A program made the position numbers and the translations under genes. A model generated the notes under the pieces. The model worked only from the letters and a program-made list of their open reading frames with translations, searched no databases and was not told the origin of the DNA. A stretch of DNA of 38,603 bases from an uncultured bacterium (lineage in GTDB: Bacteria > Patescibacteriota > Minisyncoccia > Moranbacterales > UBA1568): positions 1 through 38,603 of the forward strand of contig CALMHZ010000022.1 in NCBI GenBank assembly GCA_937864125.1, in the 5' to 3' direction. Below, one piece after another: positions 1 to 38,603 of the stretch; position 1 is the stretch's first letter, and every line of letters starts with the position of its first letter.

Positions 1-1691
1 GGCGACGTGAGGTGGGACGAGTCTGCGCTGGGCGAGCACTCCGCCTTCGAAGCACGGATGATTTCCTCGATTTCCCAGATGGTTCCGTGTCCGCCGATAT
101 GGATTTCCATCACATCGCTGTGGATCACATGATCGCACTTGCGATAAAGATTATCCTTAAGCCGCTGGATGCTCCGCTCGTTGCCAGGAATGACGGAGGA
201 AGAGAAAACGATGGTATCGCTTTTCTGGAGCTTCACGAAACGGTGATTGTCGGTGACGATCCGCGACAGCGCGGCGTTCGATTCGCCTTGCGCGCCGGTA
301 CAGATGAGCACCAGTTCCTTGTCCGGATACTTGTGCATGTCGTTGACGGTGATGAGCGTCTCCGGCTTCACTTTGAGATAGCCGAGCTCTTTGGCGACTT
401 CGATATTCATTTTCATGCTGTACCCTTCGAGCGCGACTTTCTTTCCCGCCTGTTCGGCATACTCGATGAGATAGGTGATGCGGCGGATCTGCGAAGCGAA
501 GGTGCCGATAATCACCCGGCCCGGAGCCATGCGGATCAGTTCCTGAAGATTCCGGTGCACCTCCTGCTCCGATGGCGGGAGACCTTTTTTCAACGCGCCG
601 AGACTTTCGATGAGAAGGATCGTCGGACGAGGAAGTTCCTGCAAATGGGTATACGATATGGTTTCGCTACGGGAATCGAGCGGTTCGTTGGAAATCATCC
701 AATCCCCCATATGTATGATGGATCCCGCGGGCGAGACGATCGCTATTCCCATCGAGTCCATGATGGAATGCTCCACTTCGAAGAATCGTATCTCGAATAC
801 TCCGAGCTTCAAACGGTCGTCGACCGAGTTTACGCGGATGGTCTTCAGGTACTTGGTATCCCCCTTGTACTGATCCTCCACCTTGCGCTTGATAAGAGCC
901 AAGGTGAAATCGCGACTGACGATGACCGGGTAATTGAGCTGTTTGAGGAGGATCGGAGCCGCCCCGATATGGTCGAGGTGTCCGTGGGTGAAGATGACGC
1001 CGCGGATTCGGTCTTCCTTGCCTTTCAGATAATCGACATTCGGGACGATATAATCGATGCCGGGCATATCCTCTTCGGGGAATTGCACGCCCATGTCGAT
1101 GATGACGATGTCGTTCCCGTATTCGAAGACCGTCATATTCCTCCCTACTTCTTCCTGTCCTCCGAGAGGGATGATCCGGAGAATGTCCGGCTGGATAGGA
1201 GGAACCACCGCCTGTTTTCCGGGGCGGATATCAACATTCCTCCGGGACTCCGGAGTCACGAATGCCTCCGGTCGCCTCCCCCGGCCTCGTCGGCTGCTCG
1301 AGTTACCGCTTCTTTTCTTCGTAACCGATTGCTCCTTTGGGAGCGAAGGGGTTCCATTCTGCGGATTCACGGCACCGGCGGGACGAAGCGTTCGCTCGAT
1401 CGACTGCGCGCGATTATTCGCTTTTCCGCTTTCAAAGGATTTTTTCACATCTGCGCGACTCGCCGCCGCTCCTCCCTCATGAGGCGTTGTCCGTTCAGGC
1501 TTGTACGCCTGACTCCGGGCGACGACTCCTTCAAGCGCTCCGACAGAGAGGGCTTCTTTCAGCCCCGCGGACAAGACATCCGCGCGAGGAGAAATTGCTC
1601 CCGACGCTTCGGTAGTTTTGGCCTGAGGAGCATTGCTGCTGTAGGTATTCCTTTTCGGGAAATACCGCTTTTTTTTCTGAGATTCAATCAT
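1..1691 (-). CDS. rnj: Ribonuclease J (metallo-beta-lactamase / beta-CASP RNase); the C-terminus runs off the left edge of the window
   Basis: Absent from the ORF track because no stop codon lies inside the window. Hand translation of the minus strand from the ATG at 1691-1689 gives MIESQKKKRYFPKRNTYSSNAPQAKTTEAS... In the same frame, 998-966 reads VIFTHGHLDHI (HxHxDH metallo-beta-lactamase motif), about 1184-1120 reads ILRIIPLGGQEEVGRNMTVFEYG (typical RNase J N-terminus), and 116-87 reads DVMEIHIGGH (beta-CASP His motif). The listed + ORF 12..1703 is its antisense shadow. Confidence 0.88.
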   Translation of the reverse strand, partial: MIESQKKKRYFPKRNTYSSNAPQAKTTEASGAISPRADVLSAGLKEALSVGALEGVVARSQAYKPERTTPHEGGAAASRADVKKSFESGKANNRAQSIERTLRPAGAVNPQNGTPSLPKEQSVTKKRSGNSSSRRGRGRRPEAFVTPESRRNVDIRPGKQAVVPPIQPDILRIIPLGGQEEVGRNMTVFEYGNDIVIIDMGVQFPEEDMPGIDYIVPNVDYLKGKEDRIRGVIFTHGHLDHIGAAPILLKQLNYPVIVSRDFTLALIKRKVEDQYKGDTKYLKTIRVNSVDDRLKLGVFEIRFFEVEHSIMDSMGIAIVSPAGSIIHMGDWMISNEPLDSRSETISYTHLQELPRPTILLIESLGALKKGLPPSEQEVHRNLQELIRMAPGRVIIGTFASQIRRITYLIEYAEQAGKKVALEGYSMKMNIEVAKELGYLKVKPETLITVNDMHKYPDKELVLICTGAQGESNAALSRIVTDNHRFVKLQKSDTIVFSSSVIPGNERSIQRLKDNLYRKCDHVIHSDVMEIHIGGHGTIWEIEEIIRASKAECSPSADSSHLTS

Positions 1692-1873
1692 AAAAAACTT
1701 TAAATAAATTCATTAAACTACGAACGATTGTAAGAAAATGTGACCTATAACAAGGACCGTTTCCCAATCTTTAAGAGATAGCTCCTTAAGGAACCTGTCT
1801 CCAAAGAGGTATCAAAGTATTTTTTCACCGACCGAGAGCCGAAGCTTCTCGAAAAAAAATTTGAAACATCGTG

Positions 1874-1957
1874 TGCCGAAGGGGAGACTCGAACTCCCAT
1901 GCCCTTGCGAGCGCAGCGACCTGAACGCTGTGTGTCTACCAATTCCACCACTTCGGC
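1874..1957 (-). tRNA. tRNA-Leu (anticodon CAG), class II with long variable arm; CCA not encoded
   Basis: The reverse complement reads GCCGAAGTGGTGGAATTGGTAGACACACAGCGTTCAGGTCGCTGCGCTCGCAAGGGCATGGGAGTTCGAGTCTCCCCTTCGGCA. The acceptor stem is GCCGAAG/CTTCGGC. The anticodon stem is CAGCG/CGCTG with loop TTCAGGT. The T arm is GGGAG-TTCGAGT-CTCCC, there is a 15-nt variable arm, and the discriminator is A. Confidence 0.9.
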
Positions 1958-2020
1958 TGGAGCCCTGTGAAAGAGCCTTTCGCTTTCCCTTTTGTCTCTT
2001 TTGAGCGTCGAGGACGAATT

Positions 2021-3040
2021 TCAGGCAAGCATTTTTTTTAATTTTTCGACGAGCACGACCGGCGTCGGATCGGTACCATACTCGAGAGCGAGAGCATACG
2101 AGGCGAAATCCCCCAACAAAATGGTGCGAAACATTTTCTCGAAAACACCGCTCCCTCCCATATCGATGATCGTCGCTTCCGTTCCCTGGGCTCGAAGCAG
2201 GTCCGCCGTCGCTTCAAACCGCTTGAGATTCCTCGGATGATCCTCCTTATCGCGAAGCATGATAACGGCGAAAGCGCCCTGAGGGTTGGTGAACCCCACC
2301 ATTTCATTGTGATTGAGCTCTGGAAAGAAGTTCCAAAAGGCGGGCGTCTTGGCGTTCTCGTTGAACTTTATTTTCCACACCATGGCCACCGCCTTGTACT
2401 TGGGAGAAGCATATACCACCGGCGTCTTTCCTGCAAGTTTTTTTGCCAATTTCCGCCCCGACTCCTCGAGCTCAGGCACCGCCTCTTCCAATCGAAGGGC
2501 GGAAGCCAGCATGTCTTCCTCCGTATCCCGAACCAACCCCTGAGTGGCCAGCACTCGGATAAGGGCCCCGAAAAAATATCCTGTCCCTATGCGCGGCTGG
2601 AAATGAGCGCTGGGAAGCGGCAAGAGGATATGAGGAATATCATATTTTTTACAAAGCTCTTCGAGCTTTCCTCCGGCAGAAATCCCTATTATCGGAAGGT
2701 GCGCCAACCGAGCTTCTTCGAACGAAGCGAGCGTCTCTTCGGTATTCCCCGAGTACGAAGAAATGATATTGAGACAGTTCTCATAGCTCTCTTTGGGCAA
2801 TGTGTAAAATCGGTTTTGATATATGGATACCGATCGTCCGTTATTTTTTTGAAAAAGATCATCCAGATAGATGCGAAGCAGGTTGGCCGGCAAAGCCGAC
2901 CCTCCCATCCCGGAGATCATGATCTTATCAAAAGTGCCTTCCACGGAAATCCCGCGCGCGCAATCCATCCCCACCCGGAACTGGCCCGGGCTTTCCCGTA
3001 TCATCCGCAAAAAATCTGACGGATCCTGCTCATTGTTCAT
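2021..3040 (-). CDS. Bifunctional phosphoglucose/phosphomannose isomerase (SIS-domain PGI/PMI family)
   Basis: 339-aa ORF. The SIS-type motif IMISGMGGSALPANLL, the later ISSYSGNTEET motif and the overall length match the archaeal/bacterial bifunctional PGI/PMI family. It ends with a TGA stop. Confidence 0.75.
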   Translation of the reverse strand: MNNEQDPSDFLRMIRESPGQFRVGMDCARGISVEGTFDKIMISGMGGSALPANLLRIYLDDLFQKNNGRSVSIYQNRFYTLPKESYENCLNIISSYSGNTEETLASFEEARLAHLPIIGISAGGKLEELCKKYDIPHILLPLPSAHFQPRIGTGYFFGALIRVLATQGLVRDTEEDMLASALRLEEAVPELEESGRKLAKKLAGKTPVVYASPKYKAVAMVWKIKFNENAKTPAFWNFFPELNHNEMVGFTNPQGAFAVIMLRDKEDHPRNLKRFEATADLLRAQGTEATIIDMGGSGVFEKMFRTILLGDFASYALALEYGTDPTPVVLVEKLKKMLA

Positions 3041-3119
3041 ATGTCGTTCTTAGCTTCCCGCCCCCCCATCGCTCGATTGAAAGGCGGGGCATCATTAGAT
3101 TATTCGATGTCTTAGGCTC

Positions 3120-4763
3120 CTACTTTTCTTTGTTTTTCCATACACGCTTCGTTTTAATATACCGCTTTTCCATGTCTCCGAGCCGCCCGGACGGAGTATT
3201 GATGGTAGATATGTCCACTCCTTTGATCGTAGTGGAAAATATATACGAGACGCTCGGACTATAAAGGAATACGGCGGGATTTTTTTCCGCGATGATATCG
3301 AGAAATGAACGCATGAGAGTGCGGTGAGCGTCGGCATTTCCTTCTTCTCGAAGCTTGAAGAGCAGATCATCCGCCTCCGCATCATTGAATAATGACAGGT
3401 TCAATCCCGACTCGCTTTTCTCGCTCGAATGCCAGAAGGAGTAAAAATCCGGATTTACCGAGGTTTTCTCACCGTAGAGCAGGGCATCATATTCCCGTCC
3501 ACGGATGATATTTTGATTCAATTCCGGCAAGGACAGCACTCGTGTCGTCACGCGCGCCCCGATACCTTCCCAAGATTTCTTGAGAGCTTCCATAGTTGTC
3601 AGAAGTTCCGGCAAATCAGGAACCGTCATCTCGAATTGAAGGACGATGCCATCTTTGGCGCGTATGCCATCGGCACCCCGCTTCCAACCCTTTTCATCAA
3701 GCAACCGATTCGCCGCGTCCGGATCGTACGATGCCCCCGACGGCTCTCCTCCCTCCATGAAAAACAGAAGCGGCGAAGTGGCTATCGTCCCTCTCCCGCG
3801 AAGCACATCGCGGACCAGCGCTTCCCTATCGACAGCGCGAGCCAATGCCGCGCGAACTTCCGTATAGGCAAGAGGGACACTCCTTGAAGTGTTGAAAAAC
3901 ACTCCATATACCTGCGGAATATGGAAGTCGCGCACCGAGGTTCCTTTCTTTTCCGATAAGGCGGCTCCCCGATCGACGGAAACGGGGCTCATGCCGATAA
4001 TCTCCTTCTTCTCATACGCGTCGATCATGCTCTCTTCATCCGGATAGAAATTGAAAGAAAGCTTTGTGATATGCGCCTCTCCGGCAAAATATTCTGGGAA
4101 TGCGCGGAGCGAATACGAAAGAATATTCCCACTCGAATCCTTCTGATAATCAAAAAATCGGTAGGGTCCCGATCCGACCGGATTAAGATTCGCCTCAGCC
4201 AACGCGAATCGATCCGGGGCTATGGATTCCCATATATGCCGAGGAAGAATGCCCAAGGTAAGATGCTCAAGAAATCCGAAGTAAGGCTTTTTTAAAGTAA
4301 ACACGACCGTTCGCGCATCCGGAGCGGAAACCTCGACGCCCTGCCAATTTTGCCGAAGCGGGCTCCGATATGCCGGATCTCTTACCGCATTGACGGTAAA
4401 CACCACATCGCCCGAAGAAAGGTCGGTACCATCATGCCACTTCACTCCTGAGCGGAGCGTCACCGTGTATGTCTTTCCGTCTTCCGAAAGAGCATACTTT
4501 TCGGCGAGCTGCGGAACAACTCGCCCATTTTCATCATACCCGAACAAGCCGCTGTAGAGGACCTGGACCAAATCGGAATCCGCCATGTTCGCGGGCGACA
4601 AAAGAGGATTGATATACTGCGGCTGACCGACAATGCCTTCCGTATACTGGCCTCCCCGATCCGGAACAGGCTCGGTTGCCGCGACATACAGCGCGCCGAT
4701 CCAAAAAAGAATCGCTCCTATGATCGCCACGCTAAGGAAAAGGACGGCTATTCTATCCCTCAT
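3120..4763 (-). CDS. ABC transporter substrate-binding protein, family 5 (peptide/nickel type), N-terminally membrane anchored
   Basis: 547-aa ORF with an N-terminal hydrophobic helix (IAVLFLSVAIIGAILFWIGALYV). Family-5 SBP-like segments follow (YTVTLRSGVKWHDGTDLSSGDVVFT, GSGPYRF). No permease or ATPase gene is adjacent. Confidence 0.7.
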   Translation of the reverse strand: MRDRIAVLFLSVAIIGAILFWIGALYVAATEPVPDRGGQYTEGIVGQPQYINPLLSPANMADSDLVQVLYSGLFGYDENGRVVPQLAEKYALSEDGKTYTVTLRSGVKWHDGTDLSSGDVVFTVNAVRDPAYRSPLRQNWQGVEVSAPDARTVVFTLKKPYFGFLEHLTLGILPRHIWESIAPDRFALAEANLNPVGSGPYRFFDYQKDSSGNILSYSLRAFPEYFAGEAHITKLSFNFYPDEESMIDAYEKKEIIGMSPVSVDRGAALSEKKGTSVRDFHIPQVYGVFFNTSRSVPLAYTEVRAALARAVDREALVRDVLRGRGTIATSPLLFFMEGGEPSGASYDPDAANRLLDEKGWKRGADGIRAKDGIVLQFEMTVPDLPELLTTMEALKKSWEGIGARVTTRVLSLPELNQNIIRGREYDALLYGEKTSVNPDFYSFWHSSEKSESGLNLSLFNDAEADDLLFKLREEGNADAHRTLMRSFLDIIAEKNPAVFLYSPSVSYIFSTTIKGVDISTINTPSGRLGDMEKRYIKTKRVWKNKEK

Positions 4764-4888
4764 CCGAAAAGATAAAAAGATGGAAACAAACCCTACCTCC
4801 CTCCATTTGTGGATGACATCCTTAAGAAAAATACTCTTATATTAATTTTTAGGGAAGCTGTGATGGCAAGGATATGCCGAGGATCGAT

Positions 4889-5104
4889 CTAAGAGAGCTT
4901 CGTATTGATGATCGCGAGAAGAACGAATGCGCTTCCCAGGGCCACCGATCCATAGAACAAAAACTTTTCAAGACCCCTTTTCGTGTAATATCCGCCGAAA
5001 TCCCCGCCGAATACCGAGCCAAGGCCGGATCCGCGATTTTGTAGCAATATGAAGATAATAAGGAGCACCGAAACAACCATTTGCGCCCAAAGAAGTGGCT
5101 TCAT
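4889..5104 (-). CDS. secG: Preprotein translocase subunit SecG
   Basis: 71-aa two-helix protein carrying the SecG signature LLQNRGSGLGSVFGG between the hydrophobic segments. Confidence 0.8.
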   Translation of the reverse strand: MKPLLWAQMVVSVLLIIFILLQNRGSGLGSVFGGDFGGYYTKRGLEKFLFYGSVALGSAFVLLAIINTKLS

Positions 5105-5195
5105 AGAGGGAAAAACGAAAGAAAAGAGTCCGAACGAGCTTTTTCCATACTAGCAAAGAACGGAGAAAGAGTCAACCGCGCTTTCCGAAATATGC

Positions 5196-6344
5196 CTACT
5201 TCGGGAAAAATCCGATATCTCCTGGAAGGGAACCATAGGTTTCATCTTTTCCTTCCTCCGTCTGCCGACGATGATATATTCCGAGTAAAAGCCCGATAAT
5301 TACGAAGGAAACGAGCAGGGAGCTGCCTCCATAGGAAAGAAGAGGCGCCGGAATCCCTGTGACGGGAAGTGCTCCGATATTCATGCCCACATTGATGATG
5401 ATCTGAATGGTAAAATAAGAAAATGCCCCAATGGCGATAAGGTATCCCGTATTGTCCCGCGCGGACTCCGCGATGCGCCGTATGCGATAAAGCAGCAGAC
5501 CGTAGGCGAATAGGGTCGCGGCGAATCCGAGAAGACCCAATTCTTCCGCTATCACGGCGACAATGAAGTCCGTGTGTTTTTCCGGCAAAAACGAAAGCTG
5601 GGATTGCGACCCGTACCCCACTCCTTTTCCGAATATTCCTCCTGATCCGACGGCCGTCATCGATTGCAGCACATTGTATCCGCTTCCTCTCGGATCCAGC
5701 TCGGGATTCATGAAGGTCTCAATCCGGCTGCGCTGATAGTCTTCGAGAAAAAACCACCCCGAAAACGCAAGCAGTACGCCCACCAAACAGAGCGCCAAGA
5801 CATGCTTAAGGCGTATCCCGGAAACGAAAATCATTCCGGCCCAGACGCCGGACAGCACGAGAGCGCTCCCGAGATCGGGTTGCCGCAACACGAGAAAAAT
5901 GAATACGGAGGAAAGGACAAGCGAGGCCAAGATACGGACCCACTCGCCGAGCGTCGATCGCTTCTTCGCGATAAAGCTTGCCAGGAAGATAATCAAGGCT
6001 ATTTTTGCTCCCTCCACCGGCTGGAACTGAAACACCCCGATATCGATCCACCCGGAGGTTCCTCGGACGGTCTTTCCGAAAACAATCGCCCCCAGGAGGA
6101 AAAGAATCGTCGCGAAATATATCGGGGTACTGAATTTTCCGATGTGGCGATAGTCGAAAAAAACAAGACCGAACATGAGAAGAATCCCGATACCTCCGAA
6201 CACGGCCTGACGAAGAAAAAAATTTCCCGTCCATGTCCATTCCGGAGAAATCACGGAGAGGCTATACAAAGCAAGCAGGCTCATTCCGAAAAGAAAGATT
6301 GCCGATGCTATCAAAAGCCAGTCGATATCGAAAAATCGTCGCAT
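5196..6344 (-). CDS. SEDS-family peptidoglycan polymerase (FtsW/RodA/SpoVE)
   Basis: 382-aa polytopic membrane ORF with conserved SEDS segments (QPDLGSALV, LPEKHTDFIVAVIAEELGLLG, GIPAPLLSYGGSSLL). Confidence 0.85.
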   Translation of the reverse strand: MRRFFDIDWLLIASAIFLFGMSLLALYSLSVISPEWTWTGNFFLRQAVFGGIGILLMFGLVFFDYRHIGKFSTPIYFATILFLLGAIVFGKTVRGTSGWIDIGVFQFQPVEGAKIALIIFLASFIAKKRSTLGEWVRILASLVLSSVFIFLVLRQPDLGSALVLSGVWAGMIFVSGIRLKHVLALCLVGVLLAFSGWFFLEDYQRSRIETFMNPELDPRGSGYNVLQSMTAVGSGGIFGKGVGYGSQSQLSFLPEKHTDFIVAVIAEELGLLGFAATLFAYGLLLYRIRRIAESARDNTGYLIAIGAFSYFTIQIIINVGMNIGALPVTGIPAPLLSYGGSSLLVSFVIIGLLLGIYHRRQTEEGKDETYGSLPGDIGFFPK

Positions 6345-6430
6345 ACAAGAAAATACAGGCTCACTGCCAAAAAACTATTGTTTTTATCGGAATTCTTTAA
6401 GCGACCCGCGCCCGGAAAGCATCCGAATCA

Positions 6431-7309
6431 TCACTTGCTTTCCCTTTCTTGAAACTTCCCCGTTCCTATGTATCGCTTGATGAAATTCTCCGAGTGATAG
6501 ATGTCCGCTTCGGGCTCCACTTCGATAGTGGCCACTTCCCCGGGAAAAGCGCGCGGAAAACGAAGGCGGAAATCACGCTCTTCCTTGGAAAGAACCGTGT
6601 TCATTTCCGTTTGATTGAAGGCGACCGGCCTTCCATTCACATCTCGTAAAATAACTTTTACCGAAATGGAACCGAAATCAAACAAGCTGTCATTGGAGAG
6701 GGTGCCGGTAGCCTCGCTGAAAAATGGGCTATTCGTTACTTTTTCATACCGCTTATCCCGAATGGAAAGAACCGGTTTTTCCTGATAGCCGGAAAACTTC
6801 TCCCAAGTAGCATCAGAAAAAACGATGTGGACGGATTGGGGCCTGGAGGAAGAGCGCACTCCGATGGCGAGCAATGTCTTGGTCTCCTGGGGAAGGATGA
6901 AATTCCTGCCCTTCGCCTCTGCCAGTATCTCTCCCGACGATCCCTTCACTTGAAATGTATAGGTAAAGCTCGCGGCGCCGAGTTCGTCGTTCGGATTATA
7001 GATTGCTCCGAGAATGTCATAGACCCCCTCTTCCCCCGATGGGACGAAGGTCGCCTCGCGTACCACGATATCTTCCGGGGTATAGACGACCACGCACGCG
7101 CCGCAAGAACCGCCGCAATCGATACCGTCTTCATCTTGATTCTGCCGCTTGTCAAAACAAGTGGGATCCGGGATCGTCAAAAAATACCACGAGCTCCAAA
7201 AGAGCGCGACAAAAAAAACAATGAGGCCGATAATGGTTCCTCGCTTCAAGGCTCGTTCGGAAGATGTCATAGGAATTGAAAAAATACCGAGAGATTCTCT
7301 CGACTCCAT
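6431..7309 (-). CDS. Hypothetical single-pass membrane protein with a Cys-rich acidic motif (DEDGIDCGGSCGAC) and a beta-rich ectodomain
   Basis: 292-aa ORF with one TM helix (IIGLIVFFVALFWSSWYFL). No family was recognised. An alternative start lies at Met14 (7270). It sits 112 nt downstream of the 5S gene on the same strand. Confidence 0.55.
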   Translation of the reverse strand: MESRESLGIFSIPMTSSERALKRGTIIGLIVFFVALFWSSWYFLTIPDPTCFDKRQNQDEDGIDCGGSCGACVVVYTPEDIVVREATFVPSGEEGVYDILGAIYNPNDELGAASFTYTFQVKGSSGEILAEAKGRNFILPQETKTLLAIGVRSSSRPQSVHIVFSDATWEKFSGYQEKPVLSIRDKRYEKVTNSPFFSEATGTLSNDSLFDFGSISVKVILRDVNGRPVAFNQTEMNTVLSKEERDFRLRFPRAFPGEVATIEVEPEADIYHSENFIKRYIGTGKFQERESK

Positions 7310-7317
7310 TGTAGCAC

Positions 7318-7340
7318 AAAAAAACAGCCTGCGGGCCGTT
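7318..7340 (-). terminator. Candidate intrinsic terminator downstream of the 5S rRNA
   Basis: The minus-strand RNA reads ACGGCC-CGCA-GGCUGU followed by UUUUUU. That is a 6-bp stem including one G-U pair, a 4-nt loop and a U tract from the plus-strand A run at 7318-7324. It lies only 9 nt before the ATG at 7309, so read-through or co-transcription cannot be excluded. Confidence 0.4.
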
Positions 7341-7421
7341 TCTTATGATACTGAAAGGTGTGAATCGGACGCAGACTCCCCTTGAGAATGCGGCTTATTC
7401 GAAGCGCTCTTGAAAAACAGG

Positions 7422-7539
7422 GTCTTGGCGGCGACCTACTCTCCCCCGCCTTGCGGCGAAGTACCATCGGCGCTGATAGGCTTAACGGCCGAGTTCGAAA
7501 TGGGATCGGGTGTACCTCTATCGCAAAGACCACCAAGAC
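7422..7539 (-). rRNA. rrf: 5S ribosomal RNA
   Basis: The reverse complement reads GTCTTGGTGGTCTTTGCGATAGAGGTACACCCGATCCCATTTCGAACTCGGCCGTTAAGCCTATCAGCGCCGATGGTACTTCGCCGCAAGGCGGGGGAGAGTAGGTCGCCGCCAAGAC. Helix I closes as GUCUUGGUGG/CCGCCAAGAC, and the conserved CCGAAC-like and GAGAGUAGG blocks are present. Confidence 0.92.
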
Positions 7540-7560
7540 TCTGTTTTCCAAGAGAAGTCA

Positions 7561-7580
7561 GAAGCTTTCTGTTGCCAACC
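7561..7580 (-). other. 3' strand of the 23S pre-rRNA processing helix (23S-5S spacer)
   Basis: Plus-strand gaagctttctgttgccaacc. Its RNA (GGUUGGCAACAGAAAGCUUC) pairs over 20/20 positions (18 Watson-Crick plus 2 G-U) with the leader segment at 10854-10873. Confidence 0.6.
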
Positions 7581-7594
7581 GAAAAAAGAAAAAG

Positions 7595-10792
<3,198 letters not shown>

Positions 10793-10853
10793 TTCTCCTT
10801 TCTTCTTCATCTTGTCCGCAAAGTTCCGACGAATCGGAATCTCGCGGACAACC

Positions 10854-10873
10854 GGTTGACAACAGAAAACTTC
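10854..10873 (-). other. 5' strand of the 23S pre-rRNA processing helix (leader)
   Basis: Plus-strand ggttgacaacagaaaacttc. The RNA GAAGUUUUCUGUUGUCAACC is complementary to the RNA of 7561-7580. A purine-rich (10793-10815) versus pyrimidine-rich (7581-7600) extension continues the helix toward the mature ends. Confidence 0.6.
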
Positions 10874-11108
10874 CGTTCTCAGTTGTTTCGATTTTCTTCT
10901 GATAACATTTGCTTGACCTCTCCGACACAAGTTCCTCCCCCACTGTTCCACGCGCCATCTGGGCCTAGAGTTCTCTTTGTCGGAATGTATGCAATTGTCA
11001 ATGTTCGTTTGCGCGGAAATGGAAATCAAGAACATGATTGCCGGACTCTACATTTCCCCACAAAAACGCTAGAAAACAAAAATGTCCCACTTCAAGACAG
11101 TAAGTACT

Positions 11109-11137
11109 ATGATAGAGAAACTAAGAGAAGCTGTCAA
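11109..11137 (-). promoter_or_regulatory. Candidate sigma70-type promoter of the 23S-5S unit
   Basis: The minus strand reads TTGACA-gcttctcttagtttctc-TATCAT. The -35 matches 6/6, the spacer is 17 nt and the -10 matches 5/6. It lies about 310 nt upstream of the mature 23S 5' end and downstream of the stop of the preceding CDS (11268). Confidence 0.55.
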
Positions 11138-11204
11138 GTAAAATGACATTTCAAGCGAACCCCTGCGGCGCTCCGGGAGAAAAACCTCTTTTCGGCTTGT
11201 TTTT

Positions 11205-11240
11205 GAGCGCTCCGAGCAGGTCTCGGAAGCGCTCTTTTAT
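11205..11240. terminator. GC-rich inverted repeat between the Wzy_C/TPR gene and the rRNA promoter (possible terminator/insulator)
   Basis: gagcgctccgag-cagg-tctcggaagcgctc forms a 12-13 bp stem. The T run (ttttat) follows it only on the + strand. On the - strand it is followed by AAAAAC, so it is not a canonical intrinsic terminator for the upstream minus-strand gene. Confidence 0.3.
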
Positions 11241-11267
11241 ACCCGCCAAGCCTTCCGTGATTTCTTT

Positions 11268-13868
11268 TTATTGGCCCTCTGAGGAAGGATCGGATGCCGC
11301 GGGGTCGGAAAGAGGGGCTGCGGACCCGGGCTCAACGGTCGATGCTGAAGTCGGACTTGGTTCCGAAACGGGTACGGTCGGAGGGGTCGGAGCGACTACC
11401 GGCACGGGCTCATCCTTGGCGATGTTGCTTCTTCCGCTTTCAAGAGTCTCGATAAATACCGTCACCTGCTTGCGAATAGTATCCCCTTCCGCACCTTCCG
11501 GAAGGAATTCTAAGATTTTACGATATTCGCGGAGAGCGGCATCCCGGTCTTTTTTCTGTTCATACAAGATCCCGAGTCCGAGCCGCACATCGATCAACTT
11601 CTCGTTCGCCTTCAGGATATCCTCATACAACGCTTGTGCCTTGTCATAGTCATCCCCCTCGCCGCGCGCCTGATACAGTGACCCCAGGCTATAACGGTAG
11701 GTCACATTGCCGGGCTCAAGCGCAATCGCCTGCGAAATCGACTCTATGGCCTTGGTATTCTCCTTCAGGCGAGAAAGCGTCACGGCAAGATTGTAATGCG
11801 CGAGAGAAAGATTTTGTTTTTTCTCTATCGCTTTCTCAAAAAATGTTTTTGCCTCTTCGTACAAAGCGGTCTTCTCCGTCCCTTCTTCTTTCTTGGCATC
11901 TCCCATCGCGCGCTTGATCTGTCCGAGCTTCACGAGCAAGAGCGGGTTATTCGGTTCGAGATCAGAGGCCTTCTGATACGCATCAAACGCTTTCGGCAAA
12001 GCATCGGTCGCATAAAGCGCGCTATTTTCATACACCAAGCCCAAGGATTCGGCGATGCGCACATCAGCAGGAGCGATAGCGGATGCTCGCTCGGTTGACG
12101 CGATGGCATTTTGAATATAATTCACCATTTTCTGGGCATCCCCTTCTTCACGAGGCTTCGCCGCCTCCTGGTTGGCAAGAACCATATACGATTGTCCGAG
12201 ACTGACGAAATATCGCGGCTCGCGAGAATAGAGTTCGGCGGCCCGACCAAGATTGCGGATCGACTGTTCGTTCACTTCTTGCTGCCTGAGCACGCTCCCG
12301 GCGTAGATATCCGCGACGAACGCCTTGCCGATGAAAGCGAAGAGGAACGCGACCCCGGCCGATACCACCATGAAAATAAACGCCAACGCGAGGGCGAATT
12401 TCGGAGACGCTTTCAACGAGAGGCTGAGGTACCGCGCGCTCATCTCGCTCTCCCACAGCAGTGCCGCCAAACCAAGGGAAGCGAGCAGCGTCCCGAAGAT
12501 AAGAATCGTTCCGTTGAACGCGGACATGAAGCTTGCGATAAAAAGCATGATGATCGCGCTCCAAAGCCCGAGCGAAAACAGCTTGTTTTTTGCGCTGTCT
12601 ACGGTCAACAAATATACGCCCAAGGAAATGAACGAGAATGCGAGCACGACAAACATGATCGTGCCCAAGACACCGATCGTCGGAAGCGCCTCGAGCAGCA
12701 GCCCAGGCCCCTGATCGAAACGGACCGTATAAAGCGAGTTATTGTTGTACTCCACGGAACGGTATTTGGAAAATGCGTACGCATAATTTCCCGGCCCCGT
12801 TCCCAAAAGGAAATGTCCGTCACCGAGAGTCGACTTCGCTATATCCCACGCGAAAGAGAGTTTCGGCAAAACCTCTACGGGGAGATTCGCTTTCGCGATG
12901 CGCATCTCTCCGACCATGAAGAAAGAAAGGATCACGACAAATACGAGCATGGGGACCCACACCCACTGCTCAGGCGGCCGCACGATTTTCGCAAGCATGA
13001 AGATAAGGAAGAATCCCAATCCCCCAAGGATGACCGGCCAGGTCACGAATGGGAACAATGCCGCGATCAAGAACAGGTTTCCCATCAGACTGAGGAACAC
13101 CACGCCTGCCATGATCCATGTCAAGAAAGAAGCTTTTCTTTCTTTCCTGAAAAAAAGCGCGAAGAGCGCGGTAAGAAAGATGGGGATGGTCATCGAAAGC
13201 AAGGTGACGAGCGTGGAAACGGTCCCCGTAAGGGAAAGCGGGGAGCGGATCGCCACCGACTGCGGCAGAAACTGCACCCCCATGACGGCGAGAGTGCTCC
13301 AAAGCACGACCAAGGACGAAGCCCCGACCAATCCGCCGAACATCCATGTGAATCGTTTCGGAGTAAAGTGCGCGATCAGGAAGTAGTAAGCGAGCACAAG
13401 CGCGAGGATGGAAAGCAGGCCTCTCGAAGGGTCGCCGAAGGGGCCAAGCAGGCTGTGCCAGCGATCGAGAGAGAAAATTGTCGCGATGCCGTAAGTAACC
13501 ACAAATAGAAGGATGGGGACATCGAGCGGTGTCCGCCGTATGCGCATTTCTCCTTGCATCACTCCCTTCGATACCCAGGAGACAAGCCCGATAAGCAACC
13601 AAAAATAGAAGTAGAGCTGTTTTTCGAAAGCGATTCCCTGAAAGGTCGCACCGGTAAAGAATATCGGAAATCCGAAAAAGAGAGCGAACAAGGAAACGGA
13701 TATCGCGCCATCAAAGAATCTGCTCGCTATGCCTGTCTTTTTTTCCGGACTTCTTTTCGGAACCATATGGTCGCCGGGCTTCGCTTGTGTCCGAAACACC
13801 GGGATGGCCGAGGATACATTCTCATCGTTCGCTCTCCGCGTTGCAAACGGTATTTTCCCTTCTTCCAT
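11268..13868 (-). CDS. Polytopic membrane protein of the O-antigen ligase / Wzy_C-like family fused to C-terminal TPR repeats and a Pro/Ser/Thr-rich tail
   Basis: 866-aa ORF. The first 560 aa or so contain more than 10 hydrophobic helices and the Wzy_C-like loop segment HFLLGTGPGNYAYAF. The last 300 aa or so show TPR periodicity (e.g. AHYNLAVTLSRLKENTKAIESISQAIALEPGN, YRYSLGSLYQARGEGDDYDKAQALYEDIL). The tail reads PVPVVAPTPPTVPVSEPSPTSAS. Confidence 0.7.
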   Translation of the reverse strand: MEEGKIPFATRRANDENVSSAIPVFRTQAKPGDHMVPKRSPEKKTGIASRFFDGAISVSLFALFFGFPIFFTGATFQGIAFEKQLYFYFWLLIGLVSWVSKGVMQGEMRIRRTPLDVPILLFVVTYGIATIFSLDRWHSLLGPFGDPSRGLLSILALVLAYYFLIAHFTPKRFTWMFGGLVGASSLVVLWSTLAVMGVQFLPQSVAIRSPLSLTGTVSTLVTLLSMTIPIFLTALFALFFRKERKASFLTWIMAGVVFLSLMGNLFLIAALFPFVTWPVILGGLGFFLIFMLAKIVRPPEQWVWVPMLVFVVILSFFMVGEMRIAKANLPVEVLPKLSFAWDIAKSTLGDGHFLLGTGPGNYAYAFSKYRSVEYNNNSLYTVRFDQGPGLLLEALPTIGVLGTIMFVVLAFSFISLGVYLLTVDSAKNKLFSLGLWSAIIMLFIASFMSAFNGTILIFGTLLASLGLAALLWESEMSARYLSLSLKASPKFALALAFIFMVVSAGVAFLFAFIGKAFVADIYAGSVLRQQEVNEQSIRNLGRAAELYSREPRYFVSLGQSYMVLANQEAAKPREEGDAQKMVNYIQNAIASTERASAIAPADVRIAESLGLVYENSALYATDALPKAFDAYQKASDLEPNNPLLLVKLGQIKRAMGDAKKEEGTEKTALYEEAKTFFEKAIEKKQNLSLAHYNLAVTLSRLKENTKAIESISQAIALEPGNVTYRYSLGSLYQARGEGDDYDKAQALYEDILKANEKLIDVRLGLGILYEQKKDRDAALREYRKILEFLPEGAEGDTIRKQVTVFIETLESGRSNIAKDEPVPVVAPTPPTVPVSEPSPTSASTVEPGSAAPLSDPAASDPSSEGQ

Positions 13869-13902
13869 AAATATTATGAATACACATTATTTTATACTCT
13901 CC

Positions 13903-13931
13903 AGTATAAAGAATATCGCGCAAAAATACAA
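13903..13931 (-). promoter_or_regulatory. Weak candidate promoter upstream of the Wzy_C/TPR gene
   Basis: The minus strand reads TTGTAT-17 nt-TATACT within the AT-rich 131-nt spacer between the giant gene stop (14000) and the ATG at 13868. Confidence 0.25.
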
Positions 13932-13999
13932 TGAAACAAAGGGGCTGGAAAGCTTTAAAAAGGATAAAACTCTTCCCCGCTCCCCTTGTTTCTTGTTTT

Positions 14000-16900
14000 C
14001 TATCGGCGTTCAACCAGCCACCAGTCGATTTTTATCGGCGCCGTTATCGGCTCGGAAACGCGGATATCAAAGCCCACATAATCCCCCTCGTCATTAACAT
14101 ATTTTTCTACCCAGGAAAATCCGCCCGGATTTCCGGTAAAGCTCGTAAATACTTGGCTTCCTTTCATCATCGGGATCATCGCCTTCGTCATCACTCGGAC
14201 ACTCTTCCCATCCCGCTCCCCCGCCTCGTCCATCGCTTCTCCGCTGAAGTCGTCGCGGCCGTCTTGATCGGCATCGATCGCCTTGGGGTAGAGCACGGCC
14301 GTCCCGATCGTCGGCGCCTCAATGTCTTGGTTCTCGATCACGATGCCTCCCGTGGTGAGGAGTCTTGCCTTGATGCTCCCCCCGAGGAGGTCGACATTGC
14401 CTTCCTTGTCTGTGGCGACGAGGCGCTGCATGTCAAGGGTGGTGAAGAACTCGAGGAGGGCCTGGCTCTGGTCCGAGAGGGTCGTCATCTCTTCTTCGAG
14501 CGTCGCGAGGGAAGAGCGGGTGCGGGACTGTTCCTCCTCGAGGGCGAAGACGCGGGTGTCGAGGGCGGTCGTGCGGTCATCTGTTTTGGAGGAGGCTTTC
14601 TCGATGTCCGAGAGGGCCTCGCTTACGGAGAGGAGTTCGGCGTCGATCGAGGCCTGGAGGGAGCCCAAGGTGGTGACGTTCTGGTCGGTTTTGAGCGAGA
14701 GGGTGGCCAGCTTCTCATGCTCCTCGGCGAAGAGGGTGCCTTTCACGTCGGAGAACTTGGCGTAGAGGCCGTGGAGGGCGCCGTCTTGCATCGGGTTCTC
14801 GACGAAGGGCATGAGGAAGTCTCCTTGGGCGAGGGGTTTGTCTTCATTGAAGGATTTCCGATCGAAGTCGTAGCTGTAGGCTTCGTAGTCGGGGATCTGG
14901 AAACCAGCCGTCTGAGCGGAGTAGTGCCAGGCTCCTCCGTAGCGGTAGTAGATGCGGCCGTTGGTCGAATCGATGCAGATCGTGCCGTCGGTGTCGGTCG
15001 AAAAGGTGGTATCATCGCAGGCTCCGGCGTTCACCTTGGTCGTCAAGCCGTCTGCTCCGTTCACCTGGCCGGTTGCGGTCACGTTGCCGTTTGAGGCAAG
15101 GAGGAACTGCTCGACTCCCCCGTAGCTTGCCTTGATGAGGTTGGTTGTGACGCCGGTCGTCGCGGTGTTGACGGTGTCGATGCCGAGGACATTCAAGGTG
15201 GTCGTGGTGTTGGAAAGGCCGGTATTGATGGTGGGGAGGATGCGGAGGCCGGGGTAGGTCTTGGTGAGCGCGTCGTTTTTGGTGAGGGAGAAGGTGAAGT
15301 TCGCGGCGCCTACGGTGCTATCGGCATCGGTTGCAAGAGTGAGGCCCGAGACATCGAGGCGGGTCGAAGGGACGGTGGTGCCGAGGCCGAGACGATTGCT
15401 CGAATCATTCCAAAACAGATTCGTATTGTCTTGCTCCAGCGCCCCGGAAATACCTGCGAACAAAACGGATCCGATAGTCGGCGCGTACCAAGTAGGTGTG
15501 GCAGTTCCCCCGGAAACAAGAGCCTGTCCCGTCGAGCCGGCGGCGGACTGAAAGGCATAAGATGTCCCATCGGAATACGGGAGCGTCCCGGCTGCCCCTA
15601 AGGTCGTCGCGTTTGTTCCGCCCTTCGATATCGCGAGAACTCCCGTCATATTGGCGAGATTGCCATAGTAGGATCCGTCCTGGCCATCGAGAAGATCGGC
15701 ATCGAGTGTCGATCCGGAGCCGTCATTCCCCGAAGTGAATACCGTTCCACCGGTCGTAAACGAGTATGTCTGATCCGCACTGAGATCCCCTACATCAAAG
15801 GCGCCGAAAAATGTCGCGCCGGATGATTCGAGTATTTTTATTTCAGAAAAAGCATTGCCGAGAATGATATCGAATGCGCCGCTCTGGCTCCAGTCCGAGG
15901 TGAGCGCGCTCAAGGCAAGGGTCGGAGTCCCTCCTTCCGCGGCCGAGGCCCCCGAAATTCCATTTCCCGCTGTTATCGTCGCGACATAATTTCCCACGGT
16001 ATCTGTCGTAAGTAAAACGGCATTGGAAGCGATAGTAAAGACTCCGGCATCGGTGATGCTCGCGTCCCCGGAAAGCGTCGCGAACCCCGGATTGCCCGCG
16101 GTGACTCCGAGAAGCACTTGTCCTGATGTGCCGGCTGCCGTGGCGGAAATCGCCGAGGTCCCGTTGCCATACAGAACGCCTTTTGAAGTGAGGGTGGCGG
16201 CGCCGGTTCCGCCATATTGCGCTCCGATGACGGTCCCGTTCCAAAGGGCGCTCGTGAAGGTCTGGCCCGCGTTGAGAAGCGCCACGGTTCCGGTCGCATC
16301 GGGCAAGGTGATCGTCCGATCGGCCGTCGGGTTCGTAATAAGAAGCGTCGTCTCATTCAAATCATCCGCTCCGGTTCCTTCGAAGACGATCTGATTGCCC
16401 GTGGTGACATCGAAGAAAAATCGGGAAGCGATACCGGTCGTTCCTCCGATAGCAAGATCATCGGCTATGTCGGTAAGATATGTGAGTGTTCCGGTGTCCG
16501 TCCATTTGGAAGTTCCGGTACCGGCCGTATTGGAAATCCAGGTGAAGCCCGCGGTAGTCGAATCATAGGAGAGGACATACCCGTTCGTCGGAACATTGGT
16601 TGCTTCCAAGTCCACTTCCTCGATGGTGTTGTTGGCAATCTCAGCTCCGCTAATATCCGTCCCCAAGGTCGAGTTGATGGTAATGGATCCTGCTCCATTC
16701 GTAATGGTGATTCCTGTTCCCTGAGTCATCGTGGCAAGCGTATATCCCGAACCATTTCCGATAAGAACGGTTCCAGCGGCGGCAGCGGCGCCATTTATTC
16801 CGGTTCCGCCATACTGCGCTCCGACGACGGTCCCGTTCCAAAGGGCGCTCGTGAAGGTCTGGCCCGCGTTGAGAAGCGCCACGGTCCCCGTCGCATCGGG

Positions 16901-19900
16901 CAAGGTGATCGTCCGGTCGGCCGTCGGGTTCGCGACCGAAAGCGTGATCTCAAAAGCATCGATGACGGAGCCGTCGAAAGTAAGCGTGTGATTGGTTCCG
17001 TCGATGAAACATCCTCCGCTTGTGCAAGAACCGACATCGGTGATATCGCCCGCGCCGACCGCGCCGGAGGAAACCCATGTAAATCCTCCGGTGGCATTGC
17101 TGAAAGAAAGAAGGTATCCATCAGTGGGGGCATTGGTTGCCTCGAAATCCACCTCCTCGATGGTGTTATCGGCTATTTCCACCCCTGCCACGGAAGAAGC
17201 GCTCAGTGTCAACACTCCCGCCGAGGACAATGTTCCATCCCCCGAAAGAGCAGTAAAGCTGGGAACATTGGTGGCGTTTGCGACAAGAAGCTGTCCCGCG
17301 GTTCCGCTTGCGGAAGAAAGAGGCGAAGTGCCGTTCCCCAAAAGCACTCCGTTGGTAGGAAGCGTCGTAAGCCCCGTTCCCCCATTCGCCACGGCGATCG
17401 TCGTCCCCTGCCAAGTGCCGCTTGTCACCGTGCCGGTAGCCGTGATGCTCGAAAGATTCCCGGTCGTAATCACGGTGCCGGATGCATTGGGAAGGTTGAT
17501 GCTCCGATCGGCGGAAGGATCGACGACGCCCAGTGTGGTTTCGAACGCGTCCGCTGTGGCTCCTTCGAACGCGAGCGTAGAGGCGGAGACATCGAAGAAA
17601 AATCCGGTATCGATGGCAGATCCCCCTAACACGAGGTCATCCGTCGTATCGGTAAGGAAGGTATAAGTACCGTTGTCCGTATATTTGGAAGATCCGGTAC
17701 CCCCTGAGTTCGCGATCCAGGTGAAGCCGCCGGTCGTCGAATCATAGGAGAGGATGAAGCCGCCAGTCGGCGCGTTGGTCACTTCGAGATCGATTTCCTC
17801 GATCGTATTGCTTGCGATATTCGCCCCGACAACGCTCCCGATCCCGAGAGACAGGACCCCGGTATTGGAAAGGGAAGCGTCTCCCGAAAGCGTGACGAAC
17901 GTAGGAATGTTCGATGCGTTCGCAACGAGCAATTGCCCGGATGTTCCCGTGGTCGTACCGAGCACGCCGCCTGCAGAATTGGTCACGAGGCCCGCGCTTG
18001 AAAGCCCCGAAAAGGTGATGGTGCCGCTTGATGTGATGCCTGCGGCCGAGGCGATGGCGCCAGTTGAATTGACCTGGAAGAGATCACCATTGCCTACGGT
18101 GAGGAGGGAAGCCGGGGTGGTGTCGCCGAGGCCGACATTGCCACGAAGCAAAGTCTGGGTGATGGAGGCGTTGCCTAAGACGACCTGGTTCGATTGCGTG
18201 GCCTGGGCCTGGTAGCCTACGGCGATCGCATTGGTGAGTCCGTCGACCGAAGTATTGGCGTCTCTTCCTATGAAGACGCTGTTAGCGTTAGTGCTGAGGG
18301 CGACACTCGAATTATATCCGGCTTGATAGCCCAAGGCGGTGTTGCCGGAGCCAGTGGTGTTGGATTGGCTGGCGTAAGCGCCGAGAAACGCATTATTAGC
18401 TCCGGTGGTGTTGAGACGGCCGGCCGATTTTCCGATGATAGTATTGGCGGAGCCCGTTGACAGATACCCGGCGGCATAATGGCCAAGTATGGTGTTGTAG
18501 CTATACGAACCACCTCCGTCATACCCGGCAGCCGTGTATCCGATGATAGTATTGGCGGTCCCGGTCTCGTTATACAATCCGGCAAAAGAACCGACATACG
18601 TATTTTCAAAACCGGTCGTATTGGAATTTCCAGCGACATTCCCGAAAAAAGAGTTATCAAAACCGGTCGTATTGTAACGACCCGCCTCATTCCCGAAAAA
18701 AGAGTTGCCGGATGTGGTGGTGGTGTATTGGCCCGCAGAATCGCCGAAAAAGGAATTGTAGCTTCCGGTTGTGTTGGCGTAACCGGCATAACTTCCAAAA
18801 AAGGCATTCTGAATTCCGGTCGTGTTCGAAAAGCCGGATTGGGATCCGACAAAGGTATTCTCCGCGCCCGTCATCGTCAGATTCCCCGCGTTTCCGAAGA
18901 AATAATTGTTCAAAGAAGGCTGCGCCGTAATGACAGGGGTGCCATTATACCTGTAGGCCGACCCGGCGGAAACATTGATACTTCCGGCGATATCCAATTT
19001 CTGAGTAGGCCCGCTTGTTCCCACTCCCACATTCCCCGACGCATCGATCACGAAGGGCGTGGTATCGCTTGCCTGGTCGCTTACGAGGAAGGAGTTGCCC
19101 GTTCCCGTGTTGGTGAGCGAAAGAGCGTTGGACCCGGTGATGGAAATGTCGGTCGATGCATCGAGCGTGAGAAGGTCCTTGAGCTCGGTGAAATCAAGGG
19201 AGTCCGCGGTGATGCTCCCGCCCCCGAGAGTCGTCCATGTAGGAATGCCGCTGCCCCCTGAAATGAGCGCCTGCCCGGCCGAGCCGACACTCGAGAATCC
19301 ATACGAGGACCCGGTGGAGTACGCGATCGATCCGGCCGAGCCGAGGGTGGCGGAATTCGTACCGCCGCGGCTCACGGCAAGATATGTTTCGCTCCCAATC
19401 GTACCTGTCCCCGTCCAATAGGCAACCGACCCCATTGTGCCGGTCCCGCTCACGCTTCCCGCGCCCGAAGTGATATCGGAAAATATCGTTCCATCATTGG
19501 AAAATTGCCAGCTTTGAGTGGCTCCGTTATAGCGAAGCGCCGCGGGGGCGGTCGCGTTCGAAACCGTCAGATCGAAGTTCGAAGCAGAAGGGGAGGACCC
19601 CGATCCGATATTGAAAACTTCCGAACTGGTCCCGGTATCGGTATTCTGATCGTGAAGCCGGCCATCAGATCCGAGCAGCAGTTGCTTGGTGCCCGTTCCG
19701 GTAGGAAGTATCTTGATATCGATTTTTCCTTTGGCATCTAGGGCTGGGATATCGCCTCCGTTGGTGCCGAAAGTCTTTCCATTCAGAGTACGCGCGGTAT
19801 TCGCGCTGAATGCCGAAGGGACGGAGGTGATTTTTTTCCGCGGCACGATTTCCGAGTCCTCGCCTATCCGTATGCCCAGATAATAATCCTTGTCGCCTGA

Positions 19901-20266
19901 AAAAAGATCTGGCGGAATGACCACCTTGCTTCCAAGAGTCGTTCGCATGACCCCATTGCGAACTTCTATTTCCTGCGCCTCCTCCCACAATCGGAAGCCC
20001 GCATCGGCATCGGAAGGGAAGGCATCCCGGACCGTTCGATCCTTGCTGTAAAGCCTGAATCGCACTTGATACTTTCCGTTTATCGGCTCATTTTTTACAT
20101 CAAAGAGGGAAAGAGAAATGCTTATTTGTTCCAATGACTGCGAAAAAACGACTGCAGGTCCTCCCTGCCACCATAGGTGCATCCCCGCTATCAGTATCAC
20201 AGCCAGGATGCGTATGAAGTTTTTATGGAATTTTTGTGTTACATATGTCTTCATTGGTGCTCTCAA
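14000..20266 (-). CDS. Giant (2088 aa) Gly/Thr/Ser-rich fibre-like surface protein: N-terminal hydrophobic anchor/signal, tail-fibre-like motifs, beta-solenoid-type repeats, three ~200-aa modules, coiled coil, C-terminal globular domain
   Basis: A single uninterrupted 6267-nt frame. The N-terminus is MRAPMKTYVTQKFHKNFIRILAVILIAGMHLWW. Recurrent GGT[GN] motifs occur (VSRGGTNSATLG, VANGGTGLTTL, QYGGTGAATL, ISKGGTNATTLG). There are about 15 repeats of 17 residues (NxFxGxxAGxxNTTGxx). The motif NTIEE[IV]D[LF]E[AV]TN[AV]PT occurs three times. A heptad-like segment LQASIDAELLSVSEALSDIEKA...LATLEEEMTTLSDQSQALLEFF is present. An alternative start lies at Met5 (20254). Confidence 0.85.
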   Translation of the reverse strand: MRAPMKTYVTQKFHKNFIRILAVILIAGMHLWWQGGPAVVFSQSLEQISISLSLFDVKNEPINGKYQVRFRLYSKDRTVRDAFPSDADAGFRLWEEAQEIEVRNGVMRTTLGSKVVIPPDLFSGDKDYYLGIRIGEDSEIVPRKKITSVPSAFSANTARTLNGKTFGTNGGDIPALDAKGKIDIKILPTGTGTKQLLLGSDGRLHDQNTDTGTSSEVFNIGSGSSPSASNFDLTVSNATAPAALRYNGATQSWQFSNDGTIFSDITSGAGSVSGTGTMGSVAYWTGTGTIGSETYLAVSRGGTNSATLGSAGSIAYSTGSSYGFSSVGSAGQALISGGSGIPTWTTLGGGSITADSLDFTELKDLLTLDASTDISITGSNALSLTNTGTGNSFLVSDQASDTTPFVIDASGNVGVGTSGPTQKLDIAGSINVSAGSAYRYNGTPVITAQPSLNNYFFGNAGNLTMTGAENTFVGSQSGFSNTTGIQNAFFGSYAGYANTTGSYNSFFGDSAGQYTTTTSGNSFFGNEAGRYNTTGFDNSFFGNVAGNSNTTGFENTYVGSFAGLYNETGTANTIIGYTAAGYDGGGSYSYNTILGHYAAGYLSTGSANTIIGKSAGRLNTTGANNAFLGAYASQSNTTGSGNTALGYQAGYNSSVALSTNANSVFIGRDANTSVDGLTNAIAVGYQAQATQSNQVVLGNASITQTLLRGNVGLGDTTPASLLTVGNGDLFQVNSTGAIASAAGITSSGTITFSGLSSAGLVTNSAGGVLGTTTGTSGQLLVANASNIPTFVTLSGDASLSNTGVLSLGIGSVVGANIASNTIEEIDLEVTNAPTGGFILSYDSTTGGFTWIANSGGTGSSKYTDNGTYTFLTDTTDDLVLGGSAIDTGFFFDVSASTLAFEGATADAFETTLGVVDPSADRSINLPNASGTVITTGNLSSITATGTVTSGTWQGTTIAVANGGTGLTTLPTNGVLLGNGTSPLSSASGTAGQLLVANATNVPSFTALSGDGTLSSAGVLTLSASSVAGVEIADNTIEEVDFEATNAPTDGYLLSFSNATGGFTWVSSGAVGAGDITDVGSCTSGGCFIDGTNHTLTFDGSVIDAFEITLSVANPTADRTITLPDATGTVALLNAGQTFTSALWNGTVVGAQYGGTGINGAAAAAGTVLIGNGSGYTLATMTQGTGITITNGAGSITINSTLGTDISGAEIANNTIEEVDLEATNVPTNGYVLSYDSTTAGFTWISNTAGTGTSKWTDTGTLTYLTDIADDLAIGGTTGIASRFFFDVTTGNQIVFEGTGADDLNETTLLITNPTADRTITLPDATGTVALLNAGQTFTSALWNGTVIGAQYGGTGAATLTSKGVLYGNGTSAISATAAGTSGQVLLGVTAGNPGFATLSGDASITDAGVFTIASNAVLLTTDTVGNYVATITAGNGISGASAAEGGTPTLALSALTSDWSQSGAFDIILGNAFSEIKILESSGATFFGAFDVGDLSADQTYSFTTGGTVFTSGNDGSGSTLDADLLDGQDGSYYGNLANMTGVLAISKGGTNATTLGAAGTLPYSDGTSYAFQSAAGSTGQALVSGGTATPTWYAPTIGSVLFAGISGALEQDNTNLFWNDSSNRLGLGTTVPSTRLDVSGLTLATDADSTVGAANFTFSLTKNDALTKTYPGLRILPTINTGLSNTTTTLNVLGIDTVNTATTGVTTNLIKASYGGVEQFLLASNGNVTATGQVNGADGLTTKVNAGACDDTTFSTDTDGTICIDSTNGRIYYRYGGAWHYSAQTAGFQIPDYEAYSYDFDRKSFNEDKPLAQGDFLMPFVENPMQDGALHGLYAKFSDVKGTLFAEEHEKLATLSLKTDQNVTTLGSLQASIDAELLSVSEALSDIEKASSKTDDRTTALDTRVFALEEEQSRTRSSLATLEEEMTTLSDQSQALLEFFTTLDMQRLVATDKEGNVDLLGGSIKARLLTTGGIVIENQDIEAPTIGTAVLYPKAIDADQDGRDDFSGEAMDEAGERDGKSVRVMTKAMIPMMKGSQVFTSFTGNPGGFSWVEKYVNDEGDYVGFDIRVSEPITAPIKIDWWLVERR
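16204..16335 (-). repeat. Copy B of a 132-bp near-identical direct repeat inside the giant gene
   Basis: cggttccgccatattgcgctccgatgacggtcccgttccaaagggcgctcgtgaaggtctggcccgcgttgagaagcgccacggttccggtcgcatcgggcaaggtgatcgtccgatcggccgtcgggttcg. It differs from copy A at 5 positions and encodes ADRTITLPDATGTVALLNAGQTFTSALWNGTVIGAQYGGTG. Confidence 0.9.
16801..16932 (-). repeat. Copy A of the 132-bp near-identical direct repeat inside the giant gene (597 nt = 199 codons from copy B)
   Basis: Same sequence as 16204-16335 apart from five substitutions (four transitions and one C/G transversion). It encodes ADRTITLPDATGTVALLNAGQTFTSALWNGTVVGAQYGGTG. A third, diverged copy (ADRSINLPNASGTVITTGNL...VANGGTG) lies at about 17371-17513. 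Confidence 0.9.
18152..18910 (-). repeat. Coding tandem repeats of 51 nt / 17 residues (about 15 units) within the giant gene
   Basis: Translated units: NNYFFGNAGNLTMTGAE, NTFVGSQSGFSNTTGIQ, NAFFGSYAGYANTTGSY, NSFFGDSAGQYTTTTSG, NSFFGNEAGRYNTTGFD, NSFFGNVAGNSNTTGFE, NTYVGSFAGLYNETGTA, NTILGHYAAGYLSTGSA, NTIIGKSAGRLNTTGAN, NAFLGAYASQSNTTGSG and so on, ending NAIAVGYQAQATQSNQVVLGNASITQT. Confidence 0.85.
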
Positions 20267-20338
20267 ATACCTCTCAGGAGAGAGGCTCAGCTCCTCGAAT
20301 TATATCACAACAAGGAATTGTAAAGAAGGCTTCCGCGA

Positions 20339-21040
20339 CTACTTATCGACCGCCCACCCGAACACATCTCCTACGGCTCCGGCGATAAGCTCGAACAAGG
20401 ACACCTCGCGCGCGCCGGTATACACGGCGTACGGATCGCTCTTCGCGGTGTTACCCCACTTATCCCGGCTCGCTATGGTATAGATATAAGTCGATGCGGG
20501 GGCAAGTTCGGGAATGATGAGGCTGTGATTGGTGCCGTACGCTTCTTCGCGGATCACGCCCTCGGCGGCCTCGATGTTCTTCCCGTAGGATACTTCCGAT
20601 AATGCGGGTTTGCTCGTCTCCCAGGTGATCACGAGTTGCGATCCTTTTTTATTTTTTTCGGTAAACGCCTCCCCTCTCACCGACAGGATCTCAAGGGGCG
20701 TGACATCTATCTCAGGAATGGTAAGGGCAGCCTCTCCTCCAAGAGCGATATCCCCGACCCGGAAATGTTCGCTCTGGTAAAGAGCATCCGTGGGAAGCGC
20801 CGGCTCAACGGCAGTCACGGGCTTCTCACTTTCTTTCGGAGCCGAAAGGGGCGCGGCGCTTATGGGAGCCGCTTGCGTCGGAGCTGTTTCAGGGGCCGCC
20901 GTGAAAAAACGCTGCCAGAGGAAAAAACCTGCCACGGCGAGAATCCCGGTGGCCACAAAAGAACCCAGGAATAAAAAAAGGCGTCGCTTGGGTTTCAAGG
21001 GAAGAGAAGGGACTGATGCGTCCGGAGGAATTTCAGGCAT
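20339..21040 (-). CDS. Membrane-anchored protein with a Pro/Ala-rich linker and an FN3-like (purple-acid-phosphatase-N-like) domain
   Basis: I prefer the start at Met60 of the listed ORF (ATG at 21040-21038): MPEIPPDAS...RRLFLFLGSFVATGILAVAGFFLW. The longer version (to 21217) would overlap the divergent manC start and has an implausible leader. The FN3-like segment is QLVITWETSKPALSEVSYG...HSLIIPELAPASTYIYTIASRDKWGN. Confidence 0.6.
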   Translation of the reverse strand: MPEIPPDASVPSLPLKPKRRLFLFLGSFVATGILAVAGFFLWQRFFTAAPETAPTQAAPISAAPLSAPKESEKPVTAVEPALPTDALYQSEHFRVGDIALGGEAALTIPEIDVTPLEILSVRGEAFTEKNKKGSQLVITWETSKPALSEVSYGKNIEAAEGVIREEAYGTNHSLIIPELAPASTYIYTIASRDKWGNTAKSDPYAVYTGAREVSLFELIAGAVGDVFGWAVDK

Positions 21041-21110
21041 ATCTTTACGAAAAAAAAGATACGATGCCCTTACTATATCACGAATACCGCTCATTCGACA
21101 GGGAGAGCGC

Positions 21111-21139
21111 TTGCCGAAGACGCGGTTTCCCCGTATGAT
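21111..21139 (+). promoter_or_regulatory. Candidate promoter for manC in the divergent intergenic region
   Basis: TTGCCG-17 nt-TATGAT on the + strand, ending 28 nt before the ATG at 21168. Confidence 0.3.
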
Positions 21140-21167
21140 TTTCAGGTATCCTTTTTGATTCACTCCT

Positions 21168-22265
21168 ATGGATGATAAGCGGAGAGTGATCGTCATCATG
21201 GCAGGAGGATCCGGCACGCGGCTCTGGCCCCTCTCCCGGAAAGATGATCCGAAGCAGTTTCAAGCGCTCCTCTCGAAACACACCCTCCTCGAAGAGACAT
21301 TCAAACGAGCTCTTTTGGTGGTGCCGGAACAGGACATATATATTTCAACCACCGCCCGCTACCAAGAAAAGGTTCAGGCGATACTCCCCAATGTTCCTAC
21401 GGACAGGCTGATCATCGAACCGGAAGCGCGAGGCACGGCGGCAGCGATCCTTTTGGTCACTGCTTTTTTCGAAACTTTCTCATCCAGGACCATCATAGCG
21501 ACCATCGCCTCCGATCACGCTATCGAAAACGATGACGCCTTTGCGGCCGCGCTTACACTGGGTCTCGACACGATAGCCGAAGACCCAACGAAACTCGCGG
21601 TCCTCGGCATCAATCCCACCGCTCCCGATACGGGTCTCGGCTACATAAAAATGGGAGGAGCTTTCAAGTCCGCGCATGACAAGGAGGTGTTTTTCGTCGA
21701 GGAATTCAAAGAAAAACCGACGAAAGATCAAGCGGAGATATATCTTGCGGACTGGAAATATCTCTGGAATGCAGGATATTTCATATTCGCTTCCGATACC
21801 ATGGAAACATGGATGGGCGAATATATGGACAAGGGGGCGGCTACACTGAAGATCATCAAGGATGCCCTCGCGACGGATGACCAAGATATGCTGGAAACGG
21901 CTTATCAGGATTGTACGACGGATGCCATCGAACCCGTCCTTGTGGAAAAACTGCGCGAAGAATCGAGACTCGTTATTCCGACACATATGATATGGAGCGA
22001 TATCGGAACGTGGAACAGTCTCTTTTCCTCGCTAAAAAACAAGTATGACACCGACCTTGTCTTAAGCGAGCGAGTCGTCGCGCATGCAAGCGGAAATACT
22101 CTTGTGCAAAGCCGTACAAAAAAGGTGGTCGCCCTTCTCGGGGTCAAAGATCTTATCATCATCGATACCGAGGACGCCCTCCTTATCGCCCACCGAAAAG
22201 ATACGCAAGACATAAAAATTCTCCTCAAGTCCATGAAGGACCGGGGGTACGAACGCCTTCTTTAG
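21168..22265 (+). CDS. manC: Mannose-1-phosphate guanylyltransferase (GDP-mannose pyrophosphorylase), nucleotidyltransferase domain only
   Basis: 365-aa ORF. The N-terminal signature is VIVIMAGGSGTRLWPLSRKDDPKQF, followed by GYIKMG and WNAGYFIF motifs typical of ManC/GMP enzymes. This is the only gene on the + strand. Confidence 0.82.
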   Translation: MDDKRRVIVIMAGGSGTRLWPLSRKDDPKQFQALLSKHTLLEETFKRALLVVPEQDIYISTTARYQEKVQAILPNVPTDRLIIEPEARGTAAAILLVTAFFETFSSRTIIATIASDHAIENDDAFAAALTLGLDTIAEDPTKLAVLGINPTAPDTGLGYIKMGGAFKSAHDKEVFFVEEFKEKPTKDQAEIYLADWKYLWNAGYFIFASDTMETWMGEYMDKGAATLKIIKDALATDDQDMLETAYQDCTTDAIEPVLVEKLREESRLVIPTHMIWSDIGTWNSLFSSLKNKYDTDLVLSERVVAHASGNTLVQSRTKKVVALLGVKDLIIIDTEDALLIAHRKDTQDIKILLKSMKDRGYERLL

Positions 22266-22298
22266 ATTTCGACCCGAGGAGCGAGAAGACACGTGGAA

Positions 22299-22709
22299 TC
22301 AGAAATTTTTCGATGAATCAAGCCATTCTTGGAGTATGATTCGGGCGGCCTCCGCGTCATTGGATGACGCGATATTTTTCGCTCCCCGCTCCTTAAGATT
22401 CTCGATGGCCATTTTCGTCGTAAACATCTCGTTATGGAAAAAAACTTTCACCGACAAGGCTTTTTCCAAAACCTGACCGAATGATTTCCCGCCCGAGGCG
22501 GAATTCGAAGAGTGCGCATACAACGGAGCCCCGATTATTATCGTATCGGCTCCACGCTCTTTTATGATATCCTTGCACCGATCAAAAAGCGTAGCATCGT
22601 TCTTAAGGGTGGCGATCGCAAACGCGATGCGGGTCTCCCTCTCCGCGAAGGACACTCCGATCCGGGCCTCCCCCCAATCTATTCCAAGATAGTTTCCAGG
22701 TTCATTCAT
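22299..22709 (-). CDS. ruvX: Putative pre-16S rRNA nuclease / Holliday junction resolvase-like protein YqgF
   Basis: 136 aa with N-terminus YLGIDWGEARIGVSFA (YqgF/RuvX motif). It overlaps the map stop by 8 nt. Confidence 0.8.
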   Translation of the reverse strand: MNEPGNYLGIDWGEARIGVSFAERETRIAFAIATLKNDATLFDRCKDIIKERGADTIIIGAPLYAHSSNSASGGKSFGQVLEKALSVKVFFHNEMFTTKMAIENLKERGAKNIASSNDAEAARIILQEWLDSSKNF

Positions 22710-23478
22710 GACTCGTTCGAGTAACGATTTCTACTCCGCTCTCCGTAATAATGAGGGTATCCTCGAAGTGAGCGGACAAGCTCCCGTCCGCCGTCTTATA
22801 TGTCCATCCGTCATCCGCGAGGCGGACCGCCGGACGCCCCATGTTCACCATAGGCTCAAGAGCGACGCTCATGCCCTTTCGAAAAGAAAAATTTTCCATA
22901 CCTTTCACGAAATAATTCGGGATATTCGGCTCTTCATGAAGCTCCCGCCCCACCCCATGGCCGACGAGGTCCCGTACCACCGAAAAACCGTTCTGTTTCA
23001 CCCGCGACTCGACCGCCTGCGCGAACCGCGAAAGCCGTACGCCTGAACGCAGCTTCGATATGCCCAGATCAAGACTCTCCTTCGTCGCCGTTATGAGTCG
23101 CGCGGCATCCGGAGCGATCGCGCCGACCGGAAACGTTCTCGCCATGTCCGTTATCATGCCCTGGTAGCGCATACCGATATCGAGCTTCAAAATATCGCCT
23201 TCCCTGAGGATACGGGATGAAGGTATTCCGTGCACGACTTCCTCATTCACCGAAATGCAGATCGCGGCAGGGAAAGGCTTCCCCCACTCGGATCCATATC
23301 CCTTGAATATGGGCATACCGCCTTGCTTGCGTATCAAGCGCTCTGCCTCTTCGCCGAGCAAGCGCGTTGAAATACCCGGAGCTACCGATAAGGCAAGCTC
23401 GGCGAGCACGACCGAAAGCCGGGCCCCCGATTCCCGCAACCCTTCTATCTCTTTCTCGGATTTGATCCATTCATTCAT
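22702..23478 (-). CDS. map: Methionine aminopeptidase, type I
   Basis: 258 aa with metal-ligand context VVHGIP, ILKLDIG...DMARTF, VGHGVGRELHEEP and FEDTLIIT. Confidence 0.9.
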   Translation of the reverse strand: MNEWIKSEKEIEGLRESGARLSVVLAELALSVAPGISTRLLGEEAERLIRKQGGMPIFKGYGSEWGKPFPAAICISVNEEVVHGIPSSRILREGDILKLDIGMRYQGMITDMARTFPVGAIAPDAARLITATKESLDLGISKLRSGVRLSRFAQAVESRVKQNGFSVVRDLVGHGVGRELHEEPNIPNYFVKGMENFSFRKGMSVALEPMVNMGRPAVRLADDGWTYKTADGSLSAHFEDTLIITESGVEIVTRTSHE

Positions 23479-24152
23479 ACGAGCCGATCGGTAATAATAC
23501 GCTCTATCTCGCGGAAAATATTTTCCGGAGCATTGTTTCCCGGTATGCGCGAGAGCTGTCCTTTGGCTTCAAAATACTGGAGCACCGGCATGGTATCATC
23601 ATGAAAAATCTTCCACCGTCTGCTCACTCCCTCGGGCGTATCATCGGTCCGTTGACTTACTTTCCCTCCGCACGCGGGACATCGCTCTTTTGCATCAAAA
23701 AAATTCTCGCCGAAAATAAGCTTCATGCCACAGTCAAGACAAGAGAATCGCCGCGAAATACGCTCGACGGAATCCGTTTCCGCAAGCTCTATGAAAATCA
23801 CTTTTCGGAATCGCTTGCCATAGCGCTCGATCAAAGAAAGCACTTCATCGATCTGATTCTCCCGCCGCGGCGCCCCATCGATCATCACCGACTGTCCTCT
23901 CGGCATATCCCGGAGAGCATTCTCAAGCACCGCGTGCACGATCTCGTCCGGTACCAGCTGTTGACGGCGATTCATCATTTCGTTCACCTTCATCCCGAAA
24001 GGAGTTGGCTCCTGCGCCGACTTCCGCAATGCGGCTCCCATATCGATATGTTCGATCCCAAGCTTCACGCGGCACATTTCCGCTTGGGTGCTTTTTCCGC
24101 TTCCCGGCGGTCCGAGAAGAATAAAAGCTTCCGCGGCGTTCATGATTTCCAT
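23475..24152 (-). CDS. adk: Adenylate kinase with a four-Cys zinc lid
   Basis: 225 aa with P-loop ILLGPPGSGKSTQAE. The lid reads CLDCG...CPACGG. It overlaps map by 4 nt. Confidence 0.9.
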   Translation of the reverse strand: MEIMNAAEAFILLGPPGSGKSTQAEMCRVKLGIEHIDMGAALRKSAQEPTPFGMKVNEMMNRRQQLVPDEIVHAVLENALRDMPRGQSVMIDGAPRRENQIDEVLSLIERYGKRFRKVIFIELAETDSVERISRRFSCLDCGMKLIFGENFFDAKERCPACGGKVSQRTDDTPEGVSRRWKIFHDDTMPVLQYFEAKGQLSRIPGNNAPENIFREIERIITDRLV

Positions 24153-24173
24153 GATATATCCCTAAGGTTCCTA

Positions 24174-25445
24174 TTAAAATCCCTCGTAGTTGCGCATCGC
24201 GAGCTGCCCTTGCATCTGCTTGATGATTTCAAGCACAACGGAGACGACGATAAGTACTGAGACGCCGCCGAGCTGGAGAGCTTGGATGTTCGTCACATTC
24301 TGCACGACAAAGGGAAGCACGGCGATGGATCCGAGAAAGATCGCGCCGGCAAGCGTGATACGATTGATGATGTGCCCGAGATATTGAGCGGTCGCATTCC
24401 CGGGACGGATACCCGGAATGAATCCTCCTTGTTTCTGGAGATTTTCGGAAATCTTGTATGGATCAAAGATGACGGCCGTATAAAAATAAGTGAACATAGC
24501 GACCAGCACGAAGTACATCCCTGAGTATATCCATGGATCCTGAAGAAACGCGTTGACAGCGATGGCGATATCCGCAACCTTCCCTCCGCCGGAGGAAGCG
24601 AGGTAGCTTGCTATCATGCTCGGAATAAGTATGATCGATACGGCGAAAATGATCGGGATGACCCCCGCCTGATTGACCTTGAGCGGCAGATGAGTGGAGG
24701 TCCCGCCATACACCCGGCTTCCCCGGACACGCTTGGCATACGATATCGGGATGATACGCTGTCCGTCGTTGACAAACACCACTCCCGCGATAGTAACCAG
24801 CGCGATCAGAAAAAAGAGGAGATAGGTAAAAGCCTGCGACGGATCCCATGTGGAAAAGAGACGCGCGAATGCCGTAGGGACACCCGCGATGATGCCCGCA
24901 AAAATAAGTATGGAAACCCCGTTCCCCAATCCTTTTTCCGTGATAAGCTCACCAAGCCACATGAGAAGCACGGTTCCCGCGACCGCCGTCACCACCATCA
25001 CCGTCATCATGAAGGGCGAGAGATCACCCAATACATTCTGGGATCGCAGGAGAGAAATCATCGCGAACGACTGCACGGTAGCAAGCGGAAGGGTGAGCCA
25101 CCTCGTCCACATATTGAATTTCTGCCGCCCCGCCTCCCCCTCTTCCTTGTTGAGCTTTTCAAGCTTGGGGAAAATCATCGTCATAAGCTGCATGATGATG
25201 GAGGCCGTGATGTAAGGGGCGACTCCGAGAAGCACGATGGAGATATTGGAAAGCCCTCCTCCAGAAAAAATATTCAGCAGACCGAGCAGCTGATTCCCCT
25301 CGAAAATACTCCGAAGCGCCAAGACATCCACCCCGGGAAGCGGGATATTCGCCGCGAATCGATACACGACCAAAACTCCGAGAATAAAGAGTATTTTCTC
25401 CCGTAATTCAGAAACGCCCCAGATTTTCCGAAGTGCGCTCATCAT
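24174..25445 (-). CDS. secY: Preprotein translocase subunit SecY
   Basis: 423-aa ten-helix membrane protein (GVAPYITASIIMQLM, FVNDGQRIIPISYAKR, GFIPGIRPG) in the canonical position after L15. Confidence 0.95.
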   Translation of the reverse strand: MMSALRKIWGVSELREKILFILGVLVVYRFAANIPLPGVDVLALRSIFEGNQLLGLLNIFSGGGLSNISIVLLGVAPYITASIIMQLMTMIFPKLEKLNKEEGEAGRQKFNMWTRWLTLPLATVQSFAMISLLRSQNVLGDLSPFMMTVMVVTAVAGTVLLMWLGELITEKGLGNGVSILIFAGIIAGVPTAFARLFSTWDPSQAFTYLLFFLIALVTIAGVVFVNDGQRIIPISYAKRVRGSRVYGGTSTHLPLKVNQAGVIPIIFAVSIILIPSMIASYLASSGGGKVADIAIAVNAFLQDPWIYSGMYFVLVAMFTYFYTAVIFDPYKISENLQKQGGFIPGIRPGNATAQYLGHIINRITLAGAIFLGSIAVLPFVVQNVTNIQALQLGGVSVLIVVSVVLEIIKQMQGQLAMRNYEGF

Positions 25446-25490
25446 GATTTTTGGAATATCGTTTTTGTATGAGAAGGGGGAAAGGCAATA

Positions 25491-25931
25491 TTACGCCTCT
25501 TTGACGGTGCTTCCACTTTTTTGTATCGCCAGAAGAGCCGTGTCGGAAAACCGTATCCGGGAATCGAACAAAAGCGCCTTAGAAAGAGTGCCGCTCGATA
25601 TGACCTTGAATCCCCCCATCACATTTTTTGGTGAGAAAAGCTTCTTTTTAAGCAGGGTCGCGCGGCTTACCTCTTCTCCCGCCTCGAAATGACGATCAAG
25701 GAATGCGAGCGTGATAGCGGTCCGCTTCGATCGAGGAGACTTGAAGCCCTTCACTTTTTTCATCCTCTCGATAAGCGAAGTCCGTCCGCCTTCGAACAAA
25801 GGATCAACCGAAGATCCCGAGCGGGACTTCTGTCCTTTGGTGCCCCGGCCGGAAGTCGTCCCTCGACGCCCCCCGCGCGCGATGCGCTTGCGGCTCTTCT
25901 TCTTTTCGACTGAAAGTGTATGAATCTGCAT
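25491..25931 (-). CDS. rplO: 50S ribosomal protein L15
   Basis: 146 aa, with IARGGRRGTTSGRGTKGQKSRSG. It lies 9 nt downstream of rpsE. Confidence 0.92.
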   Translation of the reverse strand: MQIHTLSVEKKKSRKRIARGGRRGTTSGRGTKGQKSRSGSSVDPLFEGGRTSLIERMKKVKGFKSPRSKRTAITLAFLDRHFEAGEEVSRATLLKKKLFSPKNVMGGFKVISSGTLSKALLFDSRIRFSDTALLAIQKSGSTVKEA

Positions 25932-25940
25932 AGTGATCTC

Positions 25941-26498
25941 TTATGACTTCAACGCATGTGTTATAGGCTCTTCTTCTTTCGCCTTCGCCTCTTTTATTGA
26001 TGGAGATGACGGAGCGGTTTCTTCCGCTTTCGCGACATTCTTCAAATCCCCCAAGGCAAGGATGGTCGCGCGGGCGAGATTGAGCGAATTCGATGATCCG
26101 AGAGACTTCGATACCACGTCTTTCACTCCGAGAAGATCCATGACCGCGCGCACAGCACCTCCGGCGATGAGCCCCCGTCCTTCTTTTCCGGGCTTGAGCA
26201 TCACTTTGGCGCTTCCATATTTCGCGCGCACATCATGAGCGATCGTTCCGCCGACGAGCGTGACGGTCGAAAGGCTCTTCTTCGCATCATTGAAGGCTTT
26301 CTGAATAGCATCGGACACATCGCTTCCCTTGGCGATTCCGACCCCGACTTTTCCCTTCCGATTGCCGATAACCAGCGTAGCACGGAATCGGAATCGGCGT
26401 CCTCCTTTTACCACACGGGTAACGCGCGCCAAATCAAGGAGTTTCTGATCATACTCCGGCTTCTCTCTCCGCCCCATTTTTTTCATCGGCTTTGCCAT
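25941..26498 (-). CDS. rpsE: 30S ribosomal protein S5
   Basis: 185 aa, with VTRVVKGGRRFRFRATLVIGNRKGKVGVGIAKG. It has a short acidic/Lys-rich C-terminal tail. Confidence 0.93.
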   Translation of the reverse strand: MAKPMKKMGRREKPEYDQKLLDLARVTRVVKGGRRFRFRATLVIGNRKGKVGVGIAKGSDVSDAIQKAFNDAKKSLSTVTLVGGTIAHDVRAKYGSAKVMLKPGKEGRGLIAGGAVRAVMDLLGVKDVVSKSLGSSNSLNLARATILALGDLKNVAKAEETAPSSPSIKEAKAKEEEPITHALKS

Positions 26499-26525
26499 AG
26501 GATTTTCCGATCACTTTAGAAAATA

Positions 26526-26879
26526 TTAAAAAAGGAGTCCGGCTTCTCTTGCGCCGTCCGCCACCGCCTTGACCTTTCCATGATATCGATACCCCGCTCG
26601 ATCGAATACTACGGTCTTCAGTCCCAGAGCGAGACATTTTTCCCCGATATGCTTCCCGAGCTCGAATGCTCCGGAAACGGTGTTGGTTGCCGACTTCATG
26701 CCCCGAAGATCGGCGGACGCGACCGTCATCCCTTTGGTATCATCGATCGCCTGTACGGATATGTTCTTCAGGCTTCGGAAAACGACCAGGCGAGGACGGG
26801 TCTCGACGCCGGAAATCTTCGCGCGTATTCTGCGTACGCGCGCCTGCCGTTCTTCTTTTCGTGCGGTTTTCTTCAACAT
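26526..26879 (-). CDS. rplR: 50S ribosomal protein L18
   Basis: 117 aa, with RPRLVVFRSLKNISVQAIDD and VFDRAGYRYHGKVKAVADGAREAGL. Confidence 0.93.
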   Translation of the reverse strand: MLKKTARKEERQARVRRIRAKISGVETRPRLVVFRSLKNISVQAIDDTKGMTVASADLRGMKSATNTVSGAFELGKHIGEKCLALGLKTVVFDRAGYRYHGKVKAVADGAREAGLLF

Positions 26880-26896
26880 AGTCTTGAAAATATTCT

Positions 26897-27433
26897 TTAT
26901 GCGGAAGCCTTCTTGCCTTCCTTGCGTCTTACTATCTCGCCCACATAACGGAAGCCTTTCCCTTTATATGGCTCAACCGGCTTGAGGCCTCTGATTTCCG
27001 CCGCAAACTGGCCGACTTTCTGCTTATCGATACCGGAAATAGTCAGGACATTCCCCTCTACTTTCGCCTCAAGTCCCTCGACGATGTCCACTTCGACCGG
27101 ATGGGAAAATCCGAGCGCGAAATTGATTTTCTTTCCCTGTACCGCCATGCGGAAACCGACGCCATTTAGTTCCAATTGCTTCTGAAATCCGTTGGTGACG
27201 CCTTCTATCATATTGGAAAGAAGCTTGGCCGTGGTGCCCCAGATCGCCTGAGCGCGCTTCGATTCCCCGAGCTTGTTCACGGTGAATTTCCCGTCGGCAA
27301 ATTCGACTGAAACATCGGTGTGATGAGCCAAAGAGAGCGTACCCTTGGCGCCGGTAAGCGACACGACATTCGCCTGTATCGACGCTTTGACGGTCGCAGG
27401 AACGACTACTGGTTTTTTTCCGATTCTACTCAT
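26897..27433 (-). CDS. rplF: 50S ribosomal protein L6
   Basis: 178 aa, with MSRIGKKPVVVP and EPYKGKGFRY. Confidence 0.93.
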   Translation of the reverse strand: MSRIGKKPVVVPATVKASIQANVVSLTGAKGTLSLAHHTDVSVEFADGKFTVNKLGESKRAQAIWGTTAKLLSNMIEGVTNGFQKQLELNGVGFRMAVQGKKINFALGFSHPVEVDIVEGLEAKVEGNVLTISGIDKQKVGQFAAEIRGLKPVEPYKGKGFRYVGEIVRRKEGKKASA

Positions 27434-27443
27434 AGGATTTCAA

Positions 27444-27848
27444 TTACCAGACTTCACAGATATATTCCCCGCCCAACCCCTGGCGATAGGCATCCTCTCC
27501 GCTCATGACTCCTTTGGAAGTAGAGATGATCGCCGCTCCGTAGCCGTTTTTTACTTTTCGGATTTCGCCTTTCTTCGCGTACACGCGGCATCCTTCCCTG
27601 CTCACCCGACGGATCTCGCTTATGACAGGATCGCGCTTCAAGGGGGATGTTTCGGAATATTTAAGCGCGATAGTCAAAGTCTCACGGACGCCTTCGGTCT
27701 CTTTTGAGATGCCCCCGATAAATCCGCGACGCTCAAGAACTCCCGCGATGGCGAGTTTCAATTTCGAACAGGGAATCGAAACGGTCTTGTGACCGGCTCT
27801 CTGGGCATTTCGAATCCTGGTGAGCATGTCTGCGATTGGATCTAGCAT
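27444..27848 (-). CDS. rpsH: 30S ribosomal protein S8
   Basis: 134 aa, with DPIADMLTRIRNAQRAGH and GGEYICEVW. Confidence 0.93.
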   Translation of the reverse strand: MLDPIADMLTRIRNAQRAGHKTVSIPCSKLKLAIAGVLERRGFIGGISKETEGVRETLTIALKYSETSPLKRDPVISEIRRVSREGCRVYAKKGEIRKVKNGYGAAIISTSKGVMSGEDAYRQGLGGEYICEVW

Positions 27849-27881
27849 ATAAATATATTCTTACCTTCAAAAAAGATGTTC

Positions 27882-28067
27882 TTACCACGACGCCTTCCGC
27901 ACCCCCGGGATTTCACCTTTGGAGGCAAGTTCTCGGAAGCAGATACGGCAGAGATCATACCGGCGGAGATACCCATGCTTCCGTCCGCACCTCCAACATC
28001 GATTAACGATACGAGTTGAAAATTTCGGATGTTTCTCTGCTCTCGCTTGTACTGAAGTCTTCGCCAT
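27882..28067 (-). CDS. rpsZ: 30S ribosomal protein S14, type Z (zinc-binding, 61 aa)
   Basis: [23 protein letters not shown] carries the CxxC...CxxC zinc motif. Confidence 0.92.
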
Positions 28068-28097
28068 AAGAAATTCTTTCGTGGGAAATAAAATTGT

Positions 28098-28661
28098 TTA
28101 TTCTTCTGTCCGGAATGGAAACCCGAGCTTCCGAAACAATACCATGCCCTCGGTGCCGTTCAAAGCGGTAGTCGTTATGGTCACCTGGAGGCTGAACACC
28201 GTCTGCACCTTCTCCGGAATGATTTCGGGAAATATCATGTGCTCTTTCAGTCCGATATTGCAATTGCCGTTCTTGTCGACCGAAGTTGTCGATATGCCCT
28301 GAAAGTCACGGACGCGCGGCAAGGTGGCGTAGAAAAAACGATCCAAAAATTCCCACATGCGCTTTCCACGAAGCGTGACCTTTACCCCGACATCGAGCCC
28401 TTCGCGGATCTTGAATCCGGCGATAGCCTTTCGCGCCCGGGTCAGCATCGGCTTTTGTCCGGTCATCGTGGCCAAAGACTCCACGATTTCATCGACCCGT
28501 TGCTGCTCTTTCAAAAAACGCCCCAAACCGACATTCACAGTCACCTTGGCGATACGCGGCAATGCGAGTGCATTCTTCTGCCCGAGATCTTTTTTCAGAT
28601 CCGGAAGAATTTCCTGGTATTTCGTTTTCATGAGTGACTGTTTCATAGTTCGATTCGCCAA
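28098..28661 (-). CDS. rplE: 50S ribosomal protein L5
   Basis: 187 aa, with PRIAKVTVNVGLG and GNCNIGLKEHMIFPEI. The start could be one of the internal Met residues near the N-terminus. Confidence 0.9.
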   Translation of the reverse strand: MANRTMKQSLMKTKYQEILPDLKKDLGQKNALALPRIAKVTVNVGLGRFLKEQQRVDEIVESLATMTGQKPMLTRARKAIAGFKIREGLDVGVKVTLRGKRMWEFLDRFFYATLPRVRDFQGISTTSVDKNGNCNIGLKEHMIFPEIIPEKVQTVFSLQVTITTTALNGTEGMVLFRKLGFPFRTEE

Positions 28662-28672
28662 AATTTCAGATG

Positions 28673-28978
28673 CTAAATGGATTTCCCGGATTTCCGGCTC
28701 ACCCGGACCTTCTCCTTGCCCTCGATTTTATACCCGATTCGGGTAGGCTTGCCTGTATGCGGGCATACCAGCATAGCATTGGAAACATGAATTGGGAAGG
28801 GCAGCTCTATCCGCTCGCCTTTCGCGCCATCGCGACGCGCCTTCACATGTTTTTTCATGACATTCACCCCATCGACGACGATCTTCTCATCCTTGAGGAT
28901 GACACGGACAATCTTTCCGCGCTTTCCGCGGTCTTTTCCGGTGATCACTTCGATTTCGTCTCCTTTTTTGAATTTCAT
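28673..28978 (-). CDS. rplX: 50S ribosomal protein L24
   Basis: I use Met50 of the listed 150-aa ORF (ATG at 28978-28976): MKFKKGDEIEVITGKDRGKRGKIVRV..., a typical KOW-motif L24 of 101 aa. The longer form would overlap rplN. Confidence 0.9.
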   Translation of the reverse strand: MKFKKGDEIEVITGKDRGKRGKIVRVILKDEKIVVDGVNVMKKHVKARRDGAKGERIELPFPIHVSNAMLVCPHTGKPTRIGYKIEGKEKVRVSRKSGKSI

Positions 28979-28991
28979 AGGATTCTCCCGT

Positions 28992-29363
28992 TTACAAAAC
29001 TTCCGGTGCCAGTGAAACGATCTTCGCGAATCCCTTCTCGCGAAGCTCGCGGGCGATAGGACCGAAAATGCGCGTTCCTTTCGGATCGACATTGTTCGCA
29101 TCCACGATGACGGCGGCATTCTCATCGAAGCGGATATACGAATTATCCTTCCGACGATGGGCCTGGGCCTGGCGCACGATAACCGCCCGGACCTTGTCCC
29201 CCTTCTTCACCATGCCGCGGGGTTCGGCCGATTTCACGGATGCGACGATGACATCGCCCACGCGCGCATACCTCCGCCGCGTCCCGCCAAGCACCTTGAA
29301 GCACTTGATCACTTTCGCGCCGGAGTTATCCGCTACCTTTAAACTGCTTTCCGCTTGAATCAT
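28992..29363 (-). CDS. rplN: 50S ribosomal protein L14
   Basis: 123 aa, starting [17 protein letters not shown]. Confidence 0.95.
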
Positions 29364-29422
29364 ACTTCTCTTTTATACGAATCTTATCCTGCTTAGCCCA
29401 TCGCGCCACGCGTCTTTCAGTA

Positions 29423-29704
29423 TTATTTCTCTTGCGCGATGATCATGTGCCGTTTGCGTTTGCTCATCGGCCGGCATTCCTGGAAGAGAACCGACTCCCC
29501 GATCGTATGAGGACCGCCCTCCGCATGCACGAGATACTTTTTCGATACGAGATACTTCTTGCGGTACTTCGGATGGGTCTTCATCGTATCAACCTTGACG
29601 CTGATCGTTTTATCCATGGAGACGCTCGTAATAACGCCACGAAGCTTTGGAGCTTTCGATACCGTTTCTTCAGTTGAGCTTTTCTTGATTTCTTCCATAC
29701 TCAT
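29423..29704 (-). CDS. rpsQ: 30S ribosomal protein S17
   Basis: 93 aa, with LRGVITSVSMDKTISVKVDTMKTHPKYRK. Confidence 0.9.
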   Translation of the reverse strand: MSMEEIKKSSTEETVSKAPKLRGVITSVSMDKTISVKVDTMKTHPKYRKKYLVSKKYLVHAEGGPHTIGESVLFQECRPMSKRKRHMIIAQEK

Positions 29705-29708
29705 GTAT

Positions 29709-29903
29709 CTATGCCGTTAATGCTTCTTCTCGGGCAAGCGTCAAAATCCGGGCGATGTCCTTCTTCACAGCGCGATATTCGCGGTGATTTTTCGTCTCAC
29801 GACCCGCTATCGCGAAGCGAAGCTCGCGCGACTTGGTCCGGAGCTCAAGCAGGAGCTTCTCCCGTTCGACTTCATTTTTCTCCCGTAATTCCTTGGTCTT
29901 CAT
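29709..29903 (-). CDS. rpmC: 50S ribosomal protein L29
   Basis: 64 aa, with ELREKNEVEREKLLLELRTKSRELRF, in the canonical slot between L16 and S17. Confidence 0.9.
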   Translation of the reverse strand: MKTKELREKNEVEREKLLLELRTKSRELRFAIAGRETKNHREYRAVKKDIARILTLAREEALTA

Positions 29904-29912
29904 AGTATTCTC

Positions 29913-30335
29913 TTATTCATTTCCATGCCGGTCGACAAACTTCGTCCTGAGGGAAAGCTTGTGGGCCGCAAGCCGCATCGCTTCCATCGCCAGCTCCCGA
30001 GAGATGCCGTCGAGCTCGAAGAGCATCCTTCCGGCAGTCACCTTGGCGACATAGTGATCGACGCTTCCCTTTCCCTTTCCCATCGGTGTCTGCTCACCCT
30101 TCTTGGTCATCGGTTTGTCCGGGAAAATCCGTATCCACACCTTCCCTCCACGATTGATGTATCGCGTCATCGCTCGGCGAGCCGATTCGATCTGACGCGC
30201 GGAAATAAGACCCGTCTCGACCGCCTTGAGACCGAAGCTTCCGAAGCTTACTTTTGCTCCGGCAGTCGTCGTTCCCTTCGGCCATCCGCCGCGGTGAACC
30301 TTTCGATGTTTTACTTTTCTCGGCATGAGCAACAT
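29913..30335 (-). CDS. rplP: 50S ribosomal protein L16
   Basis: 140 aa, starting [16 protein letters not shown]. Confidence 0.95.
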
Positions 30336-30368
30336 ATCGTTGTTCTGTTCTATGATTGAAAACTTCCT

Positions 30369-31043
30369 CTATTTGGCCTCCACATTCTCCGACACTTCCC
30401 GTTCCTCGAATTTTTCCCCCTTGAAAATCCATACCTTCACTCCGATCGTTCCGTAGGTGGTCCTGGCGACCGCCTGGGCGAAATCGATATCGGCCCGCAA
30501 GGTATGAAGAGGGATCTTTCCTCGGGAAATCCACTCCCTCCGGGACATCTCCGCTCCGCCAAGGCGTCCTGATATCTCTATCTTGGCTCCTTCGACATTC
30601 CGGCTCGTCATGACCTTCTCGATCGTCCCTTTCAGAATGCGTCGGAACGGCATGCGCTTTTCGATCTGTTCGGCGACCTGCTGTCCGACAAGCGCCGCAT
30701 TCTCATCGGCCGCCTTGATTTCCTGCACATCTACTTTCAACTCGATCTTTTTTCCTGGGAAAAACGCTTTCTTCATCACTCGGGTCAGATCCTCGATTCC
30801 CGTTCCCCCGCGCCCGATAAGCACTCCGGGACGGGAAGTCGCTATGATGATGCGGATCATGCTCGCCGATCGCTCGATATACACATCGGCGATCGCGGCC
30901 GCTTTCCATTTCTTCTCGATGAAAGCGCGGATCTCGACATCCTCACGCAATTTTTTCTGAAAATTCCTCTCGTCAAACCAGCGTGATTTCCATCCCGCGG
31001 TAATGCCGAGCCTGAACCCAATTGGATGAACCTTCTGTCCCAT
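30369..31043 (-). CDS. rpsC: 30S ribosomal protein S3
   Basis: 224 aa, starting MGQKVHPIGFRLGITAGWKSRWF. Confidence 0.95.
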   Translation of the reverse strand: MGQKVHPIGFRLGITAGWKSRWFDERNFQKKLREDVEIRAFIEKKWKAAAIADVYIERSASMIRIIIATSRPGVLIGRGGTGIEDLTRVMKKAFFPGKKIELKVDVQEIKAADENAALVGQQVAEQIEKRMPFRRILKGTIEKVMTSRNVEGAKIEISGRLGGAEMSRREWISRGKIPLHTLRADIDFAQAVARTTYGTIGVKVWIFKGEKFEEREVSENVEAK

Positions 31044-31054
31044 AACGACTATAT

Positions 31055-31609
31055 TTAGAATGATTTTCTTTGATAGACCCGCTTCACGACTTTTGCTCCC
31101 TTCGGCCCGCCTTGTTTGCCCTCTTGCTTTGCGATGACTCCCTTCTTCGCTTCCTTTACCTCTTCTCCTTCGAGAAGCGTCCGCGAAGCTCCCGGCTCTT
31201 CGATCTTCACTGGCATGGGAGCTACGGATGTCGGTACTCCGTCCGATCCCTTGCGTTCTTTCCGATTCAGCCCTGGGACGGTTTCTTCGAGAATCAAGGT
31301 TATTTTCGAAAGTCGTCGCATGATAGGGTTGGCTCGTCCGAACGCTCGGGGCTGCCAGCGCTTCAGCCGCTGACCCTCGCCGACGATCGAAGAAGATATA
31401 TACAAGTTGGAGGGGTCCAAGCCGAAATTATGCTCCGCATTCGCGATGGCGCTCCGAAGAAGTTTCTCCATCGGTTCGGAAGATCGCTTGACCTGGGTCG
31501 AAAGCTCGATAAGCGCATCCTTCACCTGCATACCGGAAATGACATTCGAAACCAACCGAACCTTTCGGGGAGCAATCTTGAGGTTGTTGAGTTTGGCCAC
31601 TACTTGCAT
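31055..31609 (-). CDS. rplV: 50S ribosomal protein L22 with a ~70-aa charged C-terminal extension
   Basis: 184 aa. The N-terminal ~110 aa form the L22 fold (KIAPRKVRLVSNVISGMQVKDAL...RWQPRAFGRANPIMRRLSKITLILEE). The remainder is Lys/Glu/Gly-rich. Confidence 0.9.
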   Translation of the reverse strand: MQVVAKLNNLKIAPRKVRLVSNVISGMQVKDALIELSTQVKRSSEPMEKLLRSAIANAEHNFGLDPSNLYISSSIVGEGQRLKRWQPRAFGRANPIMRRLSKITLILEETVPGLNRKERKGSDGVPTSVAPMPVKIEEPGASRTLLEGEEVKEAKKGVIAKQEGKQGGPKGAKVVKRVYQRKSF

Positions 31610-31629
31610 AACGATATTCTTTGGTTCAT

Positions 31630-31974
31630 TTACTTCTTGGCTGCTGTGGAGGAGGCTTTGGCGGCTTTGGCGGCATCGAGCTCCCTTTGCTTCGCCGCGA
31701 TCTCTATTTCCTTCTGCATCTTCCCTCCGTGCCGGACAAATTTCCTGGTCGGGGAAAATTCCCCGAGCTTGTGTCCCACCATTTCCTCCGTGACATAGAC
31801 CGGAGTGTGCTCGCGGCCGTTATGGACACCGAAGGTGAAGCCGACCATTTCCGGAGAAATAGTGGACGATCGGGCCCAAGTCTTGATGACAGACTTGTCC
31901 CCGACTTTTTTCCCTTCGAGCTTCCGAAGAACTCTCGGGTCTACATATGGTCCTTTTTTGAGGCTTCGTGACAT
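31630..31974 (-). CDS. rpsS: 30S ribosomal protein S19 with a Lys/Ala-rich C-terminal tail
   Basis: 114 aa, with [12 protein letters not shown] and [18 protein letters not shown] followed by [30 protein letters not shown]. Confidence 0.92.
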
Positions 31975-31995
31975 AGAGTAGTATCTTCAAATTCC

Positions 31996-32823
31996 TTATT
32001 TCTTGGTTCTTCGCTTCACGATATACTTGTTGCTCGGATTCTTCCGGCTTCGCGTCTTCTTCCCGAGCGCGGGCTTGCCCCATGGAGTTTTCGGATGCAT
32101 GCCGATCGGCTGCCGTCCTTCTCCTCCTCCGTGCGGGTGATCGACGGGGTTCATAGCGGAACCGCGAACGGTCGGCCGCTTTCCCTTCCACCGGTTCCGG
32201 CCTGCTTTTCCGATCCGCTCGGCACTATGCTCGAAATTACTGATCTGTCCAATAGTGGCATAGCATTCCTTAGAAATCAAGCGGACCTCTCCGGATGCCA
32301 GTTTTACCTGCGCCATTTCGCCTTCAAGCGCCATGAGCGTCGCGCTCGATCCCGCGCTTCGGACCATCTGCGCGCCACGACCGATCTTCATCTCTATATT
32401 GCAGATGACGGTTCCCGTCGGGATGTTCTGTATTTTCAAACGATTGCCCTCGGCGATGGGCGCCTGGGGGCCGGAAATGATTTCCTGACCGACTTTCATC
32501 CCGGAGGTCGCTATGACATAACGCTTCTCTCCGTCGCGATAGGCCAAAAGGGCGATAAGCGCGGAACGGTTCGGATCCCGTTCGATCTGTTCGATCTTTG
32601 CCGGAATATCGAGCTTGTCCTGACGGAAGTCCACCAATCGATACATGCGCTTGTGTCCGCCTCCCTTGTGGCGCACGGAAATTTTCCCGTGGCTGCGTCC
32701 CGAGGTCTTCAGTATCGGGCGCAGAAGGGACTTAAGAGAAGTCGTAGCCGAAACCTGATCCGGTTTCACGATAGACATGAAACGGCGACCGGCAGTATTC
32801 TTCTTGTATATCTTAATGGCCAT
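31996..32823 (-). CDS. rplB: 50S ribosomal protein L2
   Basis: 275 aa, with [18 protein letters not shown]. Confidence 0.96.
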
Positions 32824-32835
32824 AAGCGTTCAAAT

Positions 32836-33195
32836 CTAAGATTTTTTTCCTTCCGCAAGCGTCTCCCCCTTCGCGAGAGTGACGATCGCTTTTTTCATGC
32901 CCGAGACGAACACCTCGTGCCGACCGGATACTTTTCGTTTTCGAGGAATGTTGACTATCCGGACATTTTTGACATGGACCCCGTAGACGGTCTCGATAGC
33001 GAGACGGACCGATGCCTTGGTAGCGTCCTTCGCGACCTGGAACACATGCTGATTCAAGGCGTTAAGAAGGTAGGCCTTCTCGGTCACGCGCAAGGAAAGG
33101 AGTATCCGATTCGCGAGCGTCTGGAGCGGCAAAGAATCCTTCATGTTCGAAGTATCAGCCTGCTTCTTCTCGGTTTTTTTCTCAAACAATGCCAT
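32836..33195 (-). CDS. rplW: 50S ribosomal protein L23
   Basis: 119 aa, with VTEKAYLLNALNQHVFQVAKDATKASVRLAIETVYGVHVKNVRIVN. It has an N-terminal ~25-aa extension. Confidence 0.88.
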   Translation of the reverse strand: MALFEKKTEKKQADTSNMKDSLPLQTLANRILLSLRVTEKAYLLNALNQHVFQVAKDATKASVRLAIETVYGVHVKNVRIVNIPRKRKVSGRHEVFVSGMKKAIVTLAKGETLAEGKKS

Positions 33196-33201
33196 AGGAT
33201 T

Positions 33202-33849
33202 CTATTTGGATGATTCATGCTTTGCGGAACGCGCGATGAGGAGGTCTATCGACTCCTTCGAAAGGAGCAGGTATTCGTGATTCAAGAGATCGTAGACGCT
33301 CATGTTCTCCGAGAGGACATTCGTCGTCTTCTTGATGTTCCGGCTCATAAGCTCGGTTTCACGCTCGTTTTTTGAAAATCCTATCAGCACTTTTCCTGGT
33401 CGGGCGTTTATCTTGTCGAGCAAGGCGACGAAAGAGCTCGTCTTTTTTACCTCAAACGACAGCGCGTCGACGATGCGTAGTTTTTCCGATCGCAGTTTTT
33501 CCGACAAGGCGATACGGAGGGCTTTCTGGCGCATCTTCCTATTGGTATCCTTGGAAAAATTCCGTTCCTTGGTCGGACCGAAGGTCACGCCTCCCTTCCG
33601 CCAGAGCGGACTTCGGACGGAACCGACGCGGGCGCGCCCCGTCCCCTTCTGCTTCCATGGCTTTTTCCCGGAACCGGAGCGCTCTCCTCGGCCCTTGGTG
33701 TGGGCGATCGGACTCCGGAGATTCGCCGAGATGGCGACATAGATCTGGTGGACGAGGGTGTCGTTCGACGGAGCATCGAACAGCGCCTCGGGAAGATCGA
33801 TCGATCCCGTTTTTTCACCTTTCACGTTGTAGAGCGGAGCCTGTATCAT
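33202..33849 (-). CDS. rplD: 50S ribosomal protein L4
   Basis: 215 aa, with KGRGERSGSGKKPWKQKGTGRARVGSVRSPLWRKGGVTFGP. Confidence 0.94.
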   Translation of the reverse strand: MIQAPLYNVKGEKTGSIDLPEALFDAPSNDTLVHQIYVAISANLRSPIAHTKGRGERSGSGKKPWKQKGTGRARVGSVRSPLWRKGGVTFGPTKERNFSKDTNRKMRQKALRIALSEKLRSEKLRIVDALSFEVKKTSSFVALLDKINARPGKVLIGFSKNERETELMSRNIKKTTNVLSENMSVYDLLNHEYLLLSKESIDLLIARSAKHESSK

Positions 33850-33871
33850 AATTCTCTCTTTGAGTGCGTGA

Positions 33872-34495
33872 TTATTTGGAAGCGGCGACTTTCTTTCCCA
33901 TACCGAGAATACCGACTATCCCCCCGTTGTTTCCCGGCACCGCGCCGCGGACCGCTATCAGTCCTTTTTCCACATCGACAAGCAGTATCCGAAGATTCTC
34001 TACGGTGAAATGCTCGCCTCCCATCCGTCCGGCCATACGCCGACCCTTCACGACATGCTCCGGGAAAGTCGCACCGATCGATCCTGGCTTGCGCATATCA
34101 TGCTTCCGGCCATGGCTCGCGGGAGCTCCGGCGAATCCGTGCCGCTTCACGACTCCCTGGAATCCCTTGGCCTTGGTCACACCGAAAATATCGACTATGT
34201 CGCCCGCTTCGAACGAGTCGAGCGTCACCTTGTCTCCTGCCGACACGCCCGAGATGGCCGCAGTCGCGGAATCCTCATCCTTTCCCTTGGAAGAGAACGG
34301 CATACGGAATTCTTTCTTGACAGTCTTCCGTGCGGTTTTCTGCGCCTCAAGCTGTACGGCCGCATATCCGTCGCGATCCACCGTACGAACCAAAGACACG
34401 GTATTGTCTTTGCAGGAAATAAGGGTCACATTCTGAGAGATGAGCCCCTCGTGGAGCGTCGTCATTCCAAGTTTTTTTCCGATGAGAAACTTCAT
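33872..34495 (-). CDS. rplC: 50S ribosomal protein L3
   Basis: I use Met50 of the listed ORF (ATG at 34495-34493): MKFLIGKKLGMTTLHEG..., a typical L3 N-terminus. The upstream 49 codons look like non-coding read-through. Confidence 0.88.
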   Translation of the reverse strand: MKFLIGKKLGMTTLHEGLISQNVTLISCKDNTVSLVRTVDRDGYAAVQLEAQKTARKTVKKEFRMPFSSKGKDEDSATAAISGVSAGDKVTLDSFEAGDIVDIFGVTKAKGFQGVVKRHGFAGAPASHGRKHDMRKPGSIGATFPEHVVKGRRMAGRMGGEHFTVENLRILLVDVEKGLIAVRGAVPGNNGGIVGILGMGKKVAASK

Positions 34496-34660
34496 ATGTT
34501 CAGTATCGTGTATAACTTCTTCTATCGCCCCCTTCGAGGAAAACAAAAAGCTGGTTCCTTCCCAGCCAAAGCGCGTCCACCGCCTGGCCCGTTCAGTATC
34601 CCCGATCGAGGACTTTAACGAGTACGATTGTATTCCCTGCATCTCCGCGCTTCGCCTCCC

Positions 34661-34990
34661 TTACATCTTTATCTCCACATCCACTCCTGTCGGCAAATCG
34701 AGATTGGTGAGGAGCTCGATAGTCTTCGGGGTGGGACTCATGATGTCAATCAGTCTTTTGTGCACACGCATCTCGTATTGGTCTCTCGCATTCTTGTGGA
34801 CAAAGGTGGATCGATTGACCGTCACTTTATGTATTTCTGTCGGGAGCGGGACCGGACCCATGATGCTTGCGCCGCTTCTCTCGGCCGTCTCGACGATCTT
34901 TCTCGCGGATTGATCGATGACCTTGTGATCGTACGCCTTGATTTTCACCCGCATGCGCATCTCCGCTTCAGTTGTTACTTTTTTGGCCAT
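34661..34990 (-). CDS. rpsJ: 30S ribosomal protein S10
   Basis: I use Met31 of the listed ORF (ATG at 34990-34988): MAKKVTTEAEMRMRVKIKAYDHKVIDQSARKIVETAERSGASIMGPVPLPT... Confidence 0.9.
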   Translation of the reverse strand: MAKKVTTEAEMRMRVKIKAYDHKVIDQSARKIVETAERSGASIMGPVPLPTEIHKVTVNRSTFVHKNARDQYEMRVHKRLIDIMSPTPKTIELLTNLDLPTGVDVEIKM

Positions 34991-35048
34991 TTCTCTATTC
35001 TGGAAAATTACGCCTCTTTCCTCTTCTTCGCTTCTATTTTCGGAAGGA

Positions 35049-35071
35049 GCAAGCGGAGCGACTCCGCTTGC
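35049..35071 (-). promoter_or_regulatory. Perfect 10-bp stem-loop in the tuf-rpsJ spacer (attenuator/terminator-like or S10-operon leader element)
   Basis: GCAAGCGGAG-UCG-CUCCGCUUGC sits 17 nt after the tuf stop. It is followed by UCCUUCCGAAAAU, which is only a weak U tract. Confidence 0.4.
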
Positions 35072-35088
35072 GGTTTCCAAAAACAGGA

Positions 35089-36279
<1,191 letters not shown>

Positions 36280-36421
36280 AGAATAGTGGACTGCCTAAAG
36301 GGAGTGCCTCTCACCCCGCATCCGCAATCAAATATTTAATAAATTATTTTTTATCGACAAACATATCCCTCACTTCCCTTCTTTTTTCAAGGAGGAAAAA
36401 TGTAAGAAAACATCAGTCGTA

Positions 36422-36450
36422 ATCCTATCAACACTCATTTCTTTTGTCAA
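36422..36450 (-). promoter_or_regulatory. Candidate internal promoter in the 203-nt fusA-tuf spacer
   Basis: The minus strand reads TTGACA-aaagaaatgagtgttga-TAGGAT. The -35 matches 6/6, the spacer is 17 nt and the -10 matches 4/6. It lies about 140 nt upstream of the tuf ATG. Confidence 0.3.
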
Positions 36451-36482
36451 GAGGGATTTGGAAGACAATCTGCCGACCCGCT

Positions 36483-38594
<2,112 letters not shown>

Positions 38595-38603
38595 AAAGTG
38601 GTG

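Follow-up and report, generated by a model that had tools for sequence, protein, structure and literature searches.

A giant gene encoding a fibre-like protein lies on the minus strand of the window, by which we mean the whole 38,603-nucleotide stretch of DNA analysed here. The listed open reading frame (14000..20266, minus strand) opens with a TTG at position 20266 and runs for 2088 codons, 16.2% of the window; it is indeed the one uninterrupted 6.3-kb frame, covering 16% of the window, that was reported in a preliminary description of this DNA. At this base composition, a stop-free run of 2088 codons has a chance probability of ~1e-33. The ATG at codon 5 is the start used by homologues and by the database gene call, placing the gene at 14000..20254 (minus strand) with a product of 2084 aa. 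This product contains only four Cys residues, arranged as two close pairs, and is 24% Ser plus Thr, such that the fibre could be heavily glycosylated. In a scan for terminators and promoters, signals were at or below the shuffle expectation.

From the N to the C terminus, the protein consists of a predicted signal peptide, a head, a mosaic shaft of ~1,550 residues, a module that we call M1, a coiled coil, and a terminal beta-sandwich, M3. Searches of Pfam, NCBIfam, and PHROGs with the whole protein yielded almost no matches, and seven separate segments of it had no match in Pfam at E<=10. We also searched the sequences in the PDB with the whole protein, a head profile, a C-terminal profile, M1, and three shaft segments; the only meaningful matches were weak ones to Bd2133 and Pam1. 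Matches to LY86, armadillo designs, the T-antigen pilin, and 3HWU were judged to be due to chance.

Genomic context and partner gene

The neighbours of the fibre gene within the window are housekeeping genes: rRNA, FtsW/RodA, SecY-Adk-Map, and ManC-like genes. The L30 gene is missing between S5 and L15, and the relatives are Moranbacteria, both in keeping with the CPR-like organism proposed earlier. The housekeeping context, together with a locus that is syntenic across dozens of species, likewise upholds the proposal that this is a cellular gene and not part of a prophage.

Directly upstream of the fibre gene lies a conserved partner gene (20339..21040, minus strand) encoding a protein of 233 aa. 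The partner protein has a short N-terminal tail, one TM segment, a Pro/Ala-rich linker, an FN3-like domain, and a conserved C-terminal motif, SLFELIAGAVGDVFGWAV.K; in Pfam, it gives weak matches to Pur_ac_phosph_N and fn3. The same arrangement, with the partner gene directly upstream of a giant gene bearing the head, is found in 57 of 79 related species loci, nearly all of them from Moranbacteria/Patescibacteria, as well as in L001 and L003. This pairing of the fibre gene with a gene for a small membrane protein is a new observation. The next gene (21168..22265, plus strand) is a divergent neighbour, identified with Pfam and NCBIfam as mannose-1-phosphate guanylyltransferase-like, and a gene of this type is divergent in 29 related loci. 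It is possibly linked to the fibre in function, perhaps through glycosylation, or the arrangement may merely reflect synteny.

Predicted signal peptide and N-terminal head

A single N-terminal hydrophobic segment, ILAVILIAGMHLWW, is present at residues 20-33, as described before, but in place of a membrane anchor it is predicted to form part of a cleavable Sec signal peptide (residues 5-42; 20141..20254, minus strand). Read from the sequence, this signal peptide has a K/R-rich n-region, an h-region corresponding to the hydrophobic segment, and a c-region with predicted cleavage between VFS and QS. The organisation into n-, h-, and c-regions aligns across homologues; the AQ or AxA sites of the homologues align with the VFS-QS c-region, and we rejected the TM-anchor reading of the segment on this ground. 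These signal-peptide features suggest that the fibre protein is exported. After removal of the signal peptide, no wall or membrane anchor is recognisable in the fibre itself.

The signal peptide is followed by a beta-sandwich head (residues ~44-155; 19802..20137, minus strand) modelled by AF2 with pLDDT of 83-97. A profile of the head finds 64,088 cluster representatives (50% identity) in proteins spanning 200-5,600 aa, nearly always at residues ~20-170, bearing out the earlier recognition of this domain as the head of many fibre-like proteins. We found no match to the head in Pfam, PHROGs, or phage genomes. A Foldseek search of the PDB gave no match to its fold below E=0.01, only generic Ig-like sandwiches at E>=0.03. 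Neither the head nor the 364-aa C-terminal region has a match at E<=0.1 in 50,697 phage genomes, and a scan of IMG/VR with the Moranbacteria-type head peptide pattern DSE[MIA][VT]PRK gave no confirmed relative.

Shaft modules

The proximal shaft (residues 156-452; 18911..19801, minus strand) contains a GGTNSATL-type module and the first capping-loop-like motif, GVGTSGPTQKL, at residue 414. It leads into an array of 17-residue repeats (residues 453-699; 18170..18910, minus strand) with the pattern Nx[FI][FVI]Gxx[AS]Gxx[NT]TTGxx. About 15 units and a YadA-head-like end had been described for this array; we count 12-13 units, which in repeat register cover residues 453-678, and although NAIAVGYQAQATQSNQVVLGN does come next, the Pfam YadA_head family is absent from the protein. 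In PHROGs, the array matches the tail spike family phrog_4636 (1e-16), and tblastn identified phage tail fibre and spike genes with up to 43% identity to it (E=2e-31). No sequence relative of the array was found in the PDB.

Further along the shaft are the three modules of ~200 aa noted previously (residues 769-1350; 16217..17962, minus strand), which follow the pattern NTIEE[IV]D[LF]E ... FTW[IV] ... ADR[ST]IxLP[DN]A[ST]GT. Copies of the first motif lie at residues 820, 1034, and 1213 and those of the last at residues 919, 1116, and 1315; internal similarity among the modules is 37-75%. This region matches the tail fiber family phrog_38058 (3e-7) and Pelagibacter phage HTVC008M. The distal shaft (residues 1351-1739; 15050..16216, minus strand) carries GGT modules and the third capping-loop-like motif, GLGTTVPSTRL, at residue 1627. 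The GGT[GN]xxTL motif is present as claimed, but in four exact copies (residues 301, 962, 1352, and 1549) and not five; further copies of a looser GGT[GN] core lie at residues 855 and 1153. The capping-loop motif G[VIL]G-x3-4-P-xxx-L occurs at residues 414, 712, and 1627, three observed copies compared to 0.03 expected by chance. Searching with the shaft by tblastn gave matches in 49 phage records; together with the two PHROGs families, these matches agree with the earlier view of the shaft as phage-tail-fibre-like.

C-terminal region

The C-terminal region, which AF2 models with a mean pLDDT of 83, begins with the conserved beta module M1 (residues 1740-1845; 14732..15049, minus strand; pLDDT ~85-91), apparent in alignments as TKVNAG..DSTNGRIYYRYGGAWHY.AQTAGFQIP...DGALHGLY. 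M1 has no relative in Pfam or the PDB; an M1-like C terminus is found in one phage fragment, L084. In some relatives (P0007, P0126, and P0130), the position of M1 is taken by Peptidase_S74, and in P0008 by a Peptidase_G2-like 'ADYAEYF' module. M1, S74, and G2-like modules are exchanged between relatives in this way, and the coiled coil and terminal sandwich downstream are shared by all four of these proteins and ours. Many homologues carry PF13884 (Peptidase_S74), and 'tail fiber domain-containing protein' is a frequent name among relatives. In contrast, we found no PF13884 match in our protein at E<=10, either with the whole sequence or with segments. Since there is no S74 or G2 match and no visible Ser-Lys cleavage motif in M1, the C-terminal region should stay attached.

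The coiled-coil-like stretch of ~95 aa that had been recognised by eye is modelled by AF2 as a single long helix with 14 unbroken heptads (residues 1847-1943; 14438..14728, minus strand; pLDDT 85-97). The globular end proposed at the C terminus corresponds to the terminal beta-sandwich M3 (residues 1987-2088; 14003..14308, minus strand; pLDDT 75-94). Within M3 lies the acidic DADQDGRDDF motif, reported earlier as calcium-site-like (residues 1998-2007; 14246-14275, minus strand); this DxDxDGxDD loop is conserved in the Moranbacteria subgroup and is confidently modelled by AF2, making it a putative metal-binding site.

Pfam K1-lyase_C (PF24146) is matched by 13 of 31 M3 relatives (best 2.6e-8) and H_lectin (PF09458) by 11 of the 31 (best 1.6e-6); the terminal domain of our protein itself matches neither Pfam family. 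The M3 family profile finds the C terminus of the Pam1 tailspike in the PDB (7EEA residues 597-655, E=0.0014), and hhalign relates the subgroup that resembles our protein to the lectin-like M3 subgroup at 98.9%. The top Foldseek matches of the C-terminal model are C-terminal domains of tailspikes and Helix pomatia agglutinin, all of them weak, with E-values above 1e-3. By sequence, M3 is related to K1-lyase_C and H-type-lectin domains through a transitive link that runs via the profiles of its relatives. Membership in this fold family suggests that the fibre tip may bind glycans.

Homologues and comparison with known fibres

The head is common to at least 21 of 119 first-round homologues and the C-terminal region to 10 of 119. 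Six homologues (P0003, P0004, P0005, P0008, P0011, and P0054) have both ends around different middles, and the head and terminal sandwich also occur together in proteins selected by the head alone. We found no paper describing this fibre family in CPR.

The fibre is not wholly new: phage-fibre-like cellular fibres are already known from Bdellovibrio bacteriovorus. Known as mosaic adhesive trimer (MAT) fibres, these are trimers displayed on the cell surface, in which an N-terminal domain, reported without a structural homologue in the PDB, is invariant and the glycan-binding tips are swappable (Caulton et al. 2024, PMC10769870). Their beta-helix shaft domains are bounded by a capping-loop motif, V-G-G/N-pi-x-x-P-x-x-x-L, and processing by S74 has been described (PMC10769870). 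A phmmer search with our protein weakly matches the MAT fibre Bd2133 (8OND; E=0.007), aligned on GNVGVGTSGPTQKLDIAG over the capping-loop motif, a motif that is also general to S74-type fibres. The preliminary statement that no characterised family has this combination of features was overstated, because MAT fibres follow the same logic and share the capping-loop motif with our protein. Both are cellular proteins, secreted (in our case by prediction) and not phage-borne, built like phage fibres, each with a conserved N-terminal domain (in MATs, proposed to lie at the cell surface) and a long repetitive shaft containing capping-loop motifs. In the non-S74 class of MATs, as in our protein, a swappable C-terminal beta-sandwich tip replaces the S74 chaperone. 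Compared by shaft and tip, the Bdellovibrio PDB entries being tips only, our fibre is probably a giant relative of this class (Bd2133, Bd1334). It is about twice as long (2,084 versus ~1,000 aa) and comes from a monoderm-type CPR lineage and not a predatory proteobacterium. The 17-residue array, the three 200-aa modules, M1, and the 14-heptad coiled coil have not been described for MATs. Unlike MATs, our fibre has a tip of the K1-lyase_C / H-lectin group and is paired with the conserved TM-FN3 partner gene.

In phage tail fibres and in tailspikes that end in a domain of K1-lyase_C type (cyanophage Pam1 7EEA, Klebsiella K1 lyase 7W1C, phage K64-1 S2-4 9K4A), this C-terminal domain is related to M3; the shaft repeats of our protein also match phage genes and belong to PHROGs of tail spikes and tail fibres. 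The protein differs from these phage proteins in its predicted Sec signal peptide, its non-phage head, its housekeeping context, and the lack of a virion-attachment N terminus; unlike in tailspikes, no catalytic beta-helix or depolymerase domain is detected with Pfam. In the 'tail fiber domain-containing' S74 proteins P0007, P0126, and P0130, PF13884 comes immediately before this coiled coil and sandwich, whereas here M1 stands in its place.

By eye, the Asn/Gly/Thr-rich array ending in NAIAVGYQAQATQSNQVVLGN resembles the head repeats of YadA-like trimeric autotransporter adhesins; the coiled-coil stalk is also reminiscent of these proteins, and PF05658 is matched by some homologues. In our protein, however, the repeat period is 17 and the logic of anchoring is reversed, with an N-terminal head and a C-terminal tip. 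We rejected membership in the YadA-head family: residues 440-720 have no match to YadA_head/Hep_Hag (PF05658) in Pfam at E<=10, and Pfam finds no YadA-type beta-barrel anchor at the C terminus, which AF2 models as a soluble-type beta-sandwich. In the case of the H-type lectins (Helix pomatia agglutinin, PF09458), their domain is the one matched by 11 of the 31 M3 relatives and HPA structures appear in the Foldseek list; M3 itself falls below Pfam detection and carries the DxDxDGxDD insertion, and any sugar-binding residues in it would be putative.

Discussion

With some confidence, we favour the explanation that the protein is exported by Sec and forms a surface fibre, probably a trimer, that binds glycans and is held at its head, perhaps through the partner. 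Its role is probably that of an attachment fibre on the cell surface, and it may attach the cell to a host cell or a particle. The trimeric state and the orientation are suggested by analogy with the fibres of phages and the MAT fibres of Bdellovibrio; the gene pairing suggests the partner as an anchor. Such a fibre would be homotrimeric, of the order of 80-100 nm long, and displayed on a Moranbacteria-like CPR cell. Once the signal peptide is cut off, the beta-sandwich head would lie close to the cell and fix the fibre to the envelope; the upstream single-pass membrane protein, with its FN3-like ectodomain, may do the holding. The ~1,550 residues of interchangeable phage-fibre-like modules would act as a spacer. 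M1, the 14-heptad coiled coil, and the K1-lyase_C / H-type-lectin-like sandwich with its DxDxDG loop would nucleate trimerisation and also present partner cells or particles with a tip that binds carbohydrate.

The fibre could instead be structural, an S-layer-like coat, a sheath, or a tether between the organism's own cells, conserved as part of the cell's architecture and not as an adhesin for a specific host or particle. We think this unlikely. The fixed, lineage-wide locus with its membrane partner would suit such an envelope or cohesion fibre, as would the nearby envelope and sugar-nucleotide genes (FtsW/RodA, the GDP-mannose pyrophosphorylase-like gene, and a polytopic TPR protein), the conservation of both ends instead of a hypervariable tip, and the possible heavy glycosylation of this Ser/Thr-rich protein. 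The architecture of a fibre with a lectin-like tip, however, matches that of adhesins and receptor-binding proteins, relatives differ in mosaic fashion in their middle parts, as host-range proteins do, and Pfam detects neither an SLH domain nor any other that binds the cell wall. In phage fibres, C-terminal domains nucleate the folding of the trimer. The region comprising M1, the coiled coil, and the sandwich might be mainly an intramolecular device for folding or trimerisation, maybe one that is shed, with the shaft modules doing the binding; we hold this to be quite improbable. M1 lies exactly where the autoproteolytic S74 chaperone sits in P0007, P0126, and P0130, and the G2-like module in P0008; autocleavage by S74 in the first three would remove the coiled coil and sandwich, so that a role as a folding chaperone fits at least as well as one as a tip, and MAT fibres undergo S74 processing (PMC10769870). 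Against this, our protein lacks any S74 or G2 match and any visible Ser-Lys motif in M1, such that the region should remain, and the K1-lyase_C / H-lectin-like terminal domains are retained in the solved structures of Pam1 and the K1 lyase that Foldseek and the PDB profile search identified. The folding and tip roles of the C-terminal region are not mutually exclusive.

It is highly improbable that the gene encodes the tail fibre of a phage or prophage, or what remains of one after recent capture, even though the shaft modules have matches in phage genomes and in the tail spike and fibre families of phages, the phage fragment L084 has an M1-like C terminus, and relatives often bear tail-fibre names. 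The 38.6 kb contain no phage gene, and the neighbouring genes are those for rRNA, FtsW/RodA, SecY, Adk, and Map; at least 57 species have this partner-fibre locus; and a Sec signal peptide is predicted. Prophage origin is largely refuted by this context, by the breadth of the locus, and by a head and a 364-aa C-terminal region that are unmatched in the 50,697 phage genomes and in PHROGs. We give the least credence to the long frame being an assembly artefact, made of collapsed repeats or a chimera of several genes. Related genes are clearly difficult to assemble: many loci break off within the gene, and in the homologues P0002 and P0012 the sequence gives way to frame-shifted junk. Here the frame is unbroken, and collapse or chimerism is unlikely because long exact repeats are absent from the DNA of the gene (the best repeat spans 153 nt with 92% identity) and both ends of the gene are matched by independently assembled homologues, six of which have the N- and C-terminal regions together.

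Little is known of how CPR bacteria, Saccharibacteria apart, recognise partner cells and stay attached to them; in the examples that have been cultivated, type IV pili and various adhesins are indicated (PMC12206443, PMC10633639). This locus provides a specific candidate, conserved in many species: a giant fibre with a lectin-like tip, predicted to be exported, with a dedicated membrane partner. It includes three families that the copy of Pfam-A searched does not recognise in this protein, namely the head (64,088 clusters at 50% identity), M1, and the partner protein. It would also extend the MAT idea, that cells borrow parts of phage fibres for cell-cell recognition, to ultrasmall episymbiont-type bacteria. 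More speculatively, the partner and giant fibre could form a lineage-wide, non-pilus host-attachment organelle of Moranbacteria, a system for surface display on monoderm CPR cells in which the TM-FN3 protein docks the Pfam-dark head and the ~90-nm lectin-tipped trimer selects the host; we regard this as a doubtful extension of the attachment-fibre explanation. If it were true, this head, found across bacteria in uncharacterised fibre proteins by the tens of thousands, would be a general 'cell-side socket' for cellular fibres built like those of phages.

A conserved gene encoding a membrane protein precedes the fibre gene

The main new finding of our analysis is a conserved partner gene just upstream of the giant fibre gene on the same strand (20339-21040, reverse; 233 aa). 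The mechanical open reading frame is longer, 292 aa from a GTG start (20339-21217, reverse), and overlaps the divergent ManC-like (mannose-1-phosphate guanylyltransferase-like) gene; because homologues align only from Met60, the protein probably has 233 aa and starts at 21040. It is 46% identical to the product of the gene just upstream of P0003, a fibre homologue in a different genomic neighbourhood, and 34% identical to that upstream of another homologue, P0012, in the complete 1.11-Mb genome CP064974.1. We scanned the species representatives of GTDB using the Moranbacteria-type pattern of the head, the N-terminal domain of the fibre, and kept 80 of the 148 related loci that this yielded. 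Of the 79 loci with 1 kb or more of upstream sequence, 57 have a partner homologue ahead of the head match and on its strand, ending 126-588 nt before that match (median 223); in four more loci the partner homologue lies within 3 kb. The protein comprises one transmembrane segment, a Pro/Ala-rich linker, an FN3-like domain (a weak match to Pfam Pur_ac_phosph_N/fn3) and a strongly conserved C-terminal motif, TG....S.F.LI..A....FGWA.

The fibre gene is intact. The long frame of the preliminary description, 14000..20266, is on the reverse strand, is open over 2088 codons from a TTG and fills 16.2% of the window; at window base composition, the probability of so long a stop-free run is ~1e-33. The gene is better given as 14000..20254, since the ATG at codon 5 is the start both of P0001 (2084 aa), the gene as called in the database, and of the closest homologue, P0002 (MTEYVKQKIWKNF...); residues are numbered here from the TTG. 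Thr, Gly, Ala and Ser together make up 47% of the fibre, and its only four Cys form two close pairs. All of the features described earlier are present, some with small corrections. In the intergenic stretch between partner stop and fibre start (20255-20338, reverse), TTTACA is followed after 14 nt by TGATATAAT, which we read by eye as an extended -10-like element, left unscored by the consensus scan because of the short spacer; the fibre gene may be transcribed from a promoter of its own.

Related giant genes are often incomplete. P0002 (3050 aa, from a JGI metagenome) has at least nine near-identical modules of ~200 aa followed by frame-shifted low-complexity sequence, a sign of poor assembly of such giant genes, and many GTDB loci (L004, L006 and others) break off within the gene. 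In the complete Moraniibacteriota genome (L003 8001-22444), P0012 (2147 aa), the orthologue by position, closes with an Arg/Pro/His-rich stretch that looks out of frame. Immediately after P0012 comes a 3334-aa ORF bearing Peptidase_S74; a frameshift or an error in sequencing may have divided a single gene of >5,400 aa into these two.

The fibre has a probable signal peptide and a widespread head

Residues 5-42 have the features of a signal peptide: a basic n-region, the h-region ILAVILIAGMHLWW, and then GGPAVVFS|QS. At the position aligned to VFS|QS, homologues have VFAQS, TKAQT, SLAQV, AFAAT and the like, an AxA-type signal-peptidase site. From these sequences we infer that the hydrophobic stretch is a cleavable Sec signal peptide and not an anchor.

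The head that follows (residues ~44-155) is conserved and was modelled by AF2 with 22 homologues as a beta-sandwich (pLDDT 83-97). It has no relative in Pfam, PHROG or PDB sequences, and its fold matches no PDB structure below E=0.03. A search of its profile against 1.84 billion representatives matched 64,088 proteins at E<=1e-3 (35,868 at E<=1e-10), bearing out the earlier view that this domain heads many environmental fibre proteins. The match nearly always falls at residues ~20-170, in proteins of 200-5,600 aa. The 36 head-bearing proteins that we sampled are mostly Pfam-dark, with sporadic matches to Peptidase_S74, Peptidase_G2, H_lectin, YadA_head, Laminin_G_3, CBM_4_9, Kelch, FG-GAP and beta-helix domains.

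The shaft is a mosaic of phage-fibre-like modules

Between its conserved ends the fibre is a phage-fibre-like mosaic, and relatives vary greatly here in module content and length (1,900 to 3,400 aa). The proximal shaft (residues 156-452) contains a GGTNSATL-type module and the motif SGNVGVGTSGPTQKLDIAG; this stretch gives the sole meaningful PDB match of the whole fibre, to Bdellovibrio Bd2133 (8OND, E=0.007). The strictly periodic 17-residue repeat follows (residues 453-699), with 12-13 units rather than the roughly 15 first counted. Scanned alone, the array matches phage tail-spike and virion-structural PHROGs (1e-16 to 1e-13), and among phage genes it matches tail-fibre or spike genes of Pelagibacter, Roseobacter and Bacillus (SPO1 group) phages and one archaeal virus, at best with 43% identity (E=2e-31). 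The likeness of the array to a YadA head did not hold up, as it gave no match to Pfam YadA_head even with the cutoff at E<=10.

Residues 769-1350 hold the three modules of about 200 aa, which are 37-75% identical among themselves; their relatives are phrog_38058 (tail fiber, 3e-7) and part of Pelagibacter phage HTVC008M. The distal shaft (residues 1351-1739) adds more GGT modules and the third of the capping-loop-like motifs. Of the five GGT[GN]xxTL motifs reported, four are exact, with looser GGT[GN] copies at residues 855 and 1153. Over the whole fibre, such capping-loop-like motifs, of the form G[VIL]G-x3-4-P-xxx-L, occur three times, against 0.03 expected.

The C-terminal region ends in a lectin-like sandwich

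AF2 modelled the conserved C-terminal assembly (residues 1725-2088; 31 homologues, mean pLDDT 83) in four parts: a beta module, M1 (1744-1837); a single continuous helix (1838-1943); a low-confidence linker (1948-1975); and a beta-sandwich, M3 (1987-2086), whose confidently modelled first loop is the DADQDGRDDF motif noted previously (1998-2007). The helix has 14 heptads with no stutter and core positions L-T-L-I-V-I-T-L-L-T-L-L-L-L and H-S-V-Q-L-L-S-T-V-Q-L-M-S-F.

M1 is highly conserved, with invariant D-S..G-R-x-Y-x-R-Y...W-H-Y..Q-T-A-G-F-Q-I-P...D-G-A-x-H-G, and has no relative in Pfam or PDB. In its place stand Peptidase_S74 in the homologues P0007, P0126 and P0130 and a Peptidase_G2-like ADYAEYF module in P0008; in each case the coiled coil and sandwich that come next are the same. 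A Cys4 insert resembling a zinc ribbon (CPVCG...C..C) is present in some variants of M1; M1 in this form stands at the end of the short proteins P0141, P0145 and P0148, and of an 813-aa fibre-like protein of an IMG/VR phage fragment (L084 3967-6408, IMGVR_UViG_3300037067_000315) that adjoins portal/MuF-like, protease and major capsid genes.

Of the 293 proteins collected, 70 have M3 at their C-terminus, and many of these 70 were collected through the head only. Among 31 diverse relatives, 13 match Pfam K1-lyase_C (best 2.6e-8) and 11 match H_lectin (best 1.6e-6); query-like and lectin-like subgroups align in hhalign with 98.9% probability, and the family profile matches the tailspike of cyanophage Pam1 in its C-terminal domain (7EEA, E=0.0014). 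Foldseek, with weak E-values throughout, lists K64-1 depolymerase, the Pam1 tailspike, K1 lyase, Helix pomatia agglutinin and BFVD 'K1 capsule-specific polysaccharide lyase C-terminal domain' proteins; these comparisons of the model agree with the profile link to K1-lyase_C and H_lectin.

The gene pair lies in a CPR chromosome

The window is chromosomal. It contains a tRNA-Leu, a 23S-5S pair, FtsW/RodA, a solute-binding protein, the end of a ribosomal-protein operon with SecY, Adk and Map, and the ManC-like gene. The 23S match (7423-10797, reverse; 5S adjoining) spans 3208 nt against a 2925-nt model, implying an insertion of ~280 nt, and there is no 16S rRNA within the 38.6 kb; unlinked rRNA genes with insertions are typical of CPR. 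S5 (25941-26498, reverse) and L15 (25491-25931, reverse) lie 9 nt apart, ahead of SecY-Adk-Map, with no L30 gene between them. This arrangement is a hallmark of CPR genomes and supports the assignment to CPR, and the nearest relatives of the fibre, head and neighbouring genes are named Candidatus Moranbacteria/Moraniibacteriota or Patescibacteria.

The ManC-like gene (21168-22265, forward) is also divergent beside the pair in 29 related loci; together with the 24% Ser+Thr content of the fibre sequence, it raises the idea that the fibre may be glycosylated. Just downstream of the fibre gene lies that of an 866-aa protein (11268-13868, reverse) with C-terminal TPR repeats and a polytopic N-terminal half that matches nothing in Pfam; in two related loci (L051 and L057), homologues of this protein are encoded upstream of the partner gene. 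The Moranbacteria-type head, the partner and the ManC synteny recur, at 45-65% identity, in MAGs labelled 'uncultured Bdellovibrionales' (TPA binchicken assemblies; L006, L007, L013, L014 and ~25 other loci); the label of these MAGs looks doubtful.

Proposed function

Overall, we favour the reading that this is an exported surface attachment fibre. It would be exported by Sec, with the signal peptide then removed, and would be homotrimeric: trimers are formed by its shaft relatives, by the mosaic adhesive trimer (MAT) fibres of Bdellovibrio and by K1-lyase_C and H-lectin domains alike, and the coiled coil, uninterrupted over 98 residues and with polar layers in its core, fits a trimer. The 370-residue tip of Bd2133 measures ~150 A (PMC10769870); at the resulting ~0.4 A per residue, plus ~145 A of coiled coil, the mature fibre would roughly be of order 80-100 nm. 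By analogy with the proposal for MATs, the invariant head would be cell-proximal, where the partner's ectodomain or C-terminal motif may hold it; that the partner acts as the anchor is a tentative suggestion. The C-terminal assembly would nucleate folding and present a carbohydrate-binding tip, perhaps Ca2+-dependent via the conserved DxDxDGxDD loop.

A self-directed structural or cohesion fibre is an alternative that we consider unlikely. Rather less probable is that the C-terminal region is chiefly a folding chaperone, which is compatible with attachment. The phage-like modules might point to a phage remnant, but phage relatives are confined to the shaft: neither the head (171 aa) nor the C-terminal 364 aa has a match at E<=0.1 in 50,697 phage genomes, or any match in PHROGs, no relative was confirmed in IMG/VR using the DSE[MIA][VT]PRK pattern of the Moranbacteria-type head, and the window holds no phage gene. 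These negatives, the housekeeping context and the signal peptide exclude a prophage part and uphold the original view of a cellular gene; a remnant is very improbable. An assembly artefact is more improbable still. The longest DNA-level repeat in the gene is 153 nt (92% identity) and independently assembled homologues carry both ends together, so nothing suggests a collapsed array.

The closest characterised system to our fibre is the Bdellovibrio MAT superfamily, trimeric fibres displayed on the cell surface, whose N-terminal domain is invariant, whose phage-like beta-helical shafts bear a capping-loop motif and whose tips are either S74 or non-S74; one such fibre binds prey glycans (PMC10769870). 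The present fibre shares the capping-loop motif, shaft similarity and non-S74 tip logic; in contrast, it is twice the size, belongs to a CPR host, and has the 17-mer array, M1, a long coiled coil, a K1-lyase_C/H-lectin-type tip and a conserved partner gene. It is not a trimeric autotransporter (no YadA_head, no beta-barrel anchor) or an S74 protein (no PF13884). In the searchable literature we found no description of this family or gene pair in CPR. Large adhesin-like fibres in CPR genomes will not surprise the specialist, and this one is real, ordinary in kind and an individually uncharacterised giant. What is worth following is the lineage-wide partner-fibre gene pair, the size of a head family that the available Pfam-A copy does not recognise in the fibre, and the lectin-like tip, a testable handle on Moranbacteria attachment.
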